A DNA stretch of 64,000 bases from Arcobacteraceae bacterium (GTDB lineage Bacteria > Campylobacterota > Campylobacteria > Campylobacterales > Arcobacteraceae), in the NCBI GenBank assembly GCA_048268245.1, contig JBLWVX010000010.1, positions 9,961 to 73,960 of the forward strand, written 5' to 3'. The notes beneath the pieces are model-generated. The model searched no databases. It was not told the DNA's origin and was given only the letters and a program-made list of their open reading frames with translations. Positions 1 through 64,000 of the stretch are shown in pieces. Each line of letters begins with the position of its first letter. Positions within the stretch are counted from its first letter, which is position 1. The translations under genes and the position numbers were made by a program.

Positions 1-1348
1 TTATCATCTCTTTTTTCAAGCTATCACTATCAAGTAATCTTGTAATAGCATTTTTTAAATTTGCTTTTGTTCTTTCATAAATTCTTTCTTCTTCTGTAAG
101 AGTTACATAAACTTTATCTAAATACTCAGCAATACCCTCACCTGCGTATTTATATGTAGTAACTGAATTATAAACATACTTTTGTGCTTTTACATGAGGA
201 ATAAATACACCTGTAAAGATTGAACCCTCAACAGTATTAATTCCATCTAAATCTTTTAAAGGATTATGAGAACAAATATAATCTTCTTTTACAACAGATG
301 GTGAAAATTTAAGTGAACTTATATTGTTTTTAAGAATAATATAACTACCTGTTACCTCTTTGGGTCCACCTTTTAAAGACGTTAATTCATTTTTAAAAGC
401 TAAGAAGTCTCCATGAACAACTTTTGGACATCCTTCAAGAGAAATAAGTTCATTATTACTAATATCAAAATCCCCTTCCACTTCGTTAAAACTAAGTGGA
501 AGTTTTGAAAGGTTTGCTAGCTTATCAGATAGTTTTACACTTCCTTTTACATTTACAGAGTTATTTGGGAGTATTTCAAAACTTTTTATACCATGCTTAC
601 CAAGCCATCTACTTATATCTTCTTTATTACATAAAGCTACTAAAGGTTTGTAAACATGAGAAACTACATCTTTACCCTTATACTTCCAAAAATTTTCTTC
701 TTCATTGTAACTATTTGCAAGTTTATTTAATCTAACATCTGTTCTTACATCCCAACCAATAGTATCTGCAATTCCATCTAAACTTTTTAAAAGATTTCCA
801 TTACAAATATAGTCTTGAACTACAGTTATTGGTCCACCATTCAAATCTTTGATATAGTTATGAGAACAATCAAAATATGCATCAATATATTTAGGTCCAC
901 CTTTTAATGATTCTATTTTATTATGTTCACATCTGAAGTAACCTTTTATAGTTCTAGGACTACCTTTTATAGATGTTAGTTGATTATTAGAACAATTAAA
1001 AAAGCCTATTACTTCTTTTGGACAATAAGAAAGATTTACTAGTTTATTATGAGAACAATCAAAATCCCCAACTTTTACAGGTGCACCAAATAATGATTCT
1101 AAGTTATTTTTTGAACAGTTGAAATCTTTTCCTACTTTTTCAGGACATCCATCAAGTGTCTCTAAAGAGTTATTACTAATATCGAAATAGCCATTTACTA
1201 ATTTAAATTTTACAGGAAGTCTTTTTTCTCTAATTTTTTCATTTAAATTAACACTACCATGAACAGTAATATATAAATCATCTGAAATTGTGTAATTCTC
1301 AATTGAGTGTTCTATTAACCAATTCTCAACTGCAGATAAACTTGTCAT
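1..1348 (-). CDS. Leucine-rich-repeat protein with 21-aa repeats in two duplicated modules; runs off the window edge
   Basis: Manual translation from ATG at 1348 (MTSLSAVENWLIEHSIENYTIS...) is open to position 1; repeats such as FDISNNSLETLDGCPEKVGKD and FNCSNNQLTSIKGSPRTIKGY; not in the ORF track. Confidence 0.85.
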   Translation of the reverse strand, partial: MTSLSAVENWLIEHSIENYTISDDLYITVHGSVNLNEKIREKRLPVKFKLVNGYFDISNNSLETLDGCPEKVGKDFNCSKNNLESLFGAPVKVGDFDCSHNKLVNLSYCPKEVIGFFNCSNNQLTSIKGSPRTIKGYFRCEHNKIESLKGGPKYIDAYFDCSHNYIKDLNGGPITVVQDYICNGNLLKSLDGIADTIGWDVRTDVRLNKLANSYNEEENFWKYKGKDVVSHVYKPLVALCNKEDISRWLGKHGIKSFEILPNNSVNVKGSVKLSDKLANLSKLPLSFNEVEGDFDISNNELISLEGCPKVVHGDFLAFKNELTSLKGGPKEVTGSYIILKNNISSLKFSPSVVKEDYICSHNPLKDLDGINTVEGSIFTGVFIPHVKAQKYVYNSVTTYKYAGEGIAEYLDKVYVTLTEEERIYERTKANLKNAITRLLDSDSLKKEMI

Positions 1349-1444
1349 TTTTCACCTTTAATTATATATACTAAATTTTAGTTTTTATTTGCTTTATTTC
1401 TTATTAGATTGTCTATTTCAAGGCTTAATTAGAAGTTATTCTTA

Positions 1445-1470
1445 CAAAAAGAGTGTTATACTCTCTTTGT
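1445..1470 (-). terminator. Probable intrinsic terminator downstream of thiI
   Basis: Imperfect inverted repeat (ACAAAAAGAGTG / TACTCTCTTTGT) just after the stop codon. Confidence 0.45.
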
Positions 1471-1474
1471 TTTC

Positions 1475-2947
1475 TTAGTTATTTTTCTCAGGTCTATAAA
1501 CTTTTATATTATTTAAACCCTCTGAATCTCTTAAAAATTGTGCATGTAATTGACTCAATATTCCTTTATCACAATAAAATAAGTACTCTTTATCTTGTGG
1601 TAGTTTTCTAAACTGTGATTTTAACTTATAAAATGGTATTTTCAATGTCTCAACACTTGTTTGGATACAATCATCACTTTGTCTGATATCAACAACAGTA
1701 TAATCCCCTGTTGATAAATCTGTAACAACATCAATTTGACCTATTTCATTTACATCATCATCTATTTCATCAACATTTACTACAACAGCATCTTTTACTG
1801 CTTTATCTAACACTTCATAGTTAAAAGCTTTTGCTTCTTTTTCCATTCTATCAAATGAACCATGAGTTACAGGGCTTTTTGAAATAACACCACAATATTC
1901 AGGCATACTCTCAGCAAATCTTGTAGTGCCTATTTTAGTTGCTATTTCTATAATCTCAGGTTTATTCATAGTTGATAAGGGTCTTAAAATTAGTTTATTT
2001 GAAACTTTATCAATTAAAGCTAGATTTCTTAATGTTTGACTTGAAACCTGAGCTACACTCTCACCTGTAAGTAAAGCATCAATTTTCATTTCATCTGCTA
2101 TTTTCTCAGCTGCCATAACCATGAGTCTTTTTAGTGTAACACCCATATAAGGCTCACTAGTTGACTTGAAAATTTCAGTTACAACATCATCAAAAGGAAC
2201 CGAAGTAAAAGTAACCCTATGAGAAGAACCAAATTTATTCCATAAATAGTAAGCTACTTGTTTAACTCCAATTTCATGGGCAATTCCACCAAGGTTAAAG
2301 AAAATAAAGTGAGTTTTAATTCCTCTTTTCATAGTAAGGTAAGATGCAACAGTTGAGTCAAAACCACCTGACATTAAAGATAAAATAGAGTTTTGACTTC
2401 CAATAGGGAAACCTGATAAACCTCTATATTTTTTAGTTACTATATTTAGCTGATTATTTACAAGCTCAATATTTATAGTTACCTCAGCATTTCTTAAATC
2501 TACACCTTTTGTTTCGTTGTGAGCTAACATATATCCACCAACAGTTTGTTCTATATCCGTTGATTTAAATTCATGTGTTCCACTTCTTTTTACTCTTACA
2601 ACAAAAGTTTTATCTTTAATTTCATGAGACATCAACTCATTTGCTTTTACTTTAATTTCATCTATAGTTCTAATATTTTCAAATTGTAATACTTCTAAAA
2701 TCAACTCAACACCAGGAGTGTCTTTTAGTTTTTGTCTTACTTGCTCTATAAGTTCATTTGCACAAGTTATTTCCATTTTATCTGAGAATTTTTTTACAGT
2801 GATTTTTTCATCTATTTTATGAAGTACCGTTATTAGGTTATTATAAAGCTGTCCAACCATTTGTCTTTTAGCTTTTGTTCCTTTTACCATAATCTCTGGG
2901 AAGAACTTTACTACAAATTTTTGTGTCTTATCTTTCGACATTTCCAT
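1475..2947 (-). CDS. thiI: tRNA uracil 4-sulfurtransferase ThiI with C-terminal rhodanese-like domain
   Basis: THUMP region, PP-loop SGGFDS, TGESVAQVSSQT, PEYCG, C-terminal FYCDKG. Confidence 0.95.
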   Translation of the reverse strand: MEMSKDKTQKFVVKFFPEIMVKGTKAKRQMVGQLYNNLITVLHKIDEKITVKKFSDKMEITCANELIEQVRQKLKDTPGVELILEVLQFENIRTIDEIKVKANELMSHEIKDKTFVVRVKRSGTHEFKSTDIEQTVGGYMLAHNETKGVDLRNAEVTINIELVNNQLNIVTKKYRGLSGFPIGSQNSILSLMSGGFDSTVASYLTMKRGIKTHFIFFNLGGIAHEIGVKQVAYYLWNKFGSSHRVTFTSVPFDDVVTEIFKSTSEPYMGVTLKRLMVMAAEKIADEMKIDALLTGESVAQVSSQTLRNLALIDKVSNKLILRPLSTMNKPEIIEIATKIGTTRFAESMPEYCGVISKSPVTHGSFDRMEKEAKAFNYEVLDKAVKDAVVVNVDEIDDDVNEIGQIDVVTDLSTGDYTVVDIRQSDDCIQTSVETLKIPFYKLKSQFRKLPQDKEYLFYCDKGILSQLHAQFLRDSEGLNNIKVYRPEKNN

Positions 2948-3088
2948 TATTTAAATACCCTTATATTTTTATATAAGCGCAATTATAACATAAGAGTTTT
3001 AAGTTTAGTGTAGAGTAAAAAAGAATAAATAAGGTATGAATAGTATTTAAAACACTATCTACCTTATAAGATTTTTATATGAGTTAAA

Positions 3089-3508
3089 TTAAACGATTTT
3101 TTCAATAAATACTTTAAATGTTAAATCTTTTCCAGCTAAAGGGTGATTATAGTCAACTGTTACCTCATCTTTAGTTACATCAGTAACTGTAGCTTTTAAA
3201 AGTGATCCATCTTGGGCTTCACCTTCTAAAATCATTCCAATTTGTAAATCAATACCCTCAAAATCACTAACTGGAACTTTTTCATTTAAAGTTTCATCAT
3301 ATGGTCCATAAGCTTTATCACTTTTTACAGTAACAGTTCTTGTTTCACCTTCATTTATATCTGTAATTAATTCTTCAAATCCTGCTAATAATTGTCCTGA
3401 ACCAAACGCAAATGTCATTGGCTTATCGCCCATATTGCTTTCTATTATTCTATCATCTACTTTTAATTCAAATGTCATAGTTACTAATTGATCTTTTTTA
3501 ATAGCCAT
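3089..3508 (-). CDS. FKBP-type peptidyl-prolyl isomerase (SlyD-like)
   Basis: FGSGQLLAGFE, AYG, VDYNHPLAGKDLTF motifs. Confidence 0.92.
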   Translation of the reverse strand: MAIKKDQLVTMTFELKVDDRIIESNMGDKPMTFAFGSGQLLAGFEELITDINEGETRTVTVKSDKAYGPYDETLNEKVPVSDFEGIDLQIGMILEGEAQDGSLLKATVTDVTKDEVTVDYNHPLAGKDLTFKVFIEKIV

Positions 3509-3882
3509 TTGTATTCCTTATTTAAAATGCATAACTATATCAAAAAAATCTTTAATGAAAATTAGTAAACTTCTATTTATGTTATAGTATATATAGTAGT
3601 ATTATCTATACAATAGCTATAGCTTATTAAAATTTGATTTCATAAGAATTATTTAAGTTTACTCACATGTATTGCTATATACCCTACTTACAATTTTACA
3701 TTTGTCGTATAGGAATAAAAAATTTTCTTTAATTAATAGAAAATATTCCATTTTGAAAGATTTATTTTCACAAAAAGCTAAAAAATAAAGATTTTGATAG
3801 CTATTCTAAACTAAAAACAAGAATTGTATATTTTAAACTCCATTTACTATTTAACAAACACCGTATAGGAATAAAAAGCTTT

Positions 3883-3945
3883 CATTATATACTAAGGTAT
3901 ACAACGCTAATATTTTACAAACGTTATATAATCAAATATATAAGG
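3883..3945 (+). promoter_or_regulatory. Two tandem ModE-box-like operators upstream of modE
   Basis: CATTATATA-N6-TATACAACG (3883-3906) and CGTTATATA-N6-TATATAAGG (3922-3945) match the CGNTATATA-N6-TATATANCG ModE pattern. Confidence 0.75.
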
Positions 3946-3951
3946 ACAAAA

Positions 3952-4734
3952 GTGAATATATCATCAAACTTAACTTTAGAGCTATTTAATCAGCCTTTTT
4001 TATTAGAAAAAAGAATAGATTTACTACTTGCTATAAAAGAGCATGGTTCTATATCAAAAGCAGCTAAAGCTGTACCTATGAGCTATAAAGCTGCATGGGA
4101 TGCAATAGATAGTATGAATAACTTATCAGCTAAAGCTCTTGTATCAAAAGAGACAGGAGGAAAAGGTGGTGGAGGAACTGCTCTTACTTCTTATGGGGAG
4201 AGTATCATTAAAACCTACTTACTATTAAAAGAAGAACAAAAAAGGTTTATGGAGAAGTTAAACGATCTAACAGATATAGACACAGGAACTTTTAAAACAA
4301 TAGGAAGACTAGCTATGCAAATAAGTGCAAGAAATCAAATAATAGGAAGAGTAGACAAAATAGTTTCAAATGAAGTAAATGCAAATATCATAATAGTCCC
4401 TAAAAGTGGTCATGAGCTTTTTGCAAATATTACCTATGATGCTTTACAATCTTTAGATATAAAAAAGAATGATGAAGTAACTGCTATTTTTAACTCAAAT
4501 AATATACTTTTATCTACAAGTAGTGATATAGCCATTAGTGCAAGAAACAAAATAAAAGGCACAATCAAAGATATCACAAAAAACTCTACTAATAGTGAAG
4601 TTACTATTGATATTAGTGAAAATGAGACTATTACCTCTATTATTACAACAGGAGCAGTAAAGAACCTAAAACTTGAAATAGGAAAGCCTGTATATGCTTA
4701 TATAAAATCAAATGATATTATGGTGGGGAAATAA
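3952..4734 (+). CDS. modE: Molybdate-responsive regulator ModE (HTH + two TOBE domains)
   Basis: GSISKAAKAVPMSYKAAW HTH, GGKGGGG, two SARN TOBE motifs. Confidence 0.93.
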   Translation: MNISSNLTLELFNQPFLLEKRIDLLLAIKEHGSISKAAKAVPMSYKAAWDAIDSMNNLSAKALVSKETGGKGGGGTALTSYGESIIKTYLLLKEEQKRFMEKLNDLTDIDTGTFKTIGRLAMQISARNQIIGRVDKIVSNEVNANIIIVPKSGHELFANITYDALQSLDIKKNDEVTAIFNSNNILLSTSSDIAISARNKIKGTIKDITKNSTNSEVTIDISENETITSIITTGAVKNLKLEIGKPVYAYIKSNDIMVGK

Positions 4735-5481
4735 ATGAAAAAGATTCTAACAACTGTTGCTTTGCTTTCATGTGGTTTATACGCAAACACATTAAATATA
4801 GCAGTTGCAGCAAATGTATCATATGCAATCAAAGAGTTAAAAAAAGAGTTTATAAAAACAAATCCTGATACTAAAGTAAATATCACTTTAGGAAGTAGTG
4901 GAAAACTAACAGCACAAATCAAAAACAATGCACCTTATGATGTTTTTATGTCTGCAAATATGAAATATCCGCAAGCTTTATACAAAGATGGTTTAGCTTT
5001 AAATACTCCGCAGGTTTATGCAATGGGCTCATTGTCTTTATTTTCAAAGAAAGAACAAAACTTCTCCCAAGGTTTAGATTTACTAAAAGATGAAAATATA
5101 AAACATATTGCAATTGCAAATCCTAAAACAGCTCCATATGGAGAAGCATCATTTGAGCTTTTAGAAAACAAGAAGCTTTTAAATAAGCTTCAAAAGAAGT
5201 TTGTATATGGTGAATCAATTTCACAAACTCTCTCATATACCTTTACTGCTGCTAACATAGGATTTATCGCAAAATCTATGCTTTTTAGTCCAAAGATGTC
5301 TAAGTATAAAGAAGGATTAAACTATATACATATTGACCCTAAGTTTTACACTTCAATAAAGCAAGGTGCTATTATTTTAAAAAATAGCAAGAATAAAAAA
5401 GATGCCAATAAGTTTTATAATTTCTTATTTTCTAAAGAAGCTAAGAGTATTTTTGAAAACTACGGCTATATTGTAAAATAG
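4735..5481 (+). CDS. modA: Molybdate ABC transporter periplasmic binding protein
   Basis: Signal peptide, GSSGKL, DVFMSAN, IANPKTAPYG. Confidence 0.95.
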   Translation: MKKILTTVALLSCGLYANTLNIAVAANVSYAIKELKKEFIKTNPDTKVNITLGSSGKLTAQIKNNAPYDVFMSANMKYPQALYKDGLALNTPQVYAMGSLSLFSKKEQNFSQGLDLLKDENIKHIAIANPKTAPYGEASFELLENKKLLNKLQKKFVYGESISQTLSYTFTAANIGFIAKSMLFSPKMSKYKEGLNYIHIDPKFYTSIKQGAIILKNSKNKKDANKFYNFLFSKEAKSIFENYGYIVK

Positions 5482-5485
5482 GACT

Positions 5486-5881
5486 TTGTATATGTTAAAA
5501 GCAATAGTAAAAAGTATACAAACAGAAGAAATTATACATCTTGTAGAATTTAGTTTTCATCAAACAACTTTGAAAATGTTAAGTTTAGAGCTAAATGACA
5601 ATATAAAAATAGGAACAAAAGTAGCTTTATCTATCAAGTCAACTCATATAACTTTAGCAAAAAAGTTTTCAGGAGAGCTTAGCTGTAGCAACCAAATAAA
5701 AGCAAAAATTGATGATATTAAAAATGGAAAAATTTTAAGTTCGATTATACTAAATATAGATGGTGATATTTTAGAAGCTATTATTACAAGTAGTGCAGCT
5801 TTTGATATGAACTTAAAAAAAGATGATGATGTAATAGTGTTAATAAAAGCAAGTGAAATATCTATAAAAGAAGTATTATAA
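5486..5881 (+). CDS. TOBE/molybdopterin-binding (Mop) domain protein
   Basis: LSCSNQIKAKI...AIIT...LIKASE TOBE pattern; inside the mod operon. Confidence 0.85.
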   Translation: MYMLKAIVKSIQTEEIIHLVEFSFHQTTLKMLSLELNDNIKIGTKVALSIKSTHITLAKKFSGELSCSNQIKAKIDDIKNGKILSSIILNIDGDILEAIITSSAAFDMNLKKDDDVIVLIKASEISIKEVL

Positions 5882-6570
5882 TGTTTGATTTACTTTTAAA
5901 TATTGAACTAACACCTTTTTATATCTCTTTTAAGTTGGCACTTATTACAACTATTATTCTATTTATAATTGCCCTACCCTTATCATGGTGGCTTAGCCAG
6001 AGTAATTCAAAAGTAAAACCTTTTATTGAAGCAATTACAGCATTACCTATTGTATTACCTCCATCAGTAATTGGTTTTTATATACTTTGGGCATTATCAA
6101 GCAACTCTTATATAGGAGCTTTCTTTGAAGAGACTTTTGGAATACAACTTGTGTTTAATTTTACAGGCTTAGTAATAGCTAGTTGTTTTTATAGTCTTCC
6201 TTTTATGGTTCAACCCTTACAGAGTGGTTTTGAAAACCTAAATAAAAATATGCTTGAAGCAAGTTATATAAGTGGTAAAAGTAAACTAATCACCCTATTT
6301 AAAGTAGCACTACCAAATATCAAACCTTCACTTTTAACTGCACTTATTGTAACTTTTGCCCATACTGTAGGCGAATTTGGTGTAGTTTTGATGATAGGAG
6401 GAAGTATTCCAGGTGAAACTAAAGTGGCATCTGTAGCTATATATGAATTTGTTGAAATCTTGGATTATGGTATGGCCCATGTATATAGTGCTATTATGTT
6501 AGGACTTAGCTTCTTAGTATTACTAAGTGTTTATATTTTTAATGCAAAACAGAAAAAGAGTTTTATTTAA
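5881..6570 (+). CDS. modB: Molybdate ABC transporter permease
   Basis: LPIVLPPSVIGF, FAHTVGEFGVVLMIGG. Confidence 0.95.
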   Translation: MFDLLLNIELTPFYISFKLALITTIILFIIALPLSWWLSQSNSKVKPFIEAITALPIVLPPSVIGFYILWALSSNSYIGAFFEETFGIQLVFNFTGLVIASCFYSLPFMVQPLQSGFENLNKNMLEASYISGKSKLITLFKVALPNIKPSLLTALIVTFAHTVGEFGVVLMIGGSIPGETKVASVAIYEFVEILDYGMAHVYSAIMLGLSFLVLLSVYIFNAKQKKSFI

Positions 6571-6645
6571 TTTCAATATGAAATACTTTTATAAATAAAT
6601 TATAATTTATGTTATCATAAGCTTTGATAACAATTAGGATTACTT

Positions 6646-7038
6646 ATGAAAGACTATGATAAATGGAATAAAGTTAAAAAAGAGACTTCAAACCAAAATA
6701 ACTTCTTTACTTTTAAAGTTAGAGAAATTTATTGGCTAAAGGTTGGATATAACATAGGATATGAAGTATATGGGAAAGGAGATGACTATTTAAGACCAGT
6801 GTTAATTTTAAGAAAATTTAGCAAAGAAAGCTTCTTAGGAATTCCTTTAACAAGTTCAACGAAAAAGGATATGTTTCATTATGGATTTTATCCCCTAAAT
6901 AAAGATAAAAAGAATTATGCCATGCTGTCACAAATAAAACTGTTTTCTTCAAAAAGAATACACGATAAAATGGGTAAAATTTCTGTAGAAGATTTTAAAA
7001 AGTTAAAAGTAAATTTAAAAGAATTAATTGGATTATAA
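6646..7038 (+). CDS. PemK/MazF-family toxin (endoribonuclease fold) with no adjacent protein antitoxin
   Basis: REIYW..GYNIGYE..GKG...RPVLIL...GIPLTS...AMLSQIK..SSKR MazF-like motifs; only 75 bp upstream, no antitoxin ORF. Confidence 0.85.
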   Translation: MKDYDKWNKVKKETSNQNNFFTFKVREIYWLKVGYNIGYEVYGKGDDYLRPVLILRKFSKESFLGIPLTSSTKKDMFHYGFYPLNKDKKNYAMLSQIKLFSSKRIHDKMGKISVEDFKKLKVNLKELIGL

Positions 7039-7039
7039 A

Positions 7040-7085
7040 TACTCCCCTAAAGATTAGGGGCTTCCTGCAAGCAGGTTGGTTTGTA
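7040..7085 (-). ncRNA. Putative small RNA convergent with pemK (candidate RNA antitoxin), copy 1
   Basis: Minus strand ACAAACCAA-CCTG(CTTG)CAGG-AAG-CCCCTAA(TCT)TTAGGGG downstream of a perfect promoter; same design recurs at 52358-52400. Confidence 0.6.
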
Positions 7086-7090
7086 AGAGA

Positions 7091-7119
7091 ATTATATAAC
7101 AAAAGAATATATATGTCAA
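7091..7119 (-). promoter_or_regulatory. Perfect-consensus sigma70 promoter pointing toward the pemK 3' end
   Basis: Reverse complement reads TTGACA-tatatattcttttgtta(17 nt)-TATAAT. Confidence 0.8.
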
Positions 7120-7131
7120 GAAAGGAAAAAA

Positions 7132-8913
7132 GTGGAACTTGTTTATTTATGGATTAAAGATTATAAAAATATAAAGGAGCAAGGGTTTAATTTCTCTCCT
7201 AGGTTTGAGTGTAAATATGATAAAGATTCAAATAAGTTGACTATTGATGAAAATAAAAAGTATGTTAATATTTTTCCTGAAAATATTAATGTTACTGCTA
7301 TTGTTGGTGAGAATGGGAGTGGGAAAAGTACTATTTTAAAATATATAGCACAATATTTATCATTATTATTAACTAGAATAGATTCAATAGCACTTTCTCC
7401 AGATACTTTTATTTTTATTTTTTTTGATAAATTATCAAATAATATTTATACTGCAGGAAATGTTCTAGAAGATACTCATATAATAAATAAAACTGTATAC
7501 AAAACTTTCTCGAATAAGATAGAAACATTTAAGTCAAAGAAATATATTGATTTTTTAAAAAGTAAAAAACATGATAAAATGATAAGTCTTGATACAAATG
7601 AAAGATACAATAACTCTATACATAAACACCTTCTTAAAAAAAATTTAAACAAATTAATAAATAATTCCTTTACACTCCACTATGATTATTCTTTTAATAT
7701 GTTTACAAACTATCATAGTGAAACTAATTTTTTATCTGTGCCTAATAAGGAGTACGATATTTATCAACATCATAATTATGATAAAACTTTATTAGTTGAA
7801 CACATAATTAATAAGTCATACATTGAAAAAGAGAAAAAATACTTTGAACCAAGTAAACTCTTAATATTGTTTCAGCCACTTAAAAATCTTAAGTTTCAAT
7901 TTAAACAAAACATGAGTATTAAAGAATTTATGGTGTTTCTAATTAATAGCAGTATCTTTGAATTATTGAAAAGACAACATAGAAACTTTATCAATAATAA
8001 AAATGCTGAAAATAATCCAGAGTTATTAGACAATTTAATAACTAATAATATTAAATCAATTAAAGAAATTATAGATAATCAAACAAAACAAGTTCCCTTA
8101 GCATATCAACTAAAAGATTTAGTTAATTATCTAAAGATATTAAAAAAAACTAATTCTTTAAACATCTTTTCAATTGATAAAGAGTATGAGAGGATAAATA
8201 TAAATATTAATTATCTTAATGATAATAACATTAAACTTTTAACACAAATTCCTACTGATATATTAAAGCTAAAAATTTATTCAGATAATTTTGATTATGA
8301 TGATTTAAGTAATGGAGAAAAATCAGCTCTTAGAATAAGATTTTATATTGAAAGAGCAATACAAAATAGCAAAAGAGACAATTATTTTATTTTACTTGAT
8401 GAAGCTGATAATGAACTACATCCGCAATGGCAAAAAAAGCTTATTAAATATCTATATGACATTTTTAAAAATAGAAGAGAAACTTTTCATTTTATCTTAA
8501 CTTCCCACTCACCTTTTATACTTTCAGACTTACCAAAAGAAAATATAATTTTTCTAGAAAATGGGAAGCAAGAATACCCATTTAAAGATAATGAGCAAAC
8601 TTTTGGAGCAAATATACATACCCTACTTTCCCATGGTTTTTTTATGGAAGATGGTCTCATGGGAGAATACGCAAAAGAGAAAATAAATGAAGTTATTGAA
8701 ATATTAAAGCATGATAGTTTATCTTCTGATGAAATAAAAACTTGCAAAGATATTATCTCAATAATTGGTGAGCCAATTTTACAAAAGACCTTACAAAGTC
8801 AATTAGATATGAAACTTTATCCAAAAGAAACTCAATTAGAAAAACTTGAAAGAGAACAAAGAGAAATTCAAGCAGAAATAGATGAGCTAAAGAAAAAAAA
8901 TGAAACAGATTGA
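7132..8913 (+). CDS. ABC/AAA-type ATPase, Septu PtuA-like defence protein
   Basis: Walker A GENGSGKS, signature LSNGE, Walker B ILLDEAD, LHPQWQ, TSHSPF; overlaps a downstream HNH gene. Confidence 0.8.
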   Translation: MELVYLWIKDYKNIKEQGFNFSPRFECKYDKDSNKLTIDENKKYVNIFPENINVTAIVGENGSGKSTILKYIAQYLSLLLTRIDSIALSPDTFIFIFFDKLSNNIYTAGNVLEDTHIINKTVYKTFSNKIETFKSKKYIDFLKSKKHDKMISLDTNERYNNSIHKHLLKKNLNKLINNSFTLHYDYSFNMFTNYHSETNFLSVPNKEYDIYQHHNYDKTLLVEHIINKSYIEKEKKYFEPSKLLILFQPLKNLKFQFKQNMSIKEFMVFLINSSIFELLKRQHRNFINNKNAENNPELLDNLITNNIKSIKEIIDNQTKQVPLAYQLKDLVNYLKILKKTNSLNIFSIDKEYERINININYLNDNNIKLLTQIPTDILKLKIYSDNFDYDDLSNGEKSALRIRFYIERAIQNSKRDNYFILLDEADNELHPQWQKKLIKYLYDIFKNRRETFHFILTSHSPFILSDLPKENIIFLENGKQEYPFKDNEQTFGANIHTLLSHGFFMEDGLMGEYAKEKINEVIEILKHDSLSSDEIKTCKDIISIIGEPILQKTLQSQLDMKLYPKETQLEKLEREQREIQAEIDELKKKNETD

Positions 8914-9778
8914 TTTATCTATAGTAAATGATGATTTTTTAGAAAGCTATTATAACTCTATAAATATAGAAAATATAAAAAAAGAGCTTAGTGATAGAAA
9001 ATATAAAAAAATCACTGATAATTTAGAACTTCTAATAAAAGCCGATTTAAGTGAAATTAAAAGCAAACTAAATTTATGTGATAGCTATTCATTTGAAGAA
9101 AAAAAAGAAATCAAAAAAGCTTTTAACTATTCAAACCATAGACAAAATGAAAAATTTATGGAACATTTCAAAAAGTTAAATATAAGAAGTTGCCCTTTTT
9201 GTAACAACAACTATGTATACTTTTACAAAAAAAAGAAGGATAAATATAATACAATAGCAACACTAGAACACTACTATCCAAAATCAAAATACCCTCATCT
9301 ATCTTTATCTTTTTATAACCTCATTCCTTCATGTAATACTTGTAATAGCAAGTTCAAAGGTAATGATAGTCATGAAGGAAATATACTTCATCCATATTTT
9401 GAAGATTTCAGTGAAAAAGTCAAGTTCTATATAAGCGTAAATGCACTTCCAGTAGATAAAGATATAAAATTAGAAGTTAATCTTCACACTGATGATACTC
9501 GAAGTAAAAAAACTATTGATAGGTTCCAATTAAAAGAAGTATATTCAGAACATGATGATATGGCAAAAGAGATATGGAATAAAGCACAAGCATACAATGA
9601 GTCAAGAATTGAAGAACTATATGAAAGTTTTTTCAAAGACTTAAACTATACAAAAGAAGATGTTAAAAATATGGCTTTTTGTAACTATTTACATGAAGAT
9701 GATATTAATAAAAGAAACCATAGTAAATTAACACAAGATATATTAAAACAGTTTGATTTAATAAAAGAGAATAAATGA
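8900..9778 (+). CDS. HNH endonuclease, Septu PtuB-like
   Basis: CPFCN...LEHYYPKSKYP...NLIPSCNTCNSKFK, LHPYFE. Confidence 0.82.
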   Translation: MKQIDLSIVNDDFLESYYNSINIENIKKELSDRKYKKITDNLELLIKADLSEIKSKLNLCDSYSFEEKKEIKKAFNYSNHRQNEKFMEHFKKLNIRSCPFCNNNYVYFYKKKKDKYNTIATLEHYYPKSKYPHLSLSFYNLIPSCNTCNSKFKGNDSHEGNILHPYFEDFSEKVKFYISVNALPVDKDIKLEVNLHTDDTRSKKTIDRFQLKEVYSEHDDMAKEIWNKAQAYNESRIEELYESFFKDLNYTKEDVKNMAFCNYLHEDDINKRNHSKLTQDILKQFDLIKENK

Positions 9779-10623
9779 TTAAAATAGATATAAAAAAGCA
9801 ACTACATGGACAAATAGGTAATATAAACCTAGATGTAAACTTACAAATACAAAAAGGTGATTTTATAGCCCTTGCAGGTAAAAGTGGCAGTGGTAAGACA
9901 ACTTTACTTAGAATACTTGCAGGATTAGAAAGTGCCAGTGGTAATATAGAAGTAAACGGCGATACATGGCTTGATGATAAAACAAGTCTAGCAGTTCAAA
10001 AAAGACAAATAGGTTTTGTTTTTCAAGATTATGCTTTATTTGAAAACATGAGTGTTTTACAAAATCTACTTTATGTAAATAAAGACAGAGATTTAGCTTT
10101 TAAACTACTTGAACTAACTGATTTAAAAAATCTTATAAATAGATACCCAAATAGTTTAAGTGGAGGTCAAAAGCAAAGACTTAGTATATGTAGAGCTATG
10201 ATGAAGAAACCAAAACTTTTATTACTTGATGAGCCACTATCAGCCCTTGACCCTAAAATGAGAAATAGTTTGCAAGATGAGATACTAACTCTTCACAAAG
10301 AGTTTAATACTACAACTATTATGGTAAGTCATGAACCAAGAGAGATATATAAACTAAGCAATAGAGTTATTTTACTTGAAGATGGGAAAGTATTAAATGA
10401 TGGGAAACCTAAAGATGTACTTTTAAAAACACAAGGTTCTCAAAAATTCTCTTTTGAGGGAGAAATACTTGATATTATAAAAGTTGATGTGGTAAATATA
10501 GCTATTATTAGTATAGGACAACAACTTGTTGAGGTAGTTTTAAGTAACCAAGAACTTAAAGACCTAAAAGTTGGTTCTAAGATAAATGTAGGGACAAAAG
10601 CCTTTTCCCCTATCGTAAAATAG
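9775..10623 (+). CDS. modC: Molybdate ABC transporter ATP-binding protein
   Basis: GKSGSGKT, FVFQDYALF, LSGGQKQR, LLLDEP, C-terminal TOBE-like region; mod operon context. Confidence 0.9.
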   Translation: MIKIDIKKQLHGQIGNINLDVNLQIQKGDFIALAGKSGSGKTTLLRILAGLESASGNIEVNGDTWLDDKTSLAVQKRQIGFVFQDYALFENMSVLQNLLYVNKDRDLAFKLLELTDLKNLINRYPNSLSGGQKQRLSICRAMMKKPKLLLLDEPLSALDPKMRNSLQDEILTLHKEFNTTTIMVSHEPREIYKLSNRVILLEDGKVLNDGKPKDVLLKTQGSQKFSFEGEILDIIKVDVVNIAIISIGQQLVEVVLSNQELKDLKVGSKINVGTKAFSPIVK

Positions 10624-10624
10624 T

Positions 10625-11383
10625 TTATGGTAAAGTATTTATTCTATACCCTAAACTATAAATATTTTCAATTCTAAGTTCAGGAACTTTTTTTCTTAGT
10701 CTTGAGATTATATTTTTTAGATTTGTAATATCAGGTGATTTATCATCATCATCTTTCCACAGATAAGATAAAATCTCTTCATTAGTAGAAGTTTTTTCTG
10801 GCACTCTTAAAAGTAAATCAAAAAGTAAATACTCTTTTTTTGTTAGCTTTACAACTTCCCCATTATTTAGTAGTTGATTATTTTGTTTATCCCATATTAA
10901 ATTCTTTGATAGTTTTAACATTGGGTTTTCTAAAATATCTACTTGAACTGATTTATCATCTAAATAAATATCTTTTGAAACTTTATAAATAACTTCAACA
11001 AAGTTATCAAAATCTATAGGTTTTAAAATAAATTGAGAAATTCCTAAGTTTATAAGTTCCATAAGGTACTCTGATTCATTATGTGCAGATAATACAATTA
11101 ATGATTGATTCTCATTTTGATTGTAAATAAGTTTTGTTAACTCAATACCATCCATATTTGGCATTTTTATATCTGTAATTACTAAATCGAAATACTTTTC
11201 ATTTCTATTATAATAATTCATATATTTTTCAAAACCATCTTTACCGTCAACTGCAATAGCTATTTCTTTTTGAAAAATATCTTCTAATAACTCTTTTGTT
11301 TCTTTTCTGATAAATTCGTCATCTTCAACAAATAATACATTTATGTCTTTAGAATATTTTTCTAAAAGTATATAATCAATCAT
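10625..11383 (-). CDS. OmpR-family response regulator
   Basis: VEDD, DLVITDIKMP, SAH, ILKP receiver motifs; winged helix RLRKK...GY. Confidence 0.92.
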   Translation of the reverse strand: MIDYILLEKYSKDINVLFVEDDEFIRKETKELLEDIFQKEIAIAVDGKDGFEKYMNYYNRNEKYFDLVITDIKMPNMDGIELTKLIYNQNENQSLIVLSAHNESEYLMELINLGISQFILKPIDFDNFVEVIYKVSKDIYLDDKSVQVDILENPMLKLSKNLIWDKQNNQLLNNGEVVKLTKKEYLLFDLLLRVPEKTSTNEEILSYLWKDDDDKSPDITNLKNIISRLRKKVPELRIENIYSLGYRINTLP

Positions 11384-11455
11384 TTATCTTGTCCCTTTTA
11401 ATACAATAAAACATTATATGTATTATAATACATTTAGATTATAAAGGAATTATAT

Positions 11456-12505
11456 ATGGAAAAAGATAAGACAATTTCCTTAGAGTTGCATAATATTTTG
11501 GACAATACTATAGAAGGTATCATAATTATTGAAGATGGATTTATAAAAAATGTAAATAAATCTCTAGTAAATATACTACATTATGAAAAAGAAGAAGAGT
11601 TGATTGGTAACTTAGCAACAGGTATACTAATTCCTACATCAAATAAAAAGTATATTAAATATAATAGTAGAACATTTCAAGAAATATCACTTATCACTAA
11701 AGATGCTACTATCATACCAGCAATTATTAAAATCAAATCTATTACATTAAATAATAAGAAGTGTAAAATGGTATCAGTTTTAGATATGAGTGAAATAAAA
11801 GAAAAAGAAGATATGTTAATTGAACAATCAAAACTAGCTGCAATGGGTGAAATGATTTCAGTTATTGCTCATCAATGGAGACAGCCTTTAAATACAATCG
11901 CAAGTATTGCTACTAGACTTAAGATGAAAGTAAAAATGAATAGTTTAACAAATGAACTTGTAGAAGAAAAAGCTGATGAAATCAATAACTACTTACAGTA
12001 TATGTCTAAAACTATAGATGATTTTAGAAACTTCTTTGAACCTCAAAAAGAGCAAACTCCTGTAACAACCCTAGCTTTAGTAGAAGATACACTCAAAATG
12101 ATTGGGAAATCCTTTGAAAATCAAAATATAAAAATCATTGTGGAAAACAAAAGATATTCAGCTTTATACCTACATAAAAATGAGCTTTTACAAGTCTTAA
12201 TAAATATCTTAAACAATTCAAAAGATGCTTTCTTAGAAAGGGAGATTAAAGAAGCTAAAATAAATATCTCTTTTGATGAAAAAGATACTTATCAAATGAT
12301 ATATATAAAAGATAATGCAGGAGGAATACCTAGTGAAATTATTGCAAAAATATTTACTCCATATTTTACAACCAAAAAAAGCAAAAATGGAACAGGTCTT
12401 GGCTTATATATATGTAAAAGTATTATTGAAAAACACTCAAATGGAGAGTTAAGTGTAGAGAATTATGAAGATGGAGTACTATTTAAAATAAAACTTTTTA
12501 AATAA
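11456..12505 (+). CDS. PAS-domain sensor histidine kinase
   Basis: AHQWRQPL H-box, NILNNSKDA, DNAGGI, FTPYFTTK, GTGLGL. Confidence 0.93.
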   Translation: MEKDKTISLELHNILDNTIEGIIIIEDGFIKNVNKSLVNILHYEKEEELIGNLATGILIPTSNKKYIKYNSRTFQEISLITKDATIIPAIIKIKSITLNNKKCKMVSVLDMSEIKEKEDMLIEQSKLAAMGEMISVIAHQWRQPLNTIASIATRLKMKVKMNSLTNELVEEKADEINNYLQYMSKTIDDFRNFFEPQKEQTPVTTLALVEDTLKMIGKSFENQNIKIIVENKRYSALYLHKNELLQVLINILNNSKDAFLEREIKEAKINISFDEKDTYQMIYIKDNAGGIPSEIIAKIFTPYFTTKKSKNGTGLGLYICKSIIEKHSNGELSVENYEDGVLFKIKLFK

Positions 12506-12517
12506 TACTCATTTTTT

Positions 12518-13216
12518 CTATAAAGTATTTACTACATAGCCTCTATTTGAGGCATTTTTAATCAATGAATTATGAGTCTTCTCTCTTATATGTTTAATAA
12601 TATTTCTTAATGAGTATTTGGAAAAATTCTTATTTCTCCAAACAATTCTTTCAATAGTTTCATATGTAACTAACTGATTTTTTCTCTCTATTAAAAGTTT
12701 AACTAAACTTTTTTCAGTTCTTGTTAGTTTTATTACTCTTCTATCACAAAATAGTTCATCTCTTGCAACATCAAAATAAAAGCCTTTTTCAAACTCTATT
12801 TTTTTATTTTGATTTTGAAAGTTTAAAAATAGTTTTATATTTAAGATAAGTTCTAAGGGTTTAATTGGTTCCAAAAATACTGAATATACATTAGAATTTT
12901 TATACAAAATTTGATTTTCATTTGCTTCATTTTCAAGTAGTATAATAGGTATATTAAATTTATAAGAGAAGTTTTGTTCGAATATATCTGTAAACTCTTT
13001 TATGTTTCTATTTTTTCTATTATCAAATACTACTAAGTCAAATAATGACAATTTATCATAGATTAAATTGAATTTGTCCATTTCAAAAAAAGAGATTTTA
13101 TATAAAGTATCTTCTTGAAATTCTTTTATTCTTGATATTAAACTTTCTTCATTACTTATTATTAATACTGACTTAGGTTTTATACTATTTGTAGTGTTTA
13201 TAAATATATTATTCAT
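12518..13216 (-). CDS. Atypical response regulator (degenerate receiver + winged helix)
   Basis: C-terminal KLTRTE...LRNIIKHIREK...RGY; receiver lacks the conserved Thr/Ser and Lys. Confidence 0.75.
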   Translation of the reverse strand: MNNIFINTTNSIKPKSVLIISNEESLISRIKEFQEDTLYKISFFEMDKFNLIYDKLSLFDLVVFDNRKNRNIKEFTDIFEQNFSYKFNIPIILLENEANENQILYKNSNVYSVFLEPIKPLELILNIKLFLNFQNQNKKIEFEKGFYFDVARDELFCDRRVIKLTRTEKSLVKLLIERKNQLVTYETIERIVWRNKNFSKYSLRNIIKHIREKTHNSLIKNASNRGYVVNTL

Positions 13217-13262
13217 CTTAAGTCCTGTTGGTTATTTTATTTGATTTATTATATTAAATAAT

Positions 13263-13280
13263 CGTATCACAAACGTATCA
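13263..13280. promoter_or_regulatory. OmpR-type direct repeat site
   Basis: CGTATCA-CAAA-CGTATCA, 11-bp period, upstream of the 13216 gene. Confidence 0.45.
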
Positions 13281-13281
13281 A

Positions 13282-13656
13282 TTAATTATTAAATTCCAAC
13301 TTAAACTTTAAACCATCAGGAGTATTCTCAATTGAGATGTTTTTAAACATAACATTATTCTCTTCAAAAACATTATTTTTAGAAGTTTTTGCATTGTCTT
13401 CAATAAGAATATATTTTTTATCTTCTTTTGAATAAACACTCACATAAATATTTATTTTATTGTTTTGCGAACTTCTACAATTATTGATAGAAGCATGTAG
13501 TAAAGTAGAAAGAGTATCAAGTAATTCATTTTTATTAGCGTTTACTTCAATAGATGTATCTATATTTTCAAAAATATTAAGCTCATCTTCTACTGTTTTT
13601 ACTTTTTCAATAGCTGCTTCAACTATACTATCTAATAAAATTTTGTTCTCAGACAT
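13282..13656 (-). CDS. Stand-alone degenerate histidine-kinase ATPase-like domain protein
   Basis: KNELL, IEDNA and ISIENTPDGLKFKL resemble the neighbouring kinase C-terminus; G-boxes absent. Confidence 0.6.
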   Translation of the reverse strand: MSENKILLDSIVEAAIEKVKTVEDELNIFENIDTSIEVNANKNELLDTLSTLLHASINNCRSSQNNKINIYVSVYSKEDKKYILIEDNAKTSKNNVFEENNVMFKNISIENTPDGLKFKLEFNN

Positions 13657-13734
13657 AATTGCACCTTTTACTTTTTCTTTAGTATAGTTATAAAAAGTGT
13701 TACTATAGTATCATTTTGTAAAAGGTGCTATTTT

Positions 13735-14364
13735 TTAATCTATAAATTCAACTATATCTTCTAATTTTTCTCTTTGTTGAGATGATTGCTCATTTATTCT
13801 ATACCCAATAGGTAGTACTACAGATGTTTGGTACTTTGTAGTATCAAGCTCTAAAATTTCATCAAGTTTATCTTTTTCAAAACCTTCTATAGGACAAGTA
13901 TCAATACCTTTAACAGCTGCAGCTGTCATCATATTTCCTAAAGCGATATATGTTTGTCTTGCTGTCCAGCTATAGATGTTTTCATCAGTAGCTAATGTAT
14001 CTTTTAAATGATCAGCATAAAGATTTAAATAGAAATCAAGTTTTTCTTGAGGCATTTGTCTTCTTCCAAATTTTCTTTTTGGAATACCTGATTCTGGTTT
14101 AACACCTTCAATAGCTGCTAGAACAATAACTAAATGTGAACAAGATGTAATTTGTACTTGATTCCAACAAGCAGGTCTAATTTTTGCTTTTAATTCTTCG
14201 TTTGTGATAACTAAAAACTTCCATGGTTCCATACCAAATGAAGAAGGAGATTTTCTACCTACTTCTAAGATAAAATTCATATCTTCATCAGAAACCTTTT
14301 TTGTTTCATCAAATACCTTACATGCATGTCTAAAATCCATTGCTTCCATAAAACTTTTATCCAT
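13735..14364 (-). CDS. NAD(P)H-dependent nitroreductase (NfsB/FrxA-like)
   Basis: FRHACKVFD, SPSSFGMEPW, DTCPIEGF. Confidence 0.92.
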   Translation of the reverse strand: MDKSFMEAMDFRHACKVFDETKKVSDEDMNFILEVGRKSPSSFGMEPWKFLVITNEELKAKIRPACWNQVQITSCSHLVIVLAAIEGVKPESGIPKRKFGRRQMPQEKLDFYLNLYADHLKDTLATDENIYSWTARQTYIALGNMMTAAAVKGIDTCPIEGFEKDKLDEILELDTTKYQTSVVLPIGYRINEQSSQQREKLEDIVEFID

Positions 14365-14374
14365 CGATCAATCC

Positions 14375-14671
14375 TTATAATTCTAACTTTTTTAATTTTT
14401 CTATACTAAAACTTTCAAGTTTATCTTCCATAAAATCAACGCAAGAGATGAAATACTCTTTTTTCTCATGGAAACTTAAAGCCTCTTCGTTTTCCCAAGT
14501 CTCCACAAGAGTAAAAGAGTATTTATCTTCTAAATCTTGATGCAAATCGTACTGAATACAACCTGTGTCATATTTGTTTGTATTTGTATGAAGTTTAACT
14601 AACTGTTCATAAACTTTTTCTAAAAACTCTTCTTTAACTTTTAGTTTTGCAACAATAACAATCTTACTCAT
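14375..14671 (-). CDS. ABM-family putative quinol monooxygenase
   Basis: GCIQYDL...ETWENEEALSFH; adjacent to mdaB. Confidence 0.85.
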   Translation of the reverse strand: MSKIVIVAKLKVKEEFLEKVYEQLVKLHTNTNKYDTGCIQYDLHQDLEDKYSFTLVETWENEEALSFHEKKEYFISCVDFMEDKLESFSIEKLKKLEL

Positions 14672-15267
14672 TATTTATCCTTGAAATTTTTTGCTAATAC
14701 TTGCTTAAATCTTTTTAATTCATCCTCTACATTTAAATCGCTTTTAAATATATCATTTATAGAGTATGTTTCAAGTTGTTTTGCTCCACAAAATTGAAAT
14801 ACTTTATGAACAGCATAATTTGCCTCATCTAAAGATAAACCTTCAAAAAACCCATCTTTATTATCAAACTCAGAAATTGGACAATTATATGTCAGACTTA
14901 ACATATATTTCTTATTTTGCATAAGTCCACCGCTTCCATACTTAAGAGAAGGATCTTTTCTACTTCTTCCATCATTTTCATAAGTTACTTTTCCAACACC
15001 TGCTGAAAAAATCTCATCTATATATTTTTTTGTAAGCCAAGGAACACCCATCCAATAAACAGGGTATTGAAATAAAATATAATCAGCCCAAGCAAATTTT
15101 TCTACTTCTTCTTGTATGTCATAACCTTTATCTATAGCAGTTTGTTTTACTTCAAACTTATTTTCACTAAAAAACTCTTTTGCATTATCTATATAAGTTT
15201 GTGTTAGTTTACCTTCAGCAAAACCTTCATACTTTTGATGTCCGTTTATAATCAATACGTTTTTCAT
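14671..15267 (-). CDS. mdaB: NADPH quinone reductase MdaB (flavodoxin-like fold)
   Basis: QYPVYWMGVPW, DGRSR, YGSGG, KYMLSLT. Confidence 0.88.
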   Translation of the reverse strand: MKNVLIINGHQKYEGFAEGKLTQTYIDNAKEFFSENKFEVKQTAIDKGYDIQEEVEKFAWADYILFQYPVYWMGVPWLTKKYIDEIFSAGVGKVTYENDGRSRKDPSLKYGSGGLMQNKKYMLSLTYNCPISEFDNKDGFFEGLSLDEANYAVHKVFQFCGAKQLETYSINDIFKSDLNVEDELKRFKQVLAKNFKDK

Positions 15268-15394
15268 CTAAATCCTTTTGTTGATTTGGAAAATTATATA
15301 CATAATAAACTTAAATTCCTCTTACTTTACTTTAGGTAAGTAATGGAGTTAATTTGTTTTATGTTATAATTAAAACTGAAAAGGAAATTTAATA

Positions 15395-15787
15395 ATGTAT
15401 ATAGTAAATGATAAAGAATATAAGTGTTCAGTTGCAGTAACATTAGACATTTTTAATGATAGATGGAAATTATCAATCATATGGCACTTATTAGAAAAAG
15501 ATAAAAGATTCAAAGACTTACATGAAAGTATTCCTGAAATTACTCAGAAAACTTTAACAGTAAAATTAAAAGAGTTAGAAGAAAAAAATATAATAAATAG
15601 AGAGGTTTTCCCAGAAGTTCCTCCAAAAGTAGTATACTCTTTAACTGATGCTGGAAAAAGATTGAGACCCGTATTAAAAGAGATGTATGAATGGGGAATA
15701 TCTTATGCTCAAGAACATGGAGAGATTACAAAAGATAATGCTTCTTGTGAAGTAGCTATTTCTCAAAATATTGGCTTTAAAAAATAA
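15395..15787 (+). CDS. HxlR-family transcriptional regulator
   Basis: N-terminal Cys, RWKLSIIWHL, EVPPKVVYSLT; divergent from mdaB, with CTTAC-N10-GTAAG inverted repeat between them. Confidence 0.92.
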   Translation: MYIVNDKEYKCSVAVTLDIFNDRWKLSIIWHLLEKDKRFKDLHESIPEITQKTLTVKLKELEEKNIINREVFPEVPPKVVYSLTDAGKRLRPVLKEMYEWGISYAQEHGEITKDNASCEVAISQNIGFKK

Positions 15788-16683
15788 TGGCAAACTTTGC
15801 TTTAATAGCAATAGCAATTCTTGCTGGATATGTTTTACAAAAGTTTAAAATATTTCCACAAGAAACCTCTAATATTTTAAATAAATATATTATCTATATC
15901 CCCTTACCTGCAATAATTCTTTTGCAAGTTCCAAAGCTTTCATTTTCATTTGATGTATTAATTCCTACTATTATTGCATGGCTAGTTATGGGAATATCTG
16001 CAATTTTTGTTCTGTTTTTTTCAAAAGTTCTATTATGGTCAAAAGAAGTTACTGGAAGTTTACTTTTAGTAGCAATATTAACTAATAGTTCAATTATGGG
16101 TATTCCAATAATTGAACTATATTTAGGCTCAGAAGCTTTACCTTATGTTCTTATATATGACCAACTAGGAACTTTTTTAGCTTTAGCTGCTTATGGTACT
16201 TTTGTAACTGCTTATTATAGTTCAAGTGGAAATATCCATGCTAAAGTTATAGTTAAAAAAATAGTTACATTCCCTTCGTTTATTGCTTTGATGTTTGCAC
16301 TTGCCCTACTTGGTCAAGAGTTTAATCCACTAATTACAGAAGTTTTAACTAAATTTGCAAATACCTTAGTTCCAGTTGCACTTGTTGCTGTTGGTTTACA
16401 ACTTCAATTTAAACTACCAAAAGATGATTTACAACCTTTAAGTATTGCACTTTTAATAAAACTGCTTTTAGCACCGCTTATAGCTTATGGAATTTGTATT
16501 TTATTTGGTTGGTATAATCTAGCTGGTATTACTTCTATTTTTGAAGCAGGAATGGCTCCAATGATAACAGCAGGAGCCATAGCATCAATGGCTGGACTTG
16601 CACCTAGACTTAGTACTGCAATAGTTGGATATGGAATAATATTCTCATTTTTAACAACATATATTATAAGTATACTTATCTAA
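15787..16683 (+). CDS. AEC-family (auxin efflux carrier) transporter
   Basis: NSSIMGIP, IKLLLAP, EAGMAP; multiple TM segments. Confidence 0.88.
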   Translation: MANFALIAIAILAGYVLQKFKIFPQETSNILNKYIIYIPLPAIILLQVPKLSFSFDVLIPTIIAWLVMGISAIFVLFFSKVLLWSKEVTGSLLLVAILTNSSIMGIPIIELYLGSEALPYVLIYDQLGTFLALAAYGTFVTAYYSSSGNIHAKVIVKKIVTFPSFIALMFALALLGQEFNPLITEVLTKFANTLVPVALVAVGLQLQFKLPKDDLQPLSIALLIKLLLAPLIAYGICILFGWYNLAGITSIFEAGMAPMITAGAIASMAGLAPRLSTAIVGYGIIFSFLTTYIISILI

Positions 16684-16797
16684 TAAATATAAGTTTTACT
16701 TAAATATAAAAAAATTTTATATTTTATCCTATTGTTTTTATAAATACTAAACATAAAGATTGTATGATTTGGTAAATTTTTTTATAGGATAAAATAT

Positions 16798-17526
16798 ATG
16801 ATAAAAACAGCAAGAAATTTATTATTAGCATTAGCATTAACAACAGGATTAAATGCTGCTACTGAACTTAGTAAAGATGAAATCAAAAAATTTGAAAACT
16901 TAGAGCTTTTTAAAGGTGTAAATATTAAAGTTAAGAAAGCTTATGACACAGAAAGCCTATACATTTTAAAAGTAAATGTTAAAGGTAAAGTTGATGAAAT
17001 TTATTTAACTAAAGATAAAAAGTACTTAATTGCAGGAGATGTAATCAACACTACGGATGGTTCAAAACTATCAGTTCCAGCTGACTTATCAATAGCTAAA
17101 GGAAATCAAGCTTTTACGTATGGAAAAGGAAATGATGAATATTACTTATTTACAGATCCAGAGTGTCCTTATTGTAAGAAATTTGAATCATATTTAACTC
17201 AAATAGAAGATAAAGTAAAAATAAATGTATTTTATTTTCCTTTAGATTTCCATAAAAATGCTAAAGATATTTCTCTTTATGTTATGAATCAAGACTCAAA
17301 TAAAGATAAAATTAATGCTATGCTAAATACTACAAAAGATACACCAGCATTTAAAAATAGAAAAATAGATGCAAAAAAACTTAAAAGTTTAGAAGCTAAA
17401 CTTGATAAGCAAATAGAAATTGGAAAAGAACTTGGAGTTCAAGGAACACCAGCTGTTTTTGATAAAGATGGAAACAAAGTAAATTGGGTTCAAATGCTTC
17501 AGTCTTATGGAATTAATGTACAATAG
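16798..17526 (+). CDS. DsbC/DsbG-family periplasmic thiol-disulfide isomerase
   Basis: Signal peptide, FTDPECPYC, GVQGTP. Confidence 0.9.
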   Translation: MIKTARNLLLALALTTGLNAATELSKDEIKKFENLELFKGVNIKVKKAYDTESLYILKVNVKGKVDEIYLTKDKKYLIAGDVINTTDGSKLSVPADLSIAKGNQAFTYGKGNDEYYLFTDPECPYCKKFESYLTQIEDKVKINVFYFPLDFHKNAKDISLYVMNQDSNKDKINAMLNTTKDTPAFKNRKIDAKKLKSLEAKLDKQIEIGKELGVQGTPAVFDKDGNKVNWVQMLQSYGINVQ

Positions 17527-17549
17527 TTATCAAAGTAAGGAATAATATA

Positions 17550-18113
17550 ATGAAAATAGCAGTATTTTGTGGCTCAAGTATTGGAAATAACGAAGTTTAT
17601 TCTAATGCAGCAAAACAACTTAGTAAATATTTAGCACTTAATAATATAGATATAGTCTATGGTGGTGGGAATGTTGGTCTTATGGGAGTTATAGCTTCAA
17701 CTGCAATGCAAAATGGTGGAAAAGTTTATGGAGTTATACCTGAAGATTTACAAGATAAAGAGCTTGGTCATACAGGAATCACTGAACTTAAGATAGTAAA
17801 AGATATGCATGAAAGAAAAGCAGCAATGGCTGATATGGCTGATGCTTTTGTAGCACTTCCAGGAGGAATTGGTACTTTTGAAGAGATATTTGAAGTTTGG
17901 ACTTGGGCACAACTTGGATATCATAATAAACCTTGTGCATTTTATAATACAAATGGCTTTTATGATAGTTTATTTAATATGATTGACAATATTTGTCAAG
18001 AAGGTTTTATGAAAAAAGAGTACTCTAATATGCTTATAAAAACTTCTAATGTAGAAGAACTACTTGAAAAAATAAACACATATACTCCTCCAAAAGTAAA
18101 ATGGAAAAACTAA
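17550..18113 (+). CDS. LOG-family nucleotide monophosphate nucleosidase
   Basis: VYGGGNVGLMG, MHERK, PGGIGTFEE. Confidence 0.93.
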   Translation: MKIAVFCGSSIGNNEVYSNAAKQLSKYLALNNIDIVYGGGNVGLMGVIASTAMQNGGKVYGVIPEDLQDKELGHTGITELKIVKDMHERKAAMADMADAFVALPGGIGTFEEIFEVWTWAQLGYHNKPCAFYNTNGFYDSLFNMIDNICQEGFMKKEYSNMLIKTSNVEELLEKINTYTPPKVKWKN

Positions 18114-18143
18114 GAAATAAGTACTTTTATAAGTACTTATTTC
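18114..18143. terminator. Probable bidirectional terminator
   Basis: GAAATAAGTACTT-TTAT-AAGTACTTATTTC perfect inverted repeat between convergent genes. Confidence 0.6.
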
Positions 18144-18937
18144 TATAATAAAGCGTTTATCTGTCTTACTTCCTCTTCTTCTAAACTAAAGTTAGATATT
18201 TCTAAATCTTCTTGCATATGAATTTTTGATGTAGTTCCATTTAAAGGAGTAATTCCCAATTGATTTAAAAATCTATAAAAAATTTGAGGAACTGTTTTAT
18301 CATATTTTATTGCTAAAGACTGTACTTCTTTGGAACTTAAAAGATGAGGATTTGCTGTAAGAGACCAAAAACTTTGGTATGTAATATCTTTTTGTCTACA
18401 AAACTCTCTTATTTGTTTATCATAATCACTATCTTTATAAAATCTATTTTGTACAACTTTTGGTTTTATATCTAGTACATCATATAAATAAATAAGTAAA
18501 TTTAAATCATAACAATTACTTATTCCTATTTGCCCTACTTGTCCACATTGTACAAATTCTTCCATTGTTTTAAAGACTTTTACTAAGTCTTCTATTGGTC
18601 CAAAAGGAGAGTGTAAAATATAAGAATCTATATAATCAGTTTTCAAATTCTCTTTAGATTTTAAAAAAGATTTCTCTAATTGTATTAAAATATCATCAGA
18701 AGCTAAGTAAGGCATATTGCTCTCATCTTGGCCATTTATTGGAGTAAATTTTGTTTGAATAAAAATATCTTCTCTTTTTATACCATTTTTATAGGCATTT
18801 TCTAAACCAACTCCTACTAAATCTTCTCTATAATGTCTTGGCTGGCATGCTGTATCAACAGCTTTGAAGCCACAAAGAAGTGCTTGTTCAACTAATCTTG
18901 AAGTCTCTTCTTTTTTCCATGCTGTTCCATATATCAT
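18143..18937 (-). CDS. Aldo/keto reductase
   Basis: DTA..Y, FIQTKF, YILHSP, IGISN. Confidence 0.9.
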   Translation of the reverse strand: MIYGTAWKKEETSRLVEQALLCGFKAVDTACQPRHYREDLVGVGLENAYKNGIKREDIFIQTKFTPINGQDESNMPYLASDDILIQLEKSFLKSKENLKTDYIDSYILHSPFGPIEDLVKVFKTMEEFVQCGQVGQIGISNCYDLNLLIYLYDVLDIKPKVVQNRFYKDSDYDKQIREFCRQKDITYQSFWSLTANPHLLSSKEVQSLAIKYDKTVPQIFYRFLNQLGITPLNGTTSKIHMQEDLEISNFSLEEEEVRQINALL

Positions 18938-18949
18938 AACTAAACCTTT

Positions 18950-19843
18950 TTATTTTATTTCATTACTTTTTTTCAATAATACAATAGTAGCAAAAATTGA
19001 TAGTAAAATACCAAAAAAAGTATTAATATTTATTTTTTCATTTTCCATAAAATATATTAAAAAAGCAACAATAGCAGGATTTAAATATACATAAGCCATA
19101 AGTTTATTAGGTCCTAGAATAACAGTTGATTTTTGATATAAAAAAACAGTAATCAAAGTAGCTCCTATACTTAAATATAACATATACCAAAAGTTTTCAC
19201 CTTGGAGTTTTTCCCAATGTAAAGGAATGTCTAATGCTACTAAAGCAATACTCATCCAAATAATCCCACCAAATAGTGTCATCAAAGTAATACTTAATAC
19301 TTCATCATCTTTTTCATAAAAGAATTTTGTACTTATTGAATACAAAGCCATAGATAAAACACCAAATAAAAATATAATATCTCCATTGTTAAAACTTAAG
19401 TTTATTAATCTTTGAATATCTCCATCAAAGATAACTATAGTAGTACCTATCATTCCAATTAAATATATAAACAGCTTTAAAATATTTAGTTTATCTTTGA
19501 AAATAAAGTTTGCTAATATTGCAGTGATTAAAGGTACTAAAGTAAATAGTGTTGCTGTGTTTAAAGCTGTTGTATCTTCTAAAGCTTTAAAAAGTAAAAT
19601 AAAATACAAACTATAAAAGAAGCTTATTTTAAGACCTTTTATAAAACTTCCTTTTATTTTTACTCTATATTTTTTTACTATTAAAATAATAGGTAGTAAA
19701 CTTATAAAAGCTAAAACAAACCTTCCTAAAGTTAAAGAGATTGGATCTATTATTCCAGATAGTTTTCCTGAGATTATAAAAGATAGTGCTACTAGTATTG
19801 TGGCTGTGAATACCAAGATATGTGCTTGTATATTTTGATTCAT
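18950..19843 (-). CDS. DMT/EamA-family transporter
   Basis: Ten TM helices in two EamA-like repeats. Confidence 0.88.
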   Translation of the reverse strand: MNQNIQAHILVFTATILVALSFIISGKLSGIIDPISLTLGRFVLAFISLLPIILIVKKYRVKIKGSFIKGLKISFFYSLYFILLFKALEDTTALNTATLFTLVPLITAILANFIFKDKLNILKLFIYLIGMIGTTIVIFDGDIQRLINLSFNNGDIIFLFGVLSMALYSISTKFFYEKDDEVLSITLMTLFGGIIWMSIALVALDIPLHWEKLQGENFWYMLYLSIGATLITVFLYQKSTVILGPNKLMAYVYLNPAIVAFLIYFMENEKININTFFGILLSIFATIVLLKKSNEIK

Positions 19844-19926
19844 AAATTTCCTTTTTTATTTGTAGTTTATAAGAAGTAAAATTTTTTGTCATTTACATAG
19901 GTTGATTTTTTAGCTAATATTTCAAA

Positions 19927-20529
19927 ATGAATGAAGAAGAAATATTAAAAAGTTTAAATAAAACATTAAACTCATACTCTACTATCTCAAAAGAAACTTG
20001 GAATAAATTTAAAGAAATTTGCACTATTAGAAGTATCAAAAAAGGTCAATATGCCTATGATTTATACGATGAGGTAAATGAAATATCTTTTGTTTATAAA
20101 GGTTTATTTAGAACATTTAGTATGAATGAACAAGGTGAAGAGTATACAAAAAACTTTTTTTGGGAAACAAGATTTTATGGACCAATGGTTGCACTTCTTA
20201 CAAATAGTGAAGTTGATTCTTGTGTCCAAGCTTTAGAAGACTCTATTGTTGTTGATATTAAACATGATAAATATAGAGAACTTTTAAAAGAAGCCAATGA
20301 CCTAAAAATGTATCATATTTTATATTTGGAAAAACACTGGATACTACAAAAAGACCATAATACTTATGCTTTAGTTTTAGAAGATGCAAAACTTAGATAT
20401 GAAAGATTTTTAGATGAATTTGCACATATATTACCAAGACTTTCACAACATCATATTGCTTCATATCTTGGGATATCCCCTACTCACTTAAGTAGGATAA
20501 GAAAATCATTAGAAAATAAAAAACGGTAG
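19927..20529 (+). CDS. Crp/Fnr-family regulator
   Basis: cNMP-binding-like region; IASYLGISPTHLSRIR HTH. Confidence 0.9.
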   Translation: MNEEEILKSLNKTLNSYSTISKETWNKFKEICTIRSIKKGQYAYDLYDEVNEISFVYKGLFRTFSMNEQGEEYTKNFFWETRFYGPMVALLTNSEVDSCVQALEDSIVVDIKHDKYRELLKEANDLKMYHILYLEKHWILQKDHNTYALVLEDAKLRYERFLDEFAHILPRLSQHHIASYLGISPTHLSRIRKSLENKKR

Positions 20530-20536
20530 GAAAACT

Positions 20537-21343
20537 ATGCTAAAAAATTCAGTAATGAAAGAGCTATCTTTTCAAGAACATAAATTGATATTTAAATACA
20601 TTCATAAAAAACATACTTTCTCTAAACATATCCATGATGATAAATACATGCTAGGAATTTGTTTAGAGGGCAAAAACTATTTTAATATGGACAAGCAAGA
20701 TTTTGAAGTTACTAAAGGTATGTTATGCCTTATTCCACCAAATACTGTTCACTCATGTAAAACTACAAATATTGATAATAAATGGCAGTTTCTTACTTGT
20801 TTTATACCTAAAGATTTCTTTGAAGAAATTGCAAAAAGTATTTGTAATAAAAGTAACTTTACTTTTAAGAACTATTTCATAAAAGATAATGATTTAGCTA
20901 CTTATTTAGAAAAAATCATTAGAGATACTTTAACTCATGAAAAAGTTTTTGACAATGACATCATAGACTTCATCACCCTATTTTGTGAAAAATACATGAC
21001 ATATAAAGAAAAAATCAAAACCATTGAAAATGAAAAGTTTGAAGAGTTATTTAAATTTTTTAAAGAGGAAAAATATGATTTAAAAGAGTTTAGCTTTTAT
21101 GATATGGCAAAAGTTATGAACATGAACCCTTACTATTTTCATAGAGTTTTTTCAAAGTCTATAGGATTAACTCCTCAAACTTTTATAAACTTTTTACGAG
21201 TTTCAAAAGCTACAAAACTTTTAACAAACTATGAAAGTTTGTCACATTTAGCCCTAGAGTGTGGCTTTTATGATCAAGCACATTTTACAAAAGAGTTTAA
21301 AAAATATCATGGAGTAACACCTACAAAATATAAGAACATTTAA
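20537..21343 (+). CDS. AraC-family regulator
   Basis: KHIH cupin; CGFYDQAHFTKEFKKYHGVTP. Confidence 0.93.
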   Translation: MLKNSVMKELSFQEHKLIFKYIHKKHTFSKHIHDDKYMLGICLEGKNYFNMDKQDFEVTKGMLCLIPPNTVHSCKTTNIDNKWQFLTCFIPKDFFEEIAKSICNKSNFTFKNYFIKDNDLATYLEKIIRDTLTHEKVFDNDIIDFITLFCEKYMTYKEKIKTIENEKFEELFKFFKEEKYDLKEFSFYDMAKVMNMNPYYFHRVFSKSIGLTPQTFINFLRVSKATKLLTNYESLSHLALECGFYDQAHFTKEFKKYHGVTPTKYKNI

Positions 21344-21414
21344 AATATGTTCAAAATATTACAATACAAAAGTTTATTTAAACAGTAATATTCTTTAAAA
21401 ACAAAAGGAATTTT

Positions 21415-22761
21415 ATGTTTAAAACTATTTTATTTATTCTTATACCTATTTTTATTTATCTAGGATTATTTAGCTTTATAGAAGAGCAAAAAGACTTAAT
21501 ATTACTTAGTTTAATTATTACAACTATCATATATTGGGCTTCAAATCTAGTACCCTTATATTTTAGTTCTTTGATTTTTTTATTTACAGCACTTGCTTTT
21601 TCTCTAGCTAGTAAAGATGTGATTTTTTCAGGTTTTTCATCAGGAGCATTTTGGTTAGTCTTTGCAGGTATGCTAATAGCTACTGCTATAAAAAATACAA
21701 ATTTAACTCTAAGATTTACAAATCTATTTTCAAATATAAAAAACCTTACTTACTTAAAGCTTTTGATTTATATATCTATTTTTGCTGTTTTATTTAGTTT
21801 TGTTATGCCTTCAAGTGTAGTAAGAATTGTTTTAGTTATACCTTTGGCGATTGCACTAGCTTCTAGTTTAGGATTTCAAAAAGAAGACAAAGGTTTTACA
21901 GGAATTATGTTGACTTTTATTTTATGTACTTCTTTACCTGCATTTACTGTTTTACCAGCAAATGTACCAAATATGATACTTGCAGGACTTACAAAAGAAA
22001 TATATGATTATGAACTACTTTTTTCTTACTATTTTATAGCAAACTTTTTAGTTCTTGGGTTTATAAAAAATATAATTATTGTATCTTTAGTTTACTATTT
22101 CTTTAAAGATGAACTAAAAAATAAACTAAAAAAAGAAGAAATAGAAGGCTTTAAAAAAGATGAAAAAATTGTTTTAGCTACTATTTTTATAATGCTTATA
22201 TTATGGATGAGTGATTTTGTTCATCAAATCTCGCCAAGTATTATAGCTATAATAGGCGTATTATTTTTAGCATTTCCTACAATAAATATCATTAAAGCCA
22301 AAGATTTTAATAGTATCAATTTCTCTTCTTTGATATATGTAGTAGCTATTATTAGTTTAGGTTCAATTGTAGCTAATAATGACTTTTTGGAAAATGCTCT
22401 AAAATCTTTGGTTAATCAATACGAACCTTTTGATTTAGAGATTTTAAACTATATAACTCTTACATCTTTTATGTCTTTTAGCGGTATTATAATTACTCAA
22501 CCAACAATCCCAGCTATTTTTACACCAATTGCCCAACAGCTAAGTGATATAAGTGGTTTTAGTTTAAATGAAGTATTTATGATGCAAGTAGCAGCTTTTT
22601 CAAATGTATTTTTTCCATTTCAAGCCCCACCTTTAGCTGTAGGGCTTGCATTATCACAAATAAAACAAAGACATATGTTAAAAATCATACTTTTACTTGC
22701 ACTAATAACTATAGTTTTTTTATATCCATTAGAATATTTTTGGTTAAGTTTTTTAAGATAA
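21415..22761 (+). CDS. SLC13/DASS-family permease
   Basis: MPSSVVR, LPANVPN, FPFQAPP; many TM segments. Confidence 0.82.
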   Translation: MFKTILFILIPIFIYLGLFSFIEEQKDLILLSLIITTIIYWASNLVPLYFSSLIFLFTALAFSLASKDVIFSGFSSGAFWLVFAGMLIATAIKNTNLTLRFTNLFSNIKNLTYLKLLIYISIFAVLFSFVMPSSVVRIVLVIPLAIALASSLGFQKEDKGFTGIMLTFILCTSLPAFTVLPANVPNMILAGLTKEIYDYELLFSYYFIANFLVLGFIKNIIIVSLVYYFFKDELKNKLKKEEIEGFKKDEKIVLATIFIMLILWMSDFVHQISPSIIAIIGVLFLAFPTINIIKAKDFNSINFSSLIYVVAIISLGSIVANNDFLENALKSLVNQYEPFDLEILNYITLTSFMSFSGIIITQPTIPAIFTPIAQQLSDISGFSLNEVFMMQVAAFSNVFFPFQAPPLAVGLALSQIKQRHMLKIILLLALITIVFLYPLEYFWLSFLR

Positions 22762-22785
22762 AATTTACTTTTAATTGGAGTTATT

Positions 22786-23574
22786 ATGAATATAATAGAT
22801 TTTGAAAATATTAATGTAGGTTATAACGAAAAGATAGTACTTAAAGATATAACATTAAAGATTAAAGAAAATGAGCATTGGGCAATACTAGGTGCTAATG
22901 GTTCTGGAAAATCAACTTTGATAAAGATAATACAATCAGAACTTCACCCAAGAAGAACAAATAAATTTAAAAAAGAGATTTTAGGAAAAAGTAATTATTC
23001 TATTTTTGAGCTAAAGAAACAGCTAGGAATTATTACCAATGACTTACATAATTTCTTTTCTACCTCAGGTTCATACTTAAATGGATATGAAGTAACTCTT
23101 AGCGGATATTATAGCTCTATTGGAATTTTTTCTCATCAAGATTTCAGTGAAGAACAACACAAAAAAGCCCAAGAAGTAATGAGATTCTTAGAAATTAAAC
23201 ATTTAAAAGAAAAAAAAGTATCTACTATGTCTACAGGAGAACTTAGAAAATGTATAGTTGCAAGAGCTTTAATCCATGAACCCAAAGCATTTATTTTAGA
23301 TGAACCTACTGTTGGATTGGATATAAAAGCTCAAATAAATTTCATAGCAATGTTAAAAAAGTTATCTGCAAACTGCTCTATCATTTTAGTAACTCATCAC
23401 TTAGAAGAAATTTTTGAAGAGATTGACAATATCGCACTTATACATAAAAACAGTATCTATAAAAGTGGTAAGAAAAAAGAAATACTAACAAGTCAAAACT
23501 TATCAGAAATCTTTGATACTAAACTTCATATCAAAGAAAAAAAAGGACGTTATTTCGTAGAAGAAATAGGCTAA
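22786..23574 (+). CDS. ABC transporter ATP-binding protein (ModF-like)
   Basis: GANGSGKS, MSTGE, ILDEP, VTHH. Confidence 0.88.
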   Translation: MNIIDFENINVGYNEKIVLKDITLKIKENEHWAILGANGSGKSTLIKIIQSELHPRRTNKFKKEILGKSNYSIFELKKQLGIITNDLHNFFSTSGSYLNGYEVTLSGYYSSIGIFSHQDFSEEQHKKAQEVMRFLEIKHLKEKKVSTMSTGELRKCIVARALIHEPKAFILDEPTVGLDIKAQINFIAMLKKLSANCSIILVTHHLEEIFEEIDNIALIHKNSIYKSGKKKEILTSQNLSEIFDTKLHIKEKKGRYFVEEIG

Positions 23575-23909
23575 GACTTTTTTACATATTTTGGAGTTAT
23601 TTTAATAGCTCCAATTTTTGGTATCTTACAATCGATATTATGATTATCAGCACTATCAACTAATCTAATATTTTTAATTTTTGTACCAACTTTTACAACC
23701 GAAGAACTTCCTTTGATTTTTAAATCTTTTATAACTGTTACATCATCCCCTGCTCTTAATATTGCACCATTTGCATCTTTTACAGTAAACTCTTTTTCTT
23801 CTAAATCCTCTTTTGTAAACTCATGTGTGCACTCAGGGCAGATGATTAAACTTCTATCTTCATAAGTATATTCACAATTACATTTTGGACAATTTGGTAA
23901 ATCTAGCAT
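23571..23909 (-). CDS. Zinc-ribbon protein YjdM/PhnA family
   Basis: CPKC..EYTYED...CPEC, KDANG, IKDLKIKGSS. Confidence 0.92.
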   Translation of the reverse strand: MLDLPNCPKCNCEYTYEDRSLIICPECTHEFTKEDLEEKEFTVKDANGAILRAGDDVTVIKDLKIKGSSSVVKVGTKIKNIRLVDSADNHNIDCKIPKIGAIKITPKYVKKS

Positions 23910-23919
23910 TTATTTCCTT

Positions 23920-24552
23920 TTATTCTTCACCCATTTCAATAGCAATTCTTAGAAAACCTGTAAAAACAGCATTGTCAAATTTCACTGATGGATGAACGTT
24001 TTTTTTCATATCATCTAAATGTTTTGAATACTTTTCATAAAATTCAAAACTAGGCTTTGGTTTGTAAACAATATCTTTTAAATCAAAATATTTTATGATA
24101 TTTTTTGTAGTTGTTGGCTTTATAAAATACTCGCTTTGTCTTTTTAAATAATAAGGTACTACACTTATTATAGTCCACTTTGCAAGTCTGTATTCACCTA
24201 AAAACTCAACTAAACCCTCAAAACCTTCTTTTTTATTTCCATATAAAAGCTCATAAATTTCAATACTTAACATATCTTTTTCATAAGAGTTTAAAGTTGC
24301 TAGTGCATCTTTTAGTTTTAGTTTATCAAACAGCGATACCATAACTGATTTTTGAATAACTTTATAAAAGTTTTCAACTACTAAATTTGGGTTTGAAAAA
24401 TTCTCTTTTTTCAAAGCTTCTTTTGCAAACTCTTCAAGCTTTTCAGGCTTAAATTTTTTCATTCTTGGGAAAAAGTACTCATCCTTAAAGCCTTTTGGAT
24501 ATTGTTCTAAAAACTCAGCTTCTATGTCTTTTAGTTTTTCTAAATAGTGCAT
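23920..24552 (-). CDS. Hypothetical protein
   Basis: 210-aa ORF tightly packed in an operon; no family recognised. Confidence 0.7.
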   Translation of the reverse strand: MHYLEKLKDIEAEFLEQYPKGFKDEYFFPRMKKFKPEKLEEFAKEALKKENFSNPNLVVENFYKVIQKSVMVSLFDKLKLKDALATLNSYEKDMLSIEIYELLYGNKKEGFEGLVEFLGEYRLAKWTIISVVPYYLKRQSEYFIKPTTTKNIIKYFDLKDIVYKPKPSFEFYEKYSKHLDDMKKNVHPSVKFDNAVFTGFLRIAIEMGEE

Positions 24553-24553
24553 A

Positions 24554-25252
24554 TTAACTCTTCTTTAAGGCCTTATTTACAGCCTCTAGTGCATGTATAC
24601 TTGTAGTATCAAATAGTTTTATATTTGTATCATTTTGAGATACTAACATTCCTATTTCTGTACAGCCTAAGATAACACCTTGAGCACCTTTTGCCTTTAA
24701 TAAATCCATTATTCTTAAATACTCTTTTTTTGAAGAATCATTTATTTTCCCAAGACATAATTCCTCATATATTATCTTATGAACTATTTTTATATCTTCT
24801 TTATTTGGAACTATTACTTCAATATCAAAGTTTGCTTGTATTGTATTTTTATAAAAATCTTGCTCCATAGTAAAAGCTGTACCTAAAAGCCCTACTTTTT
24901 TGATACCTTCTTCTTGAAGTTTTTTACCAGTTGCATTTGCTATGTGTAAAATAGGAATACTAATATTTTCTTGGATAATAGGTGCAACTTTATGCATAGT
25001 GTTTGTACAAATAAGCAAAAAATCAGCCCCTGCATTTTGGATATTTTGGGCAGCTTCACTTAATATCTTTGATGTTTCATCCCATTTTCCTGAATGTTGT
25101 AATTTTTCTATCTCATCAAAATCAACACTATAAATGACTACTTTAGCACTATGTAAGCCACCCATTTGTTTTTTTACTTCTTCGTTGATTTGTTTATAAT
25201 ATAAAGCTGTACTCTCCCAACTCATTCCACCAAGCAGTCCTATAGTTTTCAT
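24554..25252 (-). CDS. Aspartate/glutamate racemase family protein
   Basis: GLLGGMSWEST, CTNTMH, LGCTEI. Confidence 0.93.
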   Translation of the reverse strand: MKTIGLLGGMSWESTALYYKQINEEVKKQMGGLHSAKVVIYSVDFDEIEKLQHSGKWDETSKILSEAAQNIQNAGADFLLICTNTMHKVAPIIQENISIPILHIANATGKKLQEEGIKKVGLLGTAFTMEQDFYKNTIQANFDIEVIVPNKEDIKIVHKIIYEELCLGKINDSSKKEYLRIMDLLKAKGAQGVILGCTEIGMLVSQNDTNIKLFDTTSIHALEAVNKALKKS

Positions 25253-25261
25253 TTTAAACCT

Positions 25262-25708
25262 TTATTTTATAGAAATATAAATCTCTATTTGCTCATCTTC
25301 TTCATATTTTTCAAAGTCAAAATTATATGCTCTTTCATATTCACACTCTTCTGAACTAAAATAGTTCCAAACATCATGCCAAGCATCAATTACTACATCA
25401 GGCAACTCACCTTGTTTTGTAAATACTAAATATCTATCTTTTTCAATCGTGATTGCATTTTTAGGTTTAGTAACTTCTACTCCTACTGTATAATCATAAT
25501 CAGAATTTACATCATTTTCATATTTGTTGTAAACACCATACATTGCAAAACTTTTAGCTTTGTTGAATGTCTTTGATTCTATATTGTCATCAACATATTT
25601 TTGCCATAAACCTGGTATTTTTGCTATTTCTTCATTTAGTTCTGTTTCGTTGTTTGTTCTTGTAGTAATACCTGCTACATAGAATTTTTCTAAGTATTTT
25701 ACTTTCAT
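25262..25708 (-). CDS. GyrI-like small-molecule-binding protein
   Basis: GITTRTNN, IPGLW, YTVG, RAYNFDFEKY. Confidence 0.85.
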   Translation of the reverse strand: MKVKYLEKFYVAGITTRTNNETELNEEIAKIPGLWQKYVDDNIESKTFNKAKSFAMYGVYNKYENDVNSDYDYTVGVEVTKPKNAITIEKDRYLVFTKQGELPDVVIDAWHDVWNYFSSEECEYERAYNFDFEKYEEDEQIEIYISIK

Positions 25709-25808
25709 ATTTCTCTTTTATTTTTATTTATGGAATAGTAGCAAAAGAAGATAAAAAGAATTTGATATTTGATTGAAGTATTGAATACATCGCCCAAAAG
25801 GCGATATA

Positions 25809-26333
25809 TTATCTTCTATAGTATGAGATTAGTGAAGCTTTAGCTATTGCGTGGTTGTTTAAGTAATAACCTACAATTGCAGGGTTTGTGTTTTTGTCTA
25901 AGCCTAGTTTTTCTGTATCTAAAGCATATACTGTAAAAATATATCTATGAGCTTTATCTCCTTTTGGAGGACAAGCACCACCAAAACCACTTTTCCCATA
26001 GTTTGTTACACTTTGAACTATATTTTTATGCTCTTTTGAACCAAAGTCTTTTTCTAAACTCATAGTATCTTTTGGAATATCAAAAACCAACCAATGCCAC
26101 CAACCAGAACCAGTTGGAGCATCTGGATCATAAACAGTTATAGCAAAAGATTTTGTACCTTTTGGTGCGTTTTCCCATGAAAGATGTGGAGATGTATTCT
26201 TTCCTGTACATCCAAAACCGTTAAACTCTTGAGTTTTTGTAAGTTGTCCTTTTAAAGTATCACTTTTTAAAGTAAAATTATCGGCAAATAGAGAAATAAA
26301 ACTAAATGCTAATACTAATAATATTTTTTTCAT
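25809..26333 (-). CDS. YbhB/YbcL (PEBP) family periplasmic protein
   Basis: YDPDAPTGSGWWHW, GACPP, HRYIFTVYAL. Confidence 0.93.
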   Translation of the reverse strand: MKKILLVLAFSFISLFADNFTLKSDTLKGQLTKTQEFNGFGCTGKNTSPHLSWENAPKGTKSFAITVYDPDAPTGSGWWHWLVFDIPKDTMSLEKDFGSKEHKNIVQSVTNYGKSGFGGACPPKGDKAHRYIFTVYALDTEKLGLDKNTNPAIVGYYLNNHAIAKASLISYYRR

Positions 26334-26399
26334 ATTCTTCCTTTTTGTAAGATAGTATTATTATAAACTAAAATAATATAAAAAAGTACTAGAAAAAAA

Positions 26400-27215
26400 C
26401 TAATTTTTGTTGTTTTTTATCTGTTTTGGAGTTAAGTTATACTCTTTTTTAAACACTTGTATAAACCAAGATAAGTTATCAAAGCCACATTCTTTACAGA
26501 CTTCACTAACATTTTTATCACTATTTTCTAAAAGTATCTTTGCTTTTTGCAGTCTTTTTTTTGTTTGCCATTTTTTAGGTGTTGTTTTGTAAACTTCTTT
26601 GAATTTCTGTCTAAAAGATATATCGCTCATTTTTAAAGCATATGATAGGTCTAAAATACTATCTTCAAATGAAAAATTGTTTTCTATAAAAGATTTAAAA
26701 TAGTTGTCTTTGTAGATTGAGTATAAAAAGCTTTTAAATTCAGTTGAGTATTTACTAGTTAATATATTTAAAAAAGCTTCTTCTAGTTTTAGTTTTATAA
26801 TCTCTTTATTTGTTGTTTTTAATGTTTTAACATAGTTACAAGTAGAGTTCATAACAATACTAAGTTCTTGTGTCTTTTTAAAACTTAATATATCTGTTTC
26901 TTTTGAAGTTTCATCTTTAAAAGATATATCATATTTTGAAATAAAATCTAAAAGTATAGAGTCTTCATAAAAAAATAACATAGCTTCATAATACTCATCT
27001 AAAACTTCACTCATCACATAAGTTCCACTTTTTAGAAATAAAAACTGATTCTCATCCACATAAATATCTTTATCATTTAGATGAAGAATTTTTGTACCTT
27101 TTATTACAAGTATTAAAACATTTGATTCTAATAAAACTTCATTTTTATACTGTGGTTCTTTTTGAATATAGTTAAAATATGAAAAGCTTTGAGTTTCAGG
27201 TATTTTTAGTTTCAA
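26400..27215 (-). CDS. AraC-family regulator
   Basis: CGFDNLSWFIQVFKKEYNLTP; upstream of the ybcL-like gene. Confidence 0.9.
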   Translation of the reverse strand: MKLKIPETQSFSYFNYIQKEPQYKNEVLLESNVLILVIKGTKILHLNDKDIYVDENQFLFLKSGTYVMSEVLDEYYEAMLFFYEDSILLDFISKYDISFKDETSKETDILSFKKTQELSIVMNSTCNYVKTLKTTNKEIIKLKLEEAFLNILTSKYSTEFKSFLYSIYKDNYFKSFIENNFSFEDSILDLSYALKMSDISFRQKFKEVYKTTPKKWQTKKRLQKAKILLENSDKNVSEVCKECGFDNLSWFIQVFKKEYNLTPKQIKNNKN

Positions 27216-27700
27216 TCTTTTTCCTTTTGACTACTCATATCTTTTATCATAGAATAGTTTATTAGAGTTTGATTTTCTCTTTTAACATAGTTTTTCTTTA
27301 ATTCTTTAAAACCAAGCTTCTCAAAAAAAGGTTTTGCTGTTATACTCGCATCAACTTTTAGTATTTTAATATCATGATTATTTGCATTTTTAATTATCTG
27401 CTCCAACATAAATCTACCTACTTTAAAACCTTGATATTTATGATGAACATAAAAACAATCTATATAATCATCCTCAAAAACATAAAAACCTACTATTTCA
27501 TCTTCAATCATACATAAATAAGTATTTGAAGTTTTAAGCCTGTTTTCCCAAGCTTTTAAATCTATATTTTTACTAGCCCAAGCATTTAATTGCTCTTTTG
27601 TATAATCTTTTTTATTTACATTATGCACAGTGTTTGTAAAAAGATTTACCACTTCTTTTAAATGTTTTTCTTCATAAGGTTTTATACTAAATGAACTCAT
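27212..27700 (-). CDS. GNAT N-acetyltransferase (YafP-like)
   Basis: DYTKEQLNAWA, YVHHKYQG, ASITAKPFFEK. Confidence 0.9.
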   Translation of the reverse strand: MSSFSIKPYEEKHLKEVVNLFTNTVHNVNKKDYTKEQLNAWASKNIDLKAWENRLKTSNTYLCMIEDEIVGFYVFEDDYIDCFYVHHKYQGFKVGRFMLEQIIKNANNHDIKILKVDASITAKPFFEKLGFKELKKNYVKRENQTLINYSMIKDMSSQKEKD

Positions 27701-28674
27701 TTTAAAATACCCACTATTTTATCTATTATCTTTTTATGAATCTGCTCTTTACTAACTTTGTCTTCATAACAAAGATTTGGATTTTGTTTTGTACCTTTTA
27801 ATATGATCTTACCTTTTTTAGTACACAGTGAAAATGAACTAAAAACATTTGAATCTTTTATCTTTTCATATATAAAGCTATCTTTAAAATGACTATTATC
27901 CAAAACTTTTTGATTTGATAAATTTATAAAATAAAAATCTTGTATATTGTGATTTAAACTGTTTTTATCAAACATTTGAGAATATTCCATATCAAATAAG
28001 ACTGCCTTTTTACTTGGTATTGATATTTGTATGCTTTTTAAAAAGTTTTCATCAAAACTCTTTAAATCTATACCATTTTCTTTAAACCAAGTACAATCTA
28101 AACTTTGAGTATTTAAACATTGGTTTTTATACTCTACATAATTTAACTTTGCAGATGAATATAAAGCCAAACTAGTAGCCCCAAGTAAAAAACCTACAGA
28201 ATTGATGTTTTTATAATCAATACTATTTTTAAATTTTTCAGTCTCTTTTAGCTTTTCAAAAGATATATGCATATCATTTGCTCTTAACCAAGGCTCATAA
28301 AAAGCAGTTGTTTTATCAAGTTTACTTCTTGTAAGCAAAACTATAAATCCTTTTTGCACTAAAGCTTTTGCTAACCAATCTATCTGATTAGAAGCACTTC
28401 TAAGACCCCCATGAGATAAAAAAATCAAAGGATACTTACCCTTTTTTAAAGCCCCATCTAAAGCAACACTTTGAGATACAAAAAGTTTGTGTTTCCCTAA
28501 AACAAACTCTTCATTATCAACACTTGGATAAAAAACCATACTTTTTATATCAGAGTTTCTATGCTTTGAATAAACATCAAAGGTAGTAAATCCAACTTTG
28601 TTGTTGGCTAATAATGCTGTAGATATAAAAAAGAAAAGAAGTAGTGTTTTTTGTATAGCTTTTATTGATTTCAA
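27697..28674 (-). CDS. Secreted alpha/beta-hydrolase-like protein
   Basis: Signal peptide, YPLIFLSHGG, LVQKGFIV, W.RAND; nucleophile elbow reads GFLLG. Confidence 0.65.
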   Translation of the reverse strand: MKSIKAIQKTLLLFFFISTALLANNKVGFTTFDVYSKHRNSDIKSMVFYPSVDNEEFVLGKHKLFVSQSVALDGALKKGKYPLIFLSHGGLRSASNQIDWLAKALVQKGFIVLLTRSKLDKTTAFYEPWLRANDMHISFEKLKETEKFKNSIDYKNINSVGFLLGATSLALYSSAKLNYVEYKNQCLNTQSLDCTWFKENGIDLKSFDENFLKSIQISIPSKKAVLFDMEYSQMFDKNSLNHNIQDFYFINLSNQKVLDNSHFKDSFIYEKIKDSNVFSSFSLCTKKGKIILKGTKQNPNLCYEDKVSKEQIHKKIIDKIVGILK

Positions 28675-28802
28675 TTCTTATCCTATATTTTCTTATTAAT
28701 TTTAATACTAAATGATAAAACTAGTTATCATTTTGAGATATTTTAGTAAAAATGTAAAGCAACTTTATCATTTGATTATAAAAATTTTTTAAATAGGATA
28801 TT

Positions 28803-29720
28803 CTATCTAAGTAAATTGTCTGTTAAATACCATTTATTTAAAGTGTCTTTAATACCTTTTTCTACTCCTTGAGTGTTCGGGAATAATGTTGTTGAAGTCA
28901 TTCCTACTTTTTCACATAACTCATATAGTTTGATAACTTCAGTTATTGGTAAAGTTATTTTTAATAAAGGAGTATTTGGTAAAATTGAAAATATATTTTC
29001 TAATCCTTCTACAACAAAACGCTCACCTCTATTACCACTATGTGAATGAACAGTAAATAAACCTTTTTGAGAAGATATATTAAGTGTGGAACTTCTAGGA
29101 ACATATAAGATTTTAAAATCGTATAAATTTTTAAATTCTAAATTTAATACCCAAATTGCTATCTTTTCATCACCTTTAAAACCTTTATCAGGTTCTTTTT
29201 CTTCTAAAAGTTCTATATATCTATAAAATGCTGAAGATACTGCAAAATACATAGCAACATATGGAGATTCAGTCCAATCTAATAATCTAGTAGGAACAGA
29301 GTGATGTTGAGCCATTGCCATTAATTCAAATATTTCTTCATTTGGCCATAAAGAAGGGTTAAGCAAATACTTATCTATATTATTTGGATTGAGATTATTC
29401 TCTCTAAAACTTATTGAATCATTTGGAATTTTTATACCTAAATTATCACAGTATTCTACAAATTTATTTAAAATAGATAATTCATTATAAACTTGCATAT
29501 CTGCAGTAGTTTTTTCTTCCTCTTCTTCTTTTTTTTCTTCCTGTAGTTTCTTATCATATTTTCTTAAAGAAGAAGGTATCAATCCCCAAGTTGAATTAGA
29601 CTGTCCTCGATAAATTAGTTTACAAGGGTCATCAAATAAATTATTAGTTGGACTTAACAATTCCCATAGTTCATTTGCAGTTTCACAATGTTTTTCTTTA
29701 AATGGCTCATATTTCATCAT
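28803..29720 (-). CDS. FRG domain-containing protein
   Basis: YRGQSNSTWGLIPS, AQHHSVPTRLLDWTESPYVAMYFA, SQKGLF. Confidence 0.92.
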   Translation of the reverse strand: MMKYEPFKEKHCETANELWELLSPTNNLFDDPCKLIYRGQSNSTWGLIPSSLRKYDKKLQEEKKEEEEEKTTADMQVYNELSILNKFVEYCDNLGIKIPNDSISFRENNLNPNNIDKYLLNPSLWPNEEIFELMAMAQHHSVPTRLLDWTESPYVAMYFAVSSAFYRYIELLEEKEPDKGFKGDEKIAIWVLNLEFKNLYDFKILYVPRSSTLNISSQKGLFTVHSHSGNRGERFVVEGLENIFSILPNTPLLKITLPITEVIKLYELCEKVGMTSTTLFPNTQGVEKGIKDTLNKWYLTDNLLR

Positions 29721-29799
29721 TTACTCTCAATTGTTTTTATTTGATACTCTAATTTTGCATTACTAATACTTAAGTAAAATAATTTGCATAAGTTTTTTA

Positions 29800-30900
29800 T
29801 CAAAACTTCTTAATCAAGTCCACATAAACAGCTGTTAAGTCTTCTACTTCTTTTACTGTTGTTCTCTCACCTACACTATGAATAGTGTCGTTGATTACTC
29901 CAAACTCTATAGCTTCTATACCAAAGCTTCCGAAGTATCTAGCGTCACTTGTACCACCTGCTGTTGAGTGTTTTGTAGTAACTCCTGTGATTTCTTTGAT
30001 TGAGTTCTCCATAGCTTTTACTACTTTTGATTCTTTGTTTGTTACAAATGGAAAAGAACCTTGTGTAGTTTTAAAGTCATACTCTAAACCTTTTAGATTT
30101 TCATGTATGAACTCTTCTACCGATTCTCTTGTAGTGTTTGTTGAGTTTCTTACATTGAACATAAGTTTTAACTCATTTGGTGTTACATTTGTAACTTGCA
30201 TACCACCTCTTATATCTGTGATTACCATTTTTGATGGTGCAAAGTATTCATCTCCGTCATCTAAGTTATGTCCTGCTATTTTTGGCAATACATGAGCGAA
30301 GTTATGTACTGGATTTACGCACTTTTCTGGATATGCTGCATGGCCTTGCTTTCCTTTGATAGTAATGTATCCGTTGATACTTCCTCTTCTTCCTACTTTT
30401 ATAGCATCTCCAAATACATCTTCACATGTAGGCTCTGCTACAACTGCGTATTGAGGTATGAAGTTTATCTCTTTTAAATGCTCAAGCATTTTAATAGTTC
30501 CATAAGTTCCCTCTCCTTCTTCATCAGAAGTCATAAGAATACTTAGTGTGCCATCAAAGTTTTCGGCGTGTTTACAAGCATATAAAAACGCTGCATCACC
30601 ACTTTTCATATCTTGTGTTCCACGTGCAGTGATAACTCCATCGACAATATCAGCAGCAAAAGGATCAACTTCCCAACCCTCACCAGGAGGTACTACATCT
30701 ATATGCCCTGCAAAACATAAGTGTTGTGGATTGTCGTTGAATTTTTTATAATAAAATCTATTTTTTACACCTTCCATATCAACACTTATACATTCCCATG
30801 TATCACCTAAATACTCTTCTATAAAATCAAACGCCCCATCATCATCAGGAGTAACTGACTTAAATCTTAATAATTTTTGAAATAGTTCTATAACTGTCAT
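29800..30900 (-). CDS. dapE: Succinyl-diaminopimelate desuccinylase
   Basis: FAGHIDVVP, DMK, TSDEEG, GRRGS, GHAAYP, GGTSD. Confidence 0.95.
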   Translation of the reverse strand: MTVIELFQKLLRFKSVTPDDDGAFDFIEEYLGDTWECISVDMEGVKNRFYYKKFNDNPQHLCFAGHIDVVPPGEGWEVDPFAADIVDGVITARGTQDMKSGDAAFLYACKHAENFDGTLSILMTSDEEGEGTYGTIKMLEHLKEINFIPQYAVVAEPTCEDVFGDAIKVGRRGSINGYITIKGKQGHAAYPEKCVNPVHNFAHVLPKIAGHNLDDGDEYFAPSKMVITDIRGGMQVTNVTPNELKLMFNVRNSTNTTRESVEEFIHENLKGLEYDFKTTQGSFPFVTNKESKVVKAMENSIKEITGVTTKHSTAGGTSDARYFGSFGIEAIEFGVINDTIHSVGERTTVKEVEDLTAVYVDLIKKF

Positions 30901-30966
30901 TTAATTCCTTTTATATATAATGGGATTGTAGCGAAATTGTGATTTATTTTGCTATAATAATTAAAA

Positions 30967-33900
30967 TTGCTAAAAAATTATGAGCAAAAAAAGGTAATAA
31001 TTATGAGTAGATTTGATAAAATATTTTACACCATTGTAATATCATTAAGTATTTATGTAACTGTAGGATTTAAACTAATTCCATATATTGTTGAAGACCA
31101 ATTAGTAAAAAATCTTGACAAAACGCTAACCCTAAAATCTCACGTTAAAAAAGTAGATTTTAACCCTTTTACATTTCATGCAAAGATACATGATTTTAGA
31201 TTAGGAGATTATGATAAGCCAACTGTTTCTTTTGAAGAGTTTGCTTTAGATTTTGGAGTTTTACAGTCTTTATTTGAATTACATATAAATATAGAAAATG
31301 TATCACTAAAAAGTGCATTTGTTGATGTGGTACAGCAAAAAGATGGAACAATCAATCTTACAAAACTTTTAAAACCATCAAAAGATGAACCAATAAAAAA
31401 AGAACCCACAAAAGAAGAAAATAATTTAGCCTTTTTAGTTTCAAAACTATCTTTAATTGATACAAAAATAAACTATACAAGACTAAAAGAAAATGATCCT
31501 TTCTTTTTATCAATTGATGATATAAATTATACTTTATATGATTTAGGTAGTTTTGGAAACCCTTTATCATCAAATAGCTTTGCTTTAAATATAAATAAAA
31601 ACTCTAAACTACTAATTCAAGGTGCTTTTAGACTTCAACCTTTTACTATGTATGGTAAAGCAACTCTAGAAAATCTAGAACTTGCAAAGCTTTTAGAGTA
31701 TGAAAAAGAGATGCTAAACTTCACAATTGATAAAAAAGCAAAGTTTAATACTGTTGTTAACTTTGATATTACTACAAAAGATGAGTTTAATCTAGAACTT
31801 TTTACAGATAAACTAAACCTATCAAATCTAAATATCAACAGTCAAAACAAAGATATTTTAAAATTAGCAAGTTTTGATATAAAAAGAGTTGATTTAAACC
31901 TAAAAGATGAAGACCTGAAAGTATCAGGTGTGACTTTATCAACACCAATTATAAATTTACTACAAAATAAAGATGGACTAAATATCACAAAACTAGTAAA
32001 CTCAAACGATAAAGAAGAAGAAAAAAAAGAAGAATCAAAACCAAATAACTGGAAAGTAAATGTATCAAATATCAAACTAGAGAATGCAAGTTTAAACTTT
32101 AAAGATACTGTAAATAACTTAGAAGTTAAAAACTCAAACTTTTCTTTTAATACTGATACAGTAAATCTAAAAGGCTCACAAATTGATTTAAGTAATCTTT
32201 CATTAAACAATCCAAAGCTTTCATTTACAGATAACAAAAATAGACTTAATATAGATAGTAAAAATTTAAATATCAAACTAAATAAATTAGCTTTAATTGA
32301 TAATAAAATAGCTATAGATAAACTAGGTATCACAAAAGAAAGTTTAGCTTTAAAAGATAGAAAAAATGCTATGTATATAAACACAAATAAAACTTCTTTA
32401 AACCTGAACAATATAAAAGTAGCAGATGGTAAGACATCAGTAAGTTCTGTAAACTCAATGATTAAAACAATAACCTTAAATCAAACAAGAGAAAAACAAA
32501 AAATAAATATAAATAACTTAGGACTTAATGTAAATAGCATAAATCTAAATGGTCAAAATATAAGCATTGCAAAAGCAAAAATATCAAAACCATCAATCAA
32601 ACTTACAAATCAAAAATCAAATAGCCTAATAAACGCAAGAAATATTCAATTAAGTTTAAATGATATTAACAAAAACTCAAAACTAATAAGAGTTAAACAA
32701 CTAAGATTAAATGAACCAAATTTAAGTATTTACAATACAAAAGAGAAAACTAAAATAAATACTTCAAATATAAATGTTTTAGTAAAAGATATAAAAAGCT
32801 ATACAAATGGTCTTTTAAGTGTTGCTAGTACAGATATAATAAATCCAAAAATATCTATATCTCTTCCTAAAAAAGCTAACAGTACTGCAAAAAAAGAAGA
32901 GGAAACAAAAATAAAACAAGCAAATAGTAAAAACAATGCGAAATTAAACATAGGACCTGTTAATATCAAAAATGGTTCTTTAGCATTTGAAGATAAAAAC
33001 CTACCTCTTCCTTTTAAAACTACAGTATCAAAGCTAAATGGTCAAATCTCAGAGTTAGATACTACAAAAGCTAGTAAAACAAGACTGAAAGTAAATGGCG
33101 TTGTTGATAAATATGGAACTACAAAGATTACAGGTGTTGTAAATCCAAATGACATAAAAGTATTAACAGATGTAAACATGGTATTTAAAAATATCTCTAT
33201 GAAAAACTTCACACCTTATACTTCAAAGTTCATAGGTAAAGAGTTAGATAGTGGTAAGCTAGATTTAGATTTAAAATATAATATTCAAAAGTCAGATTTA
33301 GATGCTCAAAACTCAATTGTTATCACAAAAATAGAGTTAGGGAAAGATGTAAAAAGTGATGATGCTGTTTCGCTTCCTCTTGGTTTAGCAATTGCGCTAC
33401 TTGAGGACTCAAATGGAGTTATAGATTTAAATATACCAGTATCAGGAAATGTAGATGACCCTAAATTCCAAATAGGCTCAATAGTATGGAAAGCTTTTAC
33501 AAACTTAATTATGAAAGCTGTAACAGCTCCATTTTCACTTCTAGGAGCAATGTTTGGATTTGATGAAAATGAAATAAAAAGTGTAAATTTTGATTTTGGA
33601 AAAAGTGAAATTACTCCAATACAAAAAGAAACACTTGATAAAATATCTAAAATTCTAAATAAAAGACCAAATTTAGCTTTAAAACTTGTAGCTTCATATG
33701 ATGAGTCTAAAGACATGTATGCAATGAAAAAATCAAACTTCGAAAAACAAATAAAAGCAAAAATACCAAATGATCAAATAAGAGATTATGAAAAAAGATA
33801 CCTTGAAGTTATGATGTCAATGTACAAAAAATTTGACAAAAAGTTAAGTTCTAAAAAAAGCTTCACTAAAGGTGGAAAACTAAACACAAAAGAGTATAGT

Positions 33901-34113
33901 AAATATCTAGAAAAAAATCTAATTTCTAAACAAAGTATTACTAAAAAAGATTTAGAAGATATGGCGAAAAATAGAGTTTTAAATATAAAAGAATACTTAT
34001 CTAAAACTAAAAAAATCAAAGCTTCACAAATCATAATAAGTAATGATATAAAAACAAAAACTCAAAGTAAAAAAACTTCAGATATTGAGCTAGAGATCTC
34101 ACAAGCAAAATAA
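30967..34113 (+). CDS. DUF748 / AsmA-like envelope protein (start possibly ATG 31003)
   Basis: N-terminal TM, FNPFT, FTPY...GKL, LPLGLAIALLED..GVIDLNIPVSG, TAPFSLLG. Confidence 0.85.
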   Translation: MLKNYEQKKVIIMSRFDKIFYTIVISLSIYVTVGFKLIPYIVEDQLVKNLDKTLTLKSHVKKVDFNPFTFHAKIHDFRLGDYDKPTVSFEEFALDFGVLQSLFELHINIENVSLKSAFVDVVQQKDGTINLTKLLKPSKDEPIKKEPTKEENNLAFLVSKLSLIDTKINYTRLKENDPFFLSIDDINYTLYDLGSFGNPLSSNSFALNINKNSKLLIQGAFRLQPFTMYGKATLENLELAKLLEYEKEMLNFTIDKKAKFNTVVNFDITTKDEFNLELFTDKLNLSNLNINSQNKDILKLASFDIKRVDLNLKDEDLKVSGVTLSTPIINLLQNKDGLNITKLVNSNDKEEEKKEESKPNNWKVNVSNIKLENASLNFKDTVNNLEVKNSNFSFNTDTVNLKGSQIDLSNLSLNNPKLSFTDNKNRLNIDSKNLNIKLNKLALIDNKIAIDKLGITKESLALKDRKNAMYINTNKTSLNLNNIKVADGKTSVSSVNSMIKTITLNQTREKQKININNLGLNVNSINLNGQNISIAKAKISKPSIKLTNQKSNSLINARNIQLSLNDINKNSKLIRVKQLRLNEPNLSIYNTKEKTKINTSNINVLVKDIKSYTNGLLSVASTDIINPKISISLPKKANSTAKKEEETKIKQANSKNNAKLNIGPVNIKNGSLAFEDKNLPLPFKTTVSKLNGQISELDTTKASKTRLKVNGVVDKYGTTKITGVVNPNDIKVLTDVNMVFKNISMKNFTPYTSKFIGKELDSGKLDLDLKYNIQKSDLDAQNSIVITKIELGKDVKSDDAVSLPLGLAIALLEDSNGVIDLNIPVSGNVDDPKFQIGSIVWKAFTNLIMKAVTAPFSLLGAMFGFDENEIKSVNFDFGKSEITPIQKETLDKISKILNKRPNLALKLVASYDESKDMYAMKKSNFEKQIKAKIPNDQIRDYEKRYLEVMMSMYKKFDKKLSSKKSFTKGGKLNTKEYSKYLEKNLISKQSITKKDLEDMAKNRVLNIKEYLSKTKKIKASQIIISNDIKTKTQSKKTSDIELEISQAK

Positions 34114-34130
34114 AAAATCATAACTTAAAC

Positions 34131-34174
34131 TTATAAATATGTCATTTGACATATTTATAATAATCTGATATTAT
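34131..34174 (+). promoter_or_regulatory. sigma70 promoter whose -35 lies inside a perfect 30-bp palindrome
   Basis: TTATAAATATGTCA-TT-TGACATATTTATAA; TTGACA (34146) + 17 nt + TATTAT (34169). Confidence 0.6.
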
Positions 34175-34209
34175 TCTTTTAATTTATATTTAAATTATAA
34201 GGACAACTT

Positions 34210-34755
34210 ATGAAAAATGGATTTATATCAATTATAATACTTTTATTAGGGTTTTTATTTTATGGTGTATTTACTCAAATAGGTAAAACTTCCTCGAAAA
34301 ATCTAAAAAGAGTTCCTTGTCAAAACAAGACTATCACTTTTGAAAAGATAAACACAGAAGCAAATATCTCTAAAGCTATTAAACTTATAGAAAATGGCTC
34401 AATTAATATTGAAGGTTATATTGATTACTCAAAATTTATGAAAAGCAATCTAGAAAGCAAAGTATCAAATAATGACATTAAAAATAGAATCATAAAAATA
34501 TTAGCTACATATAAAAAATCAGATGAAAAGCTTGATCAAAAAGTAGATATTAAATTCTATATTTATGAAAATGATAGAGAAGATAAAAGAAAAAAAGGTG
34601 ATAGTTGTAAAGTTTATGCTGGATATATTGTCTTAGAGTTCTCTCTAAATAACCAACAAGTATATAAAATACAAACTGACTACATGAAAGATAATACAAG
34701 TGATTTAGATGAAAGAATAAACTGTGCTATCAAATCACTAATTTTATTAAAATAA
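34210..34755 (+). CDS. Hypothetical membrane-anchored protein
   Basis: RBS AAGGA, N-terminal hydrophobic helix. Confidence 0.75.
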   Translation: MKNGFISIIILLLGFLFYGVFTQIGKTSSKNLKRVPCQNKTITFEKINTEANISKAIKLIENGSINIEGYIDYSKFMKSNLESKVSNNDIKNRIIKILATYKKSDEKLDQKVDIKFYIYENDREDKRKKGDSCKVYAGYIVLEFSLNNQQVYKIQTDYMKDNTSDLDERINCAIKSLILLK

Positions 34756-34764
34756 AGGGATAAA

Positions 34765-35154
34765 ATGACACAAAAAATATTTAAGGAAAAATATCATATA
34801 TTTGAGATTGTTTATAAAAAAGGTGAATTAAAATACAATAGTGTAGATGAAATCATTAGTTCACTAAAAGACATGATAGAAAAACACCCTATCATTTCAT
34901 ATATAGCTATATTTGATCAATATGCACATACAAACTCTTTAGAAATAGGTGAAATAAACCCTTCTATAAAAGCAGCAAAAAACATAGTATTTTGTTTTGG
35001 GAAAGAACTACCTACTGCAGAAGTTTTAGCCGTAAGACCAAGAAGCATAGGTGTTTGTGAGATGGAGGATTCATACATAATAAACTTTCTTGAAGCTCCA
35101 AATGATGCAGCAAATGTAACAATGGAAAACTTTATTAAAAGCCTTAAAAACTAG
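34765..35154 (+). CDS. Conserved hypothetical protein
   Basis: RBS, FDQYAHT, FCFG, AVRPRSIGV. Confidence 0.75.
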   Translation: MTQKIFKEKYHIFEIVYKKGELKYNSVDEIISSLKDMIEKHPIISYIAIFDQYAHTNSLEIGEINPSIKAAKNIVFCFGKELPTAEVLAVRPRSIGVCEMEDSYIINFLEAPNDAANVTMENFIKSLKN

Positions 35155-35202
35155 TATCAGAAATTAAAATGCTTCCTTTAAATCTATAAAAGAAGTTTAG
35201 TT

Positions 35203-35230
35203 AAAGAGGTAATAAAAGTACCTCTTTTTT
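35203..35230. terminator. Probable bidirectional terminator
   Basis: AAAGAGGTA-N7-TACCTCTTTTTT between convergent genes. Confidence 0.6.
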
Positions 35231-37433
35231 AAAGCTTAATAACCTTAGCACCAAAACCACCCTGAGAAGGATGTGCGTCTGTATAACCTCTAACTTTTGG
35301 ATGTGAATCCAAAAACTTTTTAACAGCATAAGATAGCTTTCCAGTACCAATTCCATGATAAACTAAAACTTCATCAAAGCCTGCAATTAGGGCATCTGAT
35401 AAAAATTTATCAAGATTATCAATAGCTTCATCTGATCTTTGTCCATGTAAATCCAATTTTACATGACCACTATCTGGTTTTTGTACATTAACTGTAGCTT
35501 TTTTAGGTGGAGTTTTTATCTTTGGAGGGTTTCCACTTCTTTGTAAATCTTCAAGTTTTACTTGAACTTTCATACCCATATCATTTTCAATAAAAGCTTT
35601 TTTACCTTTTATTGAAATAAGTGTTCCTTTTGTAGTTCTATATTTTACTCTATCCCCTACTTTAAGCTCAACAGGATCTACTACTTTGTTAGTTTTAATT
35701 TCACTAGCTTTTTTATGAGAAGTATTTAGATGCTGATGACCTTCTCTTACCATCTTAGCTTTTATTGCTTTTTTTGCTTCTTCTCTTGCATCTTTATACT
35801 CTTTGTGAAGCTTTGACTTTTCAGAATAAATCTGTTCATCTAAAGTCTCTTTTTGCTCTTTTAGATTTCTTGACAATCTTTGCATATTATCAATTTCTTC
35901 ATCAAGTTTTGCAATTTTTAGTTTATATTCTCGCTCTAAATCACTACTTCTTTCAATAAGCTCATTTAGTCTATCTTTATCTTCTCCATAAACCTCTTTT
36001 GCTCTTTTTACTACATTTTGAGGAATTCCATATCTACTTGCAGTTTCAAAAGCATAAGATTTACCAATAGTTCCTTGTAAAAACTCATAAGTTGGTTTTT
36101 GATTTTCTTCATCATAAAGTGCTGCGATTAATTCTACATCATCATTTGAAGCCATAAGAGCAGCTAGTCTTTTATGGTGAGTTGTAATAATTACTTTAAT
36201 ATCTCTTTTCATTAAATCTTCAATTATTACTTTAAATAAACTTGCAGCTTCATCTGAATCAGTACCTAGCTCAATCTCATCTACACCAACTATTGCATTT
36301 TTTGCACTAAATAGTTTTGAGAATTCTACCATTCTTCCTGCAAATGTTGAGATGTCATTTTTTACACTTTGAGGGTCATCTAATACAGCGTTGATATTTT
36401 TGAAACTTCCTATTTGTGTCTCTTTTGAAGCTTTGTATGGTAATAAATACTTTGATAAAAGTACAGCTGATAAAATTGATTTTAACATCATTGTTTTACC
36501 ACCTGCATTTACCCCTGTAATCATAACTACTGATTTTGTAAAATCGATAGTTATGGGTTTTGCATCATGTAATGCAGGATGAGAAAAGTTTACTAATTTA
36601 TTCTCTTTTTTCTTTGATGGTAAGATAAAGTTTTTATCATCCATTTTTGCAAAGAAAATTCTAGCTTGATAGTGATCAAATCTATCAAACTCTTTGTTTA
36701 TAAATTTTAAAAACATCAAGTTTTTTTCAAATATCGAACTTATCTGCTTACAAACTTTTAATAAAATTTCTTCTTTTTTATTTAATAAATCATTTTGAGC
36801 TTGTTTAAGTGAGCTTACACTATGAGGTAGTACATAGAAAAAACCTGAATTTGATCTATCTAAAACAGATGCTTTTAAAACATGATTAAATCCACCTCTT
36901 ACAAGTAAACACTCTTCACCATTTACATAGTGAACTTGTGTATCTACAAGATATGTTCTTAAATTACTATTATTTATAGATTTATAAAGGCTTTGTTTGA
37001 TTTGTTCTTTGTTTTTTTTGATAGCTTCATTTACTCTATCAAAATCATCACTTACACCATGTTTTAAGTTTGATTTTTCATCAAAGTAATTACAAACCTC
37101 ATTTACATCTGATGGTATGATAATCTTATCTATCCACTCTTGAAGTTTTCCTTCAAAGTTAAATCTTTTTAAATAGTTGAAATACTTGATGATTTTTATA
37201 AACTCATAAATTTCATATACTTTTAAAATACCTTGCTTTTGTAAGTGAACTAGTTGATTATCTAAATTTTCAACTTTTTTAGGTTCATTTATATCATAGT
37301 TTGAAAGTTCATTTATAAGTTTAAAGTGAAGGTTTATATCCCCTTCTAAGATAATTGATTTTTCTCTAGCTAAAAGCTTAGAAAAAGATTCTATATAGTC
37401 TGTTAAATCTAATTTTTTTAATATATTTTGCAT
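35229..37433 (-). CDS. mutS2: Endonuclease MutS2
   Basis: TGVNAGGKT, STF, DEIELGTD, TTHH; Smr domain LDLHG...HGIGTG. Confidence 0.95.
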   Translation of the reverse strand: MQNILKKLDLTDYIESFSKLLAREKSIILEGDINLHFKLINELSNYDINEPKKVENLDNQLVHLQKQGILKVYEIYEFIKIIKYFNYLKRFNFEGKLQEWIDKIIIPSDVNEVCNYFDEKSNLKHGVSDDFDRVNEAIKKNKEQIKQSLYKSINNSNLRTYLVDTQVHYVNGEECLLVRGGFNHVLKASVLDRSNSGFFYVLPHSVSSLKQAQNDLLNKKEEILLKVCKQISSIFEKNLMFLKFINKEFDRFDHYQARIFFAKMDDKNFILPSKKKENKLVNFSHPALHDAKPITIDFTKSVVMITGVNAGGKTMMLKSILSAVLLSKYLLPYKASKETQIGSFKNINAVLDDPQSVKNDISTFAGRMVEFSKLFSAKNAIVGVDEIELGTDSDEAASLFKVIIEDLMKRDIKVIITTHHKRLAALMASNDDVELIAALYDEENQKPTYEFLQGTIGKSYAFETASRYGIPQNVVKRAKEVYGEDKDRLNELIERSSDLEREYKLKIAKLDEEIDNMQRLSRNLKEQKETLDEQIYSEKSKLHKEYKDAREEAKKAIKAKMVREGHQHLNTSHKKASEIKTNKVVDPVELKVGDRVKYRTTKGTLISIKGKKAFIENDMGMKVQVKLEDLQRSGNPPKIKTPPKKATVNVQKPDSGHVKLDLHGQRSDEAIDNLDKFLSDALIAGFDEVLVYHGIGTGKLSYAVKKFLDSHPKVRGYTDAHPSQGGFGAKVIKL

Positions 37434-37468
37434 GGGCGCATTATAGCCAAAAGGCTATAATACTTTTA

Positions 37469-38803
37469 TTATAAATAATACTGCCAGTAAACTAAAGCTA
37501 TTGTAGTAATACAAATAATACCAAAGATATTAAATACAATACCAAATTTAGCCATATCTTTTACTTTTACAGCTCCACTACTCATAGCAATAGCATTTGG
37601 AGGAGTTGCAATAGGAAGCATAAAGGCATAAGAAGCACAAATCGTAGCTACAAATAAAATAAGCGTAGTGTCAACATTTGCTACCTGACTTAGTGAGTAA
37701 ATAATAGGTAGTGCAATAGAGATTAATGCTGTATTTGATGTAACTTCTGTTGTAAATGTAATTAGTGTTGCAACTAAAATTATTAAGAATACTACTGGTA
37801 AATTAGTAAGTTGTAATAAATAGTTTGCTATTTCACCAGCAAGTCCTGTTGATGAGAATGCCGCTGCAATAGAAAAACCTGCACCAAATAAGAAGATGAT
37901 TTCATAAGGAATTTTTTTTGTATCATCCCATGTTAAAAAACCAATTTTTGGCATGAACATTAATAAACCATAACCAAGCAAAATACCTTTTTCATTTATA
38001 CCAAGTCCTGAATAATATGGCTCAATTTTAGAGTTTATTAAAAGTAAAACTACAAGTGAACCTAAAATATATAAAAGTCTTCTTTGCTCAGAGTTTAGAT
38101 GTTCTCTATCTTCTAAATGTGTATTAAACTTAAGATTATTTACTCCAAGAGATAAAACAAATGGAATAATTAAAAGCATCATAAAGGCTAAAGGTCCTGT
38201 TAAGAAAATCCATTTAACAAATGGAATAGCTTCAATAGATTGTTGTTCCATAAATCCTAAAAGAATTAAATTTGGAGGTGTTCCAATAGGTGTAACAATG
38301 CCACCAATACTTGCACCATAAGCAATAGCTAGAACTAGTCTCATTTTTAATCTTAAATCATCAGTTAAAAACATAGCAATTGGAATAAGTAAAAGTGCTG
38401 TAGTTGTATTTGAGATAAGTGAACTTAAAAATGCTGAAGTTACTGCTAATGAGAATAAAACTCCCCTTGGTGTATTAGGGAAAAGTGTCAATAACTTATT
38501 TGAAACATACTTATGTAAATTGGTCTTTTGAGTTGCAATAGCAATCATAAAACCACCTAAAAATAGAAAAATAATAGATTTAGAGTAGTTAGCTGTAGTT
38601 GCGTTTGTACTCAAGATATCAAATGCGGGGAAAAGTAATATAGGAAATAGTGATACTACTCCTAAAGGTAATGCCTCATTTGTCCATAATGCAACAAGAA
38701 ATACAATAATTGCAAGTAAAGTTGCATGCTGCGTGTTAAACGCATAACCAGCTACAAAAAATGTAGCTAGTGCTAATAGTAATGCTATAGCTATTTTTTT
38801 CAA
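37469..38803 (-). CDS. SLC13/DASS sodium:dicarboxylate or sulfate symporter
   Basis: SNTTT, TPIGTPPN, TSNTA, FMLPIATPPNA. Confidence 0.92.
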   Translation of the reverse strand: MKKIAIALLLALATFFVAGYAFNTQHATLLAIIVFLVALWTNEALPLGVVSLFPILLFPAFDILSTNATTANYSKSIIFLFLGGFMIAIATQKTNLHKYVSNKLLTLFPNTPRGVLFSLAVTSAFLSSLISNTTTALLLIPIAMFLTDDLRLKMRLVLAIAYGASIGGIVTPIGTPPNLILLGFMEQQSIEAIPFVKWIFLTGPLAFMMLLIIPFVLSLGVNNLKFNTHLEDREHLNSEQRRLLYILGSLVVLLLINSKIEPYYSGLGINEKGILLGYGLLMFMPKIGFLTWDDTKKIPYEIIFLFGAGFSIAAAFSSTGLAGEIANYLLQLTNLPVVFLIILVATLITFTTEVTSNTALISIALPIIYSLSQVANVDTTLILFVATICASYAFMLPIATPPNAIAMSSGAVKVKDMAKFGIVFNIFGIICITTIALVYWQYYL

Positions 38804-38981
38804 TTTAATCCTTTCTTTTTTAACTGCAAATTACATTGTAATGTACAAATGTTCAAATAGCAAAAGAAAGTGTATAAAAATTGTATAGCCTAAAGTAAAT
38901 AATTACCTATAGTAACATAAAAAAATGTTATAACATTATTTGTACACAATAAGTACATTTTATGTACATTTTACATATAAT

Positions 38982-39524
38982 TTACTTCTTTTTTGGTCTA
39001 AAAGGCTTAATTACTTCTTCATTACACTCTAAAAATGGACCTTCCATTAAATCAATACAATAAGGAATTGCAGGGAATACTGCATCTAAACACTCTCTAA
39101 TTGATTTTGGTTTACCTGGTAAATTTACAATTAATGAACTACCTCTTAATCCTGCTGTTTGTCTTGATAAAATAGCTGTAGGTACAAACTTCAAAGACTC
39201 TGCTCTCATAAGTTCACCAAAACCTGGCATCATTCTATCACATACAGCTTCTGTAGCTTCTGGCGTTACATCTCTTGCTGCTGGTCCTGTACCACCTGTT
39301 GTTACTACTAAACAACACCCTTGATTATCAACTAAATCCTTCATAGTATCTTCAATAGTTTTTTGGTCATCTTCAATACATCTGTATACAGGTTCCCAAG
39401 GTGATGTTAAATAGTCATTCATTGTCTCTTCTATAGCTTTTCCACTAATATCTTCATAAATTCCTTTACTAGCTCTATCAGATGCTGTAATAATTCCTAT
39501 TTTTGCTATTTGTTTTTCACTCAT
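38982..39524 (-). CDS. mog: Molybdopterin adenylyltransferase
   Basis: SDRAS, TTGGTG..RDVTPEAT, NLPGKP. Confidence 0.95.
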   Translation of the reverse strand: MSEKQIAKIGIITASDRASKGIYEDISGKAIEETMNDYLTSPWEPVYRCIEDDQKTIEDTMKDLVDNQGCCLVVTTGGTGPAARDVTPEATEAVCDRMMPGFGELMRAESLKFVPTAILSRQTAGLRGSSLIVNLPGKPKSIRECLDAVFPAIPYCIDLMEGPFLECNEEVIKPFRPKKK

Positions 39525-40039
39525 AAAATATGTCCTTTTTCTTTTATATAATATACTGTTGCATAATCTTTAAAAAAATCATTTGCTTTTTTTGAATCAA
39601 TAATTTTATCTTTTTCTCCAAGATAAACTTCTATCTTCACTCCTTTATCAAGAAGTCTTTGAAGCTTTTCTTCACACCATTCATACGTCAAAAGTTCTTC
39701 AAGTTCTTCATAAGTACCTAATTTAAAATATTTAGATGTATCTTTTTTATTTGGATAAGCAATATTTTCTAAAAAATTATCACAATAAGCTTGTGCATCT
39801 TTTTTAAAAAACATTAATTGCATTCTTTTAAACTTTTTATCTTGTGTTTGGAAAAAAGCAGGTGAGAATAATTGAAGCTTATCAACCCTTAAAGAGTTTT
39901 CTAAAACCTCTTCAAATGCCTTTATTGCTCCATATGAAAACCCAGAAATTGTAAAATCATTTTCTACTAAATACTCAGAAAAAAGTTCTTGCTCATTTTC
40001 TAAGCAAAAGCCAGAATAGAAACTTTTAAATATCTTCAA
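39521..40039 (-). CDS. bioV: Pimeloyl-ACP methyl ester esterase BioV
   Basis: SGFC, GFSYGA, LQLFSPAFFQ, D.II, C-terminal GHIL; Campylobacterota synteny with mog. Confidence 0.8.
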   Translation of the reverse strand: MKIFKSFYSGFCLENEQELFSEYLVENDFTISGFSYGAIKAFEEVLENSLRVDKLQLFSPAFFQTQDKKFKRMQLMFFKKDAQAYCDNFLENIAYPNKKDTSKYFKLGTYEELEELLTYEWCEEKLQRLLDKGVKIEVYLGEKDKIIDSKKANDFFKDYATVYYIKEKGHIL

Positions 40040-41540
40040 CGTTTATTACCTCATTTTCCAACATAATATTCTTTAATCTTTCAACATTTGCAGAATTATG
40101 CGATAAATCAGCTCTTAATTCATTTTTTATATTAGTAATTAACTCTTCAATTGAACCAGTCATTTTGTACTTTTCTACAATATCTTTTGCAGTAGCATAA
40201 GCACTTTCTAAATCTTTGTGATTTATAGCATACTTCTCTTTTTTTATAACTTCAACACCAATGATTCCAGCTAAGTCTCTTTTTATATTTTGGCATAGCT
40301 CATGATATGAAGGATAAGTAGATTCTAGTTTTTCAACATTTTCATCAAATAAAGCAACTTTTGATTTAGAAATAAAGGCTTTTGATGCCTGATAAATAGA
40401 TAAAATCTCTTTTTGTTTATCATCAAGGATTTTAATCTGTTTTTTTCCAAACTCTAGTTTGTTTTTAGCAACTTCAATATCATCCATATCTAAAACTTTT
40501 GATTCTCGTTTTATCATACATAATAAAGCTTCATTAATAAGTGTTGCAAGTGATGCTGAACTAAACCCTGAAGTATCATTTGCTAATTTTTCGATATTAA
40601 CTTCATGATTTTTTTCTTTTAAATACAGCTCTAAAATTCTTTTTCTATCTTCAATATTTGGAAGTCCAACATGAACACGTCTATCAAACCTTCCAGCTCT
40701 TAAAAGTGCATCATCTAAAACTTCAATTTTATTTGTTGCAGCTATTACAATAACTCCACTATCACCTTCAAATCCATCCATTTGAGTTAATAGCTCATTT
40801 AAAGTAGCTTCTCTTTCATCATTTGATTTTCCACTTCTTGCTTTCCCTACTGCATCTATTTCATCAATAAAAACAATAGCAGGTGCACTAAGCTTTGCTT
40901 TTGCAAAAAGTTCTCTAACTTTTTTTGCACCCATTCCAACATAAATCTGAACAAAAGAAGCTCCACTTTGATAGAAGAAAGGTACATCAGCTTCTCCTGC
41001 AACTGCTCTTGCTATAAGTGTTTTACCAACACCAGGAGGTCCAACTAATAAAACACCTTTTGGTAATTTAATTCCATATTTTAAATACTTTTTAGGTTCA
41101 TTTAAAAAATCTACTACTTCTTCAAGTTCTTCTTTTATTTCAGAAATTCCTGCGATATCTTTAAAAGTTACATTTGAACTAACTGCTTGAATATCTGAAT
41201 TTATAATTTCATTTGAGACTTGTGCTCTTGACTTTACTAACTCTTCATTAAAAGCACTATTTTTAATAGACTTGTTACCTCTTTTATTTTGAATATAGTC
41301 TCGAATCTTTTCTTGATTAAATTTAAGTACAAAAGCAAAACCTAAAAGTACGAATAAGAAACCTATTCCTAAATAATAAGAACTATTTTGTATGTGAGCA
41401 CTACTTTTGTAGATTGTATATAAAAAAAGTATCAGAAGAACGATGGCAGAAATTGCCATCAACTTAAAGTTTTTATCTAAATTTTTATCTGTCTTATTTG
41501 AATTTTGCGACATTTTTATCAGCCTTTGCTTCATAGTCAT
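40026..41540 (-). CDS. FtsH-like membrane AAA+ ATPase lacking the HExxH protease motif
   Basis: Two TM helices, GPPGVGKT, FIDEID, ALLRAGRFDR; IYQASKA occupies the HExxH position. Confidence 0.88.
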   Translation of the reverse strand: MTMKQRLIKMSQNSNKTDKNLDKNFKLMAISAIVLLILFLYTIYKSSAHIQNSSYYLGIGFLFVLLGFAFVLKFNQEKIRDYIQNKRGNKSIKNSAFNEELVKSRAQVSNEIINSDIQAVSSNVTFKDIAGISEIKEELEEVVDFLNEPKKYLKYGIKLPKGVLLVGPPGVGKTLIARAVAGEADVPFFYQSGASFVQIYVGMGAKKVRELFAKAKLSAPAIVFIDEIDAVGKARSGKSNDEREATLNELLTQMDGFEGDSGVIVIAATNKIEVLDDALLRAGRFDRRVHVGLPNIEDRKRILELYLKEKNHEVNIEKLANDTSGFSSASLATLINEALLCMIKRESKVLDMDDIEVAKNKLEFGKKQIKILDDKQKEILSIYQASKAFISKSKVALFDENVEKLESTYPSYHELCQNIKRDLAGIIGVEVIKKEKYAINHKDLESAYATAKDIVEKYKMTGSIEELITNIKNELRADLSHNSANVERLKNIMLENEVINVEDI

Positions 41541-42762
41541 CTATGAAAATCCAATCTCCTACAATATCAACAGGAGATTCAACTTCTATTTGATTGAAGA
41601 ATTGATCAAGCCCAATATATTTCCCATTTTTCTCTTGCTCTATTAAAACTTCAAGTCTTTGCTTGTTATTTTGTCTAAAATCAAGATTTTTTTGTTCAAT
41701 AATTCTTGTCAATTCGTTATAACGTATTTTAGCAACGTCACCTCTAATTTCAGGTTTCATAGTTGCACTTGGTGTTCCATCTCTTTTTGAGTAGGTAAAT
41801 GCATGAACATGTGTAAGTGGAAATTTATGAAGATTTTCCATAGCCTCTTTCCATAACTCGTCAGTTTCACCTGGATGACCTACGATAAAGTCCGTTCCTA
41901 ATGCATATCCATTATCTTTTAAAAACTCAAAAAGTTCTAGGTCAGATAATACTTTATTTCTTCTGTTCATTATCTTTAACATATCTTTTGATGTATGCTG
42001 CAGTGCAATATGAAGATGTTTTGCCATAAATGGCTCATTGATAATTTCTTTAAATTCATCATCAATTTGAATAGGTTCAATACTTCCCATTCTAATTCTT
42101 CTAACACCTTTGATTTGTGACATTTTCTTTAAAAGTTTTGCTAATGAAGTATGTTGTTTTTTACCATATGAACCTACATTTGTTCCAGTTAAAATAAACT
42201 CTCCAAAACCATTTGCAGCTAAAGTAGTTACTTGTTCTAAGATTTTATCTTCTCTATAAGACCTAGCATCACCTCTTACATAAGGAATAATACAATAAGA
42301 ACATCTAAAATCACAACCCTCTTGTATTTTAATAAAGGCTCTACTTTTACCAACAAACTCTTCAACAATAGTTTCATCAATATGTTCTAAATCACCTGCT
42401 TGAAAAAATCTTTCTTCTTGTTTTAAAAGTTCATTAATATTCTCTTTTTCAGAGTGTCCAAATAATGAGTCAACTTTTTGCTCTTTAAATAAGCTCTCAC
42501 CTTTTGTCCATACTCCACAACCTGTAAATACAACTCTTGGATCTTTTGGAAGTTTTTTTAAAGAGTTAATATAGCCTCGTGCAGTTGAGTCAGCACCATT
42601 TGTAACAGTACAAGAGTTGATTACAACTACATCTGCTTCATTCTCTTTTTGTGTAATTTCAAAATCTTTTAAATTACTCATCATAACTTGAGTATCAAAT
42701 ACATTTGTTCTACAACCAAAAGTTTTAAAATATACCTTTGGTTTATCACTTGAAAAATTCAT
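41494..42762 (-). CDS. mtaB: tRNA t6A37 methylthiotransferase
   Basis: TFGCRTN, NSCTVT, TGC, QEGCDFRCSYC radical SAM motif. Confidence 0.92.
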   Translation of the reverse strand: MNFSSDKPKVYFKTFGCRTNVFDTQVMMSNLKDFEITQKENEADVVVINSCTVTNGADSTARGYINSLKKLPKDPRVVFTGCGVWTKGESLFKEQKVDSLFGHSEKENINELLKQEERFFQAGDLEHIDETIVEEFVGKSRAFIKIQEGCDFRCSYCIIPYVRGDARSYREDKILEQVTTLAANGFGEFILTGTNVGSYGKKQHTSLAKLLKKMSQIKGVRRIRMGSIEPIQIDDEFKEIINEPFMAKHLHIALQHTSKDMLKIMNRRNKVLSDLELFEFLKDNGYALGTDFIVGHPGETDELWKEAMENLHKFPLTHVHAFTYSKRDGTPSATMKPEIRGDVAKIRYNELTRIIEQKNLDFRQNNKQRLEVLIEQEKNGKYIGLDQFFNQIEVESPVDIVGDWIFIDDYEAKADKNVAKFK

Positions 42763-42780
42763 TAAATATTTGTCCTTAAT

Positions 42781-44538
42781 TTATCTTTTAATAATTGCAT
42801 CTTCTAATTCACTTGGTACATTTCTTTTATGTACAGAAACCCCATATGCATTATCTGTTTTATTAATATTAATTTGTTGAGTTGGGTATGCAATATGAAT
42901 ATCATCTTCTTTCATAAATGCACTAATAATCTCAGGAGACATAGTACTTCTTAGCTGTAATGCAGCATAAGAGTTTGTTAAATACCATCCTGAAATTACC
43001 ATACCATGCTCTTCTGCAAAAGTAAATACTCTAGGTTCTACTCCTGTAGCTCTTAGCTGATATTTACTTCTCATTTTAGATAACTGTTTTCTTGTAATAT
43101 CAGTATATCCTTTTGAATAGTGTTTTAAAATATCTTTTACAATTCTTTGTGCTTTTTTATGGTTTGAATCAAAAGTAATAGTAATATCAATACCATCCCA
43201 AACTGTTCTAAGTCCTGCATGTGTATAGTTTGCAATCATTTCAGAAAATACGTAGTTATTTGGAATGAAGAAAATTCTACCAGTTCTTCTATTTACTGTA
43301 TATGATGTATAAGTAATATCTTCTCTAATTGTAATTTTAAATAGCGAAATATCAAGAACATCACCTACTACTTCTAAACCATTTCTTGTAACTTTTATTC
43401 TATCTCCAACTTGAATAGAACCTGATGTTACAATAACCATCCATCCAAAAATAGACATAAACCAATCTTTAAGTGCAATAGCAATACCAGCAGAAGCGAA
43501 ACCTAAGATTGTTACTACATAAGAAACATTATCTATATATGAGAAAAGTATTACCATAATTACTAAAAATACAACCGTAAAGTTGATTACTTTATTTGTC
43601 ATATAGTAACTCTCATTTTGAGAGAAGTACTTTTTAAGTGTAAGTTTTACTAAAAATGTAATCACCCATAAAAGAACAATAATTGCTAATATGATTATGA
43701 TTTTCTGAACTTGTTGAGATATTTGATCTTTTATCTCTAAAATAACTTGTTCAATTTTTCTTGTATATACAATTTGTGTTGTAGATACAATTTCTAAAAC
43801 CATATTAAAATCTTTTTTTTGTTTATCTAAAAAAGTAATCTTATCTTTGTAAATACTCTTTTGGTCTAAATTAAATAACTCTAGATATAAAACAAGCTCC
43901 CTATCAAGTTTTAAAGTTAAATTCTCAATATCTTTTTCTAAATTTTGGAATTGTTTTTTATTATCTTCAAGTCTTTTAATATGAGATAAAGCATTTATAA
44001 TTCCAAAAGGATTAGTAATTTCTTGATATTCTTCAATTTCTGGAGGATTAATAAGTCCACCAATAGGTGAACCTTTATACTCTTTAATAAGTTCTAATTC
44101 GTTTTCTTTTACTTTTATCTTATTATGTAATTGATATAGTTTTTCTTCGTTTTGAATTTTTTTCTTGTATGCTAAATCTTTTTTAAAGTTTGCAAGTTCA
44201 GTTGAAATCTTACTATAAGAAATATAGTTTGAATATCTTTTTAATAAAATATTATCTTTTAATTCTAAATCAATCTTTCTAACATTCTCTAATAAAACAT
44301 TTATTTTAGCAAGATTTTGCATATCAATTTCTCTTGCTTTTTTCTCAGCTAATTCTCTTGCTTTTTTTGCTTCAAGCTCTTTTTGCGCAGCATCAAACTT
44401 TTGTTTTATCATCTTTTGTTCTATTTCATCAACAACTGCTTTATCTTCTGGTGCAATTACATCACCTGAAGTTACATTCTCTTGTGCAAATGAAATAGAA
44501 AAAATTAATAAAGCAGATAATACTATTTTTTTAATCAA
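42781..44538 (-). CDS. MscS-family mechanosensitive channel
   Basis: GFASAGIAIALKD, GDRI, FIPN; large periplasmic N-terminus. Confidence 0.9.
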   Translation of the reverse strand: MIKKIVLSALLIFSISFAQENVTSGDVIAPEDKAVVDEIEQKMIKQKFDAAQKELEAKKARELAEKKAREIDMQNLAKINVLLENVRKIDLELKDNILLKRYSNYISYSKISTELANFKKDLAYKKKIQNEEKLYQLHNKIKVKENELELIKEYKGSPIGGLINPPEIEEYQEITNPFGIINALSHIKRLEDNKKQFQNLEKDIENLTLKLDRELVLYLELFNLDQKSIYKDKITFLDKQKKDFNMVLEIVSTTQIVYTRKIEQVILEIKDQISQQVQKIIIILAIIVLLWVITFLVKLTLKKYFSQNESYYMTNKVINFTVVFLVIMVILFSYIDNVSYVVTILGFASAGIAIALKDWFMSIFGWMVIVTSGSIQVGDRIKVTRNGLEVVGDVLDISLFKITIREDITYTSYTVNRRTGRIFFIPNNYVFSEMIANYTHAGLRTVWDGIDITITFDSNHKKAQRIVKDILKHYSKGYTDITRKQLSKMRSKYQLRATGVEPRVFTFAEEHGMVISGWYLTNSYAALQLRSTMSPEIISAFMKEDDIHIAYPTQQININKTDNAYGVSVHKRNVPSELEDAIIKR

Positions 44539-44539
44539 T

Positions 44540-45574
44540 TTAGAATTCCTTTAAAACCTCAATAACGTCAGCTTTACTTACTTCATCAGTAATAATACAA
44601 TCACCTAAACCTTTAGGTAATATAAACTTGATTTTATTATCTAGTGATTTTTTATCTAAGAAAAAGTGCTCATAGAAATCTTCCACATCTTTTATAGTAT
44701 ATGAAGTTGGTATTTCATACTTTTCAAGAAGTGTTTTTACTCTTTGTGCTTCTTCTTCATTCATAAGTCCAACTTTTACAGCTAATTTATTTGCCATAAC
44801 CATTCCAATACCAACAGCTTCACCATGTAAATATGTATCATAATTTGTTTCATTTTCAATTACATGCCCAAAAGTATGTCCATAATTTAAAGCAGCTCTA
44901 ATTCCATGCTCTTTTTCATCTTTTGATACTACATCTGCTTTTGTTTCAACAGATTTTGCAATAGCAATTTTTATATTCTCATCATTTGTTAAATCATTTT
45001 GCTCTAACCACTCAAAGAAATCTTTGTTAAAAGTAACTGCCATTTTAACTATTTCAGCTACTCCTGCACCAAATTCTCTTTTTGGTAAAGTCTTTAACAT
45101 ACTTGGATCAATTAAAACAGCTTTTGGTTGATGAAAAGCTCCAATTAAATTTTTTCCATATTTGTTATTTATACCTGTTTTACCACCAACACTTGCATCA
45201 ACTTGAGAAAGAAGTGTTGTAGGAATTTGAACAAAATTAATTCCTCTTTGATAAATAGAAGCTGCAAAACCAGTCATATCACCTATTACTCCACCACCAA
45301 AAGCAACAAGTAGTGATTTTCTGTCAAGTCTATGTTCAAAACAATGATTTAAAATCATATCAATTGTACTCATATTTTTATACTCTTCCCCATCAGGAAT
45401 AGTTACAACACTTAGCTCTTTTGCACTTAAATATTGTTTTAAGTACTCAAGATGAAAACCACTAACAGTTGGGTTAGTTACCACAACTACTTTTGTATCA
45501 AAATGTATGTCGTTTAATTTATCAATCGTAATATCGTAAGATGTGTTATTTGGTAAAGTAATATTTACTATCAT
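44540..45574 (-). CDS. aroB: 3-dehydroquinate synthase
   Basis: GGGVIGD, PTTLLSQVDASVGGKTG, LNYGHTFGH, HGEAV. Confidence 0.96.
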   Translation of the reverse strand: MIVNITLPNNTSYDITIDKLNDIHFDTKVVVVTNPTVSGFHLEYLKQYLSAKELSVVTIPDGEEYKNMSTIDMILNHCFEHRLDRKSLLVAFGGGVIGDMTGFAASIYQRGINFVQIPTTLLSQVDASVGGKTGINNKYGKNLIGAFHQPKAVLIDPSMLKTLPKREFGAGVAEIVKMAVTFNKDFFEWLEQNDLTNDENIKIAIAKSVETKADVVSKDEKEHGIRAALNYGHTFGHVIENETNYDTYLHGEAVGIGMVMANKLAVKVGLMNEEEAQRVKTLLEKYEIPTSYTIKDVEDFYEHFFLDKKSLDNKIKFILPKGLGDCIITDEVSKADVIEVLKEF

Positions 45575-45723
45575 ATAAAATCCATTTAGTCTAAATTTAT
45601 AAGATTTTATCCAAAAAAATCTAATTATCGGTTTAAAAAGTTCTATGAAATCGGGCTTTATTAAATGTATTTAAGATTCATTTGTTAGGGTAGATAAAAT
45701 AATTAATTTCAAAGGGGGAGAGT

Positions 45724-46977
45724 ATGAATATTGTTAATATTGGATTTTTTAGGGTATGAATAAAAACATGTCATTATTAACAATTTTTTTGATTTTAATA
45801 GCAGTTTTCTTAACAAGGTATTATCCAATTAAAAATGCAGATTTTTTTACACATATTAGAGAATATCTAAATCCTTTTTTAGAATGGTATTATGTACTTT
45901 TAGTTGCTTTTTTACTCTTTTTTATGCTTTGGCTTGGTATGAAGGTATAGAAATATAAAACTTTGAGAAGACTTAGAACAACCTGAATTTACTTTTTTTT
46001 CTTGGTTTTTTATTATTTTGCAGCAGGAACAGGTGTGGATATTCTTTTTTGATCAGTAGCACAAGCATTAATACAATTTCAAGAAAATCCTTTTACAGGT
46101 ACACAAATGACACCTGAAGCTGCAATTAAAGGTATAAGTGTGGCATATTTTCATTAAAGATTAAACAGATTAATGATTGATAATATTGTAGATGTCCTAG
46201 CAGTTATTGGTACAATTTTTGTTATTACAACAACTCTTGGGCTAAGTATTGAACAAATGAACACAAGATTAAAAGAACTATTAAAGATTAATACATCAAC
46301 AACATTACAAATTAGAGTTATTGTAGTTATACAGTTGATAGTAACAATGTCTGTACAATCAGGGCTTAACAAAGGTGTAAAACTACTTTCTGTTGGAAAC
46401 TTTTACTTAAGTATCATAGCTTTAGAATTTTTGCTTATTTTTAGGGATGGTGGATAGCTAGGTATTCATTTGTTGGTATGTTTATTGCAAGAATTTCTAG
46501 AGGAAGAATATTTGAAGAATTTGTAGCTGGTCTACTTTCAACACCTACTTTAATTACAATAATTTGGATTGGTTTATTTGGTGGTACTGCTCTTTATGAA
46601 GAGCTTTTTTGCTAAAAGATATTGTAACTGCTGCAAATAATGATGTATCAGGTTCAACAAATCCTCCATCACTTCATAGAGCATTATGGAAAGTTATTCT
46701 TACGCTATTAACTGGTGTACTTATAGTAGCAAGAAGTGTTAAAACACTCCAAGCAGCAGTAATTACAGCATTATTGCCTTTTTCAGTTATTATCATTATT
46801 ATGATTGCAGGACTTTTAAAAAGTCTAAGTTTAGAAAATACTGCTGTAAGATCAGGAAATGAAATTTTAAGTGCAAGAGAACTATGGATTATTGAAAAAG
46901 ATGTGGATGAAGAAACTACGATAATTAATGAACTAAACCCTAATATCAAAAAAATAGAAGAGCCTGAATATAAATAA
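45724..46977 (+). pseudogene. Decayed BCCT-family (betaine/choline/carnitine) transporter
   Basis: Fragments in several frames: PEFTFFSW, FAAGTG, GLNKGVKLLS, GWWIA..FVGMFIARISRGR, LQAAVITALLPF; multiple stops, frameshifts and missing segments. Confidence 0.88.
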
Positions 46978-46988
46978 GGCTTTTCTGT

Positions 46989-47123
46989 TTAAGATGGAAA
47001 TACAAAAAAAGTACTACCAATAATACTACCTGCTAAGAATAAACCTTGAAGCTTAAACTGAGACAAAATATCCATAGAACTTAAATCTGAACTATAAAAT
47101 GAATCATAGTAATCTATTTTCAT
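46989..47123 (-). CDS. Putative 44-aa small protein
   Basis: AAAAGGA RBS; MKIDYYDSFYSSDLSSMDILSQFKLQGLFLAGSIIGSTFFVFPS. Confidence 0.45.
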   Translation of the reverse strand: MKIDYYDSFYSSDLSSMDILSQFKLQGLFLAGSIIGSTFFVFPS

Positions 47124-47241
47124 TTTTAATCCTTTTAGTAATAAAATATTACTTTATTCTATAAAAGTAAGCTTAAATTAATATAAATATACTATGTTTA
47201 AAATGTTTTTTATGAAAAATTTGAAAAAATAATGTGGAATT

Positions 47242-47317
47242 TGGCGACCCCAGTGTGATTCGAACACACGTCTTCAGGAGGAAATCCTGACGTCCTTGGC
47301 CGCTAGACGACGGGGTC
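47242..47317 (-). tRNA. tRNA-Glu(TTC)-like gene with atypical anticodon loop
   Basis: GACCCCG-TC-GTCTAGCGGCCAAGGAC-G-TCAGG-ATTTCCT-CCTGA-AGAC-GTGTG-TTCGAAT-CACAC-TGGGGTC-G-CCA; TATAAT upstream at 47340-47335. Confidence 0.85.
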
Positions 47318-47391
47318 ATATTTTGAAGACTGCAATTATAATGTAAAATATATTGTATTTCTCTTAAAATATAAAGATTTATTACAATAGC

Positions 47392-47835
47392 TTATCTAAG
47401 TTTTAATTTTCTTCTTTTTGTAATCTTGTAAATAGAAGATGAAACCTTTTCACTAAAGCCATCTTTTTGATTTACTATAATATCACTATTCTCTAAAGCA
47501 AACTTTTCATCAAAACTATTTCCAGATAGATTAGCAGATGTAGAATATAATATTTTAAATCTTGATATAAAAGGATGAAATAATGAATCTTTATTTATAA
47601 CTCTAAATGATTTAAGATTTGGGTAAATATAAGTAGTTTTTGAAGCTCTTCTAACTTCTTTTCTAAACTTTTTAGGAACTCTAGTATTTTGGTTTAATGT
47701 CTTAAAAGAATCAACTGTATTTAGTATCTTTTTACTTCTAGGTCTTTGTTTTACATCTGAAAGCCTCTCATGTGAAGCACATGAGAAACCTACAGTTGTA
47801 TCAGTTTGTACTAAATAAACTAATGATGAGTTCAT
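47392..47835 (-). CDS. Sua5/YrdC (TsaC-like) family protein
   Basis: QTDTTVG, KQRP, STSANLSG. Confidence 0.85.
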   Translation of the reverse strand: MNSSLVYLVQTDTTVGFSCASHERLSDVKQRPRSKKILNTVDSFKTLNQNTRVPKKFRKEVRRASKTTYIYPNLKSFRVINKDSLFHPFISRFKILYSTSANLSGNSFDEKFALENSDIIVNQKDGFSEKVSSSIYKITKRRKLKLR

Positions 47836-50800
47836 TAGTCAGCTAAAAATTCCTGAATAGATTGTACATTTACACCATTTGAGCTCTTAAGAGCCTTCAT
47901 CGCTTCAATACAAGCTAAAGCAGTTGCAGCTGTTGTACCATAAGGAACATTCTCTTTTAATACTGCTCTTCTGATGTTTTTACCATCATCTTTTGATGAC
48001 TCTTTACCATCTGATGTATTAAATGCAAGTGCAATTTCACCATTTGTAATAGCATCAGTAATATTTGGTCTACCCTCAGAAATCTTAAGAACTTTCTCAC
48101 ACTCAATACCTGCATCAGTAATAGCTTTGTGAGTTCCACCAGTAGCAACTACTGAGAATCCCTCCTCTACTAAGCCTTTTGCTATTTGTGGAGCAAACTC
48201 TTTATCTAAATCACATAATGAAATAAACACTTTCCCTTCTGTTGGAAGTCCATTTTTAGCAGCACTTTGTGCTTTTGCATATGCCTCACCAAAGTTATCA
48301 GAAATACCCATAACTTCACCAGTTGACTTCATCTCAGGTGTTAAGATTGGATCTGAACCAGATAATTTGTTGAATGGGAATACAGCTTCTTTAACTGCAA
48401 TATGTCCTTTTAATTTTGGTTTTAATACACCATTATCTTCATGAACAATATCTTTATCATATACAGCAAGTGCATCTCTTAAACTCTCACCCCACATAAC
48501 TCTAGTAGCAATCTTAGCTAAAGGCATACCAGTAGCTTTTGATACAAATGGAACAGTTCTTGATGCTCTTGGGTTTACTTCGATTAAGTAAATTTGACCT
48601 TTATGAATTGCATATTGAGTATTCATAAGACCAACTACACCAAGACCAAGTGCCATAGCTTTAGTTTTTTCTTCTAACTCTTTGATTAGCACTTCTGAAA
48701 TTGATACAGGAGGTAATGAACAAGCAGAGTCACCTGAGTGAACTCCAGCTTCTTCAATATGTTGCATAATCCCACCAATATAAACTTCTTTACCATCAGA
48801 AATACAATCAACATCAAGTTCAATTGCTCTATCTAAGAATTTATCAATTAATACAGGTGCATCATTTGATACAGATACTGCTTCATCCATATATTGTCTT
48901 AGTTCATCTGTAGAGTATACAATTCTCATACCTCTACCACCAAGTACAAATGAAGGTCTTACAAGTACTGGGTATCCAATTCTTTCAGCAATCTCTATTG
49001 CTTCATCAACTTTTACAGCTGTACCATTATCAGGTTGTAATAATCCTGCTTTTTCAACAAATGTAGAGAACTTTTCTCTATCTTCTGCTAAATCAATAAC
49101 TTCTGCAGTAGTACCAATAATCTTTCCACCAACATCATGAATAGCATTTGCTAATTTAAGTGGAGTTTGTCCACCAAAGTGAACAATAATACCATCTGGT
49201 TTTTCTTGTTCAATTACAGCTCTTACGTGTTCAAAGTCAATTGGCTCAAAGTATAATACATCAGACGTATCATAATCAGTTGATACTGTTTCTGGATTAC
49301 AGTTATACATGATTGTTTTGATACCCATTTCATTTAAAGCAAATGATGCGTGTACACAACAATAGTCAAACTCAATACCTTGACCGATTCTGTTAGGACC
49401 ACCACCAATAATTAATACTTTTTTAGTATCATCTTGTTTTTCAACTTTTGGTATTTTTGTAATATTCGTTGAAGAGTAAAGATATGGTGTAAGTGCTTTA
49501 AATTCAGCAGCACAAGTATCAACTTCATTGTATTCAAAATCAACATCTAAAGCTTTTCTTGCAGAATATACTTCTTCTTCAGTTTTTCCAATAAGTAAAC
49601 CAATCATAGCATCAGAGAATCCATTTGTTTTTGCTTCTCTCATAGCTTCTTCATTTGTAAGAATAGCATCACTCATTGAAGTTTCAATGTTATAGATTTC
49701 TCTAAATTTAGATAAGAACCATGGGTCGATGTTACATAATTCAAATAGTTCTTCATTTGTAAGACCTTTTCTATAACCGTCCATTAAGTATCTTAATCTA
49801 TCTGCATTTGGTCTTCTGATTTCAGCTTTGATTTTTTCTAAATCATCACAAATTGGATCAAATCCAACTAGACCTGTTTCCATAGAACATAATGCTTTTT
49901 GGATAGACTCATTAAATGTTCTACCTATAGCCATAACCTCACCTACTGATTTCATACCTGTTGTAAGTGTAGAGTTTGCTTTAGGGAATTTTTCAAAAGT
50001 AAATCTTGGAATCTTTGTAACAACATAATCAATTACAGGCTCAAATGATGCAGCAGTTCCCGTAATATCATTTGTAATTTCATCTAAAGTAAATCCAACA
50101 GCAAGAAGTGTTGCTACTTTAGCAATAGGATAACCAGTTGCTTTAGATGCAAGAGCAGAAGATCTAGAAACTCTTGGGTTCATTTCAATTACAATCATTC
50201 TTCCTGTGTTTGGACAAATAGAGAACTGTACGTTTGATCCACCAGTATCAACACCAATCTCTCTTAAGATTGCAAAAGAAGCATTTCTCATGTCTTGGTA
50301 TTCTTTATCTGTAAGAGTAAGTGCAGGAGCTATAGTAGTAGAGTCACCTGTGTGAACACCCATAGGGTCTAAGTTTTCAATAGAACATACAATAATACAG
50401 TTATCTTTTTTGTCTCTGATAACTTCCATCTCGTATTCTTTCCAACCAAGCATAGATTCCATTATCTCAATTTCATTGATTGGAGAAGCTTCAATACCCT
50501 CTTCAGCAAGTTTTTTAAATTCGTCCATATTATAAGCAACACCTGAACCACCACCGGCTAGTGTAAATGAAGCTCTTGAAATAACTGGGAAACCAATCTC
50601 TTTTGCTTTTGTAATTGCTTCATCAACAGAATAAGCATTTGCAGATTTTGGTAAATCCATACCAATTTTAATCATAGCTTCGTTGAAAAGATGTCTATCT
50701 TCACCTTTTTTAATTGCATCAGGATGAGCTCCAAGGAATTGTACTCCATCAAGCATACCTTTTTCATACATAGTAGTTGCAACATTAAGTGCAGTTTGTC

Positions 50801-51074
50801 CACCCATAGTAGGTAAAATAGCATCAATGTTCTCTTTTTCTATGATTTTAGCAACAACCTCTTCAGTAATAGGTTCAATATAAGTTTTATCAGCAAATTC
50901 TGGATCAGTCATGATCGTAGCTGGATTTGAATTAATTAAAACAACTCTGTATCCTAGTTCTTTTAGCGTTTTAGTAGCTTGTGTACCTGAGTAGTCAAAC
51001 TCACACGCTTGTCCAATTACGATTGGTCCAGAACCAATAAGTAAAATAGATTTTATATCTTCTCTTTTTGGCAT
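47835..51074 (-). CDS. carB: Carbamoyl-phosphate synthase large subunit
   Basis: [25 protein letters not shown]; duplicated ATP-grasp; MGS domain. Confidence 0.98.
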
Positions 51075-51172
51075 AAAAAATTCCCCACATGTTTTTTTAT
51101 AAAATTTGGGAAGTATAGCTAAAAAGGACTTAAACTAGGGTTACACGAAATGTATAAGAGTTTTTTGTGAGA

Positions 51173-51206
51173 AAAAATAGCATTATATTTTCATAATGCT
51201 ATTTTT
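51173..51206 (-). terminator. Intrinsic terminator after the ThiF-family gene
   Basis: AAAATAGCATTAT-N6-ATAATGCTATTTT with T-tract on the minus strand. Confidence 0.6.
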
Positions 51207-51213
51207 ATATAGT

Positions 51214-51894
51214 TTATGCTGTAGGTAAGTTAAATTTCTTTGTAGAAATAACACCTTCATCATCAAATGAAAGGTAGTATAAAACATCTTTTTTCACAGG
51301 TAATCCAGCTAAATATCTAATAGCTAAGTTTGCTTGTAGTGAACCTATGTGCATTACAATTGGACAAGCAATACCATTTGGTTTTCTATCATTTACTACA
51401 AATACTGCTTCATAAGAAGCTTTTTCAAAGAAACATACTTGTCCATGGAACTCTTCTACAGAACCATAAATCCAAGCTTGGTTATTTTGAATACAATACT
51501 CATTTATAGCTGCTCTACTTGGTAGGTTATCAGTTGCATCAATAATCAAGTCAAACTCTAAACCTCTTTTTGCAAACTCATCAAAAGATTCATTGTAAGA
51601 TGTAACTTTAGTATAAGGACATCTTGACTCAACTAACTCTTTTAAAACCTCACATTTTGGCTTTCCATCATCACCAACTTTAAAACCAATTTGTCTATGA
51701 ATATTGTGAACACCAACTTCATCAAAATCAACAAAAGCAAACTCACCAATACCAGAAGCACCTAAGGCAATACCTAAAGTACACCCTAATCCACCACTAC
51801 CAATGATAGCTACTTTTTTATTTTGTAATGAGTCTTGAGTTTCCTCACCCCATAGTTTTATCTGTCTGTTAAAAAATTCATGAATTTCACTCAT
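51214..51894 (-). CDS. ThiF/MoeB/HesA-family adenylyltransferase
   Basis: RQI, IGSGGLG, DFD.V..HNIHRQ, DATDN. Confidence 0.9.
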   Translation of the reverse strand: MSEIHEFFNRQIKLWGEETQDSLQNKKVAIIGSGGLGCTLGIALGASGIGEFAFVDFDEVGVHNIHRQIGFKVGDDGKPKCEVLKELVESRCPYTKVTSYNESFDEFAKRGLEFDLIIDATDNLPSRAAINEYCIQNNQAWIYGSVEEFHGQVCFFEKASYEAVFVVNDRKPNGIACPIVMHIGSLQANLAIRYLAGLPVKKDVLYYLSFDDEGVISTKKFNLPTA

Positions 51895-52204
51895 GCTTAA
51901 TCCTTAGTAAATAAGTAAAGTTTATAAAAATTATATTATGATGTAATGATAACACATTTAGATTAAATTTCTTTGACTTGAATCAATAATAATCTTGATA
52001 AATTCTATATACTTTTATTTATTTGTAATACTATTCAATTGGGTTATTATTATAAATTTTAGATATATCATAAATATCACTTCGATAACTTTTTCTAATT
52101 TATTTTCAAATTCACTATTACCATTTTCATTTACTCTATGTTTTAAATGAAATAAAGCTACATTTTTATTTATATCTTCTACATTATCTGTGTTTATTGA
52201 ATAG

Positions 52205-52310
52205 TTATAAAACTGCTAAATGTTCATAATCTTATAAGATTTTGGCTTCCTAGCTTTAGAAGTTTTTCCCTTGGTTTGTCTATATTTTCAAGTTTTTTTA
52301 TACTACTCAT
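52205..52310 (-). pseudogene. radC: radC (UPF0758) N-terminal remnant
   Basis: MSSIKKLENIDKPREKLLKLGSQNL, then after a frameshift DYEHLAVL and a stop; matches the RadC PREKL...ELLA start. Confidence 0.75.
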
Positions 52311-52323
52311 GACTATACCTTAT

Positions 52324-52352
52324 TTGACAAAAATATTTTACTATGTTATGAT
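52324..52352 (+). promoter_or_regulatory. Near-consensus sigma70 promoter pointing toward the 3' end of the deleted pemK
   Basis: TTGACA (52324) + 17 nt + TATGAT (52347) with extended -10 TG. Confidence 0.75.
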
Positions 52353-52357
52353 TTTTT

Positions 52358-52400
52358 ATAATTCGCCTACGGGCACACCCACTTTTTTAAGTGGGGCTAA
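52358..52400 (+). ncRNA. Putative small RNA convergent with the pemK remnant, copy 2
   Basis: ATAATTC-GCC(TACG)GGC-ACA-CCCACTT(TTTT)AAGTGGG; same two-hairpin layout as 7040-7085. Confidence 0.6.
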
Positions 52401-52500
52401 TTAAATCTTTAGACTTACTAATCACTATTTTAAAATCATTTGTATTTGTAGTTTTTTTGATGACATTCCAATCATCAAAAGTTTGCGTGAGTGTTTTCAT
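52387..52500 (-). pseudogene. Internally deleted PemK/MazF-family toxin (37 aa)
   Basis: GGAGG RBS; MKTLTQTFDDWNVIKKTTNTNDFKIVISKSKDLISPT joins equivalents of the N-terminus (YDKWNKVKK) and C-terminus (EDFKKLKVNLKELI) of the 6646 protein. Confidence 0.75.
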
Positions 52501-52561
52501 AAACTCCTCCTATATAGAAGAAGTTTATCTAAATTTTTATAATAATATTATAAGTTATATA

Positions 52562-52765
52562 TTAGTTTTTATTTTCAGTAGTGAAGATAAGTTTTGCTTC
52601 ATCTAAAAGCTTTTGAGCCTCATCTAGTTCTTTCATTCCATTTTTATATACATCTAGTGAATCACTTAGTGTGATTTCTGGATTTGAAAGTTTATCTAAA
52701 AGATTTTTTGCTTTTATTATTTTGTCTTCAAATACTAATTTTTCTTCTTTTATTTCTTCGCTCAT
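52562..52765 (-). CDS. xseB: Exodeoxyribonuclease VII small subunit
   Basis: FEDKI...LSDSLDVYKNGM...LDEAKL; follows metX. Confidence 0.88.
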   Translation of the reverse strand: MSEEIKEEKLVFEDKIIKAKNLLDKLSNPEITLSDSLDVYKNGMKELDEAQKLLDEAKLIFTTENKN

Positions 52766-52768
52766 TTA

Positions 52769-53875
52769 TTATTTTCCTTTTAAAATATCTCTTACATGGT
52801 CTTCAAACTTCTCAACCTCAACTAAGAATGAATCATGTCCAGATTGACTATCAACCATTTTATAAGTTACTTGATCTTGCTTTCCAAGTTTTATCATAAT
52901 ATCTCTTATCTCTTCCATCTCTTCAGGGAAGAAAAGCATATCATCTTTAAAAGATATAAGATGTAAATTACACTTTACTTTATCAAAAGAGTCTTCTAGT
53001 TTATCTTTATTTCTTCCTGCATCAAAAATATTCATTGTCTTACAGATATAAAGATATGATAGTGGGTCAAAAAACTTAGGAAAACTATATGAGTTATATT
53101 CTAAGTATCTCTCAACTTCAAATCTACCAAATAGTTCATATAAACCATCAGTTCTAGCATACTCTCTACCGAACTTAGTATTAAAAAGTTCTGGACTTAA
53201 ATATGCTATTAAACCTGCCATTCTTCCTATTGCTAAACCTGGTAAACCTTGTGCTTGTAAATCATCTGGGTCATAAAAACCATCTTTGAAAGCTGGGTCA
53301 TGTCTAATTGATTCTATTGCTATTTTATTTATGGCAATTGCCCAAGGTCTTGTATAAGCAGTAGTTGCCATAGCTATAACTGTATCTGTAAAATCAGGTT
53401 GTTCTATAGAATAACAAAGTGCTTGCATTCCACCCATAGAACCACCAATAACAGCTACAGCTTTTTTAATCCCAAGTCTATCATAAAGTCTCATTTGAGC
53501 TCTTACAACATCTGAAATAGTAAGTATAGGAAACTTAAATCTATACTCTTTTCCAGTTGAAGGATCAATACTTAGAGGGTTTGTAGACCCAAAAGTACTT
53601 CCTATGTTATTTGAACAAATAACAAAATATTTTGTAGTATCTATTACTTTACCATCACCTATAAACTTATCCCACCATCCAGGCTTTGCTTCATTTGCAT
53701 ATCTTCCTGCTGCATGATGTGATCCTGCTAGTGCATGACAAATTACAATAACATTTGATTTATCCTCATTTAGCTCTCCATAAGTCTCATATACCAACTC
53801 AAAAGACTCTAAAATCCTACCACTTTCTAAATGTAAAGGTTCATCAAATTTTTCAGTTTTAGTCTCTATTCTCAA
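52769..53875 (-). CDS. metX: Homoserine O-acetyltransferase
   Basis: CHALAG, GWWD, GGSMGGMQ, GHDSFL. Confidence 0.93.
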   Translation of the reverse strand: MRIETKTEKFDEPLHLESGRILESFELVYETYGELNEDKSNVIVICHALAGSHHAAGRYANEAKPGWWDKFIGDGKVIDTTKYFVICSNNIGSTFGSTNPLSIDPSTGKEYRFKFPILTISDVVRAQMRLYDRLGIKKAVAVIGGSMGGMQALCYSIEQPDFTDTVIAMATTAYTRPWAIAINKIAIESIRHDPAFKDGFYDPDDLQAQGLPGLAIGRMAGLIAYLSPELFNTKFGREYARTDGLYELFGRFEVERYLEYNSYSFPKFFDPLSYLYICKTMNIFDAGRNKDKLEDSFDKVKCNLHLISFKDDMLFFPEEMEEIRDIMIKLGKQDQVTYKMVDSQSGHDSFLVEVEKFEDHVRDILKGK

Positions 53876-53963
53876 ATTCTATCCATCTTCTTTAATATAC
53901 TTTATATTTTAATCCTATTTATATTAGCAAAAATAATATAAGAATTTGTTTTAGCTACTCACT

Positions 53964-54416
53964 TTAGTAAGCCTTCTTTAGCTCTTCGTAGTCTACTTTC
54001 ATCAAAGATTGCCATGTTTTATTTGGACTCCATAGTTCAAACATAGATAAATCTATATCATCAAATGGTGTTTGAAGTATATACTTATGATATACATACA
54101 TAAAAGCACTAACTCTATAGTTTTTAGCACAATGAACTAAAACCTTATTTGCTCCTAATGACTGTAAAACATTAATAAATAACTTTAAGTCACTAAGCTT
54201 TGGCTCTTCAAAATTAACTGGCAAATGAATATATGACATTCCCAAATCACTTACTATTTTATCTTCGTTTTCTAAAGCATCAGAAGAATCACATAAAGCT
54301 AGATTTACTATTACTTCAAACTCTTCTTCTTTTAACTTTTCTAATTGCTCTTGCGTTGGTTGTCCACTTGTATGTATTAGTTCATTTATTTTTATATAAT
54401 TTAAAATCTCTTCCAT
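53964..54416 (-). CDS. Protein-tyrosine-phosphatase-like (DUF442-type) protein
   Basis: TSGQP, YIHLPV, HCAKNYR CX5R-like loop. Confidence 0.85.
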   Translation of the reverse strand: MEEILNYIKINELIHTSGQPTQEQLEKLKEEEFEVIVNLALCDSSDALENEDKIVSDLGMSYIHLPVNFEEPKLSDLKLFINVLQSLGANKVLVHCAKNYRVSAFMYVYHKYILQTPFDDIDLSMFELWSPNKTWQSLMKVDYEELKKAY

Positions 54417-55423
54417 TATAAGAACTCCTTTGCTACCTCATCAACTTGTTTTAAATATTCTTCTTTTAACTCATCACTTATAAAAGCACTATTAAAAGAG
54501 TTTTTTACAAGCTTTACAATATCTTCTTTACTTAAAGGTAAGTTATCACATAGATTATAAAAGTTTTGATTCATATAACCTTTAAAATAAGCTGGGTCAT
54601 CTGAGTTTACTGTAATATTAAGTCCATAATCTAAAAGCTCTTTTATATTGTGTTGTTTATAGTTTTCAAATACTTTTAGTTCTATATTTGAGTTTGGGCA
54701 AACAGTAAGAGGTATTTGCTCATCTTTTAATCTTTTCATTAAAGCTTCACTATTTATAGCTTGAACTCCATGGTCTATTCTTTCTATTTGCAATAAATCA
54801 AGAGCATCTTCTATATAAGATACATCACCCTCTTCTCCTGCATGAGCAACAAGTCTAAAGCCTTCCTCTTTTGCTTTTATGAAAACCTCTTCAAATTTTT
54901 TTGGAGGATTTCCAAGCTCTGATGAATCAAGACCTACACCTATAATAATGTCTTTATACTCCAATGATTGCTGTAAAGTTTCAAAAGCCTCTTCTTGTGA
55001 TAAATGTCTTAAAAAACACATGATTATATCAGATGTAATACCAAACTGTTTTTTAGCCTCATCTAAAGCCTCTTTTATTCCAGTTATTATAGTATCAAAA
55101 GCTATTCCTCCTTGAGTATGAGTTTGTGGGTCAAAAAATATTTCTGTATGGATTATATTATCTTCTTTACATTTTAATATATATGCCCAAGTCATATCAT
55201 AAAAATCTTGTTTTGTTATAAGTACATTTGCACCTGCATAATAAATATCTAAAAAACTTTGTAAATTTGTGAAATTATATGCAGCTTTTACTTCTTCTAT
55301 ACTCTCATATGGTATTTTAATATTATTTCTTTTTGCTAACTCAAACATAAGTTCAGGTTCTAGTGAACCTTCAATATGTAGATGAAGTTCTGCTTTTGGT
55401 AAAGCTTTAATTAAATCTTTCAA
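54416..55423 (-). CDS. Adenine/adenosine deaminase
   Basis: PKAELHLHIEG, AHAGE, RIDHG, NSDDPAYF. Confidence 0.93.
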   Translation of the reverse strand: MKDLIKALPKAELHLHIEGSLEPELMFELAKRNNIKIPYESIEEVKAAYNFTNLQSFLDIYYAGANVLITKQDFYDMTWAYILKCKEDNIIHTEIFFDPQTHTQGGIAFDTIITGIKEALDEAKKQFGITSDIIMCFLRHLSQEEAFETLQQSLEYKDIIIGVGLDSSELGNPPKKFEEVFIKAKEEGFRLVAHAGEEGDVSYIEDALDLLQIERIDHGVQAINSEALMKRLKDEQIPLTVCPNSNIELKVFENYKQHNIKELLDYGLNITVNSDDPAYFKGYMNQNFYNLCDNLPLSKEDIVKLVKNSFNSAFISDELKEEYLKQVDEVAKEFL

Positions 55424-55431
55424 TTGTTTTC

Positions 55432-56013
55432 CTATTTTATTTTCCAGTCAAATTCCATTTGTTTGGCTGTTTTATTTGCTAATTTTTTATTTTTTATTTT
55501 ACTTACTAAATATAAACTCATATCAATTCCAGCACTAATACCAGCTGATGTGATAATATTGTCTTGTTCTACCCATCTAGTATTTTCTACTACTTCAAGT
55601 TTTGGGAACTGTTTTCTTAAATCTTTTATATCTTCATGATGTGTTGTAACTTTTTGTTTCTTTAAAACTTTTGCTTTAGCGAGTAAAAAAGCACCTGTAC
55701 AAACAGAAGCTATATGCTTACAATCTTTTGCTTTATTTTTTATCCAAGTTATTACTTCTTTCTTTTCAAGCTCTTTATTATGCACTCCACCTGCAACTAT
55801 TAAAACATCTAAAGCAGGAGCATCTGCAAAACAGTAGTGTGGAAATATATTAAAACCACCTCTTGCCTTTACTGCTTTATTGTCTTGCGCTATTAAATAA
55901 ACATTGAATTTTTCTTTTTCATCCAGAAATCTTGATGCTGTTGAAAAAACTTCAAAAGGTCCACTAAAGTCTAAAACCTCTGCATTCTCATAAATATATA
56001 TTCCTATATTCAT
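55432..56013 (-). CDS. DJ-1/PfpI family protein
   Basis: LDFSGPFEVF, SVCTGA, TSAGISAGID. Confidence 0.92.
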   Translation of the reverse strand: MNIGIYIYENAEVLDFSGPFEVFSTASRFLDEKEKFNVYLIAQDNKAVKARGGFNIFPHYCFADAPALDVLIVAGGVHNKELEKKEVITWIKNKAKDCKHIASVCTGAFLLAKAKVLKKQKVTTHHEDIKDLRKQFPKLEVVENTRWVEQDNIITSAGISAGIDMSLYLVSKIKNKKLANKTAKQMEFDWKIK

Positions 56014-56123
56014 AGTTTTCCTTTTTTGATTTTTCGGAAGTATAACTAAAGATAAATAAACTTTCTTAATAAACTTTTATTCTCATATGTTACAATACAA
56101 AAAAAATTTGAAGGTTTTATTTT

Positions 56124-57158
56124 ATGAATATGATTATGGCAAACTCAAAAGAAGCAAAAGAGGCTTATGTTTTAGTTAGAACTTTACAAGAAAGATTTGC
56201 GAATAAATTAAATGATTTAAGTAAAAAATATGGTGAAAACAAAAAGTTTGAAGAGGTTTTATGGCTAAGAGATGAAGGAACTCACGGTGGAGGAAGTAGA
56301 TTTGAAGCAAGAGATGAAACTTTATTTAATACTGCTAGCATAAATGTATCTCAGGTTCACTATGATGATATGGAAGATAAAAAATTACAAAGTGCAACAG
56401 CTATTTCAACTATCATACATCCAAATAATCCAACACTTCCATCAATACATATACATATATCACTTACATGTTTAAGAGATGGTCACTCATATTGGAGAGT
56501 AATGGCTGATTTAAATCCAAGTATTGAAAATAAAGATGATAAACAAAAATTTGAAGCAGCATTGAAAGAACTTTCAGAAGAGAAATATGAAGAAGGTGTA
56601 AAACAAGGAGAAAAATATTTCTTTATTCCAGCACTTGATAGACATAGAGGAGTTAGTCATTTTTATTTAGAAAACTACAAAACTGAAGATAAAAAAGCTG
56701 ATTACGACTTTGCTATGAGTTTTGGTCAAGGTGTGATAGATACTTATGCACAAATACTAGATGATGCAATAAAACAAAGAGAGCTATTTAGTGTTCATGA
56801 TATAAAACAACAATTAGATTATCACACATTATACTTATTTCAAGTTCTAACGCTTGATAGAGGAACTACATCTGGACTTTTAGTACACAATCAAAATGAT
56901 GCAGGAATTATGGGATCACTTCCTAAATTTATAAACAAAAAACTATTAGATTCATGGAAAGACAAAGTTCCAGCAATTCAAAAGCCTTTAGTTGAGGCTT
57001 TAGTATCTTGTATAAATGACAAAGGTTTAGTTGATATTGATACAAAACTACACTTAGCCAATAAAGTTAGAGAATTTTATAAAAACAATCAAGAAGCTTT
57101 AATCCACCAAGCAAGTGGGAATACAATTCCAAGTACTGTACAAAACCATAATAGGTAA
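56124..57158 (+). CDS. hemF: Oxygen-dependent coproporphyrinogen III oxidase
   Basis: HGGG, IHPNNP..PSIH, ADLNP, YFFIP...HRG, DRGT..GL, SLP. Confidence 0.85.
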   Translation: MNMIMANSKEAKEAYVLVRTLQERFANKLNDLSKKYGENKKFEEVLWLRDEGTHGGGSRFEARDETLFNTASINVSQVHYDDMEDKKLQSATAISTIIHPNNPTLPSIHIHISLTCLRDGHSYWRVMADLNPSIENKDDKQKFEAALKELSEEKYEEGVKQGEKYFFIPALDRHRGVSHFYLENYKTEDKKADYDFAMSFGQGVIDTYAQILDDAIKQRELFSVHDIKQQLDYHTLYLFQVLTLDRGTTSGLLVHNQNDAGIMGSLPKFINKKLLDSWKDKVPAIQKPLVEALVSCINDKGLVDIDTKLHLANKVREFYKNNQEALIHQASGNTIPSTVQNHNR

Positions 57159-57230
57159 AAAATTTGTTTTAGGTGCATGTTATTTTTTTTAGATACCATG
57201 TTTGAAATATTAAATAAAGGAGAAGTCAAT

Positions 57231-57650
57231 ATGGCTATACAAGAAAATCAAGTAGTAACAATGAATTACGAATTAAAAGTAAATGGAGAGGTAGTTGATA
57301 GCAATATTGGTAAAGATCCTTTAGAATTCACTTTTGGAATTGGTCAATTAATCCCTGGTTTAGAATCAAGAATTACTGAAATGAACGAAGGTGATTCAAA
57401 AGAAGTTACAGTTCCAGCAGCAGAAGCTTATGGTGAGTATAATGCTGAAGCAAAACAAGCCTTACCAAAAGAACAATTTGGAGATATGCAACTAGAAGTT
57501 GGTATGCCATTACAAGGTCAAGGTGAAAATGGTCAACCAATTCAAGTTGTAGTTGATGAAATCAGAGATAATGAAATCGTAGTTGATTTTAACCATCCTT
57601 TAGCAGGACAAGAATTAAACTTCTCTATTACTATTAATACAATTATCTAA
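57231..57650 (+). CDS. slyD: FKBP-type peptidyl-prolyl isomerase SlyD-like
   Basis: AGGAG RBS before ATG 57231; GQLIPGLE, EAYG, DFNHPLAG. Confidence 0.9.
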   Translation: MAIQENQVVTMNYELKVNGEVVDSNIGKDPLEFTFGIGQLIPGLESRITEMNEGDSKEVTVPAAEAYGEYNAEAKQALPKEQFGDMQLEVGMPLQGQGENGQPIQVVVDEIRDNEIVVDFNHPLAGQELNFSITINTII

Positions 57651-57654
57651 TTTT

Positions 57655-57681
57655 AAAACCCCAACTTTTCTTTGGGGTTTT
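57655..57681 (+). terminator. Intrinsic terminator
   Basis: AAAACCCCAA-N7-TTGGGGTTTT directly after the stop. Confidence 0.75.
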
Positions 57682-57800
57682 ACTTTTCTACACTCTTACA
57701 AAACAAATAATACAATCTTATTTACTTTTACTTACTTATAATATTTATTACTATAACTTATTTATAAACATTTGGCTATAATTCCCAAAAAAGGAAATGC

Positions 57801-58070
57801 ATGAGTAATATAAAAAAATTAGATGAACTATTAAAAACTGATGTACTAGTAGAAATAAAAGAAACTATAACTGAGTTAGAAACAAATATAAAAACTGCTA
57901 GTAAAAAAGATGCAAAAGTTTTAAAAGAGGAATTAGAGTATATCAATCAAGTAAAACAGTACTTTGATGATGTTGTTTTAGATTTAGAAAATAATAATCT
58001 AACAGAAGAACAAGCTCTTGATATTTTAGATGGACTTGAAGACATGAGAGTAGAAAACCAAGAGGTTTAA
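57801..58070 (+). CDS. Hypothetical acidic helical protein
   Basis: AAGGA RBS; 1-bp gap to the next gene. Confidence 0.75.
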   Translation: MSNIKKLDELLKTDVLVEIKETITELETNIKTASKKDAKVLKEELEYINQVKQYFDDVVLDLENNNLTEEQALDILDGLEDMRVENQEV

Positions 58071-58071
58071 T

Positions 58072-59148
58072 ATGGATTTAGAAGTATACGAAATAATAAA
58101 TATACTAGGTTTAGTAATAGGTTTAGCTTTTGGGGCAATTGCACAAAAAAAACAGTTTTGTTTTAGTGGTTCAATTAAAGATTATATGCTGACAAAATCA
58201 ACAAAAAGAGGCTCATCTGTAATCATGGCTATGATAGTAGCTATTATATCAACTACTATAGTTGCTAGTTACTTTGAAATTGATTTAACAGAGTCAAACT
58301 ATTACAGAGAGAATATAAACTACTTTTCTATTATAATAGGTGGAGCTTTATTTGGTGCTGGTATGATGATAGCTGATGGTTGTGGAAACAGACAACTTAT
58401 AAAGTTTGCACAAGGTGACCCAAATGCACTTATTACATTAGTATTTATAGGTATTTTTGCTTTTGCTACTGCAAATGGTCTTCTAAATAATATATTTTCA
58501 CCTATTACTAGAAATGAAACTTTACTTCAATGGTCTGCAATAATTGGAAACGTAACTATGAACATATACTTTGTAGTTGGTGTTTTAGTTTTAATTCTTG
58601 CATTTATAATCAAAAAAACTAAAAGACTTATAAGTTTAGTAGATGGTGTTTTAATTGGACTTTTAATCTCTGCTTCATGGTATGTAACAGGAGTTATGGG
58701 TGAAGAGAGTATTGAAAGAATGATTGAGTTAAATGGTATTACATTTATCTATCCAACTGCTAAAACTTTTGAGTTATTTAGCTTCTATCAAGTAAATGTT
58801 CTTACTTTTAGTATTGCTGTTGTAATTGGTGTTGTTTTAGGAGCATTTGCTATGTCTAAACTAAATAGACAATATAGCTTTGGATGTACTGCAAACCAAA
58901 ATATAAATAGATCAAAATACAATATGTTTGGTGGAGCGCTTATGGGTACTGGTGGTGTTCTATGTATTGGATGTACTGTGGGTCAAGGTCTTACTGGACT
59001 TTCTACTTTAGCATTAGCTTCTGCTGTTGCTATTATTTCTATTTTTATAAGTGCAGTTTTTACAGCTAAGTACTTAAATAAAAGAGATAAACTACCTATG
59101 TGTTTCATCTTTGACTGGAATGACAATACACCTGATTATCAAATCTAA
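58072..59148 (+). CDS. YeeE/YedE-family sulfur-compound transporter
   Basis: QFCF, GGALFGAGM..ADGC, GGALMG.GG...IGC..GQG. Confidence 0.9.
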   Translation: MDLEVYEIINILGLVIGLAFGAIAQKKQFCFSGSIKDYMLTKSTKRGSSVIMAMIVAIISTTIVASYFEIDLTESNYYRENINYFSIIIGGALFGAGMMIADGCGNRQLIKFAQGDPNALITLVFIGIFAFATANGLLNNIFSPITRNETLLQWSAIIGNVTMNIYFVVGVLVLILAFIIKKTKRLISLVDGVLIGLLISASWYVTGVMGEESIERMIELNGITFIYPTAKTFELFSFYQVNVLTFSIAVVIGVVLGAFAMSKLNRQYSFGCTANQNINRSKYNMFGGALMGTGGVLCIGCTVGQGLTGLSTLALASAVAIISIFISAVFTAKYLNKRDKLPMCFIFDWNDNTPDYQI

Positions 59149-59498
59149 AACTTAATATTTGGGTTTTTCCCAAGTATTAATAAAACTGCTTTTCTTATTT
59201 GCTTTATTATTGGATAAACAATCTTTTTAAAAAGCCAAGTGTCAACTAAAAAAAGTTTTTTATCACTTATTTTATCTAGAAAAATAACAGCTTTACTTCC
59301 TTGTAAAATCTCTTTTTCATCTATATAAATTATAAAACCTTCATTTATATCAAAGCCTTTTTCATTAAAAAGCATAATATCACTTTTATATTCTCTAGCG
59401 TTTAAAATAGTAACTTCATGGTTTTGTTTTAGTTTTAAAATTTGAGCATATTTTTTACAGAATGGACACTCTTTGTCATAATATAGTTTTATTTTCAT
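59145..59498 (-). CDS. DCC1-like thiol-disulfide oxidoreductase family protein
   Basis: YYDKECPFC motif. Confidence 0.85.
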   Translation of the reverse strand: MKIKLYYDKECPFCKKYAQILKLKQNHEVTILNAREYKSDIMLFNEKGFDINEGFIIYIDEKEILQGSKAVIFLDKISDKKLFLVDTWLFKKIVYPIIKQIRKAVLLILGKNPNIKF

Positions 59499-59538
59499 TT
59501 CACGCCTTGCTTTTATTATCTATTATATACCATAAATA

Positions 59539-60069
59539 TTGTATACTTCATATAATTTAAACAAAGGAAACTATTTGAATATAGATATGACTAAAGTTGC
59601 AAATGTAATTTTATATATGTTACATAAACAAGTAAAACATCTAAATGACAAAAAACTATCAATAATGCTTTTTTTAATGGATTTTAACCATTCAAAACAT
59701 TGTGGGAGTAAAATCTTCAATGAAGAATATATAAAAGCAGCTAGAAATCCAGAACCTACAGTTTTAAGTGAACTATTTGACATAATTGCAAATGAAGAAG
59801 ACTTAGACGAGGAAGACCCAAGACTATTTTTAATTCAAGAATTATTAGACTACTTAGATATTGAAGTAAAAGCAAATGACAAATTTATTGAATTAAAATT
59901 TATCAAAATGGAAGAAGATTTTGATGAAGAACTATTCGAAAAAGAAGAATTAACTACAATTCATAAAGTTGTAGAGAAATATCTAGAAACTTCTCCAAGA
60001 AATACAGCAAATGAATGCTTTAAAATTGAAGAAGTAAGAGCTACTCCTAAAGGTGAAGTTATACTTTAA
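59539..60069 (+). CDS. DUF4065/SocA (Panacea)-like antitoxin-domain protein (start possibly ATG 59588)
   Basis: KVANVILY...KKLSIMLFLMDFNH...IFNEEY....RNPEP resembles the KLxKLLY..D...GPV pattern. Confidence 0.6.
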   Translation: MYTSYNLNKGNYLNIDMTKVANVILYMLHKQVKHLNDKKLSIMLFLMDFNHSKHCGSKIFNEEYIKAARNPEPTVLSELFDIIANEEDLDEEDPRLFLIQELLDYLDIEVKANDKFIELKFIKMEEDFDEELFEKEELTTIHKVVEKYLETSPRNTANECFKIEEVRATPKGEVIL

Positions 60070-61004
60070 AAATGCTCTTTAAAATTCAAAATATCATCAT
60101 AAGTTAGATTTAAATTCTGCTTTTGATTTTTTTGCAAGATAGGGTTTAGTAAAGCACCCTGCTCTTGTATATGTGGAATACCAACTAAATGGGCTATTTC
60201 ATGGGCTAAAATAGCTTTTAACTCACTTAAACTTTCGAAACCATAAATCTCTATTTTATTCATGCTATTTGTTACAGTTTTTTCTTTTATAGTTACACCA
60301 TCTTTCACATAAGTTTTTAAAACTATTTGTTTTTCTCCTATTGCTTGTCCTTTTACTTTTTTAAATCCCCTATTTAAAGACTCTATTTCATTTGCAAGAT
60401 TATGATAATTTTGAGTATGTGTATTGTACAAATGAACTTTATTATTAAAACTATTTACTAATCTTTTTAAAGCACTTTGTTCAGACTTCAATTCTTTTAG
60501 CTTTTGGTTTATAATTAGTTTTTTGGCTTTAACATAAGTTTGTATTTTTTCATACTCTTCCTTAGATACATTTCTTCTTTGATTTATCTTATTTATGTAT
60601 TGATTTAACTCTTCTGTTTTTTCATTTACTTGATTTTCTAGAGCTTTATAGATTTTAGTTCTTTTATTAATCTGAGTTTTTTTTAAATCAAACTCCTCTT
60701 GGTAACTTTGAATTTTTTGCTTTTTTCTTTCAAATCTATCAATGGCTCTGTTTATTCTTCTTTCCATACTTGATGGTTTTACATAAAGAATATCTATAGG
60801 TTTTCCCATTGAAGAGTAATCAAATACATCAAAACCAAGTTTTGACTCAAAATGTTCTTCTATTTCATCTAAGATAATTTTTAGTTGTCTTTCATTTATC
60901 TTATCTTCATAATATCTGTCTATCTTTCCAATTCTTACTTCTTGAAAACCTGCATATAAAGATGATACTAAAAATAGTGTTGTGTATAATGTCTTTTTAA
61001 TCAT
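60066..61004 (-). CDS. Secreted matrixin-family metalloprotease with coiled-coil insert
   Basis: Signal peptide; HEIAHLVGIPH zinc motif. Confidence 0.88.
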   Translation of the reverse strand: MIKKTLYTTLFLVSSLYAGFQEVRIGKIDRYYEDKINERQLKIILDEIEEHFESKLGFDVFDYSSMGKPIDILYVKPSSMERRINRAIDRFERKKQKIQSYQEEFDLKKTQINKRTKIYKALENQVNEKTEELNQYINKINQRRNVSKEEYEKIQTYVKAKKLIINQKLKELKSEQSALKRLVNSFNNKVHLYNTHTQNYHNLANEIESLNRGFKKVKGQAIGEKQIVLKTYVKDGVTIKEKTVTNSMNKIEIYGFESLSELKAILAHEIAHLVGIPHIQEQGALLNPILQKNQKQNLNLTYDDILNFKEHF

Positions 61005-61028
61005 AAAAGCATTTTATACTAAAAATAT

Positions 61029-61307
61029 TTAGACACTATTTAGTATAAAAACTAATGCACTTAAAATCAGTAAACTTCCCATACTCATATTAAAAGCTTT
61101 TGCTTTAAATGCTGTATCAAAAAATATACTTGCCCAATGACCTAAAACTCCCCACAAACTTAAACATAAATAGCAAGTGATGAAATACATTACAACAAAA
61201 ATAATAAGTGTTATTTGCGAGTTTACAAACATAGAAACACCAGCTAAACAAGCTACCCATGCTTTTGGTTTTAGCCATTGTAATAAAAAGCCTTCATAAA
61301 ACTTCAA
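61029..61307 (-). pseudogene. C-terminal fragment of a LysE-family exporter
   Basis: FYEGFLLQWLKPKAW...FNMSMG.LL; N-terminal half missing. Confidence 0.75.
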
Positions 61308-61330
61308 AGTTTTTATCTATTTTTAGTTCT

Positions 61331-61546
61331 TCATCTTCTTTTAAATATAAAGCAATGAAATCTAAAAAACTCTATTAATTCATTTTCTTTTTCTTCTAAA
61401 CTATTATCTTCATAAATAAACTCACATAAGTTTAAAAACCTAATATAGAACTCTTTTGATTCTAAAGGAAGTTCATCATTTGAGTATATTTTTGTAAAAA
61501 TTTTATCTCTTGTACAAAATTGATATTTCTTATTACTTATACTCAT
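61331..61546 (-). pseudogene. Probable internal fragment of an AraC-family regulator
   Basis: FYIRFLNLCEFIY...LEEKENELIEF resembles an AraC inter-domain region; abuts the LysE fragment; no HTH. Confidence 0.45.
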
Positions 61547-61600
61547 TTATTATACAATTATGTAATATAATTAATACATATGAAAAATAAGGACTAAAAA

Positions 61601-61969
61601 ATGAAGAAAATCATAAAAACAGTAAGTTTATTAGCTTTATTAACTTTACCTCAAATTATTAGTGCAGATAAACCTAGTTGGGCACAAAATGGAAAACCTA
61701 ATTGGGTTGGAAAAGAAGATAAAAAGTATCAAAAACAAGAGTGGAAAGAACAAAAAGATAGAGAAAAAAGACAATGGAAAGAAGAGAAAATAAAAAATAA
61801 AAAATATGGCTCTAAAAAAAGAGACTGGGAAGACAGAAAAGAGAAAGAATACAATAGAAACGATAGATATCAAAAAAATAGACCTATAAATGACCAAATT
61901 GATAAAGCTCAAGAAAAGGTAAATAAAGTTCAATCAGCTGTTGAAACTATAATAAACACTGTAAAATAA
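61601..61969 (+). CDS. Secreted, highly charged low-complexity protein
   Basis: RBS, signal peptide, KPSWA/KPNWV repeat, K/E/R-rich. Confidence 0.75.
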   Translation: MKKIIKTVSLLALLTLPQIISADKPSWAQNGKPNWVGKEDKKYQKQEWKEQKDREKRQWKEEKIKNKKYGSKKRDWEDRKEKEYNRNDRYQKNRPINDQIDKAQEKVNKVQSAVETIINTVK

Positions 61970-61974
61970 AAGGA

Positions 61975-62520
61975 TTAATAACCCTTTTTTTTACGCATTA
62001 ATTTATTACTATTTACAGCTGTTGATGGTTCACCATGAAAATCATAATACAGCTTAACATTACTAGCCCAAGAGTATGACAATTTCTGCTGTTTTAACAT
62101 CCAAAGTTTATACTCTATTTCACCATTTGCAAGAATAGTAATAGTATCTTTATACACTTTTTGCACTTTGCTTATACTCATTGAGTTGCATATAAGCAAG
62201 TATAAAGCCTGAAATCATCAAAATTATACTTGTAAACATTTTAATGTTTTTAAAATATCTGTTTTTATAAATAAATCTTAATAATAAAAACATAAATACT
62301 AAAGCTATATTTTGTCCTATTTTAATCCCTAAATTGAAACTTATTATATTTGCAAATTTATTGAAGCCTTGTTGATAATCCTAAACCATGGATTAAACCA
62401 AAAATAAAAAATAAATGATTATATCCACTTAACATATGAGTCATACCCATATAAATAAAATTACCTCAATCAATAATAATTTGCTTTTCCTGTTCACTCA
62501 TTTCATGGGCAAACAATTTT
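61975..62520 (-). pseudogene. Decayed HupE/UreJ-family membrane protein with C-terminal soluble domain
   Basis: Frame fragments LFAHEMSEQEKQIIID*, GMTHMLSGYNHL, FGLIHGLGLSTRLQ, NIISFNLGIKIGQ, then EIEYKLWM...YDFHGEP. Confidence 0.75.
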
Positions 62521-62533
62521 ATGGAAAACACAA

Positions 62534-63004
62534 TTATTTAGAGTTATCTTCTTTCCTTACACATCGAACATATGCCTTTCCTGTTCTATCATTGTCATAT
62601 GAGTATCCATCACTAAAATAAATTCTTTTTACATAAAAGTCATTTATAGGTTTCCACTCTTTACCAAAAGCAACTCTTTTATATATAATAGACCAAAAAT
62701 GACCTGAGGCACTATGTTTAAATGTTTCATTTAGTGTTGGTTTATAAACCTCATAATCTCCAATACTTAGTAATTCTTTATAAGTAGGTAATCTCCAGTT
62801 AGTATAAGAGTTTAAATTCAAATCTTTACAATATTTTATAGAATCTACTAGTGAGTATTTATTTGTTTCAACACTTTTATCATCTTGCCAATAAAGCTTT
62901 AAATCTTTATCGTAAACTATATTGTTATCTCTTATAAACTTTGATTGTTCACTAGCCCATAAACAAAGACTAATTAGTAAAAAAATAAATATTGATTTCA
63001 TCAT
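62534..63004 (-). CDS. DUF1566 (Lcl C-terminal) domain secreted protein
   Basis: LYWQ, YC..L....NWRLPTYKEL, FWS, VRCVR. Confidence 0.9.
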   Translation of the reverse strand: MMKSIFIFLLISLCLWASEQSKFIRDNNIVYDKDLKLYWQDDKSVETNKYSLVDSIKYCKDLNLNSYTNWRLPTYKELLSIGDYEVYKPTLNETFKHSASGHFWSIIYKRVAFGKEWKPINDFYVKRIYFSDGYSYDNDRTGKAYVRCVRKEDNSK

Positions 63005-63143
63005 AAATCCTTTATCTTTAATTTATACAAATTTTATCAGAGGTTTATAGCGTAATAAAAAAAGAAATATAGCAATAGCTATGAATCAAAAACAATATAT
63101 ATAAATTATGATAAAATCAAAAATATTTTTTTAATGGATAACT

Positions 63144-63518
63144 ATGAATACAGACCCACTAAACCTTATAAATAAAGAGATTGAAATTCTAATAAATGAT
63201 AAAACAAAATACAGTTTTGAACAATTAAGATATAAAGTTGAAAAAATACTAAAAGGCGTTGATTTATTTATGATTGATGGAAATATAAACTCTAAAGCTG
63301 TTGATTTATACCTAAAAAACGTCATAACGAAAAGAAACAACATTCAAAAAGAACAAGAGAAAGTAAAAATTGATAAATCAAAAGAAAGACGTTATACTTT
63401 AATCGAAGAGATTTGTAAAAAACATGACTTTACTTCCCAAGAAGAGCTAATTGAAAAAATTGATGAACTAAAGAAGAAAACTAATTTTGAGTTAAATGAG
63501 ATAAACAGCTCTTTTTAG
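63144..63518 (+). CDS. Hypothetical protein
   Basis: 124-aa ORF with GGA RBS. Confidence 0.65.
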   Translation: MNTDPLNLINKEIEILINDKTKYSFEQLRYKVEKILKGVDLFMIDGNINSKAVDLYLKNVITKRNNIQKEQEKVKIDKSKERRYTLIEEICKKHDFTSQEELIEKIDELKKKTNFELNEINSSF

Positions 63519-63542
63519 GCTCACTTCTTCAAGTTCTAGGTA

Positions 63543-63884
63543 CTACATACATTTAGAGTTTGCACTATTTAACTGTTCTATTCCCTTAGGTGTAATCATA
63601 GATACATCCCATTTTGGTGAGTAAACAAACTTAACATTACAATCGTCAACTTCATCTATACTTTTAATATTATTGATGATTTCTTTTGTAAATGAATGAG
63701 TACTATTACATCTAGAATTTATCATTGTAGTTTCTATATTTACATAAACATTTTTATCTTTAAGTTCAACATCTGTTTTATAAATAAGTCCTAAGTCATA
63801 TATACTTATAGGTAATTCAATATCCTGAATTGTCTTTAATTTTTGAATTACTTTTTTTTCTATATTATCTTTTTCTATACTCAT
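63543..63884 (-). CDS. DUF59/SufT-like metal-sulfur cluster assembly protein
   Basis: LKTIQDIELPISIYDLGLIY, conserved Cys, YSPKW. Confidence 0.85.
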   Translation of the reverse strand: MSIEKDNIEKKVIQKLKTIQDIELPISIYDLGLIYKTDVELKDKNVYVNIETTMINSRCNSTHSFTKEIINNIKSIDEVDDCNVKFVYSPKWDVSMITPKGIEQLNSANSKCM

Positions 63885-64000
63885 TTTAATACTCCTATTT
63901 TTTAAAAACAGAATAATACAAAAGTTTTATAGCATGAATATAGTCAAAAAAAATTTACCTTATTTTATTAAACTAAATTTAAATTTCTTAGTATTTATTT

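Follow-up and report, generated by a model that had tools for sequence, protein, structure and literature searches.

MazF and PemK proteins are textbook type II toxins. What, then, restrains an intact MazF-fold gene that has no protein antitoxin beside it, and could a small RNA encoded on the opposite strand take that part? The question is raised by a locus in the window, the whole 64,000-nt stretch of an Arcobacteraceae contig analyzed here. Upstream of the toxin gene, a molybdate-type ABC permease gene ends at 6570 and leaves a gap of 75 bp; downstream, the next gene starts at 7132 and leaves 93 bp. No protein antitoxin ORF fits either gap in the ORF list of both flanks, as the preliminary description of this DNA had claimed, and the adjacent protein-antitoxin gene by which type II MazEF and PemIK modules are recognized is absent at 6646-7038. 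Beyond the toxin stop, the opposite strand carries a consensus promoter and two hairpins that mark a candidate small RNA gene (Table 1). Our analysis suggests that toxin and RNA together form a chromosomal toxin-antitoxin module with a small RNA antitoxin, which probably acts in an antisense, type I-like manner and belongs to the family of the CJpv3/CjrA-pVir0047 pair on plasmid pVir.

Table 1. Features of the toxin-RNA module in the window (copy 1) and of the decayed second copy (copy 2), with what each assignment is based on.
Feature	Position	Strand	Basis
Toxin gene, 130-aa MazF/PemK fold	6646-7038	+	Intact 130-codon ORF; Pfam PF02452 PemK_toxin
Weak promoter-like site, ATGAAA-17-TATAAT, putatively of the toxin gene	6578-6606	+	10/12 match
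Perfect 8-bp inverted repeat, TGTTATCA, 7 nt, TGATAACA	6610-6632	+	Between toxin -10 and ribosome-binding site; read from sequence
Sigma-70 consensus promoter of the small RNA, TTGACA (7119-7114)-17-TATAAT (7096-7091)	7091-7119	-	12/12 match
Predicted small RNA, about 43 nt	about 7042-7084	-	Fold computed; ends by analogy with pVir CJpv3
5' tail of the small RNA, ACAAACCAA	upstream of hairpin A	-	
Hairpin A, CCUG(CUUG)CAGG	7075-7064	-	Fold prediction
Linker, AAG, 3 nt	between hairpins A and B	-	
Hairpin B, CCCCUAA(UCU)UUAGGGG	7060-7044	-	Fold prediction; ends 5 nt from toxin stop codon
Copy 2 RNA gene: promoter TTGACA-17-TATGAT (52324-52352), predicted RNA (52358-52397)	52324-52397	+	Covariance model R1, 86.2 bits, E 6e-14
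Copy 2 toxin remnant, 37-codon ORF	52387-52500	-	Alignment with intact orthologous locus L004

The identity of the toxin is supported by several lines of comparison. Its Pfam match has an E-value of 8e-9 and a score of 36.1 bits (cut-off 23.1), and a profile of 15 family members matches EndoA/YdcE of Bacillus subtilis and MazF of Staphylococcus aureus at E about 1e-5. In the profile alignment R50, which is invariant, falls on the RPV Arg of EndoA, and T69, a position occupied by T or S in 15/15 family sequences, falls on its catalytic-loop Thr; we take these counterparts in EndoA to be catalytic residues. An AF2 model of the protein (pLDDT 80.2) retrieved MazF-family chains for all of the top 50 Foldseek matches, with TM-scores of 0.60-0.78 and a probability of 1.0. 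Judged by the Pfam match and the modeled structure, the toxin belongs with true MazF proteins and not with ToxN. The same family features an N-terminal extension of 25 residues in which W7, N8 and K11 are invariant across the 15 sequences, and which was modeled as a helix at low confidence. Neither PADLOC nor NCBIfam, when searched, holds a model for the protein, and public records name its relatives "type II toxin-antitoxin system PemK/MazF family toxin". Given the lack of a MazE/PemI gene and the conserved N-terminal extension, the "type II" label is misleading for this clade. The toxicity of the 130-residue protein is putative. Upstream of the gene, the inverted repeat listed in Table 1 could comprise a 5'-UTR hairpin or an operator. 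By eye, different hairpins occupy the equivalent place in other clades, and an AT-rich motif similar to the weak promoter-like site lies upstream of stand-alone toxin homologs.

The sequence TTGACA-17-TATAAT occurs exactly once in the 64-kb window, as the promoter of the small RNA, and lies 53 bp past the toxin stop. From it the predicted RNA would run toward the toxin gene, ending about 4 nt short of the toxin stop codon. The perfect promoter and the two hairpins with their 3-nt linker had all been noted in the preliminary description, and both hairpins fold as it claimed. Taken alone, however, the fold of the 43-nt RNA is unremarkable (z = -1.75), so the case for it rests on other loci. R1, a covariance model made from 31 Arcobacteraceae copies, matches the window at 7033-7119 of the minus strand with 55.1 bits (E 8e-8). 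One might still propose that a chance promoter-like match happens to stand before ordinary hairpins that follow a gene; the region is rich in A and T, and the fold of the copy-1 RNA is equaled or bettered by 12 of 200 shuffles. That proposal is refuted by the comparative data and retains almost no probability: an exact consensus is expected only 0.07 times in the window (5 of 100 shuffles contain at least one), and the whole unit is found again, with covarying helices, in well over 100 loci. No tRNA or tmRNA was detected at the site, and hairpin B is not followed by a U-tract terminator. Tandem Repeats Finder reported a single 12-nt unit of 1.9 copies at the locus, inside the ORF, and no repeats of the ToxI type. 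A 35-codon ORF with a TTG start on the RNA strand (6995-7102, minus strand) was considered as a possible peptide and discarded; its start codon lies upstream of the predicted RNA start. Transcription of the small RNA in the Arcobacteraceae bacterium is a prediction; a search of sequencing runs listed no RNA run that contains the window's sequence, and three runs contain a small share (0.08) of the stretch.

R1 gives three good matches in the 2.68-Mb assembly, all adjoining toxin genes or their remnants, and only copy 1 (6646-7119) retains an intact toxin. The preliminary description had pointed to a sequence-divergent second copy at 52324-52500. This copy is real, and its toxin is reduced to a remnant. 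The copy 2 hairpins, GCC(UACG)GGC and CCCACUU(UUUU)AAGUGGG, fold with z = -4.2. An alignment to L004, the orthologous locus with an intact toxin, shows almost the same flanks and RNA gene, and an ORF that has lost its middle: the N-terminal codons (..FDDWNVIKK..) and the last codons are kept, and about 306 nt have been deleted internally. The remnant lies after xseB (52562-52765, Pfam Exonuc_VII_S), as do the intact copies in L004 and two further loci (L029 and L032). Copy 3, on contig C13, comprises a toxin gene of 43% identity with a TGA at the invariant Trp codon, followed in order by CCCAUC/GAUGGG, UCC(UACG)GGA and TTGCAT-17-TATAAT. The three RNAs of this genome differ in sequence and share one architecture.

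A transcribed counterpart of the module is found on a plasmid. A tblastn search of plasmids located a toxin homolog on pVir of Campylobacter jejuni 81-176 (NC_005012, 30651-30992; 39.7% identity, 88% coverage, E 1e-15), where it is annotated as a PemK/MazF family toxin; further homologs occur on other Campylobacter, Helicobacter and Nitratiruptor plasmids. The pVir toxin gene is followed by a stop-abutting hairpin, two more hairpins and TTGATT-17-TATAAT on the opposite strand. From this promoter, we predicted that the RNA begins near 31119, as numbered in the second pVir record. Differential RNA sequencing mapped the small RNA CJpv3 to 31119-31043 of the pVir minus strand, a Northern-positive 77-nt transcript between pVir0047 and pVir0048 (Dugar et al. 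2013, Table S12), and its start thus coincides with the prediction. The start lies 7 nt after the -10 box in the printed promoter sequence, and it has a step height of 16164, compared with 28 for the toxin start at 30608 (Dugar et al. 2013, Table S5), a signal about 580 times that of the toxin. CJpv3 ends 2 nt past its last hairpin, leaving 4 nt to the stop codon, and it is by analogy with the ends of CJpv3 that the window RNA should span about 7084 to about 7042. R1, although trained on Arcobacteraceae copies only, matches the pVir RNA with 28.7 bits (E 7.6e-4).

Three papers citing Shen et al. (2016, Mol Microbiol 101:909) describe an antisense RNA of strain 81-176, CjrA, as a functionally characterized type I RNA antitoxin on pVir. 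CJpv3 is the sole small RNA candidate on pVir that is convergent to a toxin-like gene. For this reason we take CjrA to be CJpv3 and CjpT to be pVir0047. With a pVir0047-homologous toxin and a convergent, promoter-bearing RNA gene directly after its stop codon, the window module is very probably a member of the published CjrA/CjpT type I system. Whether the module had been described before was left open in the preliminary description; its prototype was very probably published in 2016. The earlier reading is right in substance, and the module is not a new kind of system.

To what extent is the pairing of toxin and RNA conserved? Of the 184 Arcobacteraceae genomes, 65, from 18 of 22 genera, have at least one toxin match, often with several copies per genome and with internal stop codons in many of them. 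Among 401 genomes sampled across the phylum, 68 had matches, the weakest of which probably represent ordinary MazF proteins. A script applied to the first 34 loci recovered the succession of promoter, hairpin A, linker and hairpin B at 33 of 35 toxin 3' ends, and the promoter spacer was 17 nt in all 33 (one additional row was left out of the count for its masked bases). At the two remaining ends the unit is visible by eye and was later matched by R1. In 31 of 33 loci the stop codon lies at most 16 nt from the end of hairpin B, and in about ten it falls inside the hairpin B loop.

The covariance model, a means of checking that the preliminary description had itself put forward, extends this result. 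R1 produced 65 matches in 56 of 60 sources, convergent and directly after a toxin gene; in the four sources that it missed (L054 and L061-L063), a divergent version with a convergent TATAAT promoter and other hairpins can be seen by eye. A scan of species-representative genomes with a 6-row toxin alignment yielded 465 relatives, almost exclusively from Campylobacterota. Among the best 80 of these 465 loci, which include Sulfurimonas, Sulfuricurvum, Sulfurovum, Helicobacteraceae, Sulfurospirillum and others, 76 have a minus-strand R1 match within a few nt of the toxin end; of the other four, two are truncated by the end of a contig and in two the unit can be recognized by eye. The -35 box is TTGACA in 49 of 146 aligned copies and TTGACT in a further 27, and 82 copies have TATAAT at the 17-nt spacing. 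The 5' tail reads A-C/U-A-A-A/U-U in 100 of the 146, with ACAA in 82, and the hairpin sequences vary. Two Lactobacillaceae plasmid homologs feature a promoter and a conserved element downstream of the toxin on the same strand, and a search with the L. salivarius protein for relatives beyond Campylobacterota found none.

These alignments also identify the strand that folds. In alignments A3 and A6, with 62 and 84 distinct rows, paired cells make up 94.6% and 96.9% of the helix positions, percentages that are inflated because both alignments were fitted to the model; when partners are slid as a control, pairing drops to 30-73%. Compensatory changes on both sides were found for 9/9 and 7/9 pairs in the two alignment sets, and the covariation score was reached by none of 500 shuffles. 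Two signals of strand are independent of the model-fitting bias. The first is the ratio of G-U pairs to A-C mismatches on the antisense strand, 30:7 and 39:4 in the two sets; since each A-C mismatch would turn into a G-U pair if the toxin-sense strand were read, the excess of G-U indicates that the antisense strand is the one that folds. The second is the identity of the hairpin A loop: 41 of 62 rows in the first set have UUCG or UACG closed by a C-G pair, and 72 of 84 in the second have UUCG; the sense-strand versions, CGAA and CGUA, have no special stability. Both helices are selected on the antisense strand.

The genomic context of the module varies. In the window it lies after modB and directly upstream of a PDC-M62A/B pair, a Septu-like ATPase and HNH protein encoded at 7132-9778. 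Elsewhere it is found after xseB, on both sides of a full-length radC, between gmd and fcl with read-through into fcl, or fused in frame to the end of cysN. From these varied insertion sites we conclude that the module acts like a small selfish cassette. The gene upstream of the toxin is radC, with an ATGA overlap, in 9 of 35 family rows, and the RNA is still present there. RadC was considered as a protein antitoxin and rejected: by Pfam it is a full-length, housekeeping-type protein, it accompanies the toxin at some loci only, and modules occur on both of its sides.

The position of the module inside such operons (gmd-fcl, cysN and radC among them), together with a downstream gene on the toxin strand that starts 10-30 nt from the -35 box in many loci, would also suit an RNA that is not an antitoxin at all, and that serves as a terminator or insulator, or as an antisense regulator of read-through into downstream genes, or one whose neighboring protein is not toxic. 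We regard this as improbable, since the downstream genes vary from locus to locus and the pairing of toxin with RNA stays constant, and since selection has kept the structure on the antisense strand, whereas a terminator of the toxin gene would have to work from the mRNA strand. The RNA antitoxin of 81-176, moreover, is described as functionally characterized in the citing papers, and the RNA is retained beside toxin remnants.

This last point emerges from a survey of RNA copies irrespective of the toxin. Across 151 Arcobacteraceae genomes, R1 identified 106 places in 66 genomes, 78 of them convergent to a toxin match within 80 nt. Twenty of the other 28 were inspected, and most adjoin toxin remnants. 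Three of these (L071, L073 and L078) are fusions of about 18 to 37 codons that join the first and last toxin codons, as in copy 2 of the window; C-terminal or N-terminal pieces of the toxin are found at L076, L077, L079-L081, L084, L085 and L089; a divergent 165-residue PemK lies next to the RNA at L072 and L074; and L075 is masked. The remaining six of the 20 show no recognizable trace of a toxin. Conversely, the RNA is present at nearly every toxin 3' end that was inspected. If the RNA is protective against the toxin, the toxin gene should be lost before the RNA gene, and this is the order observed; the toxin-less copies also document how such modules decay. The anatomy read in the preliminary description, with a single, non-repetitive downstream RNA, and the association of that RNA with the toxin are supported by recurrence, covariation, the asymmetry of decay and the mapped pVir transcript.

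How might the RNA neutralize the toxin? We infer both that it does so and that it does so by an antisense mechanism. A type I-like scheme is favored for its agreement with the fixed convergent orientation, the stop-abutting position of the RNA and the strengths of the two pVir promoters. In such a scheme the MazF-fold endoribonuclease would be made from its weak promoter, and the consensus promoter on the opposite strand beyond the toxin stop would yield a large excess of the two-hairpin RNA of about 43 nt. This RNA, fully complementary to the toxin mRNA at the 3' end of the message, would pair there, marking the message for cleavage or destabilization in the manner of type I systems with a 3' overlap, such that little toxin would be made as long as the RNA is present. 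The convergent geometry fits a cis-antisense overlap with the toxin transcript, on the assumption that the toxin mRNA 3' end reaches into the RNA gene. Against the scheme, pairing would be limited to the 3' UTR, because in most loci the RNA ends before the stop codon, and UUCG loops are poor partners for loop-loop contacts. A second, trans-acting pairing site at the ribosome-binding region of the toxin was considered and rejected. Across 87 pairs of RNA and start region, some of them near-duplicates, there was no enrichment for complementarity to the RNA's own toxin translation start: cognate pairs averaged -14.2 kcal/mol against -14.6 kcal/mol for non-cognate pairs, with a median rank of 0.56.

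MazF enzymes recognize short single-stranded motifs, e.g. ACA or UACAU. The RNA might act in a type III-like manner, by direct contact with the MazF-fold protein, in which its single-stranded 5' tail could serve as a pseudo-substrate. The tail motif is conserved despite differing hairpins and suits recognition of the ACA or UACAU type, although its conservation may simply reflect the initially transcribed sequence or shared descent. The stable UUCG hairpin resembles a structural scaffold more than a pairing element, the RNA stops short of the coding region, and RNA copies persist without toxins. The same-strand element of the two Lactobacillaceae plasmid loci could not be antisense, which provides a further lead. 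Even so, we consider direct binding unlikely. A protein-binding RNA needs neither convergence nor abutment to the stop codon, and this placement is invariant over about 150 loci. Tandem repeats and any sign of ToxI-like processing are lacking, hairpin B varies freely between clades in which the toxin core is conserved, and the citing papers label CjrA as antisense and type I.

Two more specific schemes may be entertained at a similarly low probability. In one, the toxin would be bound through the ACAAUU tail and the UUCG scaffold, amounting to a non-repetitive, convergent, type III-like antitoxin for a true MazF; in the other, a duplex at the stop codon would produce non-stop toxin messages that are then cleared. 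Were either to hold, a Campylobacterota-wide clade of "type II" MazF proteins, the 465 relatives of the species-representative collection, would be RNA-controlled.

None of the papers listed in our literature searches gives a family-wide account of a MazF protein with a convergent small RNA. Within that scope, the breadth of the module across Campylobacterota, its conserved two-hairpin UUCG architecture and its pattern of decay appear to be new. The annotation of the toxin clade, which reaches Sulfurimonas, Sulfuricurvum, Helicobacter and Campylobacter plasmids, should change accordingly, as its members are accompanied by a conserved convergent small RNA instead of a protein antitoxin. The compact motif of consensus promoter, UUCG hairpin and stop-abutting hairpin is ready to be made into an RNA family. 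A single C. jejuni example thus becomes a family, whose natural variation can be used to separate antisense action from protein binding.

Among known systems, type II MazEF and PemIK share the fold and catalytic residues of the window toxin; the window locus differs in lacking a MazE/PemI gene and in the conserved N-terminal extension of its toxin. The type III systems ToxIN, AbiQ/antiQ, CptIN and TenpIN resemble it in combining a distantly fold-related endoribonuclease with an RNA antitoxin and no protein antitoxin. Their RNA, however, comprises tandem repeats encoded upstream on the same strand and cut by the toxin, whereas the window has a single convergent gene downstream, without repeats; an upstream, same-strand, tandem-repeat RNA gene is absent. 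The pemK RNA motif of Rfam (RF02913) is also a pemK-associated RNA element; no Rfam family reached its gathering score in the window, and none matched at E ≤ 1 in eight loci including pVir.

Type I systems with 3'-overlapping antisense RNAs include txpA/RatA and bsrG/SR4 of B. subtilis and fst/RNAII of Enterococcus faecalis. As is proposed for the window module, the two genes of each converge, the RNA is complementary to the toxin transcript at its 3' end, and a strong promoter drives the antitoxin and a weak one the toxin. Their toxins are small hydrophobic peptides, whereas the window toxin is a soluble enzyme of 130 residues whose overlap with the RNA seems confined to the 3' UTR; by the classical type I definition of a hydrophobic peptide of fewer than about 60 residues, this MazF-fold protein falls outside the class. 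SymE/SymR and RalR/RalA of Escherichia coli resemble the module in that a protein nuclease toxin is checked by an antisense RNA, but the folds of SymE and RalR are unrelated to that of the window toxin, and SymR overlaps the 5' end of its target.

The closest likeness is to CjrA/CjpT of pVir, which shares a homologous toxin, the lack of a protein antitoxin, a convergent RNA driven by a sigma-70 promoter, and a 3' hairpin that abuts the stop codon. On pVir the RNA greatly outnumbers the toxin mRNA, and a corresponding contrast of strong and weak promoters is predicted from sequence in the window. The two differ in that the pVir RNA is 77 nt long with three hairpins and no UUCG loop, and the window RNA is about 43 nt long with two hairpins. 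Moreover, pVir is a conjugative plasmid, whereas the window copy is chromosomal, set between a molybdate transporter gene and a Septu-like defense pair, and is one of three copies in its genome and the sole intact one.

By eye, the toxin remnants in three homologous loci of other genomes (L071, L073 and L078) and the one at window 52387-52500 are independent, and all are clean internal deletions in which the first toxin codons are fused to the last. Short identical DNA words, also found by eye, are common to the N-terminal ..DF(D/E).. and C-terminal ..DF(E/K).. toxin codons, which suggests, from sequence comparison, that these remnants arose by recurrent deletion between microhomologies. In related genomes radC comes after the counterpart of the window's second RNA gene; here it has shrunk to about 28 codons, and the xseB-toxin-RNA-radC stretch is thus decaying in this genome, the RNA gene excepted.

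The RNA promoter and hairpins are both retained at two loci, from different genomes, where the toxin is fused with a neighboring gene, one joining it to a CysN-like GTPase, where the toxin domain lacks a start codon of its own, and the other to a GDP-fucose synthase (L054 and L050, respectively). Elsewhere, two or three RNA genes lie on the same strand inside approximately 1 kb (L012, L058 and L094), some of them apparently with no intact toxin in between. The standard small RNA gene also stands beside a divergent PemK-like protein (L072 and L074), whose own terminator-like hairpin and extra hairpins occupy the space from its stop codon to that RNA gene copy.

Positions of features in the window and in the homologous loci (coordinates internal to each locus)
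Feature	Sequence	Position	Strand	Remark
Perfect 8-bp inverted repeat	window	6610-6632		between -10 box and ribosome-binding site of toxin gene
PDC-M62A match	window	7132-8913		PADLOC candidate defence system, E 6e-107
PDC-M62B match	window	8900-9778		PADLOC candidate defence system, E 9e-56
radC remnant	window	52224-52310	-	after second RNA gene; compared with related genomes
Two RNA genes	L012	663-744, 890-971	same strand	
Two RNA genes	L058	1880-1963, 2079-2161	same strand	
Three RNA genes	L094	18-100, 530-621, 1088-1176	same strand	
GTPase-toxin fusion, 588 aa	L054	1486-3252	-	in frame, toxin domain C-terminal
Toxin-synthase fusion, 492 aa	L050	406-1884	-	reads through RNA gene
Divergent PemK-like protein, 165 aa	L072, L074	about 200-710	toxin orientation	~25% identity
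Element after toxin	L070	1612-1790	toxin strand	Lactobacillaceae plasmid
Element after toxin	L171	1150-1260	toxin strand	Lactobacillaceae plasmid

Two toxin homologs (29-33% identity) on Lactobacillaceae plasmids are each preceded by a DUF3800 gene and followed, immediately past the stop codon, by a sigma-70-like promoter on the toxin's strand together with hairpins and a conserved stretch common to both; the L070 element is additionally followed by a terminator, and an Rfam scan of L070, the one of the pair scanned, gave no match. This element may be an RNA partner encoded on the toxin's own strand in Firmicutes. On the other side of the toxin gene, the position of the window's inverted repeat is taken by different hairpins in other clades, and a structured toxin 5' UTR may therefore be a family trait.

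The two genes immediately after the module, comprising an AAA ATPase and an HNH nuclease, match a PADLOC candidate defence system and bear weaker similarity to PtuA/PtuB (Septu, retron Ec78 effector).

Follow-up and report, generated by a model that had tools for sequence, protein, structure and literature searches.

A gutted MazF/PemK-like toxin gene beside a preserved small RNA gene: a degenerate member of a Campylobacterales toxin/RNA module in an Arcobacteraceae genome

Between xseB and a thiF-like gene of an Arcobacteraceae bacterium, a reading frame of 37 codons faces a promoter-like sequence and two short hairpins, which raises the question of whether this arrangement is a product of chance or the remains of a toxin gene together with its RNA partner. 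The window, by which we mean the whole 64,000-nucleotide stretch of DNA analysed here, is AT-rich (27% G+C), and its closest named protein relatives are Arcobacteraceae, the nearest being labelled Poseidonibacter sp. (89% identical). The original prediction, made from the letters alone, had described a promoter TTGACA-17-TATGAT, hairpins and a linker facing the frame, and all of these elements are found in their places. The promoter (52324..52352, plus strand) is composed of the -35 box TTGACA at 52324-29, a 17-nt spacer, a TG at 52344-45 and the -10 box TATGAT at 52347-52; with this extended -10 it reaches 11 of 12 in the promoter scan. It is followed by a predicted small RNA of ~40 nt (52359..52398, plus strand), both ends of which are taken from the homologous RNA CJpv3 described below. 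After a leader of 6 nt, this RNA contains hairpin A, GCC(UACG)GGC with a 3-bp stem (52365-52374, plus strand), the 3-nt linker ACA (52375-52377, plus strand), both read from the sequence, and hairpin B with the 7-bp stem CCCACUU/AAGUGGG and a 4-nt loop (52378-52395, plus strand). On the minus strand, the 37-codon frame covers 52387..52500, so that its stop codon falls within hairpin B, and a Shine-Dalgarno sequence GGAGGAG is read directly at 52504..52510. An alternative small hairpin, GGG-CACA-CCC, could form at 52372-52381, and likewise in many relatives, if the 3' side of the hairpin A stem paired across the linker with the 5' side of the hairpin B stem; it could be a switch or may be incidental.

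What is the short frame? It had been proposed to fuse PemK-like N- and C-termini in frame, with an ACAAAT-ACAAAT tandem at the apparent junction, and a search for the undeleted allele at the xseB locus of relatives had been suggested. This allele is indeed found in the same-genus genome G058 (locus L039), where xseB is followed by an intact toxin gene, the RNA module and radC. The encoded toxin has 138 aa, ends with ...VSPT and matches the family HMM at positions 2-131 (E 5.8e-62). Residues 1-21 of the remnant correspond to residues 1-21 of the intact protein, while residues 22-37, which end with ...LISPT, correspond to residues 123-138; between window and G058 there is a gap of 303 nt with flanks that are 92.5% and 91.3% identical. 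Aligned in this way, the 37-codon frame is a MazF/PemK-like toxin gene lacking 101 internal codons, with codons 1-21 derived from the N-terminus and codons 22-37 from the C-terminus. The junction of this in-frame deletion lies at 52437..52438 (minus strand), and the tandem, codons 18-21 (52449-52438), directly precedes it and ends exactly between codons 21 and 22. What is left lacks the whole MazF/Kid barrel. Its first 24 residues still match positions 3-26 of the family HMM (E 3e-5), and its N-terminus agrees with that of copy 1, the intact toxin elsewhere in the window, in 9 of 17 residues (E 2e-4); Pfam gives no match for the 37-aa remnant alone. Three public runs (X1, X5 and X11) have DNA contigs with this very deletion, which hence predates the split of strains that differ by 1-2%.

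With its start codon and frame retained and a strong Shine-Dalgarno sequence in front, the 37-codon ORF could also encode a functional mini-protein, for instance a dominant-negative toxin fragment, and three wild strains carry the same allele. We give this idea hardly any credence. A third of all deletions keep the frame by chance, the shared allele counts nothing because the strains are only 1-2% apart, and other gutted copies of the family retain other parts of the HMM (114-132, 3-51, 1-24 and 77-132). An antisense frame at 52391-52606, which starts in hairpin B, was considered separately as a peptide gene and rejected: in the intact allele, read by eye, this frame stops after 6 codons.

Next to the toxin remnant lies what is left of radC, the second gene of the island. 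Only ~40 of its codons remain in the window (52224..52310, minus strand), namely the 28 first codons, a frameshift and ~13 more, detected by Pfam as UPF0758_N (E 5.6e-4, under the cut-off) and by tblastn with the full RadC of related loci. The frameshift base at 52234 is absent in runs X1 and X5, and X11 is at least 1065 nt longer at this place. In other genomes the interval between xseB and thiF is variable: it is empty in G057 and in several other genera, and it holds radC alone in G055. The most likely history is that a small mobile island of toxin gene, convergent RNA gene and radC settled between xseB and the thiF-like gene, and that the window lineage then lost 101 internal codons of the toxin and reduced radC to ~40 codons, the RNA gene staying whole. 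The ~200 nt from the radC remnant to the native thiF-side spacer (52000-52200) are without a match among the loci compared; they contain an open frame fragment on the minus strand, and one X5 contig matches 51991-52024 only. A divergent X11 contig (34 changes in 258 letters, side 30) has a joint 51989>52894, which we leave uninterpreted.

Could the preserved RNA gene be a chance assembly of promoter and hairpins? The pattern TTGACA-N17-TATNAT is observed three times in the 64-kb window, where 0.19 occurrences are expected, and the two modules account for two of these three. The 42-nt RNA of copy 2 folds with z = -4.0, and none of 200 shuffles folds as well. A covariance model, R1, was built from 30 module sequences, leaving out copy 2 of the window and including the G058 allele. 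Its best match in the window is copy 2 (52357-52406, 61.3 bits, E 4.5e-17), followed by copy 1 (40.5 bits, E 3.4e-10), and the best match outside the modules reaches 12.2 bits (E 0.83); in the whole genome there are three strong matches only. The R1 score, the promoter-pattern count and the fold z together rule out a chance origin. Rfam contains nothing at the gathering threshold for the window or for L002, with matches of chance level only at E <= 1, and it has no match for the RNA of the Campylobacter plasmid pVir either. An intrinsic terminator, defined as a G+C-rich hairpin plus U tract, occurs at 0 sites on either strand of 51900-52800. The RNA run X20, available as contigs only, covers the thiF-like gene and xseB/metX with none on 52100-52588, a result that speaks for neither presence nor absence of the transcript. 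By analogy with CJpv3, the orphan copy 2 RNA is probably still transcribed, as a molecule of ~40 nt that starts near 52359.

Copies 1 and 2 have the promoter, hairpin order, 3-nt linker and stem length in common and differ in sequence, which had been read as structure conserved without sequence. We aligned 75 R1 matches, 49 of them distinct, by fitting them to the model, a procedure that favours pairing. Among the 49 distinct modules, 95.0% of the cells are paired, compared with 77.7% after shuffling and 30-58% with slid partners. Cells in which both partners changed number 82 against 26.9 expected, the observed score is equalled in 0 of 500 shuffles, and in hairpin B each of the 6 pairs has varied at both partners. 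The reading obtained from two copies thus extends to stems that covary across 49 distinct modules. The same is true for the UNCG tetraloop assigned to the RNA strand: the loop of hairpin A is UUCG or UACG on this strand in 38 of the 49 distinct modules and CUUG in 4 more.

Which strand carries the functional hairpins was also addressed by other means. The promoter is conserved in one orientation only. A register-free count of internal pairs in hairpin B gives 4 G.U against 1 A.C, a weak result. The alignment-fitted count stands at 20 G.U to 6 A.C, and 4 of these 6 A.C cells belong to the copy-1 group, which was judged by eye to be out of register in the fitted alignment. Whole-sequence MFE folds oppose the RNA strand, with G.U in 10 of 534 pairs there versus 43 of 613 on the toxin strand; we consider this count to be dominated by spurious pairings of the flanks and give it little weight.

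Copy 2 had been announced as a hidden second copy. It is real, but it is not the sole extra one, as a third module is located on another contig. Copy 1 (6646..7038, plus strand) encodes an intact MazF/PemK-like toxin of 130 aa (Pfam PF02452, E 8.1e-9), and the family profile finds EndoA/MazF structures with E ~1e-5. The AF2 model of copy 1 has a pLDDT of 81.8, and the top Foldseek matches are MazF-mt1, S. aureus MazF and E. coli MazF (E ~1e-6, TM 0.63-0.70); in this model the protein has the SH3-like barrel fold of MazF/Kid. The family additionally possesses an N-terminal helix with invariant W7, N8 and K11 that is absent from canonical MazF. The small RNA gene of copy 1 (7031..7119, minus strand) consists of a promoter at 7119-7091, CCUG(CUUG)CAGG, the linker AAG and a CCCCUAA stem. 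The third module (contig C13:28110-28541 of the genome G000; L002 1495-1932) contains a toxin 43% identical to copy 1, in which the invariant Trp codon TGG, retained in the same-genus genome G056, has become TGA. Its RNA and promoter are intact (50.3 bits). With copy 2 gutted and copy 3 interrupted at this codon, only one of the three toxins of the genome is intact.

The surroundings of copy 1 show some further features. It adjoins a candidate defence pair, PDC-M62A/B (PtuA/PtuB-like; E 5.8e-107 and 8.9e-56; window 7132-10623), a mad3-like ATPase is also found beside it, and other members of the family adjoin restriction-modification genes. In another part of the window, frames at 46173-46457 and 46609-46977 match positions 175-263 and 423-483 of the profile of BCCT betaine/choline transporters and are probably one broken gene.

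Is the pairing of toxin and RNA peculiar to this genome? Of 184 genomes of the family, 64 encode the toxin, as do 48 of the 401 genomes sampled from the phylum, and multiple copies per genome are frequent. R1 matches occur in 65 of 151 family genomes. Among 47 distinct intact toxin ORFs (80 sources), 46 are faced at the 3' end by an R1 match on the other strand; only L017 is not, and there the promoter persists together with an RNA that has diverged. At every locus that we examined by eye the layout is the same: TTGAC(A/T)-17-TATAAT opposite the toxin, often with TGn, then ~6 nt, a short leader, hairpin A, a 3-nt linker, hairpin B and the toxin stop codon, the stem sequences of hairpin B being highly varied between loci. 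In other families of the order, R1 matches 11 of 22 loci (E <= 0.0034). More distant loci on the Campylobacter and Helicobacter side (L117, L118, L119 and L120) have a convergent promoter followed by three or four hairpins. The family is furthermore found in 46 plasmid records of Campylobacter, Helicobacter and Nitratiruptor, and 7 records of Campylobacter phages or prophages contain it too. Judged by these comparisons, a module of toxin and convergent RNA is general in the Campylobacterales. One hairpin of the distant members has a GAAA loop, and the RNA grew or shrank by whole hairpins.

One could argue that the hairpins are no RNA gene of their own but serve the toxin gene as a stabiliser of its 3' end or as a bidirectional terminator, that the facing RNA is a by-product, and that the real antidote is a protein, for example RadC. 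Indeed, RadC overlaps the toxin start (ATGA) in 17 of 47 loci, downstream hairpins would covary whichever strand uses them, and the whole-sequence G.U count favours the toxin strand. The upstream genes of the 47 intact toxins are heterogeneous, though, and in 30 of them, copy 1 included, RadC is absent upstream; the upstream neighbour of copy 1 is modB, 75 nt away. The promoter is as strongly conserved as the hairpins and stands at a fixed distance from them, neither strand has a U-tract terminator, and the homologous RNA is a discrete, abundant species of 77 nt. We consider a stabiliser with a protein antidote to be very unlikely.

RadC nevertheless deserves a description of its own. In the 17 loci a full-length radC (JAB-domain, ~224 aa) ends at the toxin start with the overlapping ATGA (L020, L019, L023, L027, L031, L032, L033, L034, L035, L067, L073, L074, L078, L081, L083, L062 and L063), and L031 and L034 contain cassettes of the order toxin-RNA-radC-toxin-RNA. 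From this gene order RadC looks functionally linked to the toxin family.

The closest experimental counterpart comes from pVir of C. jejuni 81-176. The toxin of this plasmid is 39.7% identical to copy 1 over residues 4-117 (tblastn, E 1e-15) and has the N-terminal motif F-D-x-W-N-x-x-K-K in common with the family. Its gene, the MazF/PemK-like pVir0047 (NC_008770 30634-31038), has the RNA on the opposite strand, where TTGATT-17-TATAAT and three hairpins face the toxin (L121:1889-1965). In Table S12 of Dugar et al. 2013 (PMC3656092) the small RNA CJpv3 is listed on the pVir minus strand from 31119 to 31043, with 77 nt and the entry 'Detected on Northern blot'; the same study detected it by dRNA-seq. 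When we mapped CJpv3 on the sequence, it turned out to start at a G located 7 nt downstream of the -10 box and to end 2 nt past the last hairpin, short of the toxin stop by 4 nt; it has no overlap with the toxin ORF. Because start and end match the layout of the module, we conclude that the predicted promoter type fires, yielding a discrete small RNA that stops at the last hairpin. On this pattern, RNA 2 would reach from ~52359 to ~52398. The earlier suggestion of a functional RNA gains from this an experimentally observed homologue in C. jejuni.

CJpv3 and pVir0047 resemble our module in the homologous toxin, the convergent RNA, a promoter of the type TTGAnn-17-TATAAT and a last hairpin that abuts the toxin stop. 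They differ in that CJpv3 has three hairpins and 77 nt, whereas the Arcobacteraceae form has two hairpins and ~40-45 nt, and R1 is not expected to match CJpv3; moreover, the pVir copy is plasmid-borne and intact, whereas copy 2 of the window is chromosomal and gutted. A type I toxin-antitoxin system of pVir, CjrA/CjpT, was reportedly described by Shen et al. in Mol Microbiol in 2016. Two papers that cite this system describe CjrA, in the passages accessible to us, as an antisense RNA that is the antitoxin in a type I system of pVir; cjrA is absent from the supplement of PMC7826846. As far as these passages go, CjrA/CjpT is like our module an antisense RNA antitoxin with a protein toxin, on the very plasmid that carries the homologous module. 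On this basis we think it probable that CjpT is the MazF-like gene of pVir and that the module seen here has its published homologue in CjrA/CjpT. Pfam finds no second toxin domain in 12 other pVir ORFs, an elimination that does not settle the identity of CjpT. The VirT named by Shen and coworkers could in principle be the MazF-like gene of pVir.

How would the RNA work in an intact cassette? Most probably, copy 2 is the remnant of a decayed toxin/RNA island, and its RNA belongs to a type that acts in intact cassettes as an antisense, type I-like antitoxin. The RNA gene abuts or overlaps the toxin stop, hence the toxin mRNA carries its complement and pairing is unavoidable if both are transcribed, which favours an antisense antitoxin over a protein-binding mode. 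The short, stable two-hairpin RNA would be made constitutively; fully complementary to the stretch in which the toxin mRNA ends, it would pair with this message and so lower toxin synthesis in a type I-like manner, as the accessible passages report for CjrA on pVir.

Precedents exist for this geometry. In the type I systems txpA/RatA and bsrG/SR4 of B. subtilis and par of pAD1, a convergent antitoxin RNA is complementary to the 3' end of the toxin mRNA, and the toxins are small membrane peptides. The convergent arrangement is the same here, but the toxin is a MazF-fold protein of 130-140 aa and the overlap is short, comprising the 3' UTR and last codons only. Type II MazEF/PemIK systems have the toxin fold and family in common with our module, yet the module lacks a conserved adjacent gene for a protein antitoxin and its toxin has the additional N-terminal helix. 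Databases call this toxin family type II MazF/PemK, while its sole constant neighbour is a small RNA gene. The third comparison is with type III ToxIN, which likewise combines an RNA partner with an RNase-fold toxin in a defence-island context. Here, in contrast, the RNA lies downstream and is convergent, it has no tandem repeats (Tandem Repeats Finder detects no ToxI-like array around copies 1 and 2), and the toxin fold is nearest to MazF and not to ToxN.

The main rival of base pairing is nevertheless a type III-like mode, in which the RNA binds the toxin protein through the N-terminal helix with its invariant Trp, Asn and Lys. The module keeps a precise architecture, a UNCG stem of 3-4 bp, a 3-nt linker and a stem of 6-10 bp, although antisense action needs complementarity only; the helix with W7, N8 and K11 is specific for the family; and CJpv3 does without any overlap with the toxin ORF. 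Protein binding would, on the other hand, not require an RNA that converges on the toxin stop, as seen in 46 of 47 cases, the ToxI-like repeats and a ToxN-like fold are missing, and the citing papers, in the passages mentioned, label CjrA a type I antisense antitoxin. Taken together, we regard protein binding as unlikely. If true, it would mean that a MazF toxin has an RNA antitoxin made of a single unit, without repeats.

In what order do such modules decay? The 61 distinct module contexts were first sorted into 41 intact, 12 'broken', 6 'partial' and 2 'none'. On re-reading, the 12 'broken' contexts proved to be 3 stop-free divergent toxins, 2 second RNA copies next to the toxin of a neighbour, 1 cut by a contig end and 6 truly broken toxins; among the 6 'partial' ones, 1 is cut by the end of the locus and 5 are real (window copy 2, L069, L082, L071:524 and L085). 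This leaves 59 evaluable contexts with 44 intact toxins, 13 dead or missing toxins and 2 spare RNA copies, proportions that are not population frequencies because the loci were partly chosen by RNA matches. The promoter is retained in 13 of 13 modules with a dead or missing toxin. The proposal that the toxin decays before the RNA agrees with this distribution: intact toxins have their RNA in 46 of 47 cases, and 13 of 59 modules stand beside toxins that are dead or missing.

The surviving RNA of copy 2 is most likely a relic with no toxin left to control. A different view holds that the orphan RNA is under selection, either as an anti-addiction or immunity element against incoming cognate toxins or because it cross-neutralises other copies in the genome. 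In seven pairs of dead and intact modules, promoter and RNA are identical at 606 of 621 positions (97.6%), compared with 3078 of 3250 (94.7%) in the flanks, R1 scores of orphan RNAs are as high as those of toxin-linked RNAs, and the family occurs on plasmids and prophages of Campylobacter and Helicobacter. Between copy 2 and G058 the identities are 28/29 for the promoter, 12/13 for the leader and 32/33 for the hairpins, where the one change keeps the pair, together 60/62 for promoter plus hairpins, versus 91/102 for the ORF remnants; radC-N gives 77/87. The identity excess of the orphan module over its flanks is suggestive of selection as far as alignments can tell, but the pairs are not independent, some of the divergence predates the death of the toxin, and some flanks are non-coding.

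Additionally, the -10 box, TATAAT in the intact G058 allele, is TATGAT in the window, and the orphan copy of strain X5 has A>G at 52348, position 2 of the -10, and G>T at 52372 in the loop-closing pair. These X5 changes argue against a strong constraint on the orphan RNA, and X1, X5 and X11 all have an extra T after the -10. Cross-neutralisation fares no better by calculation: for RNA 2 and the transcript of toxin 1, the sole intact toxin, the predicted duplex has -23.3 kcal/mol compared with -81.8 kcal/mol for the cognate RNA (cognate pairs range from -82 to -91), so that under base pairing RNA 2 would not act on toxin 1. With the mRNA of copy 3 the value is -40.0 kcal/mol, and this toxin is already dead. 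We therefore keep selection on the orphan as a possibility, though a doubtful one. The combined proposal, in which the small RNA would bind the MazF-type toxins of Campylobacterota through the N-terminal helix and orphans would persist because they protect from related toxins brought in by pVir-like plasmids and CJIE4-like prophages, appears to us improbable.

What is new here is the comparative picture across the order and not the kind of system. In the portion of the literature accessible to our search there was nothing on the spread in Campylobacterales, on the covarying two-hairpin form or on orphan copies. The cases of a dead toxin with a surviving RNA, together with the strict linkage of intact toxins to the RNA, give comparative support for an RNA antitoxin that is order-wide and goes beyond one C. 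jejuni plasmid, and they correct the expectation that these toxins are orphans. R1 at the same time provides a working RNA model of a family that Rfam lacks. Direct tests become accessible, of base pairing versus protein binding as well as of the protection that an orphan might give against incoming plasmids or prophages.

Several smaller observations concern the toxin ends and the module borders. Three gutted copies (L068 and L069 compared with L020, and the window compared with L039) retain the last ~10-13 toxin codons beside the RNA; this could be chance, or something beyond hairpin B could be required. Two loci contain tandem RNA modules 227 nt apart with one toxin (L073:1501-1550/1728-1777 and L013:697-745/924-972), and their spare RNA copies retain ~18 C-terminal toxin codons. 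Finally, the toxin domain is found at the C-terminus of a CysN-like frame of 599 aa in L111 and L113, and at the N-terminus of an epimerase/dehydratase-like or other frame in L105, L112 and L114; these long frames may be real fusions or the result of lost stop codons.
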